Below are positions 1 to 64,000 of a stretch of 64,000 nucleotides of DNA, piece by piece. The notes under the pieces are model-generated. The model was not told the DNA's origin. It was given only the letters and a program-made list of their open reading frames with translations, and searched no databases. How positions within the stretch are numbered: the first letter of the stretch is position 1; each line of letters begins with the position of its first letter. A program made the position numbers and the translations under genes. Source of the stretch: an uncultured Alphaproteobacteria bacterium (lineage in GTDB: Bacteria > Pseudomonadota > Alphaproteobacteria > UBA6615). The DNA lies in NCBI GenBank assembly GCA_943787745.1, contig CALSNJ010000002.1, positions 454,904 to 518,903 of the forward strand, in the 5' to 3' direction.

Positions 1-48
1 GCCGAATACAATCGTCGTGACCGGCGCTTCGGCGCGATCGCGAGCTAG
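1..48 (+). CDS. uppS: 3' end of isoprenyl (undecaprenyl) diphosphate synthase, partial at window edge
   Basis: Frame 1 reads ...AEYNRRDRRFGAIAS* matching the conserved C-terminal RRFG tail of UppS; uppS-cdsA-dxr-rseP synteny. Confidence 0.45.
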   Translation, partial: AEYNRRDRRFGAIAS

Positions 49-892
49 CCTGTTGATCGACAAGCCCCTGCCTGATCCCACCCAACCCGGTTCCGGGCCC
101 AGCAACCTGATTCTTCGTGTCGGATCGGCCCTCGTTCTGGGGCCACTTGTTCTGTTCTGCATCTGGATGGGCGGGCTTTGGTTTGCGTGCCTGATCGCGA
201 TTGTCGCCGTGGCCGGGGGCGGTGAATGGCGCAAGATGGCAAAGCTGGAAACCCGTGGCGTTGGCACCATCCTGATAATGGGACCTCTTTTTGTTTTGAT
301 TGCCATTGTTGGTGCCAGTCCAGCAGCCGGTGTGTTTGTTCTCGCAATCTCCATATTTCTGGCACTGGCGACTTTCGGGTCGCCCTGGGCGGACCGTCGA
401 TGGGCCGTGATCGCGCTGTTGCATGTCGGTCTTGCGGCACTGGCGACAATTTACCTGCGTCTGACGCCCGAGTTGGGCCGTGATTTGGTGTTCATATTGT
501 TTGGCGCAGTCTGGTTGTCGGATATTGGAGGCTACGTCGCGGGCCGACTGATCGGGGGACCAAAATTGGCGCCGGGTATCAGTCCGAACAAAACACTGGC
601 CGGATCCGGAGGGGCTCTCGTCTTCGCGGGTGTTGGTGCGCTTGTTTACGGCGCGATGACCGAAAGCCAAAGCAGTATGGTTCTGGTTTTAGCTCTGGTT
701 CTGTCCGTTGCGACACAAGCTGGCGATCTGTTTGAATCCTGGGTCAAACGTCGGTTTGACGTTAAGGATTCCGGTACCTTGATCCCGGGCCATGGCGGTA
801 TACTCGACCGCGTGGACGGCTTACTCTTCGCCGCGCCTGTTCTGGCGTTGATTGTTTTGGTTTCCGGGACGGACTTTATTTCATGGCAGTAA
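17..892 (+). CDS. cdsA: phosphatidate cytidylyltransferase
   Basis: Multi-TM protein with C-terminal CTP-transferase signature KRRFDVKDSGTLIPGHGGILDRVDGLLFAAP; true start may lie downstream because it overlaps the uppS tail. Confidence 0.85.
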   Translation: MTGASARSRASLLIDKPLPDPTQPGSGPSNLILRVGSALVLGPLVLFCIWMGGLWFACLIAIVAVAGGGEWRKMAKLETRGVGTILIMGPLFVLIAIVGASPAAGVFVLAISIFLALATFGSPWADRRWAVIALLHVGLAALATIYLRLTPELGRDLVFILFGAVWLSDIGGYVAGRLIGGPKLAPGISPNKTLAGSGGALVFAGVGALVYGAMTESQSSMVLVLALVLSVATQAGDLFESWVKRRFDVKDSGTLIPGHGGILDRVDGLLFAAPVLALIVLVSGTDFISWQ

Positions 893-2082
893 CCGAATTT
901 TCCGGCGACCCGCGAGCAGTCCAAGGTTGCCGACGCCTTTCGATTCTTGGTGCCACCGGTTCAATCGGAACCAGCACCGCCGATCTTGTCCGACGGAATC
1001 CCGAAGCATTTGATGTTGCAGTTCTGACGGCAAACCGGAATGCAGCTGATCTCGCGACGCTGGCGCGCGAATTGCGACCTGAACTCGCGATTGTGGCGGA
1101 CCCGGAAGCTTATACGGAACTGCAGGAATTGCTTGCGGGAACCGGAATAGAAGTCGCTGCTGGTCCGCAGGCACTTGTTGAAGCAGCTCGTGAACCCGTG
1201 GACATGACCATTGCAGGGATTGTTGGTGCTGCAGGGCTGGATTCGGCACTGGCTGCGATCCAACAAGGGACTGTTGTCGCTCTGGCGAACAAGGAATGCC
1301 TCGTCTGCGCCGGAGACCTGGTTCTGGAGGCCTGTCATGCCGCCGGAACAACGCTTCTGCCGCTCGACAGCGAGCACAACGCGATCTTTCAGGTGTTTGA
1401 GACCGAGAACGCAGCGGATGTCGAAAAGCTTGTTCTTACCGCTTCAGGCGGACCTTTTCGGACATGGACGCGGCCTCAAATGGCAACCGCAACCCCCGAT
1501 CAGGCGGTGGCGCATCCAAACTGGGACATGGGTCGGAAGATTTCGGTCGATTCCGCGACCATGATGAACAAGGGCCTCGAATTAATTGAGGCTGCATATC
1601 TGTTCCCTGTGGCATCAGAAAACATTGATGTGTTGGTCCACCCACAATCCGTCGTGCACTCCATGGTGGCTTATACGGATGGGTCCATGTTGGCGCAGTT
1701 AGGGCCGCCGGATATGCGAGTGCCGATTGCCCACGCATTGGCCTGGCCGGCCCGTATGAAAACACCGGTGGAACGTCTGGATCTGGCCGCGATAGGAACT
1801 CTGGACTTTGAAGCGCCCGATGATGAACGGTTTCCCGCAATTGCACTTGCGCGCGCGGCGCTCGACAGCGGAAATGGCAGTACGGCCGTTCTGAATGCCG
1901 CGAATGAGGTGGCGGTGCAAAGTTTCCTCGACAATTTGATCGGATTTCTGGATATCACCAAATTTGTCGAGAAGACGCTGGAATTGGTGCAGGCAAGCCC
2001 GATCCGCACGCTGGACGATTTTCGGGCTCTGGACACGGAAACGCGAGTGGTCACGGAATCTCTTGTAAAGTCTGGTTCTTAA
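883..2082 (+). CDS. dxr: 1-deoxy-D-xylulose 5-phosphate reductoisomerase
   Basis: N-terminal LSILGATGSIGTST NADPH-binding motif, ~399 aa, synteny cdsA-dxr-rseP. Confidence 0.92.
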   Translation: MAVTEFSGDPRAVQGCRRLSILGATGSIGTSTADLVRRNPEAFDVAVLTANRNAADLATLARELRPELAIVADPEAYTELQELLAGTGIEVAAGPQALVEAAREPVDMTIAGIVGAAGLDSALAAIQQGTVVALANKECLVCAGDLVLEACHAAGTTLLPLDSEHNAIFQVFETENAADVEKLVLTASGGPFRTWTRPQMATATPDQAVAHPNWDMGRKISVDSATMMNKGLELIEAAYLFPVASENIDVLVHPQSVVHSMVAYTDGSMLAQLGPPDMRVPIAHALAWPARMKTPVERLDLAAIGTLDFEAPDDERFPAIALARAALDSGNGSTAVLNAANEVAVQSFLDNLIGFLDITKFVEKTLELVQASPIRTLDDFRALDTETRVVTESLVKSGS

Positions 2083-2141
2083 CGCCAATTCAAGCATTGC
2101 AGCGCAGGCTTGGTGCCAAGTCTGCAAGGGAGTGAGTCTGT

Positions 2142-3260
2142 ATGGGCGGCGTCATCGAAACAATTTTCTGGTTCCTAGTGGTGCTTACGCCACTCGTGTT
2201 CATACATGAGTTTGGCCACTACTGGTTTGCCCGTCGGAACGGGGTCAAAGTTGAGGTGTTCTCGGTCGGGTTTGGCCGTGAGCTCTTTGGGTATACCGAT
2301 AAGTCCGGAACCCGTTGGAAATTCAGCCTTATTCCCTTTGGTGGCTACGTAAAGATGTTCGGCCAAAGCGATCTGGGGCCCGACGAGGACGAAGCTGACC
2401 TGACAGAGGCGGAACGTGAGGTTGCGTTCCATTCCAAGAAGTTGTCCCAAAAGGCCATGATTGTCGCGGCGGGTCCGTTGGCCAATCTCCTTTTTGCCAT
2501 TGTTGTCTTTACGGTTCTTTTCGCCACGGCGGGACAGCCCTTTACGCCAGCGACGGTGTCCGAGGTCGTTCCCGATTCGGCTGCAGAGACCGCAGGCATT
2601 GAGGCTGGGGACACGTTTACCGAAGTCGCCGGTCGCTCAATCGAGCGCTTTGAAGAAGTTCAGCAACTCATTCGTCTGCATCCGGGTATTCCGGTAAACA
2701 TCACCGTAGACCGAAACGGGCGGAATCTTAATTTGATCGCGACCCCGACCGTCACTGTTGTGCCGGATGGACTGGGCGATGAGGCGCGCTTGGGTGTCCT
2801 CGGTGTGCGCGGTGTTGAACGTGCCTATGAGCGCCACAGCATCCCGACAGCAGCCTGGCAATCTGTGCGGGAGACCGTTCGTCTGGTTTCGGTCACCGTG
2901 ACAGCGATCGGGCAGATGTTTGGGGGCGAACGCAGTGCCAAAGAACTGGGTGGGCCGGTCCGAATCGCGCAGATGTCCGACAGCGCGGCAGACGCCGGAA
3001 TCGTAACGCTGATTATTTTTGCCGCTTTTCTTTCAATCAATCTCGGGTTGATCAATCTTCTGCCTATCCCGCTCCTTGATGGCGGACATCTGCTGTTTTA
3101 TGCCTATGAAGCCCTTGTCCGGCGGCCACCGGGGCGTTGGGCGCAGGAGTTTGGGTTGAAAATCGGGCTGGTTTTCGTGCTGGGCCTCATGCTATTCGCC
3201 ACGTTCAATGATATTGCCCGACTTCCTGTCGTTCAGCGGATTGTCTCGCTGATCACTTAG
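2142..3260 (+). CDS. rseP: RIP metalloprotease RseP (site-2 protease)
   Basis: HEFGHY zinc motif in first TM, central PDZ region, C-terminal LLPIPLLDGGH motif. Confidence 0.9.
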   Translation: MGGVIETIFWFLVVLTPLVFIHEFGHYWFARRNGVKVEVFSVGFGRELFGYTDKSGTRWKFSLIPFGGYVKMFGQSDLGPDEDEADLTEAEREVAFHSKKLSQKAMIVAAGPLANLLFAIVVFTVLFATAGQPFTPATVSEVVPDSAAETAGIEAGDTFTEVAGRSIERFEEVQQLIRLHPGIPVNITVDRNGRNLNLIATPTVTVVPDGLGDEARLGVLGVRGVERAYERHSIPTAAWQSVRETVRLVSVTVTAIGQMFGGERSAKELGGPVRIAQMSDSAADAGIVTLIIFAAFLSINLGLINLLPIPLLDGGHLLFYAYEALVRRPPGRWAQEFGLKIGLVFVLGLMLFATFNDIARLPVVQRIVSLIT

Positions 3261-3317
3261 GGTTAAACCTCTGTGTGATAACAAGAATCGAGCAACTGGC
3301 GTAACAGGGACGAGCGT

Positions 3318-5615
3318 GTGATTTCCCGCTTACTCAAGTTTTCAGTGACAGGCTTACTGGCGAGCGTTTTGCTCGTTGGGGCTGCTGTCGTGACGCCGCT
3401 TCTGGCACAGACCGCCTCTGGCTCTACGATTGAGGAAATCCGCGTTGTCGGGACGCAGCGTATCGATCCCTCGACGGTCAACTCCTACATGCAGTTGAAG
3501 CCCGGTGATCGCTACAACGCAGAGAAAGTTGATGAGTCTCTAAAGAACCTCTTCAACACGGGGCTCTTTGCCGATGTGACCTTGCGCCGCGAAGGCCGGT
3601 CTCTTGTTGTGCAGGTTGTCGAGAACCCGATCATCAACCGCATCGCGTTTGAAGGCAATCGCAAGATCGACGATGAGACCCTGCAAACAGAGGTGAGTTT
3701 GCGCCCGCGAGTTGTCTACACGCGAACCAAGGTTCAAAGCGATGTTCGTCGTTTGCTTGACGTCTATCGTCGCACCGGGCGTTTTGCGGCGACCGTTGAT
3801 CCGAAAGTCATTCAACTTTCTGAAAACCGCGTTGATCTGGTTTTTGAAATTGATGAGGGTGGCGCGACAGGCATTCGGGCAATTAATTTTATTGGCAATG
3901 CGGAGTTCTCTGACGGGGATTTGCGCGATGTCATTCAGACCACGGAATCAAATTTCTACAATTTCCTCTCATCCAACGACACGTATGATCCTGACCGTCT
4001 TTCGTTTGATCGGGAGTTGCTGCGACGGTTCTATCTTTCGGAAGGGCATGCGGATTTTCGTGTGGTGTCGGCCATCGCTGAACTGACCGAAGATCGTGAA
4101 GACTTTCTTGTGACCTTCACTGTGGACGAGGGACCGCTATACACGTTTGGGAAGCTTGACGTTTCAAGTCAGTTACGTGGCGTTGAGAATGAAGACCTGG
4201 TCTCCCAGATCACTTCGGACACAGGGGATATCTACAATGCGACGGAGGTCGAGAACACGGTTCAGGCCATCACCGACACGCTGGGTGAACGCGGGTTTGC
4301 CTTTGTTGATGTTCGGCCACGTGTGAACCGGGATCGCGATGATCTGACCATCGATGTGACCTACGAAATTCGTGAAGGTCCTCGTGTTTTTGTGGAACGC
4401 ATCGACATTGGTGGCAATGTTCGAACCTTGGATACCGTGATCCGCCGTGAGTTCACTCTGGATGAAGGCGATGCCTTCAATACGGCAAAGCTGCGGCGTA
4501 CGCGTCAAAGACTGCAGGATCTTGGCTTCTTTGCCCGTGTTGACGTCAACAACAATCCCGGCAGCGCCCCAGACCGGACAGTCATCAGTGTGGACGTTCA
4601 AGAGCAGTCGACTGGCGAACTCTCCATTGGTGCAGGCTTCTCATCGACGGCCGGGGCCTTGAGCGATCTGACCATTCGTGAACGCAACCTGCTTGGTCGT
4701 GGTCAGGATTTGCGCTTCAGCACAACCCTGGCAACCAAACAGCAGCAGGTGGACCTGAGTTTCACAGAGCCTTATTTCCTTGGCCGGGAGCTTGCGGCAG
4801 GCGTTGATGCCTTTTACAGGACAACGGATTTTGGGGATCGATCCTCGTTTCAGGAAGACGAGGCAGGTTTTGGACTTCGGGCCGGGTACCAGATTTCACC
4901 AAAACTTCGGCATACAGCGCGCTACACATTCTCGCGTGACGAGATTGATGAAGTGGCAGCCGATGCTTCGCCCGCCATTAAGGCGCAGGAAGGAACGTTT
5001 TCGACGTCCGCGATCGGCAACGAATTTTTCTATGATGCACGGAACAGCCGGTTTAGTCCTACGGACGGCTATTTCCTGAGTTATGATATCGATGTGGCTG
5101 GTTTCGGTGGTACCGAACGGTTCGTACGAAATGAAGTTGGCGCCGGGCTGTTCGAATCTCTCTTCGGAACGTCGTTTATCGGCAGCCTCGAAGGTTCGGC
5201 CGGCATCATGAACGAGCTCGATGATGACATTCGTATTTCCGAGCGTTTCTTTCTGGGCGGTAACAAGTTCCGGGGTTTCAAAACAGGCGGTGTTGGCCCC
5301 CGCGACATTTCAACGGATGATTCTCTGGGTGGTACGAAGTTCTACCGCGCGTCCGCAGAGGTCGAATTCCCGCTCGGTTTGCCGGAAGAGTTCAACATCA
5401 AGGGCTCGGTCTTTACTGACGTTGGTTCGGTCTGGGGTAATGATGACTCATTCCCGAACATCGAAGATGATGCTTCGTTGCGGGCGACTATGGGCGTCGG
5501 TTTCGGCTGGGCATCGCCGGCTGGCCCGATCCGCATCAATCTCACCCGCGCAGTTCTGAAGGAAGAGTATGATAAGACCGAGTTCTTCAGTTTCAGCTTC
5601 GGGACCCGGTTTTAA
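3318..5615 (+). CDS. bamA: outer membrane protein assembly factor BamA
   Basis: 765 aa, signal peptide, POTRA repeats, C-terminal beta-barrel ending in aromatic residue; GTG start. Confidence 0.92.
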   Translation: MISRLLKFSVTGLLASVLLVGAAVVTPLLAQTASGSTIEEIRVVGTQRIDPSTVNSYMQLKPGDRYNAEKVDESLKNLFNTGLFADVTLRREGRSLVVQVVENPIINRIAFEGNRKIDDETLQTEVSLRPRVVYTRTKVQSDVRRLLDVYRRTGRFAATVDPKVIQLSENRVDLVFEIDEGGATGIRAINFIGNAEFSDGDLRDVIQTTESNFYNFLSSNDTYDPDRLSFDRELLRRFYLSEGHADFRVVSAIAELTEDREDFLVTFTVDEGPLYTFGKLDVSSQLRGVENEDLVSQITSDTGDIYNATEVENTVQAITDTLGERGFAFVDVRPRVNRDRDDLTIDVTYEIREGPRVFVERIDIGGNVRTLDTVIRREFTLDEGDAFNTAKLRRTRQRLQDLGFFARVDVNNNPGSAPDRTVISVDVQEQSTGELSIGAGFSSTAGALSDLTIRERNLLGRGQDLRFSTTLATKQQQVDLSFTEPYFLGRELAAGVDAFYRTTDFGDRSSFQEDEAGFGLRAGYQISPKLRHTARYTFSRDEIDEVAADASPAIKAQEGTFSTSAIGNEFFYDARNSRFSPTDGYFLSYDIDVAGFGGTERFVRNEVGAGLFESLFGTSFIGSLEGSAGIMNELDDDIRISERFFLGGNKFRGFKTGGVGPRDISTDDSLGGTKFYRASAEVEFPLGLPEEFNIKGSVFTDVGSVWGNDDSFPNIEDDASLRATMGVGFGWASPAGPIRINLTRAVLKEEYDKTEFFSFSFGTRF

Positions 5616-5627
5616 CGGAGCAATGAC

Positions 5628-6194
5628 ATGATCCGATTGGTAGGAGCGGTTGCGTTTGCCATCGCCATTACATCGGCTGCGTTATCACCAGCTGTAGCGC
5701 AGACGACCTCGAAACCGCCTGTGCCTTCCATTGCCATCGTGGATGTTGAATCTGTGATGCGAGATTCACTTGCGGTGAAGTCCGCGCGCAGCCAAATCGA
5801 CGTGATTGCCAAGGATTTGCAACAAGACATTGCTGGAGAAGAGGAAAAACTGCGTTCCGAAGAACAGAAACTTCAGCAGCAACGAGCTCTGCTGTCACCG
5901 GAAAAATACGCTGAGGACCGCCAGGCTCTGCAGGAACGCGCTGCCGCACTTCAGCAGCGTGCACGATCCCTTCGCCAGACGCTTGACCGCGGGATGGCAA
6001 AAACAATGCAGCGTATCCAGATCGTTTTGTTTGAGGAGATTGGAAAACTGGCAGAGGAGATGGACGTGAATCTTGTCCTGCCGCGATCTCAGATTGTTGT
6101 CGCAATCGATTCATTCAATATCAGCGAAGCAGCTCTGGCGCGTTTGAACGCCCGATTGACTGAAGTCGACATGGCACTCGAACGTGCAGAATAA
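5628..6194 (+). CDS. skp: OmpH/Skp family periplasmic chaperone
   Basis: Signal peptide followed by Q/E/R-rich coiled-coil; position between bamA and lpxD. Confidence 0.85.
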   Translation: MIRLVGAVAFAIAITSAALSPAVAQTTSKPPVPSIAIVDVESVMRDSLAVKSARSQIDVIAKDLQQDIAGEEEKLRSEEQKLQQQRALLSPEKYAEDRQALQERAAALQQRARSLRQTLDRGMAKTMQRIQIVLFEEIGKLAEEMDVNLVLPRSQIVVAIDSFNISEAALARLNARLTEVDMALERAE

Positions 6195-6214
6195 CGGGAA
6201 GTATCCAAACCTGA

Positions 6215-7243
6215 ATGGCTGATCCACGCTTTTTTGACAACAAGGGCCCGTTCTCGGTCGCCGAACTTTCTGCGCTTGCGGGGGATGACGTCGTTGTCCG
6301 GGGCGATGGAAGTGTTTCTATTTCGGATGTGGCGCCGTTGGACGCAGCAAGCGAAAACCACATCAGCTTTCTCGACAATCGAAAGTATATCGAGGCCTTC
6401 GAGGCCTCGGCGGCGCGCGCTTGTATTGTGGCGCCTGAACTTGCCGACAGGGCGCCTGACGGGATGGTTTTGATCGTCACCCCAAAGCCATACCGGGCCT
6501 ATGCGCGTATCGCGCATGCTTTCTATCCGTCGGCTATGGCTTCGACCGGTGTCCACCCGTCCGCATCGATTGATCCGGAAGCCGATGTTTCAGCTGATGC
6601 TGCTGTTGGTGCCAATGCTGTTGTCGAAGCCGGCGCACGAATAGCCGCAGGTGCTGAAATCGGAGCTGGGGCCGTGGTCGGCCGCGGCGTGTCGGTTGGC
6701 GAAGGCTCGCGTGTCGGGGCGAATGCAAGTCTGGCCTATTGTGAAATTGGTGCGCGGTGCGAACTGCATGCGGGAGTTCGCATCGGAACCCGAGGGTTTG
6801 GCTTTGATATGTCAGCTGAAGGCCATCTCGATGTGCCGCAACTTGGTCGTGTGATTATTGGGGATGATGTCGAGGTCGGCGCGAATTCGACGATCGATCG
6901 CGGAGCTGGACCTGACACCCTAATTGGCAATGGCTGCAAGATTGATAATCTGGTGCAGATCGGGCACAACGTTCGCATGGGGCAGGGCTGTGTTGTCGTG
7001 GCACAATCGGGCGTCGCAGGCAGCACGGTGCTCAGTGATTTTGTCGTGTTGGCCGCGCAGTCCGGTGTTAGTGGGCATCTCAAAATTGCGCCAGGAACCC
7101 AATTGGCAGCACGCAGCGGGATCATGCGCGATACTGAACCGGGCGCCAAACTCGCCGGAAATCCGGCCATTCCTGCGAAAGAGTATTTTCGTCAAATGGC
7201 GGTTCTGGGGAAGCTTGCGAAAGATCGTCATCGCAAGAACTGA
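6215..7243 (+). CDS. lpxD: UDP-3-O-(3-hydroxyacyl)glucosamine N-acyltransferase
   Basis: Hexapeptide-repeat left-handed beta-helix protein, 342 aa, in skp-lpxD-fabZ-lpxA order. Confidence 0.9.
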
Positions 7244-7272
7244 CAACTGAAGTTATTGAACGGTTTCGAGCC

Positions 7273-7755
7273 ATGGACACAAAAGTCGAACAACCACAGA
7301 TGAACCCCAACGCACGCGAAGCGGTCGATATTCTCGAGGTGATGGAGATGATCCCGCATCGCCAGCCGTTCCTCATGATCGATCGTGTGGAAGATATCGT
7401 CATTCGGGAAAGCGCAACGGGTATCAAGAATGTCACGATCAACGAACCATTCTTCGTTGGACATTTCCCGGTACGTCCAGTTATGCCCGGTGTGCTTGTC
7501 ATCGAGGCGATGGCGCAGACGGCTGCAGTCCTTGTTGTCGAGACCCTGGGGCCAGATGCTCTTGGCAAGCTCGTATATTTTATGACGATCGACAATGCGC
7601 GTTTTCGTAAACCGGTCGTACCTGGTGATCAGGTTAAATTGTTTGTCTCCGTTCAGCGCAATCGCGGCAATGTCTGGAAATTCAAAGGTGTCGCCAAAGT
7701 CGGCGACCTCACGGTTGCCGAAGCAATTTACTCAGCGATGATTATGGATGCCTGA
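7273..7755 (+). CDS. fabZ: 3-hydroxyacyl-ACP dehydratase FabZ
   Basis: Hotdog fold motif HFPVRPVMPGVLVIEAMAQ. Confidence 0.92.
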   Translation: MDTKVEQPQMNPNAREAVDILEVMEMIPHRQPFLMIDRVEDIVIRESATGIKNVTINEPFFVGHFPVRPVMPGVLVIEAMAQTAAVLVVETLGPDALGKLVYFMTIDNARFRKPVVPGDQVKLFVSVQRNRGNVWKFKGVAKVGDLTVAEAIYSAMIMDA

Positions 7756-8556
7756 ATGACCTCTATTCACCCGACTGCCGTCATTGAAGATGGTGCGGAA
7801 CTTGGCGCAGATGTTGAGATTGGCCCCTACAGTGTCGTGGGCCCCGAGGTGCGAATCGGTGACGGTGTTCGTCTGCATAGCCACGTGGTGGTTGGAGGGC
7901 GAACGACCATCGGGCCGCAAACTGAGATATTCCCCTTCGCTTCAATCGGGCTCGCTCCTCAGGATCTCAAATTCAGTGGCGAAGAATCCGAACTGATTAT
8001 CGGAGCCCGCAATCAGATACGCGAGCATGTCACGATGAATCCTGGCACCTCTGGCGGTGGCCTCCAAACAAGAGTTGGAGATGATTGTTTGTTCATGGTG
8101 GGCGCGCATGTTGCGCATGATTGCATTGTTGGCAATCACGTCATCCTGGCGAACAATGCGACGATCGCGGGCCACGTGACGGTTGGCGATTTTGCGATTA
8201 TCGGCGGTCTGTCAGCTGTGCATCAGTTTGTTCGGATTGGGGCCCACGCAATGATCGGCGGAATGTCCGGTATTGAGCAGGATCTCATTCCTTATGGTCA
8301 GGCGCAGGGTGACCGCGCGCGACTGCGGGGTCTGAACCTCGTGGGATTGCAGCGCCGTGACTTTTCCCGTGATGGTATCAGCAATCTTCGCACCGCTTAC
8401 CGACTGCTCTTCGGTCCCGAGGGAACCATGCAGGAACGGGTTGATACCGTGGTGGAGTTATACGCTGATGACGAAGGGGTGATGGAAGTCGTCAACTTCG
8501 TACGCGCAGATTCATCTCGCGCGATATTGCAGCCCAAAACGTCCAATGGCGGTTAA
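7756..8556 (+). CDS. lpxA: acyl-ACP--UDP-N-acetylglucosamine O-acyltransferase
   Basis: Hexapeptide repeats, 266 aa, lipid A cluster position. Confidence 0.92.
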   Translation: MTSIHPTAVIEDGAELGADVEIGPYSVVGPEVRIGDGVRLHSHVVVGGRTTIGPQTEIFPFASIGLAPQDLKFSGEESELIIGARNQIREHVTMNPGTSGGGLQTRVGDDCLFMVGAHVAHDCIVGNHVILANNATIAGHVTVGDFAIIGGLSAVHQFVRIGAHAMIGGMSGIEQDLIPYGQAQGDRARLRGLNLVGLQRRDFSRDGISNLRTAYRLLFGPEGTMQERVDTVVELYADDEGVMEVVNFVRADSSRAILQPKTSNGG

Positions 8557-9394
8557 GCTCGGAATTCTCGCCGGTGGCGGCCCGTTGCCCGGATATCTCG
8601 TTGAAGCCTGTCGCGCCAGTGATCGTCCTGTCTTTGTGATCGCGCTTGAAGGGCAGGCTGACCCCGACATCATTGCGGATACACCCCACGCCTGGGTGCG
8701 TCTGGGCGCTGCCGGTGAGGCGCTCGATCGTTTGCGCGCCGAGGGTGTCGGCGAAATTGTGATGGCCGGCCCGGTGCGCCGCCCAACCCTGCGTGAACTG
8801 CGCCCGGACCGAAGGGCTGCAAAGTTTCTTGGTATGGGTCTCCTCAAAAAGGGTGATGACGGTTTGCTGGGTGCACTCGTTCGCGCACTTGAAGAGGAAG
8901 AGGGCTTTCGGGTCGTCGGTGCGAATGACGTGTTGGCCGAGCTCGCAGCACCCTCGGGTCCATTCGGTGGTTTCAAACCCGATGATGAGTCAGACGCGGA
9001 TATTGCGCATGGGGTTCGTGTTTTGCATCGCACGGGCCCACTGGATATTGGGCAGGCCGTGATTGTTCAGCAGGGCATTGTCCTTGGCCTTGAAGCTGCG
9101 GAAGGAACCCGCGCATTGCTCGAGCGCTGTGGTCCCTTGCGTCGTGATGGCCGGGGCGGTGTTCTGGTCAAACTCCACAAGCCGGGTCAGGAAATGCGCG
9201 CGGATATGCCGTCCATTGGTCCCGAGACGATCCGTGCGGCACGCGGAGCAGGCTTGGCAGGGGTCGCTGTTGCAGCGGGTTCGACCCTTGTGTTTGAAAA
9301 GGATGCACTGATCGCAGAAGCAGATGCCGCAGGAATGTTCGTGATCGGCATTCTGCCTGCTGACTATGTGGATGACTACGACACGGCGTCATGA
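8546..9394 (+). CDS. lpxI: UDP-2,3-diacylglucosamine diphosphatase LpxI (DUF1009)
   Basis: 282 aa protein sitting between lpxA and lpxB as in alphaproteobacteria that lack lpxH; start overlaps the lpxA stop. Confidence 0.8.
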   Translation: MAVKLGILAGGGPLPGYLVEACRASDRPVFVIALEGQADPDIIADTPHAWVRLGAAGEALDRLRAEGVGEIVMAGPVRRPTLRELRPDRRAAKFLGMGLLKKGDDGLLGALVRALEEEEGFRVVGANDVLAELAAPSGPFGGFKPDDESDADIAHGVRVLHRTGPLDIGQAVIVQQGIVLGLEAAEGTRALLERCGPLRRDGRGGVLVKLHKPGQEMRADMPSIGPETIRAARGAGLAGVAVAAGSTLVFEKDALIAEADAAGMFVIGILPADYVDDYDTAS

Positions 9395-10557
9395 ATACGG
9401 TCGCCCCCGACTCTCCCTTGCATGTCTACGTGATTGCCGGTGAACCGTCTGGCGATGTTATCGGTGCCAGACTGATCGAGGCTCTGCGCGCTGACGGTGA
9501 TATCGAGGTTTCGGGTATCGGCGGGCCAGAGATGGAGGCTGCAGGCCTGCAAAGCCTGTTTCCCTATGATGAACTGGCTATCATGGGGCTGACCGAGGTT
9601 CTTCCTAGCGTACCGCGCATTCTTCGTCGGATGCGCAAGACGGCGCGGGATATCGAGAGAAAGCAACCCGATGTCATTGTGACCATCGATTCACCGGGTT
9701 TCGTATTCGGGGTTATCCGTCGTTTGAAGTCCCGGAACTGTCCCCGGGTTCACTATGTTGCACCGACGATCTGGGCCTGGCGGGCGGGTCGGGTGAAGAA
9801 GTTCCGAAAGCATTTCGACCACCTGCTGGCGTTGTTTCCCTTTGAGCCCCCGTTGTTTGAGGCTGCTGGACTGGATTGCTCCTTTGTGGGGCATCCGATC
9901 GCTGAAGGTGCTGTCGCTTCGGGCAACGGGCCTGCGTTTCGACAACGCCATGGAATTGGCACAGATGAGCAAGTCCTGTGTTTGCTTCCGGGAAGTCGGC
10001 GCGGCGAAGTCTCGCGTCTGGGACCGGTCATTTCAGAAGTCTTGGGGTTATTGGCGAGGAGCAACCCGGGAGCACGGATTGTTGTGCCGGCGGCACCAAA
10101 TGTTCGGGATGCTGTTGGGACACTCGCTGTGACGTGGGGCGACAAGGTGCTTGTCGTGGATGGAGCCTCCGAACGGTATGACGCCTTTGCAGCCTCTGAT
10201 CTGGCGCTCGCAGCGTCGGGGACGGTGACGCTGGAGCTGGCCTATGCAGGCGTGCCAACGGTTGTCATTTATCAGGTTGGAAAGCTGACTGGCGAAATCG
10301 CGCGCAGAATGATTCGGATTGAACACGTGTCTATCGTCAATATCGTCGCTGGACGGCTGATATTCCCTGAATTCCTGCAGTCGCGTTGCCGTCCGGCCTT
10401 GATCACCGGGGCGGTCAGTGCGCTCCTGGGTGACCGGGATGCGGCCCGCATAATTGGCGCGGACGCGCAGGCGATTGCACGCGATATTGCCGGCGGCGGG
10501 GACAAACCAAGCGCGCGGGCTGCGCGGGCTATCCGCGCAATTGTCGCTGCGGCGTGA
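9391..10557 (+). CDS. lpxB: lipid-A-disaccharide synthase
   Basis: 388 aa glycosyltransferase family 19; 4-nt overlap with lpxI. Confidence 0.9.
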   Translation: MNTVAPDSPLHVYVIAGEPSGDVIGARLIEALRADGDIEVSGIGGPEMEAAGLQSLFPYDELAIMGLTEVLPSVPRILRRMRKTARDIERKQPDVIVTIDSPGFVFGVIRRLKSRNCPRVHYVAPTIWAWRAGRVKKFRKHFDHLLALFPFEPPLFEAAGLDCSFVGHPIAEGAVASGNGPAFRQRHGIGTDEQVLCLLPGSRRGEVSRLGPVISEVLGLLARSNPGARIVVPAAPNVRDAVGTLAVTWGDKVLVVDGASERYDAFAASDLALAASGTVTLELAYAGVPTVVIYQVGKLTGEIARRMIRIEHVSIVNIVAGRLIFPEFLQSRCRPALITGAVSALLGDRDAARIIGADAQAIARDIAGGGDKPSARAARAIRAIVAAA

Positions 10558-10603
10558 ACCGGCTAAGACAATCAACAGCAATGACCCAGTAAAGGATCCA
10601 GAC

Positions 10604-11005
10604 ATGGCAGATCAATCGGCGTTTCGGCTGCTTCACACGATGTTCCGTGTGAAGGACCAGGACAAATCCATCGACTTCTATACCCGCCTGTTGGGCATGA
10701 AGGTGCTGCGTCAAAAGGAGTTTGAAGGCGGTCGTTTCACCAATACCTTCATCGGGTACGGAGATGAGACCAAGGAAACGGTCCTTGAGCTGACCTACAA
10801 TTGGGATCAGGCCGAACCCTATAGCCATGGCTCCGGCTTTGGGCACATCGCGTTGGGTGTGCCGGATATTTATGCGACCTGCAGCCAGCTGGAAGCCGAG
10901 GGTGTCACGATTTCACGTGCGCCGGGACCAATGAAGCACGGCACCACGGTGATCGCGTTCATTGAAGACCCCGACGGGTACAAGATCGAATTGATTGAAG
11001 GTTAG
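10604..11005 (+). CDS. gloA: lactoylglutathione lyase (glyoxalase I)
   Basis: MADQSAFRLLHTMFRVKD... with GFGHIALGV VOC motif; ATG at 10604 chosen over the upstream in-frame extension to 10454 that would overlap lpxB. Confidence 0.85.
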   Translation: MADQSAFRLLHTMFRVKDQDKSIDFYTRLLGMKVLRQKEFEGGRFTNTFIGYGDETKETVLELTYNWDQAEPYSHGSGFGHIALGVPDIYATCSQLEAEGVTISRAPGPMKHGTTVIAFIEDPDGYKIELIEG

Positions 11006-11009
11006 TCTG

Positions 11010-11495
11010 ATGAGTAAAGATACCCGCACAGGCAAAGATATGGTGGTCGACCCGGCTGAACTCCCGGTTGAGTCCGGAACGCCTTACCCGGCACCCCATG
11101 ATGCAATCGTACAGGGGCGGCACAGGTCGCGGTTGTCGCCGGTGCTCGGGCTGACAAAGTTCGGGGTGAATGTCCTTCGGATCGAACCGGGTGCCCAGTC
11201 TTCAGCGCGCCATTGGCACTCCGAACAGGACGAATTCGTCTATGTGCTCGAGGGCGAGGCCACGTTGGTGACGGATGAGGGCGATACCATCGTGAAGGCC
11301 GGTATGGCTGCGGGTTTCCCGGCGGGCAATCCGAATGGGCACACGCTGGTCAATCGTTCGAACTCAGATGTGCTGGTGCTTGAAGTTGGCGATCGCCCCG
11401 TGTCCGAAGATGTCGAGTATCCCGATATCGACATGGCCAATGCGGTGCGGGACGGAAAACCGAACTTTACCCGCAAGGACGGCTCTGCCTTCTAG
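11010..11495 (+). CDS. cupin domain-containing protein
   Basis: ~160 aa with cupin-like beta-barrel motifs (HWHSEQDEFVYVLEG ... GNPNGH); ATG at 11010 immediately after the gloA stop. Confidence 0.65.
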   Translation: MSKDTRTGKDMVVDPAELPVESGTPYPAPHDAIVQGRHRSRLSPVLGLTKFGVNVLRIEPGAQSSARHWHSEQDEFVYVLEGEATLVTDEGDTIVKAGMAAGFPAGNPNGHTLVNRSNSDVLVLEVGDRPVSEDVEYPDIDMANAVRDGKPNFTRKDGSAF

Positions 11496-11704
11496 GTATC
11501 CAGCGCTTGGCTAGCCGAGAAGGGCCAGTCCACCAATCAGAACAAGCAGGCACAGCAGCGCGGCCAGCCAGCGTCGCCGAAAGGCTTGCGGCTGCTCGTC
11601 TGCGGGCTGTTGCCCGGTGTCAGGGCCCCAGCGTTCCTCAATGGAGGCAAGCCCGGGTCGGACGGGGATGCTGACGGCGCGTCGCGCGCGTCGGTCAATG
11701 GGGG

Positions 11705-13006
11705 TTACCGCTTGTCCGGTGAAACGTAATTCCGTTCGGTGGACCCGAGATAAAGCTGACGGGGACGACCAATACGCTGATCCGGATCCTCGATCATCTC
11801 TTTCCACTGTGCAATCCAGCCTGCTGTACGCGCCAGTGCGAAAAGCACCGTGAACATGCTGGTCGGGAAGCCGATCGCCTTCAGGATGATGCCGGAATAG
11901 AAATCGACATTCGGGAAGAGCTTGCGATCAACGAAATAAGGATCTTCGAGCGCGATTTTTTCCAGTTCCATGGCGAGTTCGAGCAGGGGATCATCATCCA
12001 CACCAAGCTCTTCGAGAACCGCATCGGCAGATTTTTTCAGAACGCCAGCGCGCGGATCGTAGTTCTTGTAGACCCGGTGACCGAAGCCCATCAGACGGAA
12101 CGGGTCGTCCTTGTCCTTGGCGCGTTCCAGGAACTCAGGGATATTGTCCTTGTGGCCGATCTGGTCGAGCATTTCGAGCACGGCCTGGTTTGCGCCGCCA
12201 TGGGCGGGGCCCCAGAGAGTGGCGATACCCGCAGCGATGCAGGCAAACGGGTTGGCACCCGATGAACCGGCGAGACGAACAGTCGAGGTTGACGCGTTCT
12301 GCTCATGATCGGCATGAAGAATGAAAATCTTGTCCATCGCATCCACAATGGCGGGGCTGGGAACATATTCCTCAGCCGGGACACCGAAGGTCATCCGGAG
12401 GAAGTTCTCGGAATAGCTCAGGTCATTGCGTGGATAGAGGAATGGCTGACCAACCGAATACTTGTAGGCCCAGGCTGCGATGGTCGGCATCTTGGCGATC
12501 AGGCGGTGCGATGCAATCAGGCGCTGCTGCGGATCATTGATGTCGGTGGAGTCGTGATAGAAGGCGGACATGGCGCCAACCACGCCGATCATCACGGCCA
12601 TCGGATGCGCATCCCGACGGAAACCGCTGTACAGATTGCGCATCTGCTCATGGATCATCGAGTGATAGGTGATGGTGTGTTCGAAATCCTGCAATGTTGC
12701 GGCGTCTGGCAGCTCGCGATGCAGAAGCAGATAGCAGACTTCCAGAAAGCTGCTCTCACCGGCCAGCTGTTCGATGGTGTAACCACCATGGCGCAGTATG
12801 CCGACTTCGCCGTCGATATATGTCAGCGCCGAGTCACAGCTCGCTGTGGAGGTATAGGAGGGGTCATAAGTGAACATGCCCGTCTGGGAATACAGCTTCC
12901 GCACGTCAATGACCTTGGGGCCTTCTGTGCCTTCAAGGATCGGAAGTTCAACTGTTTGTCCGTCTACGGTGAGGGTAGCTGTTCCAGCGGTTTTTGCGTC
13001 ACTCAT
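11705..13006 (-). CDS. gltA: citrate synthase
   Basis: [14 protein letters not shown] signature, ~433 aa; ATG at 13006 preferred over the TTG at 13021. Confidence 0.93.
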
Positions 13007-13143
13007 GTATATCTTCCCCAAATCGTTCGCTTTATCACACCGAAAGGTGCCACCTTGCGAGCCAGTGTTATGTTGCAGCGCACTATAATGGGCAAGAGGC
13101 CGTTCGGCAACTTAACCCAGTGCGTTTCCAGAGCGGACAGGCT

Positions 13144-14547
13144 CTAGGATGAGGCCAATTCAAGGCGTTTGAGCGTTTCATCATGCCCAAGCACCACCAT
13201 GACTTCGAATATCCCTGGTGAAACGTTGCTGCCGGTCAAAGCGGCCCGCAATGGCTGTGCGACCTGACCGAGCTTAAGTTCGTTTCGGTCCGCATATTCA
13301 CGGACGGCGGTATCGAGTTGGCTCTCATCCCATAATGTAATCGTACCGAGAATTTGAGCAAGCTCAGAGAGGTGATTTCGTGTTTCGGGCTCGGCCAGCA
13401 TGCTACGCGCCTTGTCGTTAAAGGGCAAAGGTGCGTCAAACAGGTAAAGAGAAGCTGAATCAACGACTTCGTTAACAGTCTTTGCGCGTTGTACAAGGCC
13501 GGAAAGACCCGCAATCAGACGTGTTTGTGCGTGTGTGGAAAGGCTCTTGTCCGATGTTTCATCGGCCAATGCCATGATAATCCCGCTCAATTGTGCTGGA
13601 TCAGCTTCCTTGAGGTAGTGCGCATTCAGGTTCAGGAGCCGGTCCATATCGAACCGGGCCGGTGACCGCCCGACGGAACCGAGGTCGAACCATTCGATAG
13701 CCTGTTCGGTTGAGATGATCTCATCGTCACCATGGGACCAGCCGAGGCGGAGCAGATAGTTCCGCATGGTTTCCGGCAGAATGCCCAGATCCGCATAGTG
13801 ATCGACACCCAACGCACCATGCCGCTTAGACATTTTCGCGCCATCTGCACCATGAATCAGTGGGATATGCGCAAATTCCGGGATATCCCATCCACACGCC
13901 TGATACAGGTGATACTGGCGAAATGCGTTGTTGAGATGATCATCGCCCCGAATGACGTGGGTTGCGCCCATGTCATGGTCATCCACCACCACGGCAAGCA
14001 TGTAGGTCGGGGTGCCGTCCGAGCGCAAAATGACGAAGTCATCAAGTGTGTCATTGGTGCGGGTCACATCGCCCTGAACCAGGTCCGAGATCGTGGTCTC
14101 GCCATCCAATGGCATCTTGATACGAAGGACCGGCTCTATACCCGCCGGAGCCTCGGATGGGTCCCGGTCACGCCAGCGATTGTCATAGACCCGCGTGGAA
14201 CCGCCTTCCTTGGCCTTTTCGCGCATTTCGGCGAGCTCTTCGGGGCTGCAATAGCAGTGATAGGCCTTGCCTTCGGCCAGCAGCTGCGCGGCAACTTCAG
14301 CATGACGCCCGGCATTCTGTGACTGGAAGACGACATCCCCGTCATGCTCGAGCCCCAGCCAGGACAGACCTTCGAAAATTTTGTCGATCGCATCCTGGGT
14401 GGAGCGCTTCTTGTCGGTGTCCTCAACGCGCAGCACATACTTGCCGCCGTGATGTCGGGCAAACAGCCAGTTGAACAACGCGGTGCGCGCGCCGCCGATA
14501 TGAAGGTATCCGGTTGGGGACGGGGCAAAACGGGTTACGACGGTCAT
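13144..14547 (-). CDS. gltX: glutamate--tRNA ligase
   Basis: N-terminal FAPSPTGYLHIGGARTALFNW (HIGH) and KMSKR motif (GAKMSKRHG). Confidence 0.93.
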   Translation of the reverse strand: MTVVTRFAPSPTGYLHIGGARTALFNWLFARHHGGKYVLRVEDTDKKRSTQDAIDKIFEGLSWLGLEHDGDVVFQSQNAGRHAEVAAQLLAEGKAYHCYCSPEELAEMREKAKEGGSTRVYDNRWRDRDPSEAPAGIEPVLRIKMPLDGETTISDLVQGDVTRTNDTLDDFVILRSDGTPTYMLAVVVDDHDMGATHVIRGDDHLNNAFRQYHLYQACGWDIPEFAHIPLIHGADGAKMSKRHGALGVDHYADLGILPETMRNYLLRLGWSHGDDEIISTEQAIEWFDLGSVGRSPARFDMDRLLNLNAHYLKEADPAQLSGIIMALADETSDKSLSTHAQTRLIAGLSGLVQRAKTVNEVVDSASLYLFDAPLPFNDKARSMLAEPETRNHLSELAQILGTITLWDESQLDTAVREYADRNELKLGQVAQPLRAALTGSNVSPGIFEVMVVLGHDETLKRLELASS

Positions 14548-14603
14548 GGATATGTAATTCCGGTTGGAAAGCCTGAAAATCTGCGTTTCGTATGGACGTT
14601 GGC

Positions 14604-14628
14604 GACGTTCTTTTCAATCAAGAACGTC
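14604..14628. promoter_or_regulatory. 9-bp perfect inverted repeat (GACGTTCTT-N7-AAGAACGTC) preceded by a GACGTT direct repeat in the gltX/comEC divergent intergenic region
   Basis: Read directly from the sequence; candidate operator or leader hairpin. Confidence 0.3.
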
Positions 14629-14683
14629 TCAGGTCTGGTATTGACGGCACGTCAAAGGTGTCGGACCCTCTGTTTTAACAACC

Positions 14684-16801
14684 ATGGCAATCACTTTCAC
14701 CAGACGTGAGACCCGTTCACCTCCGGTTCCGTGGCTCCGTCAGCAGATTCTGGCCGAGCGCGAACGCTGGATATTGTGGTTGCCGGTTGCATTGGCCCTT
14801 GGCATAGGGATTTATTTTGGTCTGCCATACGAGCCTTGGCTCCTTTTCGGTTGGGCATCGCTCGCCAGTTCCCTGATCTTGCTCATCGTGCTCCGCAATC
14901 AATGGGTTGCCCGTATCGGATTGCTGGGGTTATTCGCCATATCGCTTGGTTTCATCGTCGCGCAATGGCGAACCCACGATGTCGCGGAAAACGTTCTGAA
15001 CCGTGCGCTGTCATTTACAACGGTCGAGGGACTAGTGATGTCGGCCGAACCGGCGGTCCATGGTGCGCGCGTCATATTGAAGGTTTCGAGCATCGACCCC
15101 CTCGAGCCCGATGAGATGCCCGGTCGGGTTCGGATAAGGCTGCATGCGTCGGATAGCACGGTGCGACCTGGAGATGTGGTCCGGGTCCGCGCACGCTTGG
15201 CACCGCCGCCCTCGGCCTCATATCCGGGCGGATATGATTTCTCGCGCTCTGCCTGGTTTTCCCGGCTGGGCGCTGTCGGGTTTGCGTTCGGACCCGTCGA
15301 GCATCTGGAACGGGCCGGAAATGACGGGATTTTGGCATGGCTTCAACGCCATATCGAAGATTTGCGCACGCGGATTGCCCATCGGATTTCTGACGGCATC
15401 GGGGGGCCTGCAGGCGGCGTTGCAGCGGCGCTCGCGACGGGGCTGCGCGGGGAAATACCTGAAGAGGTTCGCCAGCACATGCGCGATGCCGGTCTGGCGC
15501 ATTTGTTGGCCATCTCGGGGCTGCATATTGGTTTGGTTGCGGGGTTTGTTTTCACATTCGTGCGGGGTGGACTGGCCATCTTGCCCGGCTTGGCGTTGCG
15601 CTGGCCGCTGAAGAAGATCGCAGCAATCACAGCCCTGGTGGCAGCGGCGGTCTATATGTTGCTGGCTGGCGCGACCGTGCCCACCCAGCGCGCCTTCATC
15701 ATGACCGCAATTGTACTGCTGGCGATGCTGCTCAACCGAACGGGTATATCCCTGCGCCTGATCGCCGTGGCGGCCAGCCTTGTCCTGCTGCTGCGCCCTG
15801 AAGCGTTGTTGAGCGTGAGCTTTCAGATGTCCTTTGCGGCTGCGATTGCTCTGGTGGCGGCTTATGAGGTCTTTGCGGGGCGTCTTCGTGTTGCCAGCGG
15901 CGAAAGCTCAATCGGGCGGAGGATTGTTCTGTATTTCGTGGCCGTCGCGTTCACCACGATCATCGCCAGTCTTGCGACGTCACCCTTCGCGGTTTTCCAT
16001 TTCAATCGTCTGGCCGTGTTGGGATTGGTTGCCAATCTGGTGGCTGTCCCGATTGCCGCGCTTTGGGTGATGCCGCTCGAGGTGCTGGCGCTTTTGCTGA
16101 TGCCTCTGGGTCTTGACGGTTTTGTCCTGCCGCTCTTGGGCTGGGGTGTGGAGGCGATCCTTGCGGTTGCCGCGCATGTGTCGTCCTGGCCGCTGGCTGC
16201 GATCACTGTTCCGGGTCCAAACCCGTTTGGGCTGATCGTGCTGACCCTTGGCGGTCTGTGGCTGACGCTTTGGAAGGGACGCTGGCGTATCTGGGGTATC
16301 GTGCCCATCCTCGCAGGTCTCGCAACATCTGGTCAGGCAACACCGCCGGACATCCTGATCTCTGACAACGCGCGTCTGATCGGGTTCCGTAGTTCAGATA
16401 ATGTCCTGCATCTTTCCAGCACACAATCTCAGTCGTTCGTGCGCGATATCTGGATCCGACGGCTGGGTTCGAACGAGGAGGCTGCGTTTCCGCAACCGGG
16501 TGAGGGAAGCACAGTCCTTCGTTGCGATGAGCAGGGCTGTATCGGGCAGCTCGATGGGCACCGGATCGCCTTTGTCAGCGATCCCTTGGCGTTTGAGGAA
16601 GATTGTTTGTCGGCAGACATCGTGATTGCCGACGTCCCCGTGCCACGGTCCTGCAGTCAACCTGAGATCGTGATCGACTGGTTCGACTTGTGGCGCAGCG
16701 GCGCCCACGCGATTTGGCTGAAAGGAAACGGTCAAAGCCGCGTCTGGCATGCCCGCTCCGAAAACCCCGCGCGTCCTTGGATGCGTCCCGCGACGCGTTA
16801 G
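14684..16801 (+). CDS. comEC: ComEC/Rec2 family competence (DNA internalisation) protein
   Basis: 705 aa polytopic membrane protein with competence-domain region (LAHLLAISGLHIG) and C-terminal metallo-beta-lactamase-like part; conserved neighbour of lexA in alphaproteobacteria. Confidence 0.75.
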   Translation: MAITFTRRETRSPPVPWLRQQILAERERWILWLPVALALGIGIYFGLPYEPWLLFGWASLASSLILLIVLRNQWVARIGLLGLFAISLGFIVAQWRTHDVAENVLNRALSFTTVEGLVMSAEPAVHGARVILKVSSIDPLEPDEMPGRVRIRLHASDSTVRPGDVVRVRARLAPPPSASYPGGYDFSRSAWFSRLGAVGFAFGPVEHLERAGNDGILAWLQRHIEDLRTRIAHRISDGIGGPAGGVAAALATGLRGEIPEEVRQHMRDAGLAHLLAISGLHIGLVAGFVFTFVRGGLAILPGLALRWPLKKIAAITALVAAAVYMLLAGATVPTQRAFIMTAIVLLAMLLNRTGISLRLIAVAASLVLLLRPEALLSVSFQMSFAAAIALVAAYEVFAGRLRVASGESSIGRRIVLYFVAVAFTTIIASLATSPFAVFHFNRLAVLGLVANLVAVPIAALWVMPLEVLALLLMPLGLDGFVLPLLGWGVEAILAVAAHVSSWPLAAITVPGPNPFGLIVLTLGGLWLTLWKGRWRIWGIVPILAGLATSGQATPPDILISDNARLIGFRSSDNVLHLSSTQSQSFVRDIWIRRLGSNEEAAFPQPGEGSTVLRCDEQGCIGQLDGHRIAFVSDPLAFEEDCLSADIVIADVPVPRSCSQPEIVIDWFDLWRSGAHAIWLKGNGQSRVWHARSENPARPWMRPATR

Positions 16802-16833
16802 GGCTGGGATTGAAACCCAATAACCCAATCAGC

Positions 16834-16923
16834 CCGTCATACCCGGACTTGATCCGGGTATCCACGTCCAGAGGTCACGTGACACATTCACGTGGATGGC
16901 CGGATCAAGTCCGGCCATGACGG
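16834..16923. repeat. ~90-bp imperfect palindrome; core 15-bp perfect inverted repeat CCGGACTTGATCCGG / CCGGATCAAGTCCGG plus nested CCACGT/ACGTGG and central GTCACGTGAC
   Basis: Read directly; lies between convergent comEC and lexA. Confidence 0.6.
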
Positions 16924-17049
16924 TGTAGAGGTAATGCGTCATCGCGAGCCCCGGAGGGGCGCGGTGATCCAGTGCCTGACAGGATTGCTTCGTTTGCTAC
17001 GCGCCTCGCAATGACGGCTGGCTGCGGAAGGGTAAAGGGAAACGACCCT

Positions 17050-17787
17050 CTAATATTGACGCAGAAGTCCGACGAGTTCGCCCTGCACCGCAACCTGATC
17101 CGGTCCGAAGATGCGGGTCTCGTAGGCCGGGTTCTCAGCTTCCAGTGCGACGGAATTGTTCCGCTTGCGCAGGCGCTTGAGGGTGACTTCGTGTCCTTCG
17201 ACCAGTGCCACGACAATCGAGCCGTTCTCGGCGTTGTCGGTGCGCTTGATGACGACCGTGTCGCCGTCGAGGATCCCGGCATTGATCATGGAATCGCCTT
17301 CGACTTCAAGGCAGTAGAAGTTCTCTCCCCGGCCGAGCATGGACGGCGGCACCGCGATATGGCGGGTCGGATCACTCAGAGCCTCAATCGGCGTACCAGC
17401 GGCAATCTTGCCAAGGAATGGCACATCGACATCACCGGAGCTTGAGGCCGGTGATGTCATCTCGGATGGCGCGATGATGGGCGAGACATTGGTGTCGCGG
17501 CCACCCTCAATCACGTGGGGGTCGAAGCGGTCAGGTTTTTCAGCTGCGGCGGGCGTGGCGCCAACACCGGTGTCTTCCGGCAGACGTAGAACTTCCAGCG
17601 CACGGGCCCGGTGGGCGAGGCGGCGGATGAACCCGCGTTCCTCGAGGCCCGAGATCAAACGGTGAATACCCGACTTGGATTTGAGGCCGAGCGCCTCCTT
17701 CATTTCATCAAAGGACGGCGCGACGCCGGTCGCGTTCAGGCGTTCATTGATGAAAATCAGTAGCTGGTGCTGTTTCCGCGTCAACAT
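17050..17787 (-). CDS. lexA: LexA repressor
   Basis: N-terminal wHTH ([17 protein letters not shown]), C-terminal S24 peptidase with GDSM (Ser) and KRL (Lys) catalytic dyad. Confidence 0.93.
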
Positions 17788-17881
17788 GCGACGAAAATCC
17801 CCCGTAGGTGTTCAATTCCGGGCCTATTCCGTCCTGCATTAGTACCGCAAGATATAGAACAAACCACAAACATTTATCGAT

Positions 17882-17896
17882 GTTCTAGAGATGTTC
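17882..17896. promoter_or_regulatory. alphaproteobacterial SOS box GTTC-N7-GTTC (GTTCTAGAGATGTTC), ~95 bp upstream of the lexA start
   Basis: Exact match to the direct-repeat LexA operator consensus of Alphaproteobacteria; a degenerate second copy GAACAAACCACAAAC lies nearby at 17858-17872. Confidence 0.7.
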
Positions 17897-18325
17897 TTTT
17901 GAATCGTCAACTGAAGTTCCCGAGTTGAGGTTATCGCTGTCTCTGCCTTGGTGCTTTGCGAGTTCTCGGATTAGCAAGACGCTATAAAGCGGCCCCAACA
18001 CGGGCCAACAGGAAAGCCGCAAGATAACGCCTATTTTGTCGCTGAATGTAATGTCCTGAGCGACGATTTCTGCGCGCGCGATAGGGACTATTTTTGGCGT
18101 TGCAAAGAAGAACGCTCCGGCAATGAAGAACATGGAGATTAGAACGCCATATTGACCGAAGTTCAGAAAACCGATTCCTGCAGCGAGTAAGGCGGTTTGT
18201 ATTATGAAGGGAAGCGCACCTTGTTGCCCGGGTCGCCCCCAAATTCTGAAAAGCGACCGCCAGATAAAGGTGTTCAGAATACTCATCGGCAGGAAAATTA
18301 AGCCGAGAATTACCGATGCGAACAA
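17885..18325 (-). CDS. hypothetical small membrane protein (3-4 predicted TM helices), low-GC
   Basis: 146-aa ORF with strongly hydrophobic segments, local GC ~48% versus ~58% elsewhere; fills the gap between moeA and lexA; its stop codon TAG lies inside the SOS box. Confidence 0.45.
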   Translation of the reverse strand: MFASVILGLIFLPMSILNTFIWRSLFRIWGRPGQQGALPFIIQTALLAAGIGFLNFGQYGVLISMFFIAGAFFFATPKIVPIARAEIVAQDITFSDKIGVILRLSCWPVLGPLYSVLLIRELAKHQGRDSDNLNSGTSVDDSKEHL

Positions 18326-18356
18326 ATGCTTTGTTCCTGAGAAAGTTGGTCCCGCA

Positions 18357-19580
18357 TCAAACCTTCAGATGGCTTCCATCCAACCGCACGATCTCAACCG
18401 CATCCCCGGCCTTGGCCGCAGGCGCGTGGGGTTCGCGGATCATCAGGCAGTCGGCCGCCGCCAGCCGCGAGAACATCGAACTGTCCTGCTTGGGGAAGGG
18501 GGTCGCGATGAGCTTGCCGTCTTCGTGGGACAAGGTTGCGCGGAGGTAATCCTCGCGGCGGTCGTTCTCGCCGAGGTCGGCGCCCAAAGTGGCGGTCTCT
18601 CGCGCCGGTTCGGTTTCATCCGTGCCGAGCATCTGCGCCAGTGCGGGTTTGAGAAACAGGATGCCACAGACCATTGAGGAGACCGGGTTACCCGGGAAGC
18701 CGAGCATCGGGACATCCCCGAGCTGACCGAACATCAGGGGTTTGCCCGGGCGCATGGCGATTTGCCAGAAGTCGAGTTCGAGGCCGAGTTCGGCGAGTGC
18801 CTCCTGCACCAAATCATGATCGCCCACCGAAGCCCCGCCGGTGGTCACCAGCATATCGGTACCGCGCGCTTGTGCGGCGAGGTCGCGGATGGCCGCGATA
18901 TCATCGACCGCAATTCCCAAGGTGATCGGCTCACCGCCGGCGGCCCGGATAAGGCCTTCGAGCGCAAAGGTGTTGGAGCTGACGATACTGGTCGGGCCCA
19001 GGTCTTCGCCGGGGAGCTTGATCTCGTCACCTGTGGCGAGCAGCGCGATGCGTGGTTTGCGCCGGACCTGCAGCCAGGGATGGTTCATGGCGGCGGCCAG
19101 TCCGATGTCGCGGGCGCTCAGGATCGTTCCGGCCTTGAGCAGAACCTCGCCCTCGGCGAAATCCAGCCCGGCCTTGCGGACATAGCGCCCGGCGGCAGAG
19201 CTTTCTTTCACGGTGACGGTATTGCCGTCGCGGTCGGTGTCTTCCTGAATGACAATGGCATCTGCGCCCGCGGGCAGGGCAGCTCCGGTAAAGATGCGCA
19301 CGGTTTGGCCTGCAGAGAGGCTGCCATCGAAGAACCCACCGGCAGGGACTTCACCGACAATAGTGAGATCAACGGGAACGGTTCCGACATCAGCAGCACG
19401 CACTGCGTATCCATCCATGGCGGACACAGCGAGCGGCGGCTGGGTGACGCGGGAGGCAATATCTTCGGCAAGCACACGGCCATGGGCTTCCGGCAGGGCG
19501 ACCTGCTCACTGCCCATCGTCGGAAGATTGGCGAGAATCCGTTGCCGTGCTTCGGCGACGGGCATGAGGGACTTGCTCAT
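18357..19580 (-). CDS. moeA: molybdopterin molybdenumtransferase MoeA
   Basis: 407 aa starting [16 protein letters not shown], MoeA N/C domains with TTGGASVGDHD; start ATGA-overlaps the upstream ORF's stop; upstream in-frame extension rejected. Confidence 0.88.
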   Translation of the reverse strand: MSKSLMPVAEARQRILANLPTMGSEQVALPEAHGRVLAEDIASRVTQPPLAVSAMDGYAVRAADVGTVPVDLTIVGEVPAGGFFDGSLSAGQTVRIFTGAALPAGADAIVIQEDTDRDGNTVTVKESSAAGRYVRKAGLDFAEGEVLLKAGTILSARDIGLAAAMNHPWLQVRRKPRIALLATGDEIKLPGEDLGPTSIVSSNTFALEGLIRAAGGEPITLGIAVDDIAAIRDLAAQARGTDMLVTTGGASVGDHDLVQEALAELGLELDFWQIAMRPGKPLMFGQLGDVPMLGFPGNPVSSMVCGILFLKPALAQMLGTDETEPARETATLGADLGENDRREDYLRATLSHEDGKLIATPFPKQDSSMFSRLAAADCLMIREPHAPAAKAGDAVEIVRLDGSHLKV

Positions 19581-20044
19581 TTGGACGTCCCATCGGTGGA
19601 TTGGCTTTGTGCGATCTGCGCGTGCGGACGGACGCCAATCATCCAGAAGATCAGTGTTGCCAGTGCCGCATAGCCGAAGGTGCCGACAGACAGCACCAGA
19701 TTTGCGGCCATTCCGCCATCGCTGATCCCAGCTCCCGAGCCATCCGTCCAAAGGGTGATGTCGATCACTTTCCAGCAAATCAGGATCAGCAAAAAAGGCC
19801 CCAGATATCTGGAATAGCCGAACTCGGCCCTTGAGATGCGTGCCCTTGCGAGCGGGACTCCCACAACCACGCTGACAGCGGCGATGATGATGAAAAAGTT
19901 TTTAAACCCGTTTGGGATGAAGGGAATGCCCGGCGCGAGATTGAGAAAACCCAAAACGGTCCGCGCCCATTCCACCAGTACAATCGCAGCCGGCGCAGCG
20001 AGGGCTGCGACGAGCAGCAGGATCAGGGCCGCGAGGTTACTCAT
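19577..20044 (-). CDS. hypothetical inner-membrane protein (4 TM), translationally coupled between moaC and moeA
   Basis: 155-aa ORF, hydrophobic helices, 4-nt overlaps at both ends with moaC and moeA. Confidence 0.6.
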
Positions 20045-20526
20045 TTCGCGTCGTAGGTCCCGGATTTGCCGCCGTCTTTATGAAGCAGGCGGACATCGGT
20101 GATGCGGGTGCCACGATCAACCGCTTTCACCATGTCGTAGACGGTCAGCGCGGCGACGGTTGCCGCTGTGAGTGCTTCCATCTCCACGCCGGTCTTGCCA
20201 TCCACCCGGACAGTGGCTTCGATGTTCACGGCGTTGGCCGCGTCATCGACTGACAATTCCACATCGGCCTTGTTGATCAGCAGGGGGTGGCAGAGCGGGA
20301 TCAGCTCGGAGGTTTTCTTGGCGCCCATGATCCCGGCCAGACGGGCCACGGACAGCACATCGCCTTTTTTGACAGCACCCTCGCGGATCAGCGCAATCGT
20401 CTCGGGCTGCATAATGACTGTGCATCCTGCGGTTGCGGTCCGGCGGGTGACGTCCTTGTCGGACACGTCGACCATGCGGGCGTTTCCGTCCGCATCGATA
20501 TGGGTAAGCTTGTCGCCGTCACTCAT
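20041..20526 (-). CDS. moaC: cyclic pyranopterin monophosphate synthase MoaC
   Basis: 161 aa, typical MoaC length and sequence. Confidence 0.9.
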
Positions 20527-21353
20527 TGCTGGGCACCCGCGCTAAAGTTGGTTTCGCCGGGCGCCAGCAGATCACGCACAGCACCGGCAATATCATCCTG
20601 ACGCATCAGGGATTCCCCGATCAGGAAACACCGCGCGCCGACACCGGTCATTCGGACCAGATCATCGGGCGTAAACAGCCCGCTTTCGCAGACGACAACG
20701 CGATCCGCGGGAACCCGCGGTGCGAGTTCTTCCGTGGTCGCCAAATCGACTTTCAGGGTCTTGAGGTTGCGGTTGTTGATGCCAACCAGATCGGAATCCA
20801 CATCCAGCGCCCGGTCGAGTTCTTCGCCGTTGTGCACTTCGACCAGTACGTCCATACCCCAGTCGTGGGCAGCGGCGGCCAACTCGGCGGCCTGGGCGTC
20901 TTCCAGCGCGGCCATGATCAGCAAGATGCAGTCGGCACCCAGCGCGCGGGCCTCAGTCACCTGATAGGTGTCGAGCATAAAGTCCTTGCGGATCGAGGGG
21001 AGGGAGACCGCGCTGCGCGCTGCCACCAGATCGGCGTCCTTGCCCTGAAAATAGGGCGTGTCGGTGAGGACGGACATGCAGGTCGCACCACCTGCCTCAT
21101 AAGCCTTTGCGATCACCGGCGGATCGAAGTCCGCGCGGATCAGGCCTTTGCTCGGGCTGGCTTTCTTGATCTCGGCGATCAGACCGAAGCGACCGGCGGC
21201 TGCGCGCCCGGAGAGTGCGCGGGCAAAGCCACGGGTGGCACCGGCGTCTTTGGCACGGGCTTCAAGTTCAGACAGGGACGTCGCAGCCTTGCAGGCTGCA
21301 ATATGGACGCGTTTGTCGTCACAGATTTTGTCGAGAACGTTGCTCATCCTCAT
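20523..21353 (-). CDS. trpC: indole-3-glycerol phosphate synthase
   Basis: 276 aa TIM-barrel IGPS; position trpD-trpC. Confidence 0.9.
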
Positions 21354-22381
21354 GCGCCCCGATTGGTGATTTCAACAAGCCGCGTCAGCGTCTGTTTTGC
21401 GGCTCCGGAATCAATGGCGTCCTGCGCGATCGCAACACCGGATTTCAAATCGTCAGTCTTGTCCGCGATCATCAGCGAACCGGCCGCGGTCAGCACCACG
21501 CAATCGCGGAACGCGCTGGGTGTCCCATCGAGCATGGCGTGTAGGGCCTTGGCGTTGAAGGCGGAATCCCCACCCTTGATATCATCGAGCGTCGAACGGG
21601 CCAGTCCGGCATCCTCGGGCGTGACCTCATAGGTCGAGACCTTGCCGTCCTTGAGTTCGGAAACCCGGGCCGGGCCGGTTGTTGTCAGTTCGTCCGAGCC
21701 ATCATGGGCATGTACGACCCAGGCGCGTTCAAGGCCGAGATTCCCGAGCACCTGCGCCAGAGGTTCGGTCCATTGCGGGGCGAAAACTCCAGTCATCTGA
21801 CGCTTTACCAGAGACGGGTTGGACAGCGGGCCGAGAATGTTGAAGATCGTTCGTGTGGCGAGTTCGACCCGCGGTCCGGCCACATTGCGCATGGCGCTGT
21901 GGTGGCGGGGCGCCATCATGAAGCCGATATTGTTTTCCCACAGGGATTCCCGGATTAGCGCAAAATCGGCATCCACGTTGATGCCCAGTGCGGTCAAAAC
22001 GTCGGCGGCCCCGGTTTTGGAACTCAGCGCGCGGTTGCCATGCTTGGCGATGGGAATGCCACAGGCAGCCGTGACGATGGCCGATGCGGTCGAGATATTC
22101 AGCGTACCTTTGCCGTCACCCCCGGTGCCGACAATGTCCATTGCGCCTGCGGGCGCTTCGATCCCGGTGACCTTGCTGCGCATGGTGCGCGCGGCGCCGG
22201 TGATTTCAGCCACGGTTTCTCCGCGCAAACGCAGCGCCATCAGGAAGGCGCCGATCTGGGCGGGTGTGGCGTTGCCTGACATGATGATCTCGAAAGCGGT
22301 CTCGGCTTCGGACTCGTTCAGGGTCTCGCCATCGGCGACACGTGCCAGCAGGGGTTTGAGATCGTTCATATCGGCGTTCAT
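21350..22381 (-). CDS. trpD: anthranilate phosphoribosyltransferase
   Basis: [19 protein letters not shown] glycine-rich PRPP motif, 343 aa. Confidence 0.92.
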
Positions 22382-23007
22382 AGCGCCATCATCTCCCCGG
22401 CGCGGGTGTCGTCGCCGTAACTGCTCACGGCCTGTCCGGTCGCGAGTTCTATAAAATTGGCGAGCAGTTCATGCCCGGCCTCGGTTGCGATGCTCTCGGG
22501 GTGGAACTGCACCCCATGGATTGGCAGCTCTTTATGGCTGATGCCCATGATCACATCGTCAGACGTGTTTGCGGTCACCTCGAAACAATCGGGCAGGGTG
22601 TCCCGGTCGATGGCCAGTGAATGATACCGGGTCGCTTCGAGCGGATTGGATAGTCCACGAAACGGCCCCTGGCTGGTGTGGCGGACCCTGTCGACCTTGC
22701 CGTGCATGGGTTCGGGTGCGCGGATGATTTTGGCGCCGAACGCCTGTCCGATGGTCTGGTGGCCGAGGCACACGCCAAACAGCGGCATACGGATCTCGGC
22801 GGCCTTTTTGACAAGGTCGAGGCAGATGCCGGCATGGTCGGGATCGGACGGGCCGGGTGAGATCACAATTGCTTCGGGTGCGAGGGCGATCGCCTCATCA
22901 ACCGTCAGCGTGTCGTTGCGGCGCACATCACACGTCACCCCCAGCTCACCCAGGAAATGGACGAGGTTGTAGGTAAAGCTGTCGTAGTTGTCGATTAACA
23001 GAAACAT
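22378..23007 (-). CDS. trpG: anthranilate synthase component II / aminodeoxychorismate synthase glutamine amidotransferase
   Basis: Class I GATase with GVCLGHQ Cys motif and C-terminal His/Glu; 209 aa. Confidence 0.9.
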   Translation of the reverse strand: MFLLIDNYDSFTYNLVHFLGELGVTCDVRRNDTLTVDEAIALAPEAIVISPGPSDPDHAGICLDLVKKAAEIRMPLFGVCLGHQTIGQAFGAKIIRAPEPMHGKVDRVRHTSQGPFRGLSNPLEATRYHSLAIDRDTLPDCFEVTANTSDDVIMGISHKELPIHGVQFHPESIATEAGHELLANFIELATGQAVSSYGDDTRAGEMMAL

Positions 23008-23266
23008 ACCAGTGGGTTATCCGATTTTCCGGAGGTGAATTCCATATCCCGCAGACCCGCACGATAAGGCGCGTGACTTATAACAGTGAAGTTCGGGGCG
23101 GCAAAGATGTGTGATCAGGACGGGCGAACCAATTTCGGGAAACAAATTGCGGCGGCAGGCGTCTGTGTTCGATGGTTGCACGACCACGTAGCGATGTTCG
23201 ACTCTGTCATGAATTCGCCCTGATCAGGTGATGATCTGATCACCTCGAAAGGATGTTCTGCCAGCA

Positions 23267-24340
23267 ATGGCCAGCAAACCCAAAAAGAAGGCTTCCAAGC
23301 CCCGCAAGCGCGCGGCACCGGCCAAACGCAAGCGGACCAAAGCCGCCCCTGTGGCGTCATCAGGCCATGCGCGGTTGGCGAAGGTTGCCATGGGGGTGCT
23401 GGTGCTGGTGGCGTTGTTGGTGGCGGGACTGATCGTGTTTTCGCCATCAAAGGATCAGACCACACCGACTGTCGCGAAGGTCGCCGTGCCGCCGGTTGTT
23501 CCGGCACCTCCTCCAGAACCACAAGTCGAAGCGCAGCAGGCGCCCGCAGGGGAATCCGCGCCGCCGGTGCCGCTGCCAACCTTGCCCGATGTCGCCTATG
23601 TTCCCGATTTGCCGAAACCGACCTGGCTTCAGAACGCGGTGCAGACATCGGTTGCGCCGGGTCAGCCGATGATCGCCGTGGTGATCGATGATATGGGGCT
23701 CGACCGGGCACGGTCCCAGCGGACTGTGGATCTACCCGGTCCGTTGACGCTGGCCTATCTTGCTTATGCCGATGATCTGCTCAAGCAGACCGGGGCTGCG
23801 CGTTTGGTCGGCCATGAACTTCTGGTCCATGTGCCGATGGAGCCGGGGAGCGCCAGCACCGATCCCGGACCCAATGCCGTGCTCACGACATTGACGCCCG
23901 AAGAACTGACGCGCCGGATCGAATGGAATCTGTCTCAGTTTTCCGGCTTTGTCGGCATCAACAACCATATGGGTAGCAAGGCGACCAGTGACCGCACGGT
24001 CATGGCGGAAGTAATGGCGGCGCTCAAGCAGCGGGGTATGCTGTTTCTCGACAGTCGCACGGCGGGCACGACAATTGCCGAGAGTGAAGCTGTGAAAGCG
24101 GGAATTCCGGCCCTGCGCCGTGATGTTTTCCTCGATCATGACCCATCACCGATCGCGGTGCGGGCGGCACTGCTGCAGGTGGAGAAGGTCGCGCAACGGC
24201 AGGGGTTTGCGATTGCCATTGGCCATCCTAAGGACGCGACAATCGGTGCTCTGTCAGAATGGCTCCCGGATGTCCGCGCGCGCGGGTTTGCAATTGTTCC
24301 TGTGAGCACCATCGCATTGCACGTCGAGAACAACATGTAG
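23267..24340 (+). CDS. divergent polysaccharide deacetylase family protein (YibQ-like) with Lys/Ala/Pro-rich N-terminal tail and one TM
   Basis: Family motifs LTLAYLAYADDL ... GHELLVHVPMEP ... INNHMGS; N-terminus KPKKKASKPRKRAAPAKRKRTKAAP. Confidence 0.75.
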   Translation: MASKPKKKASKPRKRAAPAKRKRTKAAPVASSGHARLAKVAMGVLVLVALLVAGLIVFSPSKDQTTPTVAKVAVPPVVPAPPPEPQVEAQQAPAGESAPPVPLPTLPDVAYVPDLPKPTWLQNAVQTSVAPGQPMIAVVIDDMGLDRARSQRTVDLPGPLTLAYLAYADDLLKQTGAARLVGHELLVHVPMEPGSASTDPGPNAVLTTLTPEELTRRIEWNLSQFSGFVGINNHMGSKATSDRTVMAEVMAALKQRGMLFLDSRTAGTTIAESEAVKAGIPALRRDVFLDHDPSPIAVRAALLQVEKVAQRQGFAIAIGHPKDATIGALSEWLPDVRARGFAIVPVSTIALHVENNM

Positions 24341-24387
24341 GGGCGGGTTTCAAACCCGCCCGAACCAAGCAAACGGAAGACGAGACC

Positions 24388-24738
24388 ATGAGCGAGATCG
24401 AAATTCCGGACAGCGTTGCCATTGTCGAACTGAAGGTCGAGCCGTCTTATCTGCAGCTGTCCCGTGAAATCCGCGCCGAGAAATGGCAGATGATGCTAGG
24501 CATCATCCGCGCGCACCCGAATGTCAGTGTGACATGGAATGATGCCGACGCGTTCAGCGGGGAATGCTCGGACTTCGTTATCTGTCGCTTCAAGGTGATG
24601 TTCGACTATCACTGCATGTGGGAAGAGCTGAAGGACAGCGAGCTGTTCACAACGCCCTATTTCCACATCACCCGGGTCCTTATCGGTATGGAAAACGCCT
24701 TCGAGGTTTATGACGAGACGCTCGGGATCGAGGTCTGA
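24388..24738 (+). CDS. hypothetical acidic cytoplasmic protein (116 aa)
   Basis: ORF MSEIEIPDSVAIVELKVEP...; ATG 48 nt after the yibQ-like stop; no recognisable family. Confidence 0.5.
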   Translation: MSEIEIPDSVAIVELKVEPSYLQLSREIRAEKWQMMLGIIRAHPNVSVTWNDADAFSGECSDFVICRFKVMFDYHCMWEELKDSELFTTPYFHITRVLIGMENAFEVYDETLGIEV

Positions 24739-24749
24739 GCGGCACGCGT

Positions 24750-24866
24750 ATCTCAGCATCCTTCGAGACGCGCGCAATGCGCGCTCCTCAGGATGAGGTC
24801 TGTGCGTTTCTGCTGCGAACCTCATCCTGAGGAGGGCCGGAGGCCCGTCTCGAAGGATGCTGAGAT
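24750..24866. repeat. 117-nt perfectly nested palindrome (21-bp outer stem, 16-bp inner stem, two mini-hairpins CGCGC-AAT-GCGCG and GGCC-GGA-GGCC) predicting a four-way junction
   Basis: Read directly from the sequence; between the convergent 116-aa ORF and trpE. Confidence 0.75.
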
Positions 24867-24888
24867 GGCCTCAGAGACCGCAGAACAT

Positions 24889-26394
24889 CTAGTTGACGAA
24901 ACGGTGTGCCTGTTCGGCGGCGCGGATCAGGGCGCGGGCCTTGTTCTGGCTTTCCTGATATTCGGCTTCGGGGTCCGAATCTGCGACCACGCCGCCGCCA
25001 GCCTGGATGTACATTTTCTCATCCTTGATCAGGGCCGTACGCAGGGTGATGCAAGTATCCATGCTGCCATCGGCCGCAAAATAGCCGACTGCACCGGCAT
25101 AGAAACTGCGACGTTCGGATTCCAGTTCATCGATGATTTCCATCGCCCGGATTTTCGGGGCACCCGATACGGTTCCCGCCGGGAATCCTGCAGACAGCGC
25201 CTTGATGGCATCGATACCGGGCTTGGCCTCACCCTGCACATTGGAAACGATGTGCATGACATGACTGTAGCGTTCGATCATGAACTCTTCGGTCACTTCG
25301 ACGGACCCGATCTCAGACACCCGGCCGACATCGTTGCGTCCGAGATCAAGCAGCATCAGGTGCTCGGCGAGTTCCTTGGGGTCAGACAGCAGGTCTTCGG
25401 CAAGTGCCTCGTCTTCGGCCTCGTTCGCGCCGCGCGGACGGGTGCCTGCGATGGGACGAATTGTGACCGTGTCATCGCGCAGGCGAACCAGAATTTCAGG
25501 GCTTGAGCCGACAAGCGCAAAATCTCCGACATTCAGGACGAACAGGAAGGGTGAGGGGTTGAGGCGACGCAACGAGCGGTAAAGCGCGGTGGGCGGCAGA
25601 TCAAAAGGAACCGTGAAGCGCTGGGACGGCACGACCTGGAAGATTTCGCCAGCGCGGATGTACTCCTTCGCCTGCTCGACCATGGCGTGGTACTGGCTCT
25701 GGCTCCGGTTTGAGGTGATTGAAAGCTCGACTTCCGAACCCGCCGGAACACTGGCGGTCCGCGGAACACCGCGATCAAAACGGGCAACAGTCTCATCAAG
25801 ACGTGCCTTTGCTGCGGCAGCCGCGTCTTCAGCGCTGACATCGGCCTGCGGCCAAACCGGGGTCACAAGAGTGACTTTGTCGGCAACATTGTCGAAAACG
25901 GCGGTGATCGTAGGTCGGATAAAGACAGAATCCGGAATGCCGATGGGATCGGGATTGTTGTCGGGCAATGTCTCGATCTGGCGCACGATGTCGTAGCCGA
26001 AATACCCAAAAAGACCGGCAGCCATCGGTGGCAGTTCGGACGGAATATCTATCCGGGATTCAGCGAGCAGAGCGGCCAGCGCATCGAGGCTTTCCCCGGG
26101 CACTGGTTCAAAGCTTTCGAGGTCGTGCTGTGCGTTGCGGTTGATTTCGGATTTCGCGCCGTGACAGCGCCAGATCAGGTCGGGGGCATAGGCGAGGATC
26201 GAGTAACGACCGCGAACAGCGCCGCCCTCGACGGATTCAAGAAGGATGCTGTGGCTCTCGTCACTGGCCAGCTTGAGCAAAGCCGAGACCGGTGTCTCAA
26301 GGTCTGCGACCAGTTCAGTCCAGATCAGCTGCGCTTCGCCGTTTTCATAGCGCGCCGCGAATCCGTCTTCGCTATTTTCTGGCTGCTGGGTCAC
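24889..26394 (-). CDS. trpE: anthranilate synthase component I
   Basis: 501 aa chorismate-binding enzyme; start overlaps the ppiD stop by 4 nt. Confidence 0.92.
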   Translation of the reverse strand: MTQQPENSEDGFAARYENGEAQLIWTELVADLETPVSALLKLASDESHSILLESVEGGAVRGRYSILAYAPDLIWRCHGAKSEINRNAQHDLESFEPVPGESLDALAALLAESRIDIPSELPPMAAGLFGYFGYDIVRQIETLPDNNPDPIGIPDSVFIRPTITAVFDNVADKVTLVTPVWPQADVSAEDAAAAAKARLDETVARFDRGVPRTASVPAGSEVELSITSNRSQSQYHAMVEQAKEYIRAGEIFQVVPSQRFTVPFDLPPTALYRSLRRLNPSPFLFVLNVGDFALVGSSPEILVRLRDDTVTIRPIAGTRPRGANEAEDEALAEDLLSDPKELAEHLMLLDLGRNDVGRVSEIGSVEVTEEFMIERYSHVMHIVSNVQGEAKPGIDAIKALSAGFPAGTVSGAPKIRAMEIIDELESERRSFYAGAVGYFAADGSMDTCITLRTALIKDEKMYIQAGGGVVADSDPEAEYQESQNKARALIRAAEQAHRFVN

Positions 26395-28283
26395 TGGGGC
26401 AAGAACGCCGCTTCGAGCGCTGCACTGTCGACATCCACAGAAATCTCATCCTGCAGAGCAAGCGACAACTGGGTCACAAGGTCGTTGGCCAGCTGACCTG
26501 AAAGAGACCGTGCAAGTTCTTCGCGTGCGGGGTCGCTCAGATTGGCGCTTTCGATATCAACAAGCTTTGCAACGGCCACGCCGTCCGCGAAGGTCTGTTC
26601 GACAATATCGCTGACCTCAGCGTCAAAGATTGCACCCACCAGCGGAAGGGCGACCGTTGCTCCTTCACCGGATCTGTCGAAGGCGGCGGTGCGATCAAAT
26701 TTCGCAGCGAACTCAGTGGCAAGTGTTTCGAGGCTCTCACCCGTCTTTGCACGTTCGGCAATTTTGCTGGCGGTCTCTTCGGCAGCGACAAGGAGTTGTT
26801 CGCCTTTCCAGGCCTCGATGGCCAGATCACGGACTTCACTCAGTTCGGGGATACGAGGCTCGTCGATACGGTCAAAACGCAGGACGCTGAATCCACCGGA
26901 GCGGTTTTCGATCACTTCTGAAATTCCCGGCTCTTCGAGACCGAACAGGCGAGCCAGGACTTCCGGGGTGATCGCAGGATTGTCGAGAGGCGTGCCGCTT
27001 GGTGTCAGACCGTTGCGGGCGACACTATCGATTTTAGATGTTTCAAGATTACTGTCACGCGCGATCTCTTCAAGGGTGGCACCGCCGGCGAGACCGTCTT
27101 CGACATCATTGAGAACGTCAAAGATCCGATCGACGGATTGCTCACGGGCGAGTTCATCCCGAATGGAGCTGCTGGCTTCTGACAGGGGTGTCGTGCGTCC
27201 CGGCACGATGTTGGACACTTCAACCAGATGCCATCCCAGAATGCTTTCGATCGGGTCGCTGAGACTGTTGGCCGCCATGGTAAAGGCGGCCTCGGCCAAT
27301 GCGGGGAGAGCAATCTCCGAGCGGCGAACCTGACCGAGATTGACGGGAGGCAGACCAGAGACCTCTTCAGCGGCCTCGGCGAGGGTTTTCCCCTCGCGGA
27401 TAAGTGTCAGTGCCTGATCCGCATCTTCGCGCGTCAGCAGGCTGGCTTGCACGACATTGCGTGTTTCAGGAATTTGGAAATCATTCAGGCGGGATTCATA
27501 TTCTTCGGCAATTTCCTCGTCCGGGATGACAATGCTGTCGACAAGGGCGTCTATTTCGAGGGTCGCCAGAGACGCGCCGCGATACTGCGGGGTCCTGAAG
27601 CCATCCTTGTTTTCGTTAAAGAACTCGGAGAGTTCAGTTTCGCCGGGGTTGGCAATCGCCCCGATGTTGCCCAAGGGCACAGATACAATATCGGCAACGC
27701 GACGTTCGGCGCGGCGGTTATAGATCGTATCGCCCAGTGTTGCGGGTGTCGCGACGGCGTTCTGGATCGTTCCGATATACTGGCTGCGAAGAAGATCAAG
27801 CCGGACCTGATTCACGAAATCAGCTTCGCTCTGTCCCTGGTTCCCGAGAAACGTTTCGAACAATGTGCGATTAAACCGACCCGTGCTGTCCTGAAATTGC
27901 GGGAGGCTGCGAATGGCATCTGATGCGGCTGCAAGAGAGGCGGTGACGCCAAGGTTTTGCGCTGCCTGATCAAACAGGGCCTGTGAAGCCATTCTTGCGA
28001 TTGTTTGATCGAGAATGCCGATATTGATCGCAGTTTGTGTATCGAGCCGCTGGCCTGTGCGGGCACTGATCTGGGCGACATCCTCGTTGAATTCCCGACC
28101 CACTTGATGAATCGTGAAGTTCTGATCTCCGACTTCGAGAACGGAGGAGCCGCCGCCACTGCCGCCATGGCCGCCGCCGCCTCCAATGTCACCACCGAAG
28201 AATACGACGAATGTCGCAGCCAGGAGGATAAGGATACCCTTCATAACCCAGCTTTTTGAGGCATTTCTAAGTGCGGACAACAT
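26391..28283 (-). CDS. ppiD: SurA N-terminal domain-containing peptidyl-prolyl isomerase (PpiD-like)
   Basis: 630 aa, N-terminal TM, Gly-rich tract, parvulin-like region; ATG at 28283 chosen over the upstream extension. Confidence 0.7.
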   Translation of the reverse strand: MLSALRNASKSWVMKGILILLAATFVVFFGGDIGGGGGHGGSGGGSSVLEVGDQNFTIHQVGREFNEDVAQISARTGQRLDTQTAINIGILDQTIARMASQALFDQAAQNLGVTASLAAASDAIRSLPQFQDSTGRFNRTLFETFLGNQGQSEADFVNQVRLDLLRSQYIGTIQNAVATPATLGDTIYNRRAERRVADIVSVPLGNIGAIANPGETELSEFFNENKDGFRTPQYRGASLATLEIDALVDSIVIPDEEIAEEYESRLNDFQIPETRNVVQASLLTREDADQALTLIREGKTLAEAAEEVSGLPPVNLGQVRRSEIALPALAEAAFTMAANSLSDPIESILGWHLVEVSNIVPGRTTPLSEASSSIRDELAREQSVDRIFDVLNDVEDGLAGGATLEEIARDSNLETSKIDSVARNGLTPSGTPLDNPAITPEVLARLFGLEEPGISEVIENRSGGFSVLRFDRIDEPRIPELSEVRDLAIEAWKGEQLLVAAEETASKIAERAKTGESLETLATEFAAKFDRTAAFDRSGEGATVALPLVGAIFDAEVSDIVEQTFADGVAVAKLVDIESANLSDPAREELARSLSGQLANDLVTQLSLALQDEISVDVDSAALEAAFLPQ

Positions 28284-28481
28284 GTCGAATTCACCGTCGT
28301 GGTTGGAGGCCAGAGTGCACCAAAGGCAGCGCATGATAGTAATCGGTTTCAGGTGCCTCAAGCACCCCGCGTCTTGTCTACCAATGGGGAGATTGGCGCA
28401 AGCCGAAGACGTGTGTTAGAGCACGATAATTGTGGTGTAACGACCCGCAATTCCAGAGAAAAGCAACATTTTGGTGATGAC

Positions 28482-29249
28482 ATGGCTCGGCTGAAGAAGT
28501 TGATCGCAGGTAATTGGAAAATGAACATGCTCCACGCCGATGGTGCTGCGCTCGCGCGCGACATCGTCGAGGGAGCTGATAGCACCGCGTGTGATCTCCT
28601 GCTTTGCCCGCCGTCAACGCTCGTGTCCTGGATTGCCGAAACAGCGAGCGGAAGCGTGGTTTCAGTTGGGGCGCAGGATTGCCACGAGGCCGAGAACGGC
28701 GCTTTTACGGGTGATATTTCTGCGTCCATGGTCCGCGATGCTGGTGGCAGTCATGTCATTCTTGGTCATTCCGAGCGCCGTCACGGTCTGGGCGAAACCG
28801 ATGCACGTGTCGCAGCCAAGACGACCGCGGCTCATGGTGTGGGACTTGTGGCCATCGTCTGTATTGGCGAAACCGAATCTGAGCGCGATGCGGGAGAGAC
28901 ACTGAACGTGCTGTCGCGCCAGTTGGACGGGTCTTTGCCCTCGGGCGATGATGACGGGGACATCAACGGAACCAACACCGTGATTGCCTATGAGCCCGTC
29001 TGGGCGATCGGCACCGGTCGCACGCCGACTCTCGAAGAAGTTGCAGAAGCGCATGCGCATATCCGCGCGCATCTTGAAAAGCAGGTGGGTGAGGCCGGAG
29101 CGGGCATTCGCATACTCTATGGGGGATCGATGAAACCGGAGAATGCCGGAGACTTGCTGGCAATAGAGAATGTTGATGGCGGCCTGATCGGCGGTGCGAG
29201 CCTTTCGGCGGATAGTTTTCTGGCTATAGCGGCCGCAGCAACAACCTGA
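28482..29249 (+). CDS. tpiA: triose-phosphate isomerase
   Basis: MARLKKLIAGNWKMN start, IAYEPVWAIGTG active-site loop; 255 aa. Confidence 0.93.
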   Translation: MARLKKLIAGNWKMNMLHADGAALARDIVEGADSTACDLLLCPPSTLVSWIAETASGSVVSVGAQDCHEAENGAFTGDISASMVRDAGGSHVILGHSERRHGLGETDARVAAKTTAAHGVGLVAIVCIGETESERDAGETLNVLSRQLDGSLPSGDDDGDINGTNTVIAYEPVWAIGTGRTPTLEEVAEAHAHIRAHLEKQVGEAGAGIRILYGGSMKPENAGDLLAIENVDGGLIGGASLSADSFLAIAAAATT

Positions 29250-29399
29250 GAAACAGCCTTTAAGCGGGTTCTCACGGAGCCGTGCAATTGCAGCACGTGG
29301 ATTTGGGCTGGAATTGCGAGCCACAACGGACTAAATACGCGCTGACTGGGTACGCATGAGAGTTTGTGCGTTACTCGATTTCCGAAAGACGGTTGAGAT

Positions 29400-29756
29400 A
29401 TGGAAACCATTATTCTGGTTGTTCACCTGCTGATTGGGCTTTCGCTCGTCGGCGTGGTGCTTCTGCAGCGCTCTGAAGGCGGCCTTGGTGGCCTCGGCGG
29501 TGGCGGTGGCGGCGGCGGTGGAGGAGGCATGGGCGGTTTGCTCGGCAATCGTCAGACCGCAAACCTGTTGACGCGTTCGACGGCTGTTTTGGCAGCACTG
29601 TTCATGCTGACCAGCGTGTCGCTTGCTGTTTTGGCCGGCGGGCACAGCAGTGGTGGTGGCTCGATTGTGAACGAGACGCCGGGTGCGCCGCAGAGTGACG
29701 GGATGACACCCGTTCCGACTTTGCCGACAACCCCAACCGTACCGACGACGGAGTAG
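29400..29756 (+). CDS. secG: preprotein translocase subunit SecG (poly-Gly loop, Pro/Thr-rich C-terminal tail)
   Basis: Two TM helices flanking a Gly-rich loop, typical SecG; downstream of tpiA as in many bacteria. Confidence 0.88.
   Translation: METIILVVHLLIGLSLVGVVLLQRSEGGLGGLGGGGGGGGGGGMGGLLGNRQTANLLTRSTAVLAALFMLTSVSLAVLAGGHSSGGGSIVNETPGAPQSDGMTPVPTLPTTPTVPTTE
29478..29537 (+). repeat. GGN trinucleotide tract (GGC/GGT) encoding GGLGGLGGGGGGGGGGGMGG within secG
   Basis: Read directly. Confidence 0.8.
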
Positions 29757-29784
29757 ATGAACTCGTTCTCCGAGTCGGACCTTG

Positions 29785-29810
29785 AAGGCGGCCTTTCGAG
29801 CCGCCTTTTT
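29785..29810 (+). terminator. putative intrinsic terminator after secG: AAGGCGGC-CTTTCGA-GCCGCCTT followed by TTT
   Basis: 8-bp GC-rich stem, 7-nt loop, T-tract; 29 nt after the secG stop. Confidence 0.55.
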
Positions 29811-29884
29811 CACGCCAAGTATCGGTATCTCAACGGCTTGCAGGCTGTGGACTATTCCGATTTGGCGGACACGATGGAAATTGA

Positions 29885-31528
<1,644 letters not shown>

Positions 31529-31530
31529 GA

Positions 31531-32379
31531 ATGACCGAATACCGGCATGTTGAGGTGGGTAGCCTGAAGATTGGCGGGGATCTGCCTTTGACCCTCATTG
31601 CAGGACCATGTCAGCTTGAATCAAGAGCGCATGGCCTCGAAATGAGCATCGCGCTGAAAGAGATCACCGATAAACTTGGAATAGGGCTGATTTATAAGAC
31701 CAGCTTCGACAAGGCCAATCGGACGTCGATCAAGACCGCGCGCGGTCTGGGGCTGGCTGAAAGCCTGCCAATTTTCGCGGAAATTCGCGAGACAACGGGC
31801 CTTCCTATCATTACCGATGTCCATGCAGCTGAGCATTGTGCTGCCGTCGTCGGCGCTGTGGATGTGCTCCAGATACCTGCTTTTCTGTGCCGGCAAACCG
31901 ACCTCGTGGTCGCTGCCGCGCAGACCGGACTGGCCCTCCACATCAAGAAGGGGCAGTTCCTGGCGCCCTGGGACATGAAGAACGTTGTGAGCAAGGCTTT
32001 CGAGGCGGGGAACGATAAGGTTCTCGTTTGCGAGCGCGGTGCGAGTTTTGGCTATAACACGCTTGTATCGGATATGCGGTCCTTACCAATCATGGCAGCG
32101 CAAACCGGTTGCCCTGTGATCTTTGATGCGACCCATTCAGTGCAGCAACCCGGCGGGCAGGGCGCCACAAGTGGCGGTCAACGGGAGTTTGCTCCGATCC
32201 TCGCGCGCGCAGCCGTTGCGGTCGGGGTTGCTGGCGTCTTCATTGAAACCCATGAGGACCCTGACAACGCACCCAGCGACGGGCCAAACATGATCCATTT
32301 GAAGGATATGCCCGGGGTTCTCGAAACCCTGCTCGAAATTGACCGGATCGCCAAGGCGAACCCGGTTTCCATCCAATAG
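31531..32379 (+). CDS. kdsA: 3-deoxy-8-phosphooctulonate synthase
   Basis: 282 aa DAHP-synthase-I family; pyrG-kdsA-eno synteny. Confidence 0.9.
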   Translation: MTEYRHVEVGSLKIGGDLPLTLIAGPCQLESRAHGLEMSIALKEITDKLGIGLIYKTSFDKANRTSIKTARGLGLAESLPIFAEIRETTGLPIITDVHAAEHCAAVVGAVDVLQIPAFLCRQTDLVVAAAQTGLALHIKKGQFLAPWDMKNVVSKAFEAGNDKVLVCERGASFGYNTLVSDMRSLPIMAAQTGCPVIFDATHSVQQPGGQGATSGGQREFAPILARAAVAVGVAGVFIETHEDPDNAPSDGPNMIHLKDMPGVLETLLEIDRIAKANPVSIQ

Positions 32380-33687
<1,308 letters not shown>

Positions 33688-33813
33688 TCTCTCAAAAATG
33701 AGTCCAAAACGAGAACTCTGACTCACTTTTGCAACAGTTTTGGCGTTTTGGACAATCTTCTGTAATCAAACGATAAATCGTGGTTGACCCGGCGAGTCGG
33801 CCTGTGATTCCTT

Positions 33814-34128
33814 TTGGTCATGGCAGTTATTGATGAAATCCGCTATCGCGCCCGATCGGCCCTCTGGCCAATTATCGGAGCGCTTTTGCTCGCCTATTTC
33901 TCGTATCATATGGTGCAGGGACAGCAGGGTGTTTTGTCTCTGATGCAGCTTCAGACCAAAGTCGAGAAGGCAGAAACTCTTCATTCGGCATTGCAGGTTG
34001 AGCGTGGCGAGATGGAAGCACGCGTCGCATTGTTGCGACCAGACAATCTTGATCCGGACATGATTGAGGAACGCGCCCGCGTGATGCTCAATTTCGCGCA
34101 TCCGAATGAGATCGTCATTCTGCAATAG
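33814..34128 (+). CDS. ftsB: septum formation initiator family protein (FtsB/DivIC-like)
   Basis: 104 aa, N-terminal TM then coiled-coil; conserved position between eno and pdhA. Confidence 0.75.
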   Translation: MVMAVIDEIRYRARSALWPIIGALLLAYFSYHMVQGQQGVLSLMQLQTKVEKAETLHSALQVERGEMEARVALLRPDNLDPDMIEERARVMLNFAHPNEIVILQ

Positions 34129-34338
34129 GCGGCACCGCGCAACTAACGCGATAGTTATTTACGGTATGACGAATGATTATTTCGTCGCAGATATCGTGAA
34201 TTAACTTAAATCTAGTAAATATCGTATTTTTGCCGGTTTTCTAAGTGTTCCAGGCTATTCAAGGCTTGTTCATATTCCCGATATAACCTACTTGTCGTGA
34301 ATGTAAACGCGCAGGGTCAGGTCGCAGGGGGATCGAAT

Positions 34339-35400
34339 ATGGCACGAAAGCCAGCCACCAAATCGTCTCGAACAGCTTCAAAAAGCACCACCAGCCGACG
34401 CAAATCAGCGTCGAGAAAAACTCCCGATTACAGCAATTACGACGTGGACGAATTGCGCGAGTTCTATCGCGATATGCTCCAGATACGCCGTTTTGAGGAG
34501 AAGGCCGGCCAGATGTATGGCATGGGCCTGATTGGCGGGTTCTGCCATCTCTATATTGGTCAGGAAGCCGTCGTCGTTGGCATGCAGGCTGCTCTCAATG
34601 AGCAGGATTCTGTCATCACGACCTACCGGGATCATGGCCATATGTTGGCCTGCGGGATGGACCCGAACGGAGTCATGGCCGAACTGACCGGCCGCGAGGG
34701 TGGATACTCGCGCGGCAAGGGCGGTTCCATGCATATGTTCTCCAAGGACAAGAACTTCTACGGCGGACATGGCATTGTCGGCGCAAACGTGCCGTTGGGC
34801 ACTGGCATCGCATTCGCCCATAAGTACAAGGAAGATGGCGGGGTTTGCCTGACCTATTTCGGTGACGGCGCCGCCAACCAGGGGCAGGTCTACGAGTCTT
34901 TCAACATGGCCGCTCTCTGGGATCTCCCGGTGATCTACATCATCGAGAACAACCGCTATGGCATGGGCACCTCAATTGAACGGGCTTCGTCGTCGGTCAA
35001 TTTCGTCGAGCGCGCCGAAGCCTATGGGTTCCCCGGACTTCAGGTGGACGGGATGGACGTCATCAAGGTCCACGAGGCTGCCGAAACGGCGCTCGCCCAT
35101 GTACGCGCTGGAAAAGGCCCATACATGCTGGAAATGCAGACTTATCGCTATCGAGGGCACTCGATGTCGGACCCCGCGAAATACCGGACCAAGGAAGAAG
35201 TCCAGAAGATGCGGACCGAGAAGGATCCGATCGAGTCTCTGAAAGAGACGTTGATCAGCCTGGGACATGCCGATGAAGACGCTCTCAAGGCGATGGACAA
35301 GGAAGTCCGGGAACAAGTCAACGCCGCGGCGGATTTCGCTCAGGAAAGTCCGGAGCCCGATCCGTCGGAGCTCTACACCGACATCCTGATTGAAGTCTGA
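34339..35400 (+). CDS. pdhA: pyruvate dehydrogenase E1 component subunit alpha
   Basis: TPP-binding motif [19 protein letters not shown]; ATG at 34339 after a purine-rich RBS (ORF extends in frame to 34297). Confidence 0.9.
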
Positions 35401-35428
35401 GCCGGAACGAGCGGAGAGGAACAAAGTT

Positions 35429-36808
35429 ATGCCGATTGAAGTTCTTATGCCGGCGCTCTCGCCGACGATGACCGAGGGAAATCTCGCACGCTGGCTCAAA
35501 GCCGAAGGCGATAGCATTTCGCCAGGTGATGTGATCGCTGAGATCGAGACCGACAAGGCGACGATGGAAGTTGAAGCTGTCGACGAAGGCGTTCTGGGGA
35601 AAATCCTCGTTGCCGAAGGGGCAGAGGATGTCGCCGTCAACACGCCGATCGCAGTCATTCTTGAGGACGGCGAAAGCGCTGACGACATTTCCGCCTCTGC
35701 TGCGCCGGTGTCAGCCGCGCGCAATGATGACAACACTGATGAAGCGCCGGCTGCCGCTGAGCCCGCTGCTGCCGCTCCGGCGCAAGCCAAAGCGCCGCCT
35801 GCCGAGACTGACTATGACGGCGAGACGATCGAACAGACAGTGCGAGAAGCCCTGCGTGATGCCATGGCTGAGGAAATGCGCACGGATGACAAGGTTTTCC
35901 TGATGGGGGAGGAAGTCGCCCAATATCAGGGGGCCTACAAAGTCAGTCAGGGTTTGCTGGAGGAATTTGGCGAGAAGCGTGTGATTGATACACCAATCAC
36001 CGAACAGGGCTTTGCCGGTCTCGGCGTTGGCGCTGCTTTCGCCGGTCTTCGGCCCGTCGTTGAATTCATGACCTTCAACTTTGCCATGCAAGCGATCGAT
36101 CAGATCATCAACTCTGCGGCCAAGACCCACTATATGTCGGGTGGCCAGATGGACTCACCGATCGTGTTCCGCGGTCCCAATGGTGCGGCCTCCCGTGTGG
36201 GTGCCCAGCATTCCCAGTGTTACGCGAGTTGGTACGGCCATTGTCCGGGCCTGAAGGTCGTTTCGCCCTATTCTGGCGCAGACGCCAAGGGATTGCTGAA
36301 ATCTGCGATCCGGGACCCCAATCCGATCATTTTCCTCGAAAACGAGATGCTTTATGGCCAGAGCTTTGAAGTGCCGACCGATCCGGACTTCACGGTGCCG
36401 ATCGGCCGCGCAAAGGTTTTGCGCGAGGGTGATGACGTGACGATCACGGCGTTCTCGCTGATGGTCGGCAAGGCGCTTGAAGCCGCCGAAATGCTGTCGG
36501 CGGAGGGTATAGAGGCCGAGGTGATTGATCTTCGGACGATCCGCCCGCTCGACACCCACACGATTGTGGAATCCGTGAAGCGGACAAACCGGATTGTATC
36601 CGTCGAGGAGGGGTGGCCCTTCGCGGGAATTGGCGCGGAAATCGGCATGCGTATCATGGAAGAGGCGTTTGATTATCTTGATGCGCCCGTCATGCGTGTT
36701 ACCGGCGAAGATGTGCCGATGCCTTATGCCGCCAATCTTGAGAAGCTCGCATTGCCGCAGTCGGATCGTATTGTCGAAGCCGCCAAACAAGTCTGCTACC
36801 GGGGTTAA
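35429..36808 (+). CDS. pdhB: pyruvate dehydrogenase E1 component subunit beta with N-terminal lipoyl domain
   Basis: N-terminal lipoyl domain ([16 protein letters not shown] ... ETDKATMEV), Ala/Pro linker, transketolase-like beta subunit; RBS GGAGAGGA. Confidence 0.9.
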
Positions 36809-36973
36809 GTCATTGCATTCCAAACAGTCCGGTGATTTTGGCAGGAATTGTTTCCTGTCGCTCGAAAGTAATCGGGTTCTTGCGTCGAAAGGGCTGCAGG
36901 CGACTATGTTTGCAACTTCTCTCGTCTCAAACGGCGTTATTCTGCCGGCGTTATTGTCTCAGGGGGAAATCTG

Positions 36974-38245
36974 ATGCCTATTTCCATTCTCATGCCTGCA
37001 TTGTCGCCGACAATGACCGAAGGCAATCTCGCGCGTTGGCTCAAGCAGGAGGGTGACAGTGTTGTCCCCGGTGATGTCATTGCTGAAATTGAGACTGACA
37101 AGGCGACCATGGAGGTCGAGGCGGTTGATGAAGGTACCCTCGGGAAAATACTGGTTGCCGAAGGCGCTGAAGAAGTCCCCGTGAATACACCGATCGCGAT
37201 CCTCCTCGAGGATGGTGAAGACGCATCAGCCCTTGATGGTTTTGAGAGCGATGGCGGCGCACCCAAAGCAGCAGCACCCGCCGCTGAAACGACAGCGCCC
37301 GCTGCTGTGGCAGACGCTCCGGCTGCACCTGCTCCCTCGGCACCCGCGCCTGCGGCACCCGCTGCAAGCGGTGATCGTGTGATTGCCAGTCCGCTGGCAC
37401 GCCGTTTGGCTTCCCAGCAGGGTATTGATCTTGCCAGTGTTACGGGAACCGGTCCCCATGGCCGGATCGTGAAGGCAGATATTGAAGGTTATGCTGGGGG
37501 AGGCGCCGCTGCGGGTTCGTCACCTGCGCCGGTGATGCAGGCCGCGGAAGGCGATGCAGAGTTCGAACTGATCAAGCCGTCCAACATGCGCAAGGTTATT
37601 GCCACGCGCATGACGGAATCCAAGCAGCAGGTGCCGCATTTCTATCTGACTGTGGATTGCGAGATCGACAAGCTTCTCGACGGCCGCAAGGCGATCAACG
37701 CCGGGGCCAGGGACGGCGAATACAAGATTTCGGTCAATGACATGATTATCAAGGCCTCGGCCGTCGCGCTGATGCAGGTGCCGCGCGCCAACGCGGCCTG
37801 GTCGGATGAGGGCATCCGGCTTTACAAGCAGGCAGATATTTCTGTCGCCGTTGCAATCGATGATGGCCTGGTCACACCCATCGTGCGGCGCGCCGAAGGC
37901 AAAGGCCTGCGTCGAATTTCAGAAGAGATGAGTGATCTCGCATCCCGCGCCAAGGATGGCAAACTGATGCCTGAAGAGTATCAGGGCGGCACGTTCACGG
38001 TTTCCAATCTTGGCATGTTCGGGGTGAAGCACTTCGAAGCCGTGATCAACCAGCCTCAAGGAGCAATCCTTGCTGTTGGGGCGGGTGAACAGCGCCCGGT
38101 CGTGAAAAACGGCGAGCTCGCTGTGGCCACTGTGATGTCGCTGACCTTGTCAGTCGATCACCGCGCGCTTGATGGTGCGATCGGTGCGGAGTTCCTGTCG
38201 GTCCTCAAGGGCCTGATCGAGAACCCGATCGGGATGCTGCTTTAG
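36974..38245 (+). CDS. pdhC: pyruvate dehydrogenase complex dihydrolipoamide acetyltransferase (E2)
   Basis: Lipoyl domain, E3-binding domain, catalytic DHRALDG motif. Confidence 0.92.
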
Positions 38246-38283
38246 GCACAAGATCAACCGCCAAATTCCAAAAGGGGAATTCC

Positions 38284-39696
38284 ATGGCTGAGAAATCATA
38301 CGATCTCGTCGTTGTTGGCGGTGGCCCGGGCGGCTACGTGGCCGCAATCCGTGCGGCCCAGCTTGGGATGAAGACAGTGGTCATCGAGGCCAATCACCTC
38401 GGTGGTATTTGCCTGAACTGGGGCTGTATCCCGACCAAGGCGCTGCTGCGGACGTCAGAGATTTATCATTACATGACCCATGCAGCCGATTACGGGCTGA
38501 AGGCCGACAATGTGTCCTTCGACGTGAAAAAGGTGGTCGAGCGTTCGCGGGGCGTCGCCAAGCAACTCAATCAGGGTGTCGGCTATCTGCTCAAGAAGAA
38601 CAAGGTCGAAGTGATTGACGGCTGGGCGAAGCTGGCAGGTGGCAAGGAAGGCGCGCGCAAGCTAACGGTCGAGAAAGACGGCAAGAAGATTGCCGACGTC
38701 ACAGCAAAGAACGTCATTCTGGCGACAGGCGCACGGGCGCGCGACATTCCCGGGCTGGAGGCAGACGGCAAACAGGTCTGGACCTACAAGGAAGCTATGA
38801 CGCCGGAGTCATTTCCCAAATCCTTGCTTGTGGTTGGGTCTGGCGCGATTGGAATTGAGTTCGCATCCTTCTATCGCACCCTGGGTGCCGAAGTGACGGT
38901 GGTTGAGGTTCTCGATCGCGTCTTGCCGGTCGAAGACGAGGAAATCTCGGATATGGCTGCGAAAGCCTTTGAAAAGCAGGGTATGAAGCTCCTGATGGGC
39001 GCGACGGTAAAATCTCTCGACAAGAAAAAAACCGGTGTGACGGCGACCATCGAAAAGGGCGGCAAAACCGAGAAGATTACGGCGGAGCGCGTCATCATGG
39101 CTGTCGGCATCGTCGGCAATGTCGAAAACATCGGGCTTGAAGGCACCAAGATTAAGGTCGACCGATCCCATATCGTCACTGACGAGTGGGGCGCGACGGG
39201 CGAGAAGGGGATCTGGGCCATTGGCGACGTTGCCGGTGCACCCTGGCTTGCCCACAAAGCTTCCCATGAGGGCATCATCGTTGTTGAGAAGATCAACGGC
39301 TCCAAGGATGTCCATCCGATGGACAAAAGCCGTATTCCCGGCTGCACCTATTGTCACCCGCAGGTCGCCTCGATTGGGCTGACCGAAGCCAAGGCCAAGG
39401 AAGCAGGACATAAACTGAAGGTAGGGCGTTTCCCGTTCCAGGGGAACGGCAAGGCGATCGCTTTGGGCGAGCCCGAAGGCATGATCAAGACGATCTTTGA
39501 TGCCGCGACCGGTGAATTGCTGGGTGCGCACATGATCGGAGCGGAAGTGACCGAGCTCATTCAGGGGTACAGCGTGGCCAAAACGCTCGAGACCACCGAG
39601 CAGGAACTGATGCACACGATCTTCCCACATCCCACGCTTAGCGAAATGATGCATGAATCTGTACTTGACGCTTACGGGCGCACGATCCACTTCTAG
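38284..39696 (+). CDS. lpdA: dihydrolipoyl dehydrogenase (E3)
   Basis: GGGPGGYVAAIRAAQLG FAD motif, redox-active CLNWGCIPTK. Confidence 0.93.
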   Translation: MAEKSYDLVVVGGGPGGYVAAIRAAQLGMKTVVIEANHLGGICLNWGCIPTKALLRTSEIYHYMTHAADYGLKADNVSFDVKKVVERSRGVAKQLNQGVGYLLKKNKVEVIDGWAKLAGGKEGARKLTVEKDGKKIADVTAKNVILATGARARDIPGLEADGKQVWTYKEAMTPESFPKSLLVVGSGAIGIEFASFYRTLGAEVTVVEVLDRVLPVEDEEISDMAAKAFEKQGMKLLMGATVKSLDKKKTGVTATIEKGGKTEKITAERVIMAVGIVGNVENIGLEGTKIKVDRSHIVTDEWGATGEKGIWAIGDVAGAPWLAHKASHEGIIVVEKINGSKDVHPMDKSRIPGCTYCHPQVASIGLTEAKAKEAGHKLKVGRFPFQGNGKAIALGEPEGMIKTIFDAATGELLGAHMIGAEVTELIQGYSVAKTLETTEQELMHTIFPHPTLSEMMHESVLDAYGRTIHF

Positions 39697-39699
39697 CCC

Positions 39700-40668
39700 A
39701 TGACCTCAGCACCGATCCGCGACAAGAATACCGATCCTGCACTCCGGCATCCGGAGAAGCAGAAACGCCCTGACAATCCGATCCAGCGCAAGCCGGACTG
39801 GATTCGTGTAAAGGCGCCGACAAGTCCCGAATATCACGCGACCCGCAAAATGATGCGTGAGCTCAACCTCGCCACGGTTTGCGAGGAGGCGGCATGCCCG
39901 AATATTGGGGAATGCTGGGCCAAGAAGCACGCCACCATCATGATAATGGGTGATACCTGCACGCGGGCCTGCGCGTTCTGCAATGTCGCGACAGGGATGC
40001 CCAAGCCGCTCGATCCGATGGAGCCGGCAAATGTGGCGATCGCGCTGGGCGGAATGAACCTGGAGCATGTGGTGATCACTTCGGTCGATCGGGATGATCT
40101 TTCCGACGGCGGCGCGGCGCATTTCGCCGAGGTGGTGCGCTCGATCCGTAACGCGGCACCCGATACCACCGTGGAAATTCTCACACCTGATTTCAAGGAC
40201 AAGGCCGGAGCCATTGAGATCATGGCCGGCAGTCCGCCCGATGTGTTCAATCACAATCTGGAAACCGTGCCGCGGCTGTATCCCACAATCCGGCCGGGTT
40301 CGCGCTACTTCACGAGCCTGAACCTGCTCCATGAGATCAAGGAACAGGTGCCGAGCATTTTCACCAAGTCCGGGATTATGGTGGGACTGGGAGAGACGCG
40401 CGAAGAGATCGGTCAGGTCATGGACGACCTGCGGTCGGCGAATGTGGATTTCCTCACAATTGGCCAATATCTCCAGCCGACACCCAAGCATGCACGGATT
40501 GATCGTTTTGTGACGCCGGACGAATTTGAAGGTTACGCAACGATGGCGCGCGGGAAGGGCTTTCTGCTTGTATCTGCAACGCCGTTGACCCGGTCGAGTT
40601 ATCACGCTGGCGAGGACTTCGCGAAATTGCGGAGCGCGCGCGAAGCCAAACTTGCTGCTGCCGAATAG
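39700..40668 (+). CDS. lipA: lipoyl synthase
   Basis: Radical [11 protein letters not shown] plus auxiliary [12 protein letters not shown] cluster motifs. Confidence 0.93.
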
Positions 40669-40688
40669 CCTCAACGTTTACCCAGCAC

Positions 40689-41162
40689 GTGCCCTCACAT
40701 CAGGAAATCAGGGTTCTGCCCTATCGGCCGGACCAAATGTACGATCTGGTTGCGGATATCGAGCGCTATCCGGAGTTCCTGCCCTGGTGTATCGCGGCAC
40801 GAAATCGCAAGAGGGAAGACAGCGCCGATGGCGAGGTCGTCTGGTCCGACCTTGTGGTGGGGTTCAAGCTTGTTCGAGAGCGCTTCACGTCCAAGGTAAA
40901 TCTGATTCCTGCCAAAGATGGCGCACCGGCTCGCATTGATGTCGAGTATGTCGAAGGACCGCTCAAGTTTCTGCACAACCACTGGGTCTTCATGCCCGGC
41001 GCGGATGGCGGCTGCGATGTCGATTTTTACGTCGAGTTCGAGTTTCGGAACAAGCTGTTCCAAAAACTGATCGGGTCGCTGTTTCAGGAAGCTGTCACGC
41101 GGATGGTTGGTGCATTCGAAAAACGTGCGGACCGATTATACGGGCCGGAAAAACAGCGCTAG
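40689..41162 (+). CDS. SRPBCC/START-domain protein (RatA/Coq10-like)
   Basis: 157 aa polyketide-cyclase/dehydrase-like fold; frequently linked to lipA. Confidence 0.7.
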   Translation: MPSHQEIRVLPYRPDQMYDLVADIERYPEFLPWCIAARNRKREDSADGEVVWSDLVVGFKLVRERFTSKVNLIPAKDGAPARIDVEYVEGPLKFLHNHWVFMPGADGGCDVDFYVEFEFRNKLFQKLIGSLFQEAVTRMVGAFEKRADRLYGPEKQR

Positions 41163-41608
41163 CTATCCGGCTCGTCGTTGCGACAAACCGCTTCGATTTT
41201 GTTGCCGTCGGGATCCAGCACAAAGGCTCCGTAATAGGTGGGGATGTATTCCGGTCGCAGACCGGGGGCACCGGCATCCCGGCCACCATTGTTCATGGCG
41301 GCTTCGTAGAAGTCTCGAACGGAAGCGCGATCCTTCGCCAAAAATGCAAAATGGGCGCCATTGTTTGGTGCCACTGAATTCGGGTCTTCGATGGGTTCGC
41401 TGACCCACAGCCATTGCCGTCCGCTGCCATTTCCGAAGGCAACCGCAAATCCCTTGTCCATCACCACCTCCAGGCCAAGCGCGGCAAGGCAGGGACGATA
41501 GAACGCCGTTGCTGTTTCGATATTTCGGACCCCGATCGAAACATGATCAAAGATCGCAGAGAAGTCACGACTATCGAATGCACCCTTGTTGATCTCATTC
41601 TCTGACAT
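41159..41608 (-). CDS. VOC (glyoxalase/bleomycin-resistance/dioxygenase) family protein
   Basis: 149 aa with paired beta-alpha-beta-beta-beta modules. Confidence 0.65.
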   Translation of the reverse strand: MSENEINKGAFDSRDFSAIFDHVSIGVRNIETATAFYRPCLAALGLEVVMDKGFAVAFGNGSGRQWLWVSEPIEDPNSVAPNNGAHFAFLAKDRASVRDFYEAAMNNGGRDAGAPGLRPEYIPTYYGAFVLDPDGNKIEAVCRNDEPDS

Positions 41609-41633
41609 GTCGTCCGCCCTTTGTTGGATGCTG

Positions 41634-42140
41634 TTAACCCTTGGTGGCGGCCCGACGCAGCATTGAGAACGCAGTCTGCACGGTTGCGTCTCTTATGTCG
41701 GCCCGTGTACCCGGAAATATCTGATGATTGGACACGGTCGGTCGCCCCCGTCCGGCACACGCGAAATGCACGAGACCCACCGGCTTTTCCTTGCTGCCAC
41801 CCCCGGGCCCGGCAACCCCGGTCACCGCGATCGAAATATCGCCCAGTGAGTGTTTGAGCGCACCTTCGGCCATGGCTATCGCGACCTTCTCGCTCACGGC
41901 CCCCTCCATATTGATCAACATCTTGGGGACGCCGAGCATCTCGTTTTTGGCTTCATTGGAGTAGGTGACAAAGCCGCGCTCAACCACATCTGAAGAGCCC
42001 GCGATTTCAGTCAGACAGCCCGCGATCAAACCGCCCGTGCACGATTCTGCCGTGACAATTTTCAGTTTTGCACGACGGCAAAGTTCCAGCAGTTCAGCCG
42101 CGTCTGTGAGCAGTTGGGTATCAAACATGATGCTATCCAA
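41634..42140 (-). CDS. CinA family protein (nicotinamide-nucleotide amidohydrolase PncC-like C-terminal domain)
   Basis: LKIVTAESCTGGLIAGCLTEIAGSS motif. Confidence 0.8.
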   Translation of the reverse strand: MDSIMFDTQLLTDAAELLELCRRAKLKIVTAESCTGGLIAGCLTEIAGSSDVVERGFVTYSNEAKNEMLGVPKMLINMEGAVSEKVAIAMAEGALKHSLGDISIAVTGVAGPGGGSKEKPVGLVHFACAGRGRPTVSNHQIFPGTRADIRDATVQTAFSMLRRAATKG

Positions 42141-42639
42141 AAAGGGTGGGCATATTGCCCGCAGTGCCGAGCCAGAATGCGATGATCCAGGTCAGGATGC
42201 CAGCATAGACACCCGCGCCGATATCATCGGCCATGATGCCAAGACCCCCGGGCATGCGCTCGAAGTTTTTCAGGGGCCATGGTTTTGTAATATCAAGAAA
42301 GCGAAACAGCACGAACGCCACCACATAGTATCGCCAGTCGAGGGCAACCGGGAGGATCGCCAGCCATTGTCCGGCCACTTCATCGATCACGATCCGTTGC
42401 GGGTCTTTGAGCCTGTGGAATGTTGCGAGCTTGCCTGACGCCCAGACCCCGACGACAAAGGCCACCAGCACAAAAATGGCGAGAAGGTACTGACCGCCTA
42501 TCAGAACGATCAGGGCCGCGAAAGGAAGAGCGGCCAGGGAACCCCATGTTCCAGGTGCGCCGGGCAGGTCTCCTGCGCCAAACCAAGTGGCAAGCAGGCG
42601 GGCCAGACGTGGCTCGTTTTCGGAATTTCCTTCGGTCAT
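42133..42639 (-). CDS. pgpA: phosphatidylglycerophosphatase A
   Basis: 168 aa membrane protein; internal ATG at 42639 chosen, the longer ORF to 42915 would overlap ispDF. Confidence 0.8.
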   Translation of the reverse strand: MTEGNSENEPRLARLLATWFGAGDLPGAPGTWGSLAALPFAALIVLIGGQYLLAIFVLVAFVVGVWASGKLATFHRLKDPQRIVIDEVAGQWLAILPVALDWRYYVVAFVLFRFLDITKPWPLKNFERMPGGLGIMADDIGAGVYAGILTWIIAFWLGTAGNMPTLFG

Positions 42640-43793
42640 CTTGTGCTCACACTGATCGTGACGGTCGCTTGCGCAGCAATACCTTCGCTGCGGCCGGTAA
42701 ACCCTAGTCCTTCGGTTGTGGTTGCCTTGACCGATATACGTTCGGAACTTATGCCGAGAATATCGGCAATCCGTGTCCGTATAGCGTCTCGGTGGGGACC
42801 AATCTTCGGGGCCTCGCAGATGATCGTTAAATCGGCATGGGTGAGGGTGCCGCCACAACCAACGAGCATGTTGTGGGCGTGCTGAAGGAAAAGTGCAGAA
42901 TCCGCACCGCGCCATTGCGGGTCACTTGGAGGGAAGTGTGATCCGATATCGCCATCTCCCAACGCACCGAGTAACGCGTCTGTCAGAGCATGAAGGGCGA
43001 CATCCGCATCGGAGTGGCCAGCAAGGCCCTGTTCATGGGGAATATCAATGCCGCCAAGACGAACACTGGCGCCGGGTTCGAAGCGATGGACATCAAACCC
43101 CGACCCGACCCGGGTTTCATTGCTTGCCTGCAGCCAGAAGCTTGCGCGTTCAAGGTCTTCGTCTCTTGTGATTTTGATGTTTTCCTCCAGACCAGGAACG
43201 GTTGTCACGGTCATTCCATGGGCTTCGGCGACAGCGGCATCATCGGTCAGGGCTTTTCCTGCCAATTCACGGTGAGCCTCAAGAATGCCAGGGAATCCGA
43301 ACCCCTGTGGGGTTTGAGCACGCACAAGACCGGAACGGTCGACCGTATCACTCACGATGCCGGCATCGGAGCGCTTCAGCGTGTCATGAACATCCAGAAC
43401 GGGTATGACGGCATCTGCATCACTCAGTGCTTCCAGGATATCGTCAATCATTTTGACGGTCACGAACGGCCGCGCGCCGTCATGAATTAGCACGCGGGCC
43501 GGGGCCGGGCTGCGCGCCAGGTGCTCCAGGCCGTTGAGGACGGAAGCTTGCCTTGTATCGCCGCCATATACTGGTGGCTCAACGGCCAGACCAGCCGATG
43601 CCGCAGCAAAGTCTGGGGTGTCATCACGATGTATCACGGGGATCACCCGGTCGATTTTCGGGTGTGAAGCAAAGCTGGACAACGTCCGGCGCAAAACGCT
43701 TTGCCCTGCGAGCATTCGGTATTGCTTGGGAACGTCGCCAGACATACGCGTGCCGCGTCCAGCTGCGACCACAAGGGCTACGGTTTTGGTCAC
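42636..43793 (-). CDS. ispDF: bifunctional 2-C-methyl-D-erythritol 4-phosphate cytidylyltransferase / 2,4-cyclodiphosphate synthase
   Basis: 385 aa fused IspD (N) and IspF (C), typical of Alphaproteobacteria. Confidence 0.92.
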   Translation of the reverse strand: MTKTVALVVAAGRGTRMSGDVPKQYRMLAGQSVLRRTLSSFASHPKIDRVIPVIHRDDTPDFAAASAGLAVEPPVYGGDTRQASVLNGLEHLARSPAPARVLIHDGARPFVTVKMIDDILEALSDADAVIPVLDVHDTLKRSDAGIVSDTVDRSGLVRAQTPQGFGFPGILEAHRELAGKALTDDAAVAEAHGMTVTTVPGLEENIKITRDEDLERASFWLQASNETRVGSGFDVHRFEPGASVRLGGIDIPHEQGLAGHSDADVALHALTDALLGALGDGDIGSHFPPSDPQWRGADSALFLQHAHNMLVGCGGTLTHADLTIICEAPKIGPHRDAIRTRIADILGISSERISVKATTTEGLGFTGRSEGIAAQATVTISVSTR

Positions 43794-43916
43794 GTAAGGT
43801 CCTCACGGGCAAGAATTGGCCGCACGTTAGTCGTCCGCCGCATCCTTGCCAAGGTGGAGAGGCTTGTACATGTCGAGACAAGTGACCCGTCGCGTCTCGA
43901 CGACTATGATGTGGTT

Positions 43917-44729
43917 ATGAACGGTTCGATCATATTTGGTGTTGCGGCATTGCTGACGCTTTTGCCTGCTGTCTTTCTGCCCGTGCGCAGAGCCGCAGAA
44001 CCCGACGACAATGAGGGGCTGTTGTTCTGGATGCTGGTGGGTGTGGCCACGGTTGGCCCGGTGGCGTTGGAAATTGCGGCAGATGACGGGATGTGGCGCG
44101 CCGGCTTCAGCGCGACCCTTTGGACCATCGTTTCATCCACCATGATCCTGTTCTTTGTCATAAGCCTGATTTCGCAGACGGTCCGCCGACTGCGTGGATT
44201 GCTGATGCCTTATGTTGTGATTTTGGCCGTGATTGCGCTTTTGTGGTCATCGGTTCCCGGCAGCCCCGTTTCAGGGGTGCAAATGACGGCCTGGCTTCAA
44301 GTCCATATCGGGGTTTCCTTGATCACCTACGCATTGATTACGCTTGCTGCCACAGCAGCTCTGGGAATTTGGCTCAAAGAACGGGCTCTGCGTAAACGTA
44401 CGACCTTGAGTTTTGTAGAACGTCTTCCGTCGGTGGCAGACGGGGAGCGGATCCAGCGACGGTTGCTGTTGGGCGCTGAGATCATCCTTGGGCTTGGGCT
44501 TCTGACCGGCATGGCGACGCAATTCTATATTGCGGGATCTCTCGTTGAACTGGATCACAAGACGACACTGTCGATCGCGGCTTTCGTTGTCCTCGGTATT
44601 CTGTTGGTGATGCAGTGGGGAAGTGGGCTGCGCGGGCGTTCGGCTGCGCGGTTTGTGCTGATAATCTATCTTCTGATCACACTTGCATTCCCGGGCGTCA
44701 AATTCGTCACAGATGTAATTATTTCCTAG
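43917..44729 (+). CDS. polytopic inner membrane protein (possibly cytochrome c assembly / YpjD-like family)
   Basis: ~270 aa with ~8 predicted TM helices; ATG at 43917 chosen, upstream extension overlaps ispDF. Confidence 0.55.
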   Translation: MNGSIIFGVAALLTLLPAVFLPVRRAAEPDDNEGLLFWMLVGVATVGPVALEIAADDGMWRAGFSATLWTIVSSTMILFFVISLISQTVRRLRGLLMPYVVILAVIALLWSSVPGSPVSGVQMTAWLQVHIGVSLITYALITLAATAALGIWLKERALRKRTTLSFVERLPSVADGERIQRRLLLGAEIILGLGLLTGMATQFYIAGSLVELDHKTTLSIAAFVVLGILLVMQWGSGLRGRSAARFVLIIYLLITLAFPGVKFVTDVIIS

Positions 44730-44823
44730 CTATTCACTCGAAAGCCTTGTTGCGTTGCAACAATTATGTCTAGTATGCACAATTCGTAGACAGTTGTGTT
44801 CTATGCATAATTATTAGGCAATC

Positions 44824-45822
44824 ATGTCGGCTATAACTTCTGAACCCTTCAACATCGGTAACGTGAGTATTCCAAACCGTGTTGTGCTTGCGCCTATGTC
44901 TGGCGTGAGTGATCTGCCGTTTCGTCGGTTGGCATCACGGTACGGGGTCGGTCTGGTTGTGTCAGAGATGGTGGCCAGCCGAGAGATGCTGCGCGAATCC
45001 CGACAGTCTGCCCGCCGAATGTTGTTTGAACCCGGTTCGGGGCCGGTTTCCATTCAGCTCGCCGGCACCGAGCCCGAGATCATGGCGGAGGCAGCAAAAC
45101 TCGCAGTGGATCGGGGCGCAGAGATTGTTGATATCAATTTCGGGTGTCCTGCAAAAAAGGTTGTCCGGAAGGCCACCGGATCAGCGCTGATGCGTGACGT
45201 ACCTCTGGCAACCGACATCATGAAGGCGGTCGTCGCGGCCGCCGGCGTTCCTGTCAGCGTCAAAATGCGCACCGGATGGGATGAAAACAGTCGGAATGGC
45301 GTTGAACTCGCCCGTATTGCTGAAGACGTCGGGGTGCAGATGCTGACTGTCCATGGCCGGACGCGATGTGACTTCTATACAGGGACGGCCGACTGGAATT
45401 TCATTGCAGGCGTAAAGGACGCGGTATCGATCCCGCTTGTGGCCAATGGCGATATTCGCTCGCACGAGGATGCCGCGAATTGCCTCCGGGTCACCGGGGC
45501 GGATGCGGTCATGATCGGACGCGCTGCCCAGGGAAAACCTTGGTTTCCCGGAGATGTGGCACATTATTTTGCGACAGGCGTGGTTCGGGACGAGCCTGAT
45601 ATTCTTGAGCGCTGGAGCATTATGCGAGAACACCTTGAGGAAATGATGAGCCTCTATGGCGCAAATACCGGGATCCGGAATGCCCGCAAGCACATTGGCT
45701 GGTATCTGACCGGGGTGCCCGGGGCGGCCGAATTTCGAAATGTGGTGAACAATACCCTTGATCCAGCGGTGATTTCGCGTGAGTTGGCGCGGTTCCGCGA
45801 GCTAACAGCGGCGGCGATCTGA
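44824..45822 (+). CDS. dusB: tRNA-dihydrouridine synthase B (NifR3 family)
   Basis: TIM-barrel Dus motifs (LAPMSGVSDLPFRRL, INFGCP), upstream of ntrBC as in the nifR3-ntrB-ntrC operon. Confidence 0.92.
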   Translation: MSAITSEPFNIGNVSIPNRVVLAPMSGVSDLPFRRLASRYGVGLVVSEMVASREMLRESRQSARRMLFEPGSGPVSIQLAGTEPEIMAEAAKLAVDRGAEIVDINFGCPAKKVVRKATGSALMRDVPLATDIMKAVVAAAGVPVSVKMRTGWDENSRNGVELARIAEDVGVQMLTVHGRTRCDFYTGTADWNFIAGVKDAVSIPLVANGDIRSHEDAANCLRVTGADAVMIGRAAQGKPWFPGDVAHYFATGVVRDEPDILERWSIMREHLEEMMSLYGANTGIRNARKHIGWYLTGVPGAAEFRNVVNNTLDPAVISRELARFRELTAAAI

Positions 45823-46943
45823 TGGTGACTTTGAACAATACCGCTCTTTTGGATGACGATAACGGGCCAGATCCTGCTGCGATCCTTAACTTGCTCACTG
45901 ATGCGGTGATCGCTGTCGGAGAAGGTCACGAAATCCGTTACGTAAATTATGCGGCTGAACAGATGTTCGGGATGAGTTCGCCGACCTTGATTGGTCGTTC
46001 ACTTGGTGAATTCGTGTCGCCTGATAACCCTTTGTTTTTTATGATTGATAAGTCCCGCGCTGAAAGTGCGAGTTATGCTGAACGCAATGTTCGGCTGGAT
46101 GGTCCGCGGATTGAGGAACGGGAAGTCTCAGTTCAGGTTCAGCCGGGCTTTGATAGATCAGGCACAGTTGTCCTCAGCCTGCATGAACAGACGCTGGCAC
46201 AACATATCGATCGCCAGTTGGTACATCGCGGCGCAGCGCGCTCAGTCACAGCGATGGCGTCGATGCTGGCCCATGAAGTCAAAAATCCGCTTTCAGGTAT
46301 TCGTGGCGCGGCGCAGTTGCTTGAGGACGGCGCAGATGAAGGTGAGCGCGAGTTGACCCAGCTGATCTGCGATGAAGCAGACCGGATTGTGGCTTTGGTC
46401 AATCGCATGGAAGCCTTTTCTGATGAACGCCTCCCTGAGCGTTCTGCAGTGAACATTCATGAAGTGCTCGATCGGGTCAAAAAGGTCGCTGAGAACGGTT
46501 TTGGACGAAATGTCACGTTTAACGCGTCTTTCGACCCGTCCTTGCCGATGGTCCATGGCAACCGGGATCAACTGATCCAGATATTTATGAACCTGATCAA
46601 GAATGCGTCCGAAGCCGTACCGGCCAATAGCGGAGAGATATCGCTGGAAACCCGGTATCGACACGGTCTGCGCCTGGCGATACCGGGCAGCGGTGAGCGT
46701 GTTGATCTGCCCATAGAGATCACGGTCCGTGACAATGGCGCGGGCGTTCCGGAAGATGTTCAACCTTTCCTTTTCGATCCGTTTGTGACGACCAAAAAGA
46801 ATGGCACGGGCCTTGGATTGGCCCTTGTGGCCAAGCTTGTTGGCGACCACGGCGGTGTCATTGATCTCGAAAACGATGACCGTGGTGCGGCCTTCAAGGT
46901 CATGCTGCCCGTCGACCTCAGCCCTGAAGGCCAATCCTCATGA
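45822..46943 (+). CDS. ntrB: nitrogen regulation sensor histidine kinase NtrB
   Basis: PAS domain, H-box [12 protein letters not shown], HATPase domain. Confidence 0.9.
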
Positions 46944-48388
46944 GAGCCGCAACAATTCTGATTGCCGATGATGACCGCAGCATCCGCACTGTACTGAGCC
47001 AAGCACTGGGGCGGATTGGTCACGATGTTCGGACCACAGGGACCGCAGCCAATTTATGGCGTTGGGTTTCGGATGGGGAGGGTGATCTTGTCATCACGGA
47101 TGTCGTGATGCCCGACGAGAATGGTCTCGATCTGATTCCGCGCATTCGCAAGATTCGTCCTGACCTTCGAATTATTGTGATGAGTGCCCAGAACACGCTG
47201 CTGACAGCGGTCCGCGCGACCGAACGTGGTGCCTTTGAGTACTTGCCCAAACCCTTCGACCTGAAGGAAGTGGTCGAGGTTGTCCAGCGTGCTTTGGCGG
47301 AAAAAGATACCAAACGAGACACGGTATCTCCGCAATTCGAACCCGAAGAAGAAGCGCTGCCGCTAATCGGACGTTCAGCGGCGATGCAGGACATCTACCG
47401 GGTGCTTGCGCGATTGATGAATACTGATCTGACCGTCATGGTCACCGGAGAGTCTGGTACCGGCAAGGAACTCGTTGCGCGCGCGCTGCATGACTATGGC
47501 AAACGGCGGTTTGGACCTTTTGTTGCGATAAATATGGCCGCGATCCCGCGGGAGTTGATCGAAAGCGAATTGTTTGGCCATGAAAAAGGCGCTTTCACCG
47601 GTGCCACCAACCGCTATGCAGGCCGGTTTGAGCAGGCCGAAGGTGGTTCGCTGTTCCTTGATGAGATTGGTGACATGCCGATCGAAGCACAAACGCGGCT
47701 GTTGCGCGTCTTGCAGGAAGGCGAGTACACCACGGTCGGCGGGCGAACCCCTATATCAACCAATGTCCGGATCATCGCGGCGACCCATCGCGATCTGCGA
47801 ACAGCTGTTCGTCAGGGGTTGTTTCGCGAAGATCTATATTACCGCCTGAATGTTGTTCCGTTGCGGATTCCACCGCTGAGAGAGCGTTCCGAGGACATTC
47901 CAGAACTCGTTGCACATTTCCTGTCCCGGGCAGAGACCGACGGCATGCCGACCAAAAGCTTTGTCCCTGAAGCGATGGGGCGCCTGCAGGACTATCGTTG
48001 GCCGGGGAACGTCCGCGAACTTGAAAACCTCGTGCAGCGCCTGACGGCGCTGTACAGTCAGGATGTGATCAGCCTGGAAACGATTGAGGCTGAACTTGCG
48101 CATTCATCGCCGGGGTCAGCTGCCGAAGCTCAAGCCGACGAAGAATCGCTCTCCGATGCGATTGATCGCCATCTTCGGACATATTTCTCGGCTCACCGGG
48201 ATGGATTGCCCGCAGCTGGTTTGTATGGTCGCATCCTGCATGAAATGGAGCGGCCGCTCATCAGCCTTTCCTTAGAGGCCACGCGCGGTAACCAGGTTCA
48301 GGCTGCAACCTTGCTGGGACTGAACCGCAATACGTTACGCAAGAAAATCCGCGAGTTAGACATTGATGTGGTGCGGGGCGTAAAATAG
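46940..48388 (+). CDS. ntrC: nitrogen regulation response regulator NtrC (sigma-54 activator)
   Basis: REC domain, AAA+ GESGTGKE and GAFTGA motif, C-terminal HTH. Confidence 0.93.
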
Positions 48389-48458
48389 CCTCCAGTGCGG
48401 TGTTCGAGGCTCTCAATGGGGTCGGACAAAGAATCGCACATATGTTATCGAGCATCTG

Positions 48459-50762
48459 ATGAGCGACGAGATAACTCCCAAAAAGCCAGAGAGCCGTGGG
48501 CTCTATGTGACTTCTGATTCTCCATCTGAGTTTTCGGGCGGATCGGTCGTGCGTAAATCTGGATTGTTCCGGGGTGCATTGTCGTGGGGGCAGCGTGCAG
48601 GTGTTGGGCGTCGGATCGCAATCGCTCTGATGATTTGTGCCGTTGCCGCCGGTTTCGCGACCTTTTTCGCGCTAACTGGCAACACAACCTACGGCCTGGG
48701 CGAAAATGCCCTGTTCGTCTTGTTGGTGATCGATCTGAGCCTTGTCCTGGCTTTGGGAGCAGCCGTAAGTCTTGGTTTGGTCAGGATGTGGGCGCAACGG
48801 CGCGCCGGGCTGGCTGGTGCGCGCCTTCATGTCCGCCTCGTTGGTTTGTTTTCGGTCGTTGCAATAACGCCTGCCATCCTCATCGCAGTTCTGGCTGCGC
48901 TGTTTTTCAATCTTGTCATCGAGAGTTGGTTCAGCGAACGGGTGAGAACTGCCGTTGAAAGCTCGGTTCTCGTGTCAGAGGCCTATCTGAACGAACACAG
49001 GCAAACGATTCGTTCGGATGCCATGGCAATGGCGGAGGAACTCAACAATGTTTGGCCGGGTCTGGCTGTCGATGCCCAGCGCGCCCGCGAAATTATCGAA
49101 GATGCCGCTGAAAAGCGCTCCGTGCCTGGTGCTGTAATTTTTGACAGAAATGGTCGGGTCGTTGCCCGCGCGGGATTTACGTCTTCGCTCTTGTTCGACT
49201 TGCCCCCGACACTTGCTGTTGCAGATGCCGCAGGCGGACAACCGGTGGTGCTGACAAGCGAAAACGAAGACCGTGTGCGCGCGTTGATCGGACTGAACAC
49301 ACGACCTCAGGCTTTTCTGTATCTGGGCCGGTTTATCGATCCCAATGTTCTGCGCTATCGCGAAACCACCAAACGCGCGGCCAGCGAATATGCGCAGGCC
49401 GAAAGCCGCCGATCACGGTTGGAGCTGGAGCTTGCGGCGATTTTCGTCATCGTCACGCTTCTGTTGCTCCTGACGGCGGTCGGGGTTGGGCTGGGGTTTG
49501 CCAACCGTCTTTCACGTCACATTGCCAAACTCGTCCATGCGACTGAGATGGTGCGGTCTGGTAATTTGGGCGTGCGCTTGGAGGAAGCGTCGCGATCGGA
49601 TGATGAGATCGGGATCCTGACGCGCGCGTTCAATCGCATGACACGCCAGCTTGACGAACAGCGTGGCGAGCTGACGGAAGCCAACCGGCAGCTCGATGAT
49701 CGGCGTCGGTTCACCGAGGCTGTGCTCGCCGGGGTATCGGCCGGCGTCATCGGTCTTGATCGTTCGGGGCGCGTCAATTTACCGAACCGTCCGGCAACGG
49801 CATTGCTCGATGTTGGACTGGAAGAACTTATGGGGCGCCCATTGGCGGAGGTGATTCCCGAGTTTGCGTCTTCGGTGGCGCTTGCAACGGCTGATCCCAG
49901 CCGTTTGGTCGAGGATGAGATCAGTGTGGAAACACATGAAGGCGTCCGGGTGCTGCGGGTTCGTATTGGTGCTGAGCGGGATGCGCAAGATGACGTCATC
50001 GGGTTTGTGGTGACATTTGATGACGTCACGGAACTCCAGTCCGCGCAGCGCACGGCGGCCTGGGCCGATGTTGCGCGCCGGATTGCGCATGAGATCAAGA
50101 ATCCGCTGACCCCGATCCAGCTTTCAGCAGAACGGCTCAAACGCAAATATCTGGGTGAGATCAAAAGTGATCCCGAGACCTTTGCACAGTGCACCGACAC
50201 AATCGTTCGCCAGGTTGGCGATATCGGGCGAATGGTTGATGAGTTTTCCTCCTTTGCGCGGATGCCCAACCCGGTGCTGACATCGGGTGATTTGGCCAAA
50301 ATTTGTCGTGAAGCGGTATTCCTCCAGCAGCAGGCACATCGGGAGATCACGTTTGAGACTGACTTCCCGAAAGAGGGAATGTTGAGCACTTTTGACGCCG
50401 GATTGATGTCGCAGGCGCTGACCAATTTGTTGCAAAACGCTGTCGATGCAATTCAGGGGCGTTCGGGTGACGATGAAGCACAGGGCTGGATATCGATGCG
50501 TTTGATCGAATCAGGCGATAACGCGTCGATTGTTGTGGAAGACAATGGGCGCGGATTGCCCGTGAAGGAACGTGAGCGTTTGACGGAGCCCTATGTGACC
50601 ACCCGTACAAAAGGAACCGGCCTTGGTCTTGCCATTGTTGCCCGTATTATTGAGCAGCATGGGGGAACTTTGCGACTTGGCGATCGCGACGGTCAGCCCG
50701 GTGCCATGGTCGCGATTTCGCTTCCCCGTGAATTGCAGGGTGTAGAGCACGCCAATGGCTGA
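48459..50762 (+). CDS. ntrY: sensor histidine kinase NtrY
   Basis: 767 aa, N-terminal TM region, HAMP, PAS, H-box HEIKNPLTPIQL, HATPase. Confidence 0.9.
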   Translation: MSDEITPKKPESRGLYVTSDSPSEFSGGSVVRKSGLFRGALSWGQRAGVGRRIAIALMICAVAAGFATFFALTGNTTYGLGENALFVLLVIDLSLVLALGAAVSLGLVRMWAQRRAGLAGARLHVRLVGLFSVVAITPAILIAVLAALFFNLVIESWFSERVRTAVESSVLVSEAYLNEHRQTIRSDAMAMAEELNNVWPGLAVDAQRAREIIEDAAEKRSVPGAVIFDRNGRVVARAGFTSSLLFDLPPTLAVADAAGGQPVVLTSENEDRVRALIGLNTRPQAFLYLGRFIDPNVLRYRETTKRAASEYAQAESRRSRLELELAAIFVIVTLLLLLTAVGVGLGFANRLSRHIAKLVHATEMVRSGNLGVRLEEASRSDDEIGILTRAFNRMTRQLDEQRGELTEANRQLDDRRRFTEAVLAGVSAGVIGLDRSGRVNLPNRPATALLDVGLEELMGRPLAEVIPEFASSVALATADPSRLVEDEISVETHEGVRVLRVRIGAERDAQDDVIGFVVTFDDVTELQSAQRTAAWADVARRIAHEIKNPLTPIQLSAERLKRKYLGEIKSDPETFAQCTDTIVRQVGDIGRMVDEFSSFARMPNPVLTSGDLAKICREAVFLQQQAHREITFETDFPKEGMLSTFDAGLMSQALTNLLQNAVDAIQGRSGDDEAQGWISMRLIESGDNASIVVEDNGRGLPVKERERLTEPYVTTRTKGTGLGLAIVARIIEQHGGTLRLGDRDGQPGAMVAISLPRELQGVEHANG

Positions 50763-52155
50763 AGATATTCTCATTGTCGATGACGAGGACGATATCCGGA
50801 TGCTTATATCCGGTGTTCTCGAAGATGAGGGGTATGAAACCCGAGAGGCCGGCAGCGCAGAAGCTGCTGTCGAAGAGGTTGCCGCACGCCGGCCGAGCCT
50901 TGTGATTCTTGATATCTGGCTTGAAGGCAGCCGGATCGACGGGATGGAACTGCTCCATATTCTTCGGCGCGAGCACCCGGAAGTCCCCGTTGTCATGATC
51001 AGCGGGCACGGATCAATCGAAACGGCGGTGCAGGCGATCAAGGTCGGTGCCTACGATTACATTGAAAAGCCATTCAAAACAGACCGCCTGATTTTGATCG
51101 TCAGCCGTGCCATTGAGGCGTCCAGACTGCGTCGTGAGAACCGCGAATTGCGTATGCGCGCGGGCCCCGAAACGGAGTTGGTCGGGGAATCTACGTCCAT
51201 GGTTCAGTTGCGGCAGGCCGTTGGTAAAGTTGCACCCACAGGAAGTCGGGTTTTGATCAAAGGTTCGGCGGGGGCTGGCAAGGAAGTTGCCGCGCGTATG
51301 CTTCATGAACAGTCACTGCGCGTTGATCAGCCATTCGTGATTGTGAATTGTGCGGCGATGGCTCCGGAACGGATGGAATCCGAACTGTTCGGAGTTGAAG
51401 CCGCACGTGCCTCTGACCAGGAAGGGCGCAAGATCGGATTGTTCGAGCAAGCCCATAACGGCACGCTGGTATTCGATGAAATCGGCGACATGCCGATGGA
51501 AACTCAGGGCAAGATTGTTCGGGTTCTTCAGGAGCAGACATTTGAACCCGTTGGGGGAAGTCGCAAGATTGCTGTTGATGTCCGCGTTGTGGCCACTACG
51601 ACGCGTGATCTTCAGGATGAAATCAGGGCTGGCCGGTTTCGCGAAGATTTATTTTATCGCCTGAACGTGGTGCCGCTCGAAGTTCCTGATCTGGCCGATC
51701 GCCGTGAGGACATTCCAAAGCTGGCAGATCACTTTATGCGACGGGCTGCAGATATGGGTGGGTTGCCAGTTCGTCGTATCGGCCCCGATGCAATGACGGC
51801 GCTGCAATCCCATGACTGGCCCGGCAATGTGCGGCAACTTCGTAATGTGATCGAGTGGCTATTGATTATGGCGCCATCAGATCCGCATCAGCTAATCCGG
51901 TCGGATATGTTGCCGCCCGAACTGATAGAAAAAACACCTCGCGCCCTGCAAGGGGCAGGGCAGACGGAATTCCTGAGCCTGTCCTTACGCGACGCCCGCG
52001 AGGAGTTTGAACGTCAATATCTGGAAGCACAGGTCAACCGGTTCGGTGGTAATATCTCCAAGACCGCAACTTTCGTCGGGATGGAACGGTCAGCACTACA
52101 TCGCAAGCTGAAATCGCTTGGGGTGCAGGGGCCAATGATGAAAAGTTCGGAATAA
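50755..52155 (+). CDS. ntrX: sigma-54-dependent response regulator NtrX
   Basis: REC + AAA+ (GSAGAGKE) + HTH; follows ntrY. Confidence 0.9.
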   Translation: MAEDILIVDDEDDIRMLISGVLEDEGYETREAGSAEAAVEEVAARRPSLVILDIWLEGSRIDGMELLHILRREHPEVPVVMISGHGSIETAVQAIKVGAYDYIEKPFKTDRLILIVSRAIEASRLRRENRELRMRAGPETELVGESTSMVQLRQAVGKVAPTGSRVLIKGSAGAGKEVAARMLHEQSLRVDQPFVIVNCAAMAPERMESELFGVEAARASDQEGRKIGLFEQAHNGTLVFDEIGDMPMETQGKIVRVLQEQTFEPVGGSRKIAVDVRVVATTTRDLQDEIRAGRFREDLFYRLNVVPLEVPDLADRREDIPKLADHFMRRAADMGGLPVRRIGPDAMTALQSHDWPGNVRQLRNVIEWLLIMAPSDPHQLIRSDMLPPELIEKTPRALQGAGQTEFLSLSLRDAREEFERQYLEAQVNRFGGNISKTATFVGMERSALHRKLKSLGVQGPMMKSSE

Positions 52156-52220
52156 TTTAAAATTTTTGCGTTCGAAGCCGATGCGAACTCCAGCGTGGGA
52201 CCGAAAAGCGGGATGAATTC

Positions 52221-53597
52221 ATGAAAGCGATAATTTGTGGTGGTGGCCAGGTTGGCTCCAGTATCGCGCGCGAACTGGCCTCGGAGCGCGTCGATGTCAC
52301 TGTCATTGACCAGAGCCCCGAATTGATCCGCCGTATACGTGACACCCTTGATGTCACGACAATGGTGGGTTTTGCTTCGCACCCCGACGTGCTGGAAGCC
52401 GCGGGTGCGCGAGACGCCGATATGATTGTTGCGGTGACCTTTGCCGATGAAGTGAACATGATCGCCTGTCAGGTGGCGCATTCGCTGTTTGACGTTCCGA
52501 TGAAGATTGCGCGCGTACGGGCGCAAAGCTATCGCAATCCCATCTGGGCTGATTTGTTTTCGCGCGATCACATGCCGATTGACGTCATTATTTCACCTGA
52601 GATCGAAGTGGCACGCGCCATTGGGCGACGCTTCACGGTTCCCGGATCTTTCGAGATGATTCCGCTGGCCAAGAACAAGCTGAGGCTGATTGGTGTTCGG
52701 TGCGAAGAAAACTGTCCGATCCTGGATACTCCGCTTCGCCAGCTCACGACGCTCTTTCCGGACCTGCGTCTGTCGATCATCGGAATCATTCGGGAAGGCA
52801 AGCCTATCGTGCCGACCGGTGATGATCATCTCGAGGTGAATGATGAAGTGTACATCGTCATTGATGGCGAGCATGTGCCGCGCGCCATGGCTGCTTTCGG
52901 CCATGATGAGCAAGAAGCGCGACGGGTCGTCATCATTGGAGGTGGCAATATCGGTTTGAGTTTGGCGCAGGATATCGAGGAGCAATTCTCCGGCGTGACG
53001 GCGCGCCTGATTGAGTTGGACAAGGATCAGGCTCAGGCCGCGGCACAGCTTCTGTCAAAGACGACGGTAATTCACGGGGACGCACTCGATCCCGATATTC
53101 TGAGCGAAGCCAACATCAACAAAGCCAGCACCGTTGTTGCCGTAACCAACGATGATGAAGTGAATATTCTGGCGTCCTTGCTCGCCAAACGGTACGGCGC
53201 AGAACGCGCCGTGACCCTGGTCAACAGCAATACCTACAATCCATTGCTGGCGCCGCTGGGTATCGACGTGGTGGTTAACCCACGGGTCATCACAGTTTCA
53301 ACAATTCTTCAGGTGATCCGCCGCGGACGCATTCGTTCGGTGCATTCCATTGGCGAGAACTTTGGCGAAGTGATCGAAGCCGAAGCACTCGAGACTTCCA
53401 GTCTTGTTGGCAAGCCTATTCAGGATGCCAAGCTGCCCGCGGGCGTCATCGTGGCGTCTATTGTTCGGGATGATCAGGTTCTGATGGTCGACAAGGATAC
53501 CGTGATCAATGTTGGGGATAGCGTTATTCTCTTCGCAACCAAGGACGCTGTCCGCAAGGTCGAGCGTATGTTTGCGGTAAAATTGGAATTTTTCTAG
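52221..53597 (+). CDS. trkA: Trk potassium uptake system protein TrkA
   Basis: Two NAD-binding RCK_N/RCK_C pairs (IICGGGQVGSSIAREL, VIIGGGNIGLSLA), 458 aa. Confidence 0.9.
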   Translation: MKAIICGGGQVGSSIARELASERVDVTVIDQSPELIRRIRDTLDVTTMVGFASHPDVLEAAGARDADMIVAVTFADEVNMIACQVAHSLFDVPMKIARVRAQSYRNPIWADLFSRDHMPIDVIISPEIEVARAIGRRFTVPGSFEMIPLAKNKLRLIGVRCEENCPILDTPLRQLTTLFPDLRLSIIGIIREGKPIVPTGDDHLEVNDEVYIVIDGEHVPRAMAAFGHDEQEARRVVIIGGGNIGLSLAQDIEEQFSGVTARLIELDKDQAQAAAQLLSKTTVIHGDALDPDILSEANINKASTVVAVTNDDEVNILASLLAKRYGAERAVTLVNSNTYNPLLAPLGIDVVVNPRVITVSTILQVIRRGRIRSVHSIGENFGEVIEAEALETSSLVGKPIQDAKLPAGVIVASIVRDDQVLMVDKDTVINVGDSVILFATKDAVRKVERMFAVKLEFF

Positions 53598-53631
53598 GCC
53601 GCCAGATGCGCGTGACTGTCAGGAGTGTGTT

Positions 53632-54495
53632 TTGCCACGCATAGCTTATGTGAACGGGGCCTATGTCGATCATCGCGATGCTGTCGTGCATGTTGAAGAT
53701 CGTGGCTATCAGTTTGCCGACGGCGTTTACGAAGTCATTCACTTGTTTCGCCATCGCCTCATTGACGAGGAACCACATCTTGACCGGCTCGACCGGTCAT
53801 TGCGTGAACTCGATATGGCCTGGCCGATGGGCCGGTCTGCCCTGCGCATCGCAATGCGGGAAGTGGTGCGTCAAAACCGATATGCAACGGGGCTGCTTTA
53901 TATACAGGTCACCAGGGGCGTGGCGCCGCGCGATCATAAATTTCCGCGCAATGGTCGCTCGTCTGTCGTGATGACTGTTCGGCCGGTGCCCGAGTATCCC
54001 GATGAGATGCGCGACAATGGCGTGGACGTGATTACGATCGAGGATATGCGCTGGACGCGCCGTGACATTAAATCGATCTCGTTGCTCCCCAATGTATTGG
54101 GGAAACAGGCGGCGGCTGCCGCGGGTGCATATGAGGCCTGGATGTACGATACGGATGGCTTCATCACTGAAGGAACGTCTTCGAACGCATGGATCATCAC
54201 CGGTGATGGAACCCTTTTGACCCGCCCGGCGAGCCACGATATCTTGCGCGGAATTACGCGTCAGGAAATCATCAAGCTTGCCGAAGAGCTGGATATTCCG
54301 TTTGAAGAACGAAAGTTTACGCGCGAGGAAACTTATGCAGCCCGAGAAGCATTCCTGAGCAATTCCTCTCATTTTGTGACGCCGGTCACGAAAATTGATG
54401 ATCGGGTTATCGCAAACGGCGAACCAGGGTCACTAAGCACCGCGTTGCATGCGCGTTATGTGGAATTTATGTCGGATTATCCAAAATTTTCCTGA
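53632..54495 (+). CDS. class IV aminotransferase (D-amino-acid / branched-chain aminotransferase family)
   Basis: 287 aa fold-type IV PLP enzyme; conserved position upstream of hfq. Confidence 0.8.
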   Translation: MPRIAYVNGAYVDHRDAVVHVEDRGYQFADGVYEVIHLFRHRLIDEEPHLDRLDRSLRELDMAWPMGRSALRIAMREVVRQNRYATGLLYIQVTRGVAPRDHKFPRNGRSSVVMTVRPVPEYPDEMRDNGVDVITIEDMRWTRRDIKSISLLPNVLGKQAAAAAGAYEAWMYDTDGFITEGTSSNAWIITGDGTLLTRPASHDILRGITRQEIIKLAEELDIPFEERKFTREETYAAREAFLSNSSHFVTPVTKIDDRVIANGEPGSLSTALHARYVEFMSDYPKFS

Positions 54496-54654
54496 TTGGG
54501 CCGAAATATTGAATAATTTCAACAAAATAGACTGGAAATCCAAACGCATCAGTCCAACGTATAGGTTATAATTAGAGAGCATAGCGATACGCTACGTTAC
54601 AAACTTGAACAGCGCATAATACAACCAACACAAGAACAAAGCTGAGGTAATAAG

Positions 54655-54927
54655 ATGGCTGCAGAACGGTCACAGAATGTTCAGGACGTGTTCCTGAACC
54701 ACATTCGAAAACAGAAGACACCGGTTACAGTTTTTCTCGTCAATGGCGTGAAACTGCAGGGTGTTGTGACGTGGTTTGACAATTTTTGTGTCCTGCTACG
54801 TCGCGACGCGCATTCGCAGCTGGTTTACAAGCATGCAATTTCGACGGTTATGCCGTCATTGCCTGTTCAGTTGTTCGAGCCGGAAACTGAATTTGACGAC
54901 GACGTGGATGCCGAGGCGGCTGAGTAA
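54655..54927 (+). CDS. hfq: RNA chaperone Hfq
   Basis: Sm1/Sm2 motifs ...[25 protein letters not shown]...YKHAIST, acidic C-terminal tail. Confidence 0.95.
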
Positions 54928-54936
54928 CCATTCGTC

Positions 54937-56301
54937 TTGGGTCACAACGATAACCAATCCAGCCACCGGGTCGGGAAAGAACCGACACGCACCATAGTGC
55001 TGCAACCGGTGTTGCGAGAACGCGCTTCAGAAGCCCGTGGCGAGCGGGACCCCGAAATCCTCCTGGAGGAGACCGTGGGTCTTGCCCGGGCGATTTCACT
55101 TGATGTCGTGAGTTCGCGTGTCGTGGCGTTGAACAGGCCTCGGCCTGCAACCCTTTTTGGTCAAGGCGTGGTGGACGAAGTCCATGACCGTATTGAGGCT
55201 GAAGAGGCCGGTCTGGTTGTTGTTGGTGGTCCTTTGTCGCCGGTTCAGCAACGAAACCTGGAACGCGAGTGGTCTTGCAAGGTTATCGACCGAACGGGTC
55301 TGATTCTCGAGATTTTCGGAGAACGCGCACGCACGCGTGAAGGGCAACTTCAGGTGGAGTTGGCCGCTCTGACCTACCAGCGCAGTCGACTTGTCCGTTC
55401 CTGGACCCATCTGGAACGCCAGCGTGGCGGATTTGGTTTTGTCGGTGGTCCGGGTGAGAGCCAGATCGAACTCGATCGTCGGATGATTGACGAAAGAATT
55501 TCACGCCTGAAGCGCGAACTGGAGCAGGTCCGCCGAACACGTGGCCTTCACCGTCAGGCTCGCGAGCGTGTGCCCTATCCATTGATCGCACTCGTTGGAT
55601 ATACGAATGCGGGAAAATCGACACTCTTCAATCGTCTCACGCTTGCTGAAGTGTTTGCTGAGGATATGCTGTTTGCCACGCTTGATCCGACAATGCGGAG
55701 CCTCGTGCTCCCTTCGGGGCGCACGGCGATCCTGTCCGATACGGTCGGTTTCATATCTGAACTCCCCCATGATCTTGTGGCGGCGTTTCGCGCCACTTTG
55801 GAAGAGGTCGTTGCCGCCGACATTGTTCTGCATGTGAGAGATATTGCCGACCCTGACACCGAGGCCCAGGGGCAAGATGTCGAACAAATTCTCAAAAACC
55901 TGCTCGTAGACCGACAGGGCGAAGACGATGCGGACGGTGACACCAAGATGCCGGTGCAGATTGAGATTTTGAACAAGACCGACTTGCTATCACCCGACGA
56001 CCGGGATGCTATGACCGAACGCGCACGGCGTGAGCCCAACCTTGTGGTTGCCTCTGCGCTAAACGGTGATGGTTGTGCTGAATTGCTGTCGGTTATAGAC
56101 GCCGCGCTTGCGGAGTCAGATTCCGTGACAGATGTGGATGTTCCATTGAGTGACGGTGCCATGATGGCTTGGCTTTATGAGAAGGGCGAAGTGTTGTCAC
56201 GTGAGGATGATGGTCTGCAAAGCCGCGTCACCGTCCGATTGGCCCCCCGTGACCTTGCGCGTTTGCAAAAGCGGCAGCAAAAACCCGGTCAGGACAAGTG
56301 A
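54937..56301 (+). CDS. hflX: GTPase HflX
   Basis: G1 motif GYTNAGKSTLFN, hfq-hflX synteny. Confidence 0.92.
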   Translation: MGHNDNQSSHRVGKEPTRTIVLQPVLRERASEARGERDPEILLEETVGLARAISLDVVSSRVVALNRPRPATLFGQGVVDEVHDRIEAEEAGLVVVGGPLSPVQQRNLEREWSCKVIDRTGLILEIFGERARTREGQLQVELAALTYQRSRLVRSWTHLERQRGGFGFVGGPGESQIELDRRMIDERISRLKRELEQVRRTRGLHRQARERVPYPLIALVGYTNAGKSTLFNRLTLAEVFAEDMLFATLDPTMRSLVLPSGRTAILSDTVGFISELPHDLVAAFRATLEEVVAADIVLHVRDIADPDTEAQGQDVEQILKNLLVDRQGEDDADGDTKMPVQIEILNKTDLLSPDDRDAMTERARREPNLVVASALNGDGCAELLSVIDAALAESDSVTDVDVPLSDGAMMAWLYEKGEVLSREDDGLQSRVTVRLAPRDLARLQKRQQKPGQDK

Positions 56302-57098
56302 GCATTCTAAACATTAATTCCGAGCATGTGGTTGAGCTCATGAGAGCTGCCGCTGCAGATATAATCATGCCGCGTTTCCAGTCGCTGCAGGAGGGTGAGA
56401 TTGATGAGAAGGATGGTGGAGAGCTTGTCACAATTGCCGATATCGAAACCGAAAAATGGCTGACAGCTCGGCTCCCTGACCTTTTGCCGGGCAGCGTTGT
56501 CGTGGGTGAGGAAGCTGTATTTGCTGACAAGGATCTGTTCAGTCGGTTGGCCGGTGAAGATCCGGTTTGGGTCATCGACCCCATCGACGGAACATGGAAT
56601 TTCGCCCATGGGCGCGAGACCTTCGCCATTCTGATTGCGCTTGTGTATCGGGGAGATGTCATCTCAGGCTGGGTCTACGAGCCTGTGTTGGGCACCACGG
56701 TGACGGGAAGCCGTGGCGAAGGTGTTCTGTTTGACGGAAATCCGGTCCGATTGAATGAACGGAAGCGAAAAGATGAAGTGATCGGGACCGCCGCACGGTA
56801 TTTGTTTGAGCGCGCTGAAAAACGGACCGATATCATCCAGCAGATTTACCGGCCCAATTGCGCCGGCCACGAGTATGTCCTGATCCTCTCGGGTGAACGG
56901 TCATTTTCGGCTTACACGAAACTTTTGCCCTGGGATCATGCGGCAGGCAGCTTCCTTGTCCGCGAGGCTGGGGGCTTCAGTGGGCTGCTCGATCACGGTG
57001 TTTATGATCTGGCTCACCCAAGCGGCGACTTGCTCACGGCGGAGAGCCCTGAGATGTGGCACAACATACGCGACGTCCTCGATCACAAGGGCGCATAG
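56298..57098 (+). CDS. inositol monophosphatase family protein (IMPase / possible 3'(2'),5'-bisphosphate nucleotidase)
   Basis: Motifs WVIDPIDGT and WDHAAG typical of the Li-sensitive phosphatase superfamily. Confidence 0.8.
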   Translation: MSILNINSEHVVELMRAAAADIIMPRFQSLQEGEIDEKDGGELVTIADIETEKWLTARLPDLLPGSVVVGEEAVFADKDLFSRLAGEDPVWVIDPIDGTWNFAHGRETFAILIALVYRGDVISGWVYEPVLGTTVTGSRGEGVLFDGNPVRLNERKRKDEVIGTAARYLFERAEKRTDIIQQIYRPNCAGHEYVLILSGERSFSAYTKLLPWDHAAGSFLVREAGGFSGLLDHGVYDLAHPSGDLLTAESPEMWHNIRDVLDHKGA

Positions 57099-57116
57099 AT
57101 AACGAAGGGGCATGTC

Positions 57117-57995
57117 ATGTCCGAAACGATGAAAACCGCATTCATAGGCCTGGGCGTCATGGGCTACCCAATGGCCGGATATCTCGGAAAATCCGGACAT
57201 GACGTGGCCGTCTACAACCGGACGGCGGCAAAGGCAGAGAAATGGGCGGGCGCGCATGCAGGCGCAGCCTTTGCGACACCACGTGAAGCCGCCAATGGTT
57301 GCGATATCGTCTTTGTCTGCGTGGGCAATGACGACGATGTGCGCAGTGTTGTTCTCGGTGACGATGGCGTGCTGGCGGGCATGACCAAGGGATCGATTCT
57401 GGTGGATCACACCACCGCATCTGCCGACCTCGCCCGTGAACTCGCGGCGATCTGCGCCGAAGCGGGCATCGGTTTCCTTGATGCCCCTGTATCTGGCGGG
57501 CAAGCCGGAGCAGAAAATGGTGCTTTGACGGTTATGGTTGGTGGCGAGCAGGCGATTTTTGATCGCGCCGCACCAGTGATCGATGCCTATTCACAAGCCT
57601 GCACACTGATCGGCCCGGCTGGCTCAGGGCAGTTGGCAAAGATGGTCAATCAGATTTGTATCGCCGGCGTTGTTCAGGGGCTTTCAGAGGCTGTGAATTT
57701 CGGCATGAAGGCGGGGCTGGATATGGAGAAGGTGATCGGGACGATTTCCAAGGGCGCGGCGCAAAGCTGGCAGATGGAAAATCGCTGGGAAACCATGGTC
57801 GAAGGTAAGTTTGACTATGGTTTCGCCGTCGACTGGATGCGCAAGGATCTGGGGATTTGTCTTGCCGAGGCAGAACGCAGTAACGCGCGCCTGCCGACAA
57901 CGGCGTTGATTGATCAGTTCTATGCGCAGGTACAGGCCCGTGGGGGGGCGCGTTGGGATACATCCAGTCTGGTTCACCTGTTGGCCAACGACTAG
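57117..57995 (+). CDS. NAD(P)-dependent oxidoreductase of the 3-hydroxyisobutyrate dehydrogenase family
   Basis: N-terminal Rossmann motif AFIGLGVMGYPMAGYL, 292 aa. Confidence 0.85.
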   Translation: MSETMKTAFIGLGVMGYPMAGYLGKSGHDVAVYNRTAAKAEKWAGAHAGAAFATPREAANGCDIVFVCVGNDDDVRSVVLGDDGVLAGMTKGSILVDHTTASADLARELAAICAEAGIGFLDAPVSGGQAGAENGALTVMVGGEQAIFDRAAPVIDAYSQACTLIGPAGSGQLAKMVNQICIAGVVQGLSEAVNFGMKAGLDMEKVIGTISKGAAQSWQMENRWETMVEGKFDYGFAVDWMRKDLGICLAEAERSNARLPTTALIDQFYAQVQARGGARWDTSSLVHLLAND

Positions 57996-60091
57996 TCGAT
58001 GCTGGTGCGTCCCTCCAGACCATCAAGCAACGGCTGCAATTCATCCTCGTAAGATTTCCAGCGCGCGAGCGAAGAACGGTAGATCGGTTGCCGAACCTGC
58101 ACATTGCTGCGCGTCCGTACATTGCGCTGCGTCTTGTGGAACTCAAGGCAGGCTGATTCCCAGTCGAGGCCGCAGAATGAAAGCATCTTGCGCGACCAGT
58201 TTTCCTGATCCTCCACGACGCTTTCATAAGCAACATCCAGAATGCGGCCGGGCAGGACCCTGTGCCAGTGCGCCATCAGGCGTTCGTACTCGCGGTAATA
58301 AAGTCCAAGATTGTTAAGGTCATAAGAGTAGGGATGACTGCCAGCGAAATCTCCAAAGAAGATCGACAGACAGGTGTCCCGCGGATCGCGCTGACAGTGA
58401 ATGATCTGAGCCTTGGGAAACAGGCTGGCGATCAGACCGATATGATGGAAGTTGCCGGGCATCTTATCGACAATCCGCATGGCCTTTGGGTCGGTATGGC
58501 GAAGGTCGCGCAGAAAATCCTCTGCGATTTGCTGTGAGTGCTCGGATGTGAGGCTATCCAAACAATCGGGATAGGCGCGGCTGTCATTCACCAGCCGTCC
58601 CAGATGATCGGCAAGCTGGAGCACGTTCTCACGCTCACCGGCGCCGTGGACAAGGGAATGACTGGCGAGAATTTGCTCAACGAGGGATGTCCCGGAGCGC
58701 GGCATTCCGATCACAAAAACGGGGATGTCGGTGTCACTACCGTTGGCTGTGGTTCTCTTGAAGTGTTCTTCATCGAAGGTGGTGATCAGCCGATCGACAA
58801 AACCGCGATAGGTCTCGATATCGAATGCGACATCCTTGAGCAGGTTCCCGCGCCGATAATGGGCAAACCCGGCCTTGTGAGAGTTGCAGTTGATATGGGC
58901 AGCGCCCGCCGCCATTTCGAGCACGGACCGTCGTGTTGCCAGAACATCCGGGTTGGCAAGCGCACCTGTCAGCGCTTCAAATGCTGCATCGGCAGGGTTT
59001 AGGTCTTTGAGGTTGCCAAGTTCGCGCAATGCTCCGGCATGATCAGGCGCAAGCAATATGGTGCGGTGAAACCAGAGCTTTGCTTCGTTGACCTGGCCGG
59101 CATCGACCAGTGCACGGGCCCGCCCATAATGGGCCTCCACAGACCGGGGAAATTGCTCCAGCACCACATCGAAGTCCGAGATGGCGCGCTGGCTTTGCCC
59201 GGCCCGGTAACGTGCCCAGCCGAGCGACAGCAGGTATCGAAGGTTTTCCGGTGCTTCTGCGTGCAGTGCCTCGAGATAACGCAACGCATCGTCATGGCGT
59301 GCCATCCGGCTGAGCGTTCGCCCGTAGTCGCATCGGATATCAGGGTTGCGTGGCGCCAATGTATGAGCATCCTTCAGGTGGGCCTCGGACAGGATAAAAT
59401 TTTCTGCCTCGAAGGCCAGGCGTCCCATCGCATGCAAAGGTCCGGCGGCATCTGGCGTCAGGCCATTTGCATGAGAAAATTCGTTATATGCGGAAATATG
59501 CTGACCTTTGCATTCAAGGCGTTGGGCAAGCTTCATGGCCACCTTGTAGTCACGGGTATGGCTGGATCTGGTGATATTCGTGAGGCGTTCCGTCCAGCGA
59601 ACTCTCTTCATATCCAATCGATCAAAAAACCGCCCGGCCACGTGCCGTCTCAATAGTGAAAGTGCGTGTTTTTGGCAGGTTGCGGATTCTTCGGTGCGCC
59701 CGAGTTGTCGAAGGGTCGTGGATATCCCGAGGGCCGCCTCGTGGGAAAGCGGTGTCAGGATCAGGGCGTTCTGGAAATGCGTGAGTGCCCGTTCGGCGTC
59801 ACCTGTTTTCATAAGAGCCTGCCCCAGTGCAAGTCGATATGGGGCATAACCGCGACGCATCTCAACAGCACGTCGAAGATGAGGAATGGCAAGATCTGTC
59901 TTTCCACCTCGCAGGGCGGCAATGCCCATCAGGAACCAGGCATCCGACTGGTCTGGATGTTCATCAACGATAGTTTGGCAGGCTTGTTCTGCCTGATCAT
60001 ATTGCCCAACACGAACGGCCGAACGTGCATCGTTCAGCAACGTGAGAGGGTTCGGTTTATCGGAGGTGGCGTCGAGCGCGATCGTGTCCAT
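57992..60091 (-). CDS. tetratricopeptide-repeat protein with C-terminal PAPS-dependent sulfotransferase domain
   Basis: N-terminal ~400 aa of TPR-like repeats; C-terminal 5'-PSB motif VIGMPRSGTSLVEQIL and 3'-PB-like RDPRDTCLS. Confidence 0.8.
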   Translation of the reverse strand: MDTIALDATSDKPNPLTLLNDARSAVRVGQYDQAEQACQTIVDEHPDQSDAWFLMGIAALRGGKTDLAIPHLRRAVEMRRGYAPYRLALGQALMKTGDAERALTHFQNALILTPLSHEAALGISTTLRQLGRTEESATCQKHALSLLRRHVAGRFFDRLDMKRVRWTERLTNITRSSHTRDYKVAMKLAQRLECKGQHISAYNEFSHANGLTPDAAGPLHAMGRLAFEAENFILSEAHLKDAHTLAPRNPDIRCDYGRTLSRMARHDDALRYLEALHAEAPENLRYLLSLGWARYRAGQSQRAISDFDVVLEQFPRSVEAHYGRARALVDAGQVNEAKLWFHRTILLAPDHAGALRELGNLKDLNPADAAFEALTGALANPDVLATRRSVLEMAAGAAHINCNSHKAGFAHYRRGNLLKDVAFDIETYRGFVDRLITTFDEEHFKRTTANGSDTDIPVFVIGMPRSGTSLVEQILASHSLVHGAGERENVLQLADHLGRLVNDSRAYPDCLDSLTSEHSQQIAEDFLRDLRHTDPKAMRIVDKMPGNFHHIGLIASLFPKAQIIHCQRDPRDTCLSIFFGDFAGSHPYSYDLNNLGLYYREYERLMAHWHRVLPGRILDVAYESVVEDQENWSRKMLSFCGLDWESACLEFHKTQRNVRTRSNVQVRQPIYRSSLARWKSYEDELQPLLDGLEGRTSID

Positions 60092-60226
60092 GCAGTATCT
60101 CTCCCGATTTCTGACACACGCGTGGGCAATCCCAAGTATGTCTATCGTAGAGAAGGGTAGCGGACCTGAAGACTTTGGGGCCGAGTTTCGGTAGCAATTT
60201 TAGATAGTTGAACCGAATTATTCGTC

Positions 60227-61031
60227 TCAAACTTTATCGGTCTTCGCGGCTTGCCAGCGTCGCTCGTATTCATCAATTCCAACTTCCCCCCAAAGAATGC
60301 CGTCATTTCTCAGGGAGGCTTCAACATGCCGGAACCGGGTTTCAAACTTGGTATTGGTTCCGCGCAACGCGAATTCGGGGTCGATCTTCAGGTGTCGTGC
60401 GAGATTGACAGAAGAGAACAGGACATCTCCCATTTCGTCGGACAGGCGTTCGGGACTGCCGCCCTGTTGCATCTCTTCTTTGAGTTCGGCGATCTCTTCT
60501 TCAAGCTTTGCCAAAACTGGCGCGATGGTGTCCCAGTCAAATCCCACACGTGCGGCACGCTTTTGAAGTTTTTCAGCCCGGGTGAGGGCCGGAAAGCCGA
60601 CCGGCACATCGTCGAGCACGCTCGCATTCTCGCCACGGCTTGAAGCTTTTTCGGCCCGTTCTTCAGCTTTCAGGGTTTCCCAGGCGTCCCGCAGGCTTTC
60701 CTCGGAGCTATGGTTTTCCTTGTCGAAAACATGGGGATGTCGACGGACAAGTTTATCGGCGATCGCGCCGGCGACATCCTCGAAATCAAAGGATTCTTCT
60801 TCTTCGAGCCATACGTGCGTGAAAGACGACCTGAAGCAGCAAATCGCCGAGTTCCTCGCGCAGCGCAGATCGGTCATCACGCTCAATGGCATCGGCAACC
60901 TCATAGGCTTCCTCGACGGTGTAGCGCGCGATAGATGCGAAGTCCTGCTTCACATCCCAAGGGCAACCATTCTCCGGGTCGCGCAAGCGCGCCATAATGT
61001 CGATCAGTCGGTCGATGTTGCGCGCGCTCAT
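60227..61031 (-). pseudogene. mazG: nucleoside triphosphate pyrophosphohydrolase MazG, interrupted by a +1 frameshift near 60806 (or a sequencing error)
   Basis: N-terminal part (...[32 protein letters not shown]...[16 protein letters not shown]) is in one frame, the remainder ([27 protein letters not shown]...) in another; junction within ATGGCTCGAAGAAGAAGAATCC. Confidence 0.65.
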
Positions 61032-61160
61032 TGTCTGATCGTTCCTGCAGATTGATATGGGACACGCTAAAAATGCCCGGCATCATCGATTCCAGATATA
61101 GATAATTTGAAACCAGATTGTTCTCATGAGCAACGAGGTTTGAGCAATCAGGAGGAACAA

Positions 61161-61442
61161 GTGCTTTACTTCATCCATCGCGTCGACAAACCCGGCGTCC
61201 ACGAACTGCGGATGGCAACGCGCCCCGCGCATATGGAATTTGCCGAGGGTCTCGGTGACACACTTTATTTTGCTGGCCCGACGATGAACGATGATGGTGA
61301 AATGAACGGTAGTGTTTGGATTATTGAGGCATCGGACCGCGCTGAAGCCGAGGCGATCACGGCAAACGACCCTTATGAGAAGGTCGATCTCTTCGAAACC
61401 AAGGTCATCCGCCGGTTTGTGCGAACTGCCGGCACGGCCTGA
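61161..61442 (+). CDS. YciI family protein
   Basis: 93 aa from GTG at 61161 preceded by AGGAGG RBS; YciI-like ferredoxin-fold motifs (HRV...RP.H ... GP). Confidence 0.75.
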   Translation: MLYFIHRVDKPGVHELRMATRPAHMEFAEGLGDTLYFAGPTMNDDGEMNGSVWIIEASDRAEAEAITANDPYEKVDLFETKVIRRFVRTAGTA

Positions 61443-61465
61443 CCCAAAGCAGGTGGTATCACGAC

Positions 61466-63793
61466 ATGAATGGTTCTCACGGTATCGCCCAGCCGGTCCG
61501 GCGGCGCGAAGATGTCAGACTTCTGACCGGGCAGGGGCGCTTTGCAGATGATGTCAGCCAGCAGGGACAGCTCTATGCGGCATTCGTCAGATCACCTGTT
61601 GCCCATGGCATCATCCGGAACGTCAACCTTGCGGCCGCGTCCGCCGCAGCTGGGGTTGTCGATGTTTTTACGGGAGATGATCTTGCTGCCGCGGGAATCG
61701 GCCATATCGTGGCCCGCTGGCCCAAGTACCAGTCGGCTCAAATCCAGTCAGCACGACCTTTGCACACACCGCGCCCCGGACTGGCGCAGGGCAAGGTACG
61801 CCATGTCGGAGAGGCCGTCGTCATGGTGGTCGCAGAGACCCTCGGTCAGGCGCGGGGTGCAGCAGATCTGGTCACTCTGGAGATCGACGAATTACCTGCG
61901 GCGGTGACGATCGCCGACGCAATTGCGCCGGGCGCGCCCGAGGTTTGGGAAGACGCACCGGGTAACATTGGGCAGGTCTGGCACCGCGGTGATCGGCAGG
62001 CAGCTGACGATGCCTTCAGCAAAGCATCCCATGTTTCTCATCTGTCTCTCATCAACAACCGCATTGTCGCGACCCCGATGGAACCCCGGACAAGCCTTGC
62101 AAGCTGGGATGGGGAATCGGAGCGCTTCACCCTCGTGGCCTCTAGTCAGGGTGTGCAGTACTTCATGGAAATTCTGTGTGAACAGGTATTTGACATTCCA
62201 CGCACGCAGATGCGCGTGTTGTCGGGTGATGTCGGCGGTGGATTTGGTGCCAAAGAGCAACCATTGCCCGAAGATATTGCGATTTTGTTTGCAGCGCGCG
62301 CGCTTGATCGTCCGGTGAAATGGACCGGGACGCGATCAGAACACTTTCTGGGTGATCCACATGCCCGTGACGCGCGGATCGAGGCCTCGCTTGCGCTTGA
62401 TGAAGCGGGTAATTTTCTTGCGCTTCGCGTCGCGGTCGATGACGCCATGGGGGCTTATTATGCCTGCAACGGAACCGGGATGCCGCTGCGCAACATGCCC
62501 AATGGTCTGGCGCTGGTTTATCAGACACCCGTGATTGATATCGATGTGCGTCTTGTTCTCACACACACCAACTCTGTGGGGCCGTACCGCGGGGCAGGAC
62601 GTGAGCAGGCCTCCTATATTGTGGAACGCTTGGTGGATCAGGCAGCGCGGGAAACCGGACACGATCCGATTGCGCTGCGACGCCGGAATATGATCTCGCC
62701 TGACCTGATGCCTTATGCAACGCCGGTTGATCGTGTTTATGATTCCGGTGAGTTCGAGACCGTTCTCGACAAGACGATCGCCTTGTCGGATTGGGATGGC
62801 TTTGCGGCCCGCCGCGTTGAAAGCGAGAAGGCGGGGAAAATCCGTGGTCGCGGTATTGCATCCTATCTGGAGTGCATCGGCGGCTTCCCGCATGAAGGTG
62901 CCAGGGTTGAGTTTTGCGAAGACGGCTCTGTGGACCTTGTGGTGGCGACCCAAAGCCAGGGCCAGGGTCACGAAACGAGTTTTGTCCAGGTGATCGCGGA
63001 CCGGCTGGGGCTTCCGTTCGACGCGGTCAATCTGCGTCAGGGTGACAGCGATATCGCACCGCTTGGTATTGCGACGATTGCCTCACGTTCGATGACCATG
63101 GCCGGTTCGGCAATCGCGCTGACCTGTGATGCGGTGATCGAAAAAGGGCGATTGGCGGCCGCCCACCTTCTTGAAGCATCTGAAGCCGATATTGAGTTCG
63201 TTTCGGGCATGTTCCGCGTCACCGGTACGGATCGTGAGGTTTCGCTTCTCGATCTATCTGCTCAGGTTAGGACACTGCAGATCGCTGGTGTCCCCAACAG
63301 TCTCGACTCTGCCGAAGAGTTCGATGCGCCCGAGCAGTATTTCCCCAACGGATGTCATATCTGCGAGCTGGAGATTGATCCTGACACCGGTGTGGTGAGG
63401 GTTGAAAGCTATTCCGCTGTCGATGACTGCGGGACCGTCATCAATCCGCCTATTGTACACGGTCAGGTCCATGGCGGCGTTGTGCAGGGAATTGGGCAGG
63501 CGCTGATGGAACAAATCGTTTTCGATCGGGAAACAGGTCAGCTTCTGACTGGATCGTTCATGGACTACACGATGCCCCGCGCGGTCGATCAGCCACATAT
63601 GAATGTCGATTTTCACGAAGTCCCGTCACCAGCGAACCCGCTGGGGGTCAAGGGCATTGGCGAGGCGGGGATCGTGGGTGCGTTGCCCGCCATCATGAAT
63701 GCGCTCGAGGATGCTCTGGCGACCTGCGGCGCAAGGGTGGATTTTGATATGCCGGCAACGTCCGAGAAAGTCTGGCGCGCGCTCAATCGTTGA
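61466..63793 (+). CDS. xanthine dehydrogenase family protein, molybdopterin-binding (large) subunit
   Basis: 775 aa with aldehyde oxidase/XDH a/b hammerhead and Mo-cofactor binding domains (e.g. GGGFG, ...GVKGIGEAG near the C-terminus). Confidence 0.85.
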   Translation: MNGSHGIAQPVRRREDVRLLTGQGRFADDVSQQGQLYAAFVRSPVAHGIIRNVNLAAASAAAGVVDVFTGDDLAAAGIGHIVARWPKYQSAQIQSARPLHTPRPGLAQGKVRHVGEAVVMVVAETLGQARGAADLVTLEIDELPAAVTIADAIAPGAPEVWEDAPGNIGQVWHRGDRQAADDAFSKASHVSHLSLINNRIVATPMEPRTSLASWDGESERFTLVASSQGVQYFMEILCEQVFDIPRTQMRVLSGDVGGGFGAKEQPLPEDIAILFAARALDRPVKWTGTRSEHFLGDPHARDARIEASLALDEAGNFLALRVAVDDAMGAYYACNGTGMPLRNMPNGLALVYQTPVIDIDVRLVLTHTNSVGPYRGAGREQASYIVERLVDQAARETGHDPIALRRRNMISPDLMPYATPVDRVYDSGEFETVLDKTIALSDWDGFAARRVESEKAGKIRGRGIASYLECIGGFPHEGARVEFCEDGSVDLVVATQSQGQGHETSFVQVIADRLGLPFDAVNLRQGDSDIAPLGIATIASRSMTMAGSAIALTCDAVIEKGRLAAAHLLEASEADIEFVSGMFRVTGTDREVSLLDLSAQVRTLQIAGVPNSLDSAEEFDAPEQYFPNGCHICELEIDPDTGVVRVESYSAVDDCGTVINPPIVHGQVHGGVVQGIGQALMEQIVFDRETGQLLTGSFMDYTMPRAVDQPHMNVDFHEVPSPANPLGVKGIGEAGIVGALPAIMNALEDALATCGARVDFDMPATSEKVWRALNR

Positions 63794-63846
63794 GCACAAG
63801 CGACACACGGCTTAGGGTTTGGGTGAAACAGGAAAGGACCTGAGAG

Positions 63847-64000
63847 ATGTCGGATGTCGTCACCAAACGCGTGCGTGAACGCGATAAGCGGAACTATCGA
63901 CATATCGAGGTGCGGCCCTTTGCCCCGAATTTGGGCGCCGAAATCCGTGGGATCGACCTTGCTGAAGGATTGAACGAAGAGCAGTTCGAAGAAGTGCACC
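63847..64000 (+). CDS. TauD/TfdA family alpha-ketoglutarate-dependent dioxygenase, 5' partial (continues beyond window)
   Basis: N-terminus RHIEVRPFAPNLGAEIRGIDL resembles taurine dioxygenase family starts. Confidence 0.5.
   Translation, partial: MSDVVTKRVRERDKRNYRHIEVRPFAPNLGAEIRGIDLAEGLNEEQFEEVH

Follow-up and report, generated by a model that had tools for sequence, protein, structure and literature searches.

YneA of Bacillus and Listeria, ChiZ (Rv2719c) of Mycobacterium and DivS of Corynebacterium are cell-division inhibitors of the SOS response encoded next to lexA. Their genes are divergent from lexA, share its operator and are repressed by LexA. SidA and DidA of Caulobacter, as well as TisB and DinQ of E. 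coli, are damage-induced small membrane inhibitors or toxins, 29–71 aa long and consisting of one or two helices. The promoters of sidA, tisB and dinQ are controlled by LexA, whereas the response of didA to DNA damage takes a different route.

The locus considered here comes from an uncultured alphaproteobacterium; the whole stretch of DNA that was analysed, 64,000 nucleotides, is referred to below as the window. It contains an open reading frame of 146 codons, ORF146, situated between moeA and lexA. The initial annotation described it as a hydrophobic frame with low GC content, wedged between these two genes, that ends inside the LexA operator of lexA; it left open whether the frame is a gene and suggested a link to the SOS response. 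The description holds: the operator is that of lexA, the frame lies where it was placed, and it is very probably a real gene, hydrophobic and poor in GC. The link of ORF146 to the SOS response, on the contrary, found no support. The reading that we regard as likely when all its parts are taken jointly is that of an orphan membrane-protein gene residing in a variable slot as the last cistron of an operon, with a stop codon whose position is incidental to the lexA promoter.

Like YneA, ChiZ and DivS, the predicted product of ORF146 is a small membrane-associated protein encoded beside lexA. However, the gene is co-directional with lexA, is located 5' of the operator and lacks a box of its own, and the protein shows no sequence similarity to these inhibitors. 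With SidA, DidA, TisB and DinQ it shares the features of a small hydrophobic inner-membrane protein in an SOS context, but its length is 146 aa, with 3–4 helices, and no damage-responsive promoter was found for it. It may further be compared to lineage-restricted orphan genes and islets, with which it shares the narrow clade, low GC3, weak codon usage, hydrophobicity and relaxed constraint. As in islets at synteny breakpoints, sister lineages have unrelated genes in the slot, and most relatives have none. In contrast to mobile cargo, ORF146 has no flanking repeats, no mobility genes, and no plasmid or phage homologues.

The minus strand of the region carries a run of genes, trpD, trpC, moaC, orf155 and moeA, in which each neighbouring pair shares 4 nt (ATGA). 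As described from the ORF listing, Pfam matches and gene calls on the near-identical contig L083, trpG-trpD-trpC-moaC-orf155-moeA is a translationally coupled operon, and moeA is its last conserved gene. The homologues of orf155 are present in loci L001 and L002, and a gene encoding 152 aa occupies the same position in L087. ORF146 follows moeA after a spacer of 31 nt, and the distance from ORF146 to lexA is 97 nt; comEC, on the plus strand, is convergent with lexA. The GC content of ORF146 is 0.49, as compared to 0.64 for moeA and 0.61 for lexA, and its GC3 is 0.55, with 0.72–0.75 for moaC, moeA and lexA. Along the sequence, GC dips to 0.47–0.52 over positions 17700–18400, the flanks being at about 0.60–0.68. 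The Rfam scan of positions 16500–18600 yielded nothing beyond sub-threshold noise. The features of the locus are collected in Table 1.

Table 1. Genes and regulatory elements around the moeA–lexA slot; positions are counted from the first letter of the window.
Feature	Position	Strand	Description
trpD	21350..22381	minus	
trpC	20523..21353	minus	
moaC	20041..20526	minus	
orf155	19577..20044	minus	second small membrane ORF, between moaC and moeA; without Pfam match
moeA	18357..19580	minus	407 aa; Pfam MoeA_N, MoCF_biosynth, MoeA_C
Probable ribosome-binding site of ORF146, AGGAA	18334..18338	minus	8 nt 5' of the TTG; in the moeA–ORF146 spacer
ORF146	17885..18325	minus	146 codons, TTG start, TAG stop
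Last nine codons of ORF146	17885..17911	minus	GTT GAC GAT TCA AAA GAA CAT CTC TAG
lexA promoter, -35 hexamer TTGACG	17905..17910	minus	alphaproteobacterial RpoD pattern
lexA promoter, -10 hexamer TAGAAC	17882..17887	minus	17-nt spacer from -35; its TAG is the ORF146 stop
LexA box 1 (candidate), GAACATCTCTAGAAC on the lexA strand	17882..17896	minus	exact GAAC-N7-GAAC; extends over spacer and -10 hexamer of the promoter
LexA box 2 (candidate), GTTTGTGGTTTGTTC on the lexA strand	17857..17871	minus	one mismatch; orientation opposite to box 1
lexA ribosome-binding site GGGGGA	17798-17803	minus	kept in the aligned upstream regions
lexA	17050..17787	minus	245 aa; Pfam LexA_DNA_bind and Peptidase_S24; orthologues L001-L080

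The operator reported initially, GTTCTAGAGATGTTC, is indeed present, 94 nt before the lexA ATG, and corresponds to box 1. The same arrangement is seen at most of the lexA loci compared. Of 86 alphaproteobacterial lexA loci, 85 have a GAAC-N7-GAAC box within 200 bp upstream of the gene; in 65 of the 86 the box terminates in TAGAAC, and in 59 the full promoter pattern, TTGAC-N18-TAGAAC, is present. Box 2, which begins 25 nt further downstream than box 1, also has its counterparts: a GTT[CT]-N7-GTTC site in the opposite orientation, about 25 nt after the box 1 start, occurs in 65/86 loci. In the window and loci L085, L081, L001, L002, L003 and L082, the aligned sequences upstream of lexA share TTGACG, 17 nt, TAGAAC, a gap of about 10 nt, and GTTTG.GGTTTGTTC. 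The lexA module agrees with the RpoD consensus of Caulobacter, TTGaCgS / GCtANAWC (PMC8144410), and box 1 with the alphaproteobacterial LexA motif GTTCN7GTTC (PMC12700426). Across the 64-kb window, the strict form of the alphaproteobacterial RpoD pattern has a single match, at 17910-17882, which is the lexA promoter. A scan of positions 16800–19000 for E. coli-type sigma-70 promoters produced no promoter, that of lexA included, so the RpoD pattern is needed to see it.

The GTTC-N7-GTTC pattern alone is weak evidence, as six exact copies are found in 64 kb compared to 2.3 expected. The copy at 54679-54693 was considered as an operator and dismissed as a chance occurrence, being inside hfq. Another copy, at 14715-14729, falls within the comEC ORF as listed, and a cluster of near-matches at 34236-34271 sits between ORFs. 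Judged by its conservation in the sequence, box 1 is the operator of lexA, a candidate LexA-bound site that forms part of the conserved lexA promoter. It belongs with the autoregulatory lexA operators of GTTC-N7-GTTC type described for Caulobacter, Rhodobacter and the rhizobia: its exact repeat covers the -10 hexamer and a second box follows 25 nt on; the sole peculiarity of this operator is its overlap by the upstream coding sequence.

The stop codon of ORF146, the reverse complement of positions 17885–17887, does lie inside the LexA box, as had been noted. The final codons (VDDSKEHL and the stop) coincide with the lexA promoter from -35 to -10, and the promoter DNA that encodes this tail is non-coding in L003, L082 and L001. 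At most lexA loci with a box ending in TAGAAC there is no ORF at this place, and ORFs that do end on the box TAG have a median length of 9 codons; hence this TAG is a feature of the promoter and operator irrespective of any ORF. Of the three frames through the lexA promoter, one stops at the TGA in TTGACG, one stops at the TAG in TAGAAC, and the third continues for about 20 codons further. Since the -35 and -10 hexamers each hold a stop triplet, a gene pressed on the lexA promoter tends to end there.

The stops observed in related loci vary accordingly in both gene families that occupy the slot. Within the ORF146 family, the stop is the TAG of the -10 hexamer in the window, L081 and L085; in L082 it precedes the -35 hexamer by about 24 nt and the box by 45 nt. 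The second family is unrelated. Its member orf184 in L002 also terminates at the TAG of the -10 hexamer, in the frame used by ORF146 (RVDESEEQQ and the stop), relatives of orf184 in L087 and L088, denoted ORF166, stop at the TGA inside TTGACG, and orf174 of L001, from the same family as orf184, reaches its stop 11 nt ahead of the -35 hexamer. We propose that the frame of ORF146 came to extend into the conserved promoter and operator of lexA (TTGACG-N17-TAGAAC), so that its last nine codons would be promoter DNA, and that it would terminate on the TAG of the -10 hexamer for this reason. The stop codon in the box looks like a by-product of gene packing, not a regulatory device.

The first alternative to be weighed is that ORF146 is spurious, an AT-rich non-coding or promoter-upstream spacer that is open by chance. 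Shuffling the 569-bp gap produces an open frame of 146 codons or more about 1% of the time (p ~0.01), so that the length is only suggestive, and it is conservation that carries the argument. A chance frame would agree with the low GC content, the TTG start and the lack of an annotated family. The same applies to codon usage: the in-frame score by the host usage is near zero, 0.05 bits per codon, with 0.37–0.41 for lexA and moeA, and one of the antisense frames scores slightly higher, but contains six stops. The order GC3 > GC1 > GC2 is retained in ORF146, although muted, and the weak host codon usage would fit a gene that is foreign or young.

The relatives of ORF146 stand against a chance origin. 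About 7.6 billion proteins were searched, by word-indexed and profile searches (5.8 billion) and by exhaustive HMMER search (1.84 billion representatives). The only relatives found form four clusters, at three levels of identity (99%, 52/51% and 31–39%): P0001 (99% identity), P0004 (52%), P0002 (51%) and P0003, which is 39% identical to ORF146 over the matched stretch and 31–36% over the full alignment. The exhaustive search gave P0001, P0002 and P0003 only, and P0004 was added by the word-indexed profile search. The family is tiny and fast-evolving and comes from metagenomes only, with its members in a few uncultured alphaproteobacteria; the scan of one genome per GTDB species (185,579) revealed no relative. 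Still, all members are 133–147 aa long and have a single aligned start, TTG, ATG, GTG and ATG in the four lineages, the TTG of ORF146 aligning with the ATG or GTG of its homologues from L085, L081 and L082. Every copy is arranged as moeA, ORF, lexA on one strand.

The frame remains open, with its start and length kept, in four lineages (31–53% identity) at saturated synonymous sites, and the window and L085 differ by one indel only, that of one codon. The motif LN..IW.SLF..WGR....GA....IQT.LL, covering the first two helices, is invariant across the family; it is a polar motif within hydrophobic helices. The dN/dS ratio is 0.16–0.18 for the window compared with L085 or L081, at saturated dS (~2). 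For the closer pair, L085 and L081, it is 0.43–0.46, calculated from only 37 nucleotide differences and indicating rather relaxed constraint; these differences are distributed as 14/7/16 over the three codon positions, that is, in the coding pattern, position 2 having the fewest, then 1, then 3. Further points against a spurious frame are the confident helical AlphaFold2 model obtained from four sequences only and the size of the locus: the extra ~400 bp look like an insertion when compared to the ancestral moeA–lexA gap of about 200 bp (the median over 54 loci). A chance frame is therefore unlikely. On its conservation in relatives, dN/dS and predicted helices, ORF146 is very probably a genuine small membrane-protein gene evolving under relaxed purifying selection.

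The protein is hydrophobic, as initially noted: the hydropathy analysis yields three strong transmembrane segments and a weaker fourth one, with a positively charged first loop. The AlphaFold2 model (pLDDT 79.5) has five helices, 2-28, 33-55, 60-89, 96-104 and 111-133, followed by a disordered acidic C-terminal tail, 132-146, with pLDDT below 50. From these predictions we infer a small inner-membrane protein with 3–4 membrane helices. ORF146 and its homologues match no family in Pfam, NCBIfam, PADLOC and PHROGs; no match to ORF146 was found among PDB sequences, nor by tblastn in 72,556 plasmids and 50,697 phage records, and its fold matches generic helix bundles only. It is best regarded as a new orphan membrane-protein family confined to one narrow lineage. 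A possible paralogy of ORF146 and orf155 was considered, given a BLASTP match with E = 2e-4 and 13/32 identities, and rejected, as the hhalign probability for orf155 against the ORF146 family is very low (0.4%). The best guess for the ORF146 product is a dispensable accessory membrane protein.

The slot itself is variable. At most of the 86 lexA loci the gap contains no gene. The window and L001, L002 and L085 are 80–83% identical in LexA and 78–82% in MoeA, while ORF146 and its L085 counterpart are only 52% identical. The C-terminus of MoeA from L082 is 91–92% identical to those from L001 and L002, and yet L082 carries a member of the ORF146 family, whereas L001 and L002 carry the ORF174/184 family; hence the content of the slot has been replaced within the clade. 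No sequence similarity between loci was detected across the slot itself, and the homology picks up again at the -35 hexamer. The family HMM applied to six-frame translations of the alternative slots and the whole window detected neither a relic nor a paralogue. Homology between the two families was also considered and rejected: hhalign aligns only the promoter-encoded tail, with low probability (9%).

Both families are found in the moeA–lexA slot only. Their GC3 is 0.55–0.66, with 0.72–0.91 in the neighbours, in most lineages, and reaches 0.71–0.81 in L087 and L088. In other alphaproteobacterial lineages the slot holds unrelated insertions, such as a periplasmic protein, a 7-TM protein and lipoprotein-like ORFs. 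No meaningful flanking repeats or mobility genes were seen at the slot. The persistently low GC3 suggests that ORF146 is foreign or has arisen recently, and it may have been captured horizontally or have been born from inserted AT-rich DNA.

As for transcription, no promoter-like site besides that of lexA was found between positions 17700 and 19000; the scan was by sequence pattern, and an unusual internal promoter would escape it. No minus-strand terminator was found between moeA and ORF146 or between ORF146 and lexA. ORF146 most likely owes its expression to the trpGDC-moaC-orf155-moeA operon, as its final cistron, and not to an SOS promoter, co-transcription with moeA being deduced from the sequence layout.

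Such an operon position, 31 nt 3' of moeA, also fits the second alternative, in which ORF146 is a partner of the molybdenum-cofactor genes, for instance, a membrane partner of MoeA or a component of molybdate handling. It is further favoured by orf155, the other small membrane gene, which is set between moaC and moeA with 4-nt overlaps. However, in most alphaproteobacteria moaC, moeA and lexA occur with neither of the membrane genes, the content of the slot differs among sister lineages, and ORF146 has no motif or family match pointing to such a role. We consider a function in cofactor synthesis very unlikely.

The initial annotation mentioned that small membrane proteins at SOS loci may be toxins or division inhibitors, and the third alternative is that ORF146 is an SOS-linked effector of this kind tied to LexA. 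It is a small membrane protein directly adjoining lexA, all known copies of the family adjoin lexA, and lexA-adjacent division inhibitors exist in Gram-positive bacteria. Nevertheless, the only LexA boxes are at or beyond the 3' end of ORF146, and upstream of it there is just moeA, 31 nt off. No LexA box was found upstream of ORF146; one-mismatch matches in the window number 65 against 58 expected, which is the chance level. The gene is co-directional with lexA and upstream of it, rather than divergent with a shared operator. Neither Pfam, NCBIfam, PADLOC nor PHROGs shows similarity to a toxin, division-inhibitor, defence or phage family, and generic helix bundles as fold matches add nothing specific. 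Vertical inheritance in a narrow clade would by itself keep the gene beside lexA, and the same slot holds an unrelated gene in sister lineages and nothing in most alphaproteobacteria. Hence the suggested SOS role of ORF146 is unsupported, and an effector tied to LexA is more doubtful still than a cofactor partner. By the layout of the boxes, ORF146 would be outside SOS control.

LexA is named as one of the natural roadblocks to transcription in PMC10310618, which cites Sancar et al. 1982. In the fourth alternative, LexA bound at box 1 blocks polymerase arriving from the trp-moa operon and thus insulates lexA; the ORF146 mRNA would be truncated before the stop codon, and the full-length protein would be made only when LexA is cleaved. 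No terminator separates ORF146 and lexA, and the stop is inside the operator in three lineages (the window, L081/L085 and L002). On the other hand, the overlap is not kept within either family, as the L082 and L001 genes stop before the -35 hexamer and those of L087 and L088 stop in it, and the chance of one in three per frame accounts for the recurrence. Moreover, a terminator-like hairpin is present at only 5 of 38 short-gap moeA–lexA loci, and the other 33 lack it just as the window does; hence read-through or a roadblock would be a property of lexA loci in general. Gating of read-through into lexA by LexA, if real, would belong to the moeA–lexA arrangement as such and not to ORF146. The chance that ORF146 depends on such a roadblock is slim.

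The least probable of the readings, with a chance slimmer still, takes the moeA–lexA spacer as a possible cradle in which orphan membrane-protein genes are born or get captured, together with SOS gating from the 3' end of the gene. LexA covering the final three sense codons along with the stop might here block polymerases and lead to a stop-less ORF146 mRNA in undamaged cells, its product being tagged for degradation, and to a complete mRNA after LexA cleavage.

With ORF146 read as an orphan gene at the end of an operon, the locus demonstrates that a stop codon in an operator looks regulatory and yet can follow from the sequence of the operator itself. Two unrelated gene families independently use the stop codons of the lexA promoter. 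The practical value of this observation is in annotation and method, and it has no current bearing on SOS biology. The locus is a small hot spot of gene turnover beside a core regulator: in this clade, the slot holds one of two orphan membrane-protein families with GC3 15–30 points below that of the neighbours. If shown to be expressed, ORF146 would be a clean case for how orphan membrane genes become fixed at operon ends.

The small membrane-protein gene between moeA and lexA (ORF146) is not the only one in the locus: orf155, a second small membrane ORF, is joined by 4-nt ATGA overlaps to moaC on one side and to moeA on the other. It has no match in Pfam or NCBIfam, and kinship with ORF146 was ruled out by hhalign (0.4%). 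Among the related loci compared with the window, L001 and L002 have ORFs at the equivalent position with 44–46% identity to orf155, and in L087 this position is occupied by a 152-aa gene. L085 and L089 lack orf155, the distance between moaC and moeA there being about 100 bp.

Coordinates of the features discussed
Feature	Locus	Coordinates	Strand
orf155	window	19577-20044	minus
spacer of convergent comEC and lexA	window	16802-17049	
alternative slot gene	L001	2001-2525	
alternative slot gene	L002	4360-4914	
alternative slot gene	L087	4001-4501	
alternative slot gene	L088	208-708	
other moeA-lexA insertion	L040	4117-5001	
other moeA-lexA insertion	L008	4021-5001	
other moeA-lexA insertion	L017	4007-5001	
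other moeA-lexA insertion	L031	4185-5001	
other moeA-lexA insertion	L078	4233-5001	

comEC and lexA converge on each other, and the spacer that separates them contains a long palindrome with arms at about 16836-16872 and 16890-16922 (GGATCAAGTCCGG on both strands), followed by a GC-rich element similar to a repetitive extragenic palindrome. The palindrome region may be a bidirectional terminator; an Rfam scan of the spacer yielded no match above the threshold.

The LexA box pattern also occurs elsewhere in the window. One exact and three near matches are clustered at 54664-54710, within the coding sequence of hfq (54655-54927), which is followed by hflX; this cluster was dismissed as an operator, being judged a chance match within coding sequence. 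An exact GTTC-N7-GTTC is situated at 14715-14729, about 30 nt inside the annotated comEC start (14684).

The gap between moeA and lexA may be filled by an alternative gene family, unrelated to that of ORF146. Its proteins, 166–184 aa long, have two transmembrane helices at the N-terminus and a conserved soluble C-terminal part. The family comprises nine clusters, nearly all of them metagenomic, one being an NCBI MAG protein. All four members with examined context (L001, L002, L087, L088) lie between moeA and lexA, and in L087 and L088 the stop codon of the gene is the TGA within TTGACG, the -35 hexamer of lexA.

Other alphaproteobacterial lineages carry further insertions at the same position, among them a protein of 257–261 aa with 6–7 transmembrane helices, an ORF of 156 aa whose N-terminus is hydrophobic, a lipoprotein-like ORF on the minus strand, and low-GC DNA carrying small transmembrane ORFs. 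The moeA-lexA gap is a recurrent insertion site.

Follow-up and report, generated by a model that had tools for sequence, protein, structure and literature searches.

A nested palindrome between trpE and a darcynin-like gene is probably one copy of a dispersed REP/BIME-like repeat family of Alphaproteobacteria

The convergent genes trpE and darcynin-like of an uncultured alphaproteobacterium are separated by a 117-nt nested palindrome. We consider it probable, at roughly 80%, that this element is one copy of a dispersed, modular REP/BIME/REPIN-like repeat family of Alphaproteobacteria. When the sequence was first described, a REP/BIME-like mobile palindromic unit was one of several roles proposed for it; this proposal is supported by occurrence at many unrelated loci, by a modular build and by presence or absence that varies between near-identical genomes. 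In broad terms the unit behaves as REP/BIME-like sequences do, being repeated at many extragenic sites and arranged in inverted dimers and mosaics.

Anatomy of the element and its surroundings

The window, by which we mean the whole 64-kb stretch of DNA analysed, holds the element between trpE and a gene that had been described as hypothetical, and which is a Darcynin-like ORF convergent with trpE. The features are listed below.

24391 to 24738, plus strand: Darcynin-like gene, 116 aa as called in public contigs, stop codon 11 nt upstream of the element
24739 to 24749: left spacer GCGGCACGCGT, no counterpart at empty sites
24750 to 24866, no strand: 117-nt element, head-to-head dimer of two inverted half-units, four-way junction possible
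24750 to 24770: outer stem, 5' arm, pairs perfectly with 24846-24866 (21/21 bp)
24754 to 24801, minus strand: half-unit 1, CCTCATCCTGAGGAG-CGCGCATTGCGCG-CGTCTCGAAGGATG, covariance model R1 64.5 bits, E 2.6e-16
24771 to 24783: mini-hairpin 1, CGCGC-AAT-GCGCG, a module hypervariable across the family yet always paired
24784 to 24799: inner stem, 5' arm CTCCTCAGGATGAGGT, pairs with 24819-24834 (16/16 bp)
24800 to 24818: central loop, 19 nt, unconserved in the family; the syntenic copy of a related metagenome-assembled genome (MAG) departs from it at 6 of 19 positions
24817 to 24862, plus strand: half-unit 2, CCTCATCCTGAGGAG-GGCCGGAGGCC-CGTCTCGAAGGATG, covariance model R1 63.9 bits, E 4e-16
24819 to 24834: inner stem, 3' arm ACCTCATCCTGAGGAG
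24835 to 24845: mini-hairpin 2, GGCC-GGA-GGCC, a G-N-A triloop on the plus strand
24846 to 24866: outer stem, 3' arm CGTCTCGAAGGATGCTGAGAT
24867 to 24888: right spacer GGCCTCAGAGACCGCAGAACAT, missing from empty sites
24889 to 26394, minus strand: trpE, anthranilate synthase component I, 501 aa, with Chorismate_bind and Anth_synt_I_N domains

Re-reading the sequence reproduced the coordinates, the stems and the mini-hairpins first reported for this palindrome, including a junction with zero unpaired bases. The element is strand-symmetric and ends 22 nt from the stop codon of trpE. Within the outer 5' arm, the core TCCTTCGAGACG is family-wide, and the extension ATCTCAGCA belongs to one subfamily only. 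Folding, which the original prediction had recommended as a check, predicts the four-way junction on both strands, for RNA as well as for DNA. The RNA folds (ViennaRNA) reach -94.8 and -94.0 kcal/mol on the two strands (z -8.7 and -9.9), a stability matched by 0 of 200 shuffles, and the DNA fold reaches -52 kcal/mol (z -11). The 21-mer arm has 0 chance matches in the shuffled window. The 117-nt nested palindrome is real and far beyond chance.

No T-run follows the structure on either strand, as the original prediction had stated; a promoter and terminator scan agrees, with no promoter-like or terminator-like site in or beside the element. A Rho-independent terminator, which requires a U-tract behind a G+C hairpin, was rejected on these grounds. 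Three further candidates were set aside: an integron attC site (no R''/R' core sites, GTTRRRY, in the sequence), a tRNA-like structure (no tRNA cloverleaf with unpaired linkers) and a retron ncRNA (no adjacent reverse transcriptase, the neighbours being trpE, the darcynin-like gene, a deacetylase gene and ppiD).

The surrounding trp cluster is split (window 21350-28361). Minus-strand ppiD-trpE lies apart from trpG-trpD, and the two plus-strand genes that divide them, a divergent polysaccharide deacetylase gene and the darcynin-like gene, keep this order in all relatives examined. Directly 3' of the Polysacc_deac_2 stop codon, at window 24342-24360, we observed a separate hairpin, GGCGGGTTTCAAACCCGCC, which is unique within the window and recurs in the same intergenic region of the MAG and of a close relative of it, L158, as an inverted pair about 90 nt apart. 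This pairing suggests either a third type of repeat or, possibly, a terminator.

Dispersed copies and the architecture of the family

Is the palindrome confined to this junction? An exact scan of species genomes with the 21-mer returned one genome, the MAG Alphaproteobacteria bacterium SFB_Oligo_Co_136, where the gene order is as in the window and the element sits at the same place. Its 12.6-kb contig carries 3 copies: besides the syntenic one, a second full copy lies beyond the darcynin-like gene, on its far side, and a degenerate third copy is found 7 kb off. The 64-kb window itself holds a single element; with filters off, model R1 finds only its two half-units, the next match scoring 10.8 bits (E 0.68).

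Wider searches, of the kind that the original prediction had called for, turned up copies at many unrelated loci in many genomes. In IMG/VR the outer-arm pattern occurs at 9 loci, the inner-arm pattern at 13 and the half-unit pattern at 70, often several per contig; about 9 half-units lie on one contig of 25 kb. Among metagenomes, a 19-mer typical of the subtype found in the window matches 59 loci, of which 4 are the window's own locus and about 13 are chance coding matches. The remainder, which make up most of the matches, are complete elements (dimers) at unrelated sites on marine, estuarine, soil and lake contigs, some of them AT-rich; family members come from about 45 metagenome loci. Altogether the half-unit is present in more than 100 unrelated viral-collection and metagenome contigs, and the loci that we fetched contain 212 half-units. 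A BLAST search of plasmids with the 126-nt element gave nothing at 1e-3. With a Bradyrhizobium-like family member as query, BLAST found at least 40 places in one 2.8-Mb record of Methylobacterium bullatum, in which a doublet was confirmed with model R1 (a single stretch of 40 kb was checked), and copies in M. aquaticum and on several Rhizobium plasmids, likewise confirmed with model R1; the plasmid matches span the half-unit only.

Some copies lie in unexpected places. Single half-units are located inside long ORFs, as called by a crude gene caller, on five viral-collection contigs (L027 4808-4844, L033 7078-7114, L036 10008-10044, L041 2013-2049 and L080 8268-8305), and these may be intragenic copies. 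On contig L116 (2657-2700 and 3036-3080; also L136 and L117), the last 19 nt of an element are duplicated together with about 25 nt of right flank, the duplicate sitting 379 nt upstream without the rest of that element.

The half-unit is about 45 nt long, CCTCATCC-TGAGGAG-(mini-hairpin)-CGTCTCGAA-GGATG, and is itself an imperfect hairpin; the mini-hairpin module has 4-6 bp, is made of G+C and usually carries a G-N-A triloop. We sorted the copies into 143 non-redundant clusters: 41 window-type dimers, with TCCTTCGAG arms outside; 39 inverted dimers of the opposite type, whose CCTCATCC arms face outwards and enclose a small spacer, TGGCCGC...GCGGCCA; 58 singlets; and a few tandem arrays. In alignments A2 and A3 the arms hardly vary, whereas the mini-hairpin stems change from copy to copy and stay paired. 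Since the searches demanded conserved arms, this contrast is partly one of ascertainment across the family; the syntenic comparison of window and MAG, given below, is unaffected. Among 147 units there are 120 distinct mini-hairpin sequences, and 113 of the 147 have at least 4 perfect bp counted from the ends, against 1.6% in shuffles. Read on the strand of the half-unit formula above, the loops are GAA (32), GCA (19), GGA (5) and GTA (3), the complementary T-N-C type being essentially absent. A coding role was rejected: the hairpin lengths, 9-26 nt, are not multiples of three, and therefore no reading frame is kept. We also observed an orthologous single half-unit just after the stop codon of the same gene in two lineages (L091/L105/L133 and L108), with identical arms and wholly different mini-hairpins (CCGCCGGAGGCGG versus GCGCAACGCGC).

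Pairing co-varies at both levels of the structure. Across 36 dimers, 85.3% of the cells of the four-way junction pair, compared to 76.2% after shuffling and 37-46% in slid controls, and the covariation score of 0.222 (versus 0.096) is reached by 0 of 500 shuffles. For the half-unit, 100 copies give a score of 0.332 versus 0.093, again reached by 0 of 500 shuffles, with slid controls far lower. The half-unit pairs with itself through CATCC...GGATG, and compensatory changes (CATGG/CCATG, CATGC/GCATG and CACCC/GGGTG) are significant in a permutation test (0/2000). Heterodimers keep the pairing within each half and break the pairing between halves. It is therefore the half-unit that evolves as an entity, with the cloverleaf as one possible combination of two such units. 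The cloverleaf first described is a correct prediction for the window copy, but not the defining structure of the family.

Could the four-way junction nonetheless be the functional fold of a small structured RNA gene or of a cis-regulatory RNA? Such a reading is attractive insofar as pairing co-varies in all varying helices and the stems are strongly conserved between the syntenic copies. It has to contend with the absence of a promoter, with strand symmetry, with the occurrence of singlets, both dimer types and arrays, with heterodimers that break the junction stems, and with singlets that show no orientation bias relative to transcription (8 versus 7). Rfam, moreover, gave 0 matches at the gathering threshold in the window and in 12 family loci, and at a permissive E-value the element attracted generic miRNA-hairpin models only, far below threshold. 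We regard this reading as extremely improbable, and the small structured RNA offered among the initial proposals as unlikely on the same evidence.

Where do the copies lie with respect to genes? Classifiable copies occur between 46 tandem, 16 convergent and 10 divergent gene pairs, against a background of 295, 106 and 119. By these raw counts, which come from a crude gene caller, copies are rarer in divergent regions (10 of 72, versus 119 of 520 in the background). They usually lie 10-60 nt past the upstream stop codon. The home-made gene caller mis-called trpD in the window, and about one third of the clusters "overlap" ORFs, mostly over-extended starts; because the caller is crude, these context statistics are indicative only.

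Filled and empty sites in relatives

The exact TrpE protein is encoded on many contigs, some larger than 1 Mb. In 8 further samples of the same organism the element is identical, and the intergenic region is identical but for one flanking SNP; 4 metagenome contigs carry the identical element. We then compared the junction across relatives that share the order ppiD-trpE, deacetylase and darcynin-like, trpG-trpD. Six related syntenic lineages lack the element at this junction, and 3 of the 6 have abutting or overlapping stop codons. The stop codons are 10 nt apart in L153/L154, whose darcynin-like protein is 88% identical, and 8 nt apart in L151; in L157 the convergent genes overlap. In L149, CGTC-type REPs have replaced the darcynin-like 3' end and leave 8 nt before the stop codon of trpE, and L155 has an unrelated, AT-rich insert of about 960 nt at the junction. 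L158-L161 are the closest of these lineages, their TrpE falling into the same 90% protein cluster as that of the window; the element is absent from them, and the two stop codons share the overlap CTAG. From this comparison we infer that the window copy is acquired DNA, placed between two convergent genes that have abutting or overlapping stop codons in relatives. As a separate observation, the CGTC-type REPs of L149 (2790-2845) form the 3' end of its darcynin-like ORF, and the protein aligns to that of the window over 71% only; the repeat insertion therefore rewrote the C-terminus.

A locus-specific bidirectional terminator or attenuator, evolved for trpE and the darcynin-like gene, would suit the position of the element, 11 and 22 nt away from the stop codons of two convergent genes, and the extreme fold stability on both strands. 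As an origin of the element it is largely refuted and, in our estimate, highly improbable: neither strand has a U/T tract or a terminator consensus, syntenic relatives do without the element and have abutting or overlapping stop codons, and the element is found at many unrelated loci. Given six syntenic lineages without the element, the idea of a device tied to trpE is not supported either. According to the original prediction, a structure missing from homologous intergenic regions and without other genomic copies would probably be a lineage-specific terminator; relatives do lack the structure at this junction, and copies occur at unrelated loci in other genomes.

The MAG and its sister L158 are 95-98% identical over 12 kb and differ in presence or absence at three sites. 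At the first, the trpE junction, the MAG has 271 extra nucleotides exactly between GTCT and AGTTGAC, which consist of the element and CGTC REPs; TC is repeated at the junctions of this insert. At the second, between deacetylase and darcynin-like gene, a full dimer in the MAG faces one half-unit in L158, with the interior apparently inverted. The third site was observed as a degenerate dimer in the MAG (48-164) and as CGTC REPs in L158 (2161-2261, reverse strand), with flanks 97.7% identical. By sequence, different repeat families appear to replace each other at one site. The deacetylase/darcynin intergenic region measures about 60 nt in the window, versus a mosaic of 380-470 nt in the MAG and L158, in which at least 3 or 4 palindromic repeat families stand side by side (7180-7620 on L002, which is the MAG contig; 11860-12240 on L158).

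The ends of the inserted DNA can be placed closely. The left spacer GCGGCACGCGT was probably inserted along with the element, because a similar GGCGCGCGT or GGGCGCGT is found on the left side of both MAG copies. The last bases of the right spacer and the C of the trpE stop codon make up TCT, and the same TCT occurs at the left junction, so that the window insert is bracketed as GG-TCT-(insert)-TCT-AGTTGAC. Tentatively, this repeat would be a 3-bp target duplication, a reading that depends on the assumed ancestral sequence.

These borders raise the question of a classical MITE, an insertion sequence shortened by deletion that retains its terminal inverted repeats, depends on a DDE transposase for movement and duplicates a few bases of its target. 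The long terminal inverted repeats, the presence/absence polymorphism, the TCT that brackets the window insert and the TC repeated around that of the MAG are all in line with it. However, the apparent duplication is short and its ancestral sequence assumed, and in about 1.25 Mb around the copies we saw neither a full-length parent nor a transposase. Lone half-units, both dimer types and tandems follow the logic of REPs and BIMEs rather than that of a fixed unit bounded by inverted repeats, and almost every copy has hairpins and loops of its own in the interior. A MITE is accordingly quite unlikely, and we retain the modular REP/BIME-like repeat as the preferred reading.

How long has the copy resided at this site? 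The trpE genes of window and MAG share 82.7% DNA identity, and 129 of 260 four-fold sites (about 50%) differ. Between the two elements, by comparison, the stems differ at 1 of 92 positions and the loops at 8 of 25 (binomial P of about 4e-26). The frozen stems would result from strong selection, from homogenisation, whether by gene conversion or by self-correction of the palindrome, or from an arrival well after the split. Perfect palindromes can be maintained without selection by template-switch correction. The 32% loop divergence favours a long residence with constrained stems, as far as sequences can tell, and this would in turn require a clean loss in L158. Window and MAG copies share site, orientation and hairpins, and L158, the sister of the MAG, is empty; these sequences fit equally an ancestral presence with clean loss and an independent, targeted insertion.

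Known repeats, possible role and significance

How does the family relate to known repeats? It has much in common with the REP/BIME sequences of E. coli and the REPINs of Pseudomonas: short imperfect palindromes in extragenic positions near stop codons, alternating-orientation mosaics or dimers that can fold as one large hairpin, strain-variable occupancy, and a preference for tandem and convergent locations. Unlike GTAG REPs and REPINs, it has no GTAG or CTAC beside the stems of the element or in the family consensus. The present unit is also longer (about 45 nt), with invariant arms around a hypervariable G+C mini-hairpin. REPs conserve the stem sequence within a genome, whereas the mini-hairpin stems of the present family vary; and REP sequences are usually species-specific, whereas the arms seen here are conserved across distant genera. 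A tblastn search for RAYT proteins, made with an approximate query sequence, covered 1.25 Mb, reaching at most 10 kb around any copy; it gave nothing below E 0.3, and no transposase was found near copies.

The CGTC REPs (Di Nocera, De Gregorio and Rocco 2013, PMC3733652) resemble the family in several ways. They, too, belong to Alphaproteobacteria, have CGTC abutting a hairpin, are predominantly dimers, lie downstream of genes and have no known dedicated transposase. Membership among them was our first guess, and was rejected on the published definition of stem, loop and tail: 8-9 bp of stem that begin with A-T, loops of 4-5 nt and a terminal CCA (PMC3733652). The published families also carry their CGTC on the 5' side of the stem. 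In contrast, the stems of the present family are 4-6 bp of G+C only, the loops have 3 nt, a CCA tail is missing and CGTC follows the hairpin on its 3' side. Genuine CGTC REPs are nevertheless found alongside the family, sharing its genomes and even individual intergenic regions (window 16835-16922, the MAG, L149 and L158). The window pair is inverted and canonical, with CGTCATACCCGGACTTGATCCGGGTATCCA at 16835-16864 (plus strand) and CGTCATGGCCGGACTTGATCCGGCCATCCA at 16893-16922 (minus strand), and in each of them CGTC is accompanied by a 9-bp stem that begins with A-T, a loop of 5 nt and a CCA tail; these belong to the family already described.

In size and style the nearest named alphaproteobacterial elements are RIME1/RIME2 (Sinorhizobium, Rhizobium) and Bru-RS1/2 (Brucella), likewise mosaic palindromic intergenic repeats, of about 100-110 bp, which we compared by description only. 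A BLAST search of a plasmid collection, in which the S. meliloti megaplasmids are presumably included, with a family member gave no Sinorhizobium match at E≤1. Br-REP1 and Br-REP2 (Hahn et al. 2016, PMC5082802), which are transcribed in Bradyrhizobium, are palindromic repeats located where the 3'-UTRs of convergent genes overlap each other; they too have flanking palindromes and an abundance that varies strongly between relatives. They were excluded, their consensus sequences, CCGGAATCTCGAGATTCCGG and CGAGATTCCGGGTTCGGCTCTT-CGAGCCGCCCCGGAATGA, being unrelated to the element. Eight sequence sub-motifs, looked up in the searchable literature, retrieved primers and unrelated matches only. Within that literature, and judged by description as far as RIME and Bru-RS are concerned, the family is apparently unnamed.

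What might the element do? Two inverted half-units around a variable loop would give rise to the 117-nt four-way junction, and read-through RNA from either convergent gene would then carry this highly stable fold at its end. The model here is E. coli REP/BIME, whose effects on RNA ends are summarised elsewhere (PMC5082802, PMC3733652). Such an end would be expected to block 3'-to-5' exonucleases or to impede the polymerase, and a structure within 15 nt of a stop codon can disturb terminating ribosomes; here the distance to the darcynin-like gene is 11 nt. By this analogy we infer an effect on RNA 3' ends.

Alternatively, the element might act as DNA, by cruciform extrusion or through arms that bind a nucleoid or topology protein where convergent transcription builds supercoiling. 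Gyrase and IHF are proteins to which BIMEs bind in this way. As DNA the element folds very stably and its dyad symmetry is perfect, G-N-A triloops closed by C-G form unusually stable DNA mini-hairpins, and the invariant arms suggest sequence-specific recognition. Against such a role, many copies are singlets or lie between tandem genes, and long perfect palindromes are usually selected against. We hold a DNA-level function to be rather improbable.

For the spread of the family, whichever function its copies may have, our best guess is that a folded single strand would be recognised by a protein supplied in trans, because the arms are invariant, the stems are variable yet always paired, and the loop polarity is fixed. 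The signature is distinctive: arms of 12-15 nt are invariant from GC-rich soil bacteria to AT-rich marine genomes, and the hairpin stem differs in almost every copy. A stronger version, in which the family is a distinct, unnamed alphaproteobacterial repeat class whose folded single strand is recognised by a conserved non-RAYT protein, is speculative and, on balance, unlikely. If it were true, the head-to-head dimer would be a Holliday-junction-like intermediate or substrate, and the turnover at the same sites, including replacement by CGTC REPs, would point to one targeting machinery serving several families.

For annotation, the structure and its relatives should be taken neither for a trpE regulatory element nor for an sRNA gene, and copies of the family generate spurious small ORFs. 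Genomes that are more than 95% identical and yet differ in having a site filled or empty, and stems that are frozen while neutral sites are saturated, amount to natural experiments. We know of no mobilising enzyme for the REP-like elements of Alphaproteobacteria. A factor that recognises the arms would bear on the same question for the CGTC REPs, namely how palindromic repeats without a transposase spread and persist. For the organism, by analogy, the consequence is likely modest: an altered 3'-end stability or read-through of trpE and neighbouring transcripts. In kind, a REP-like repeat inserted between two genes is ordinary; what is unusual about this family is that conserved arms enclose a paired core which is itself hypervariable, and that copies turn over very fast while the sites stay the same.
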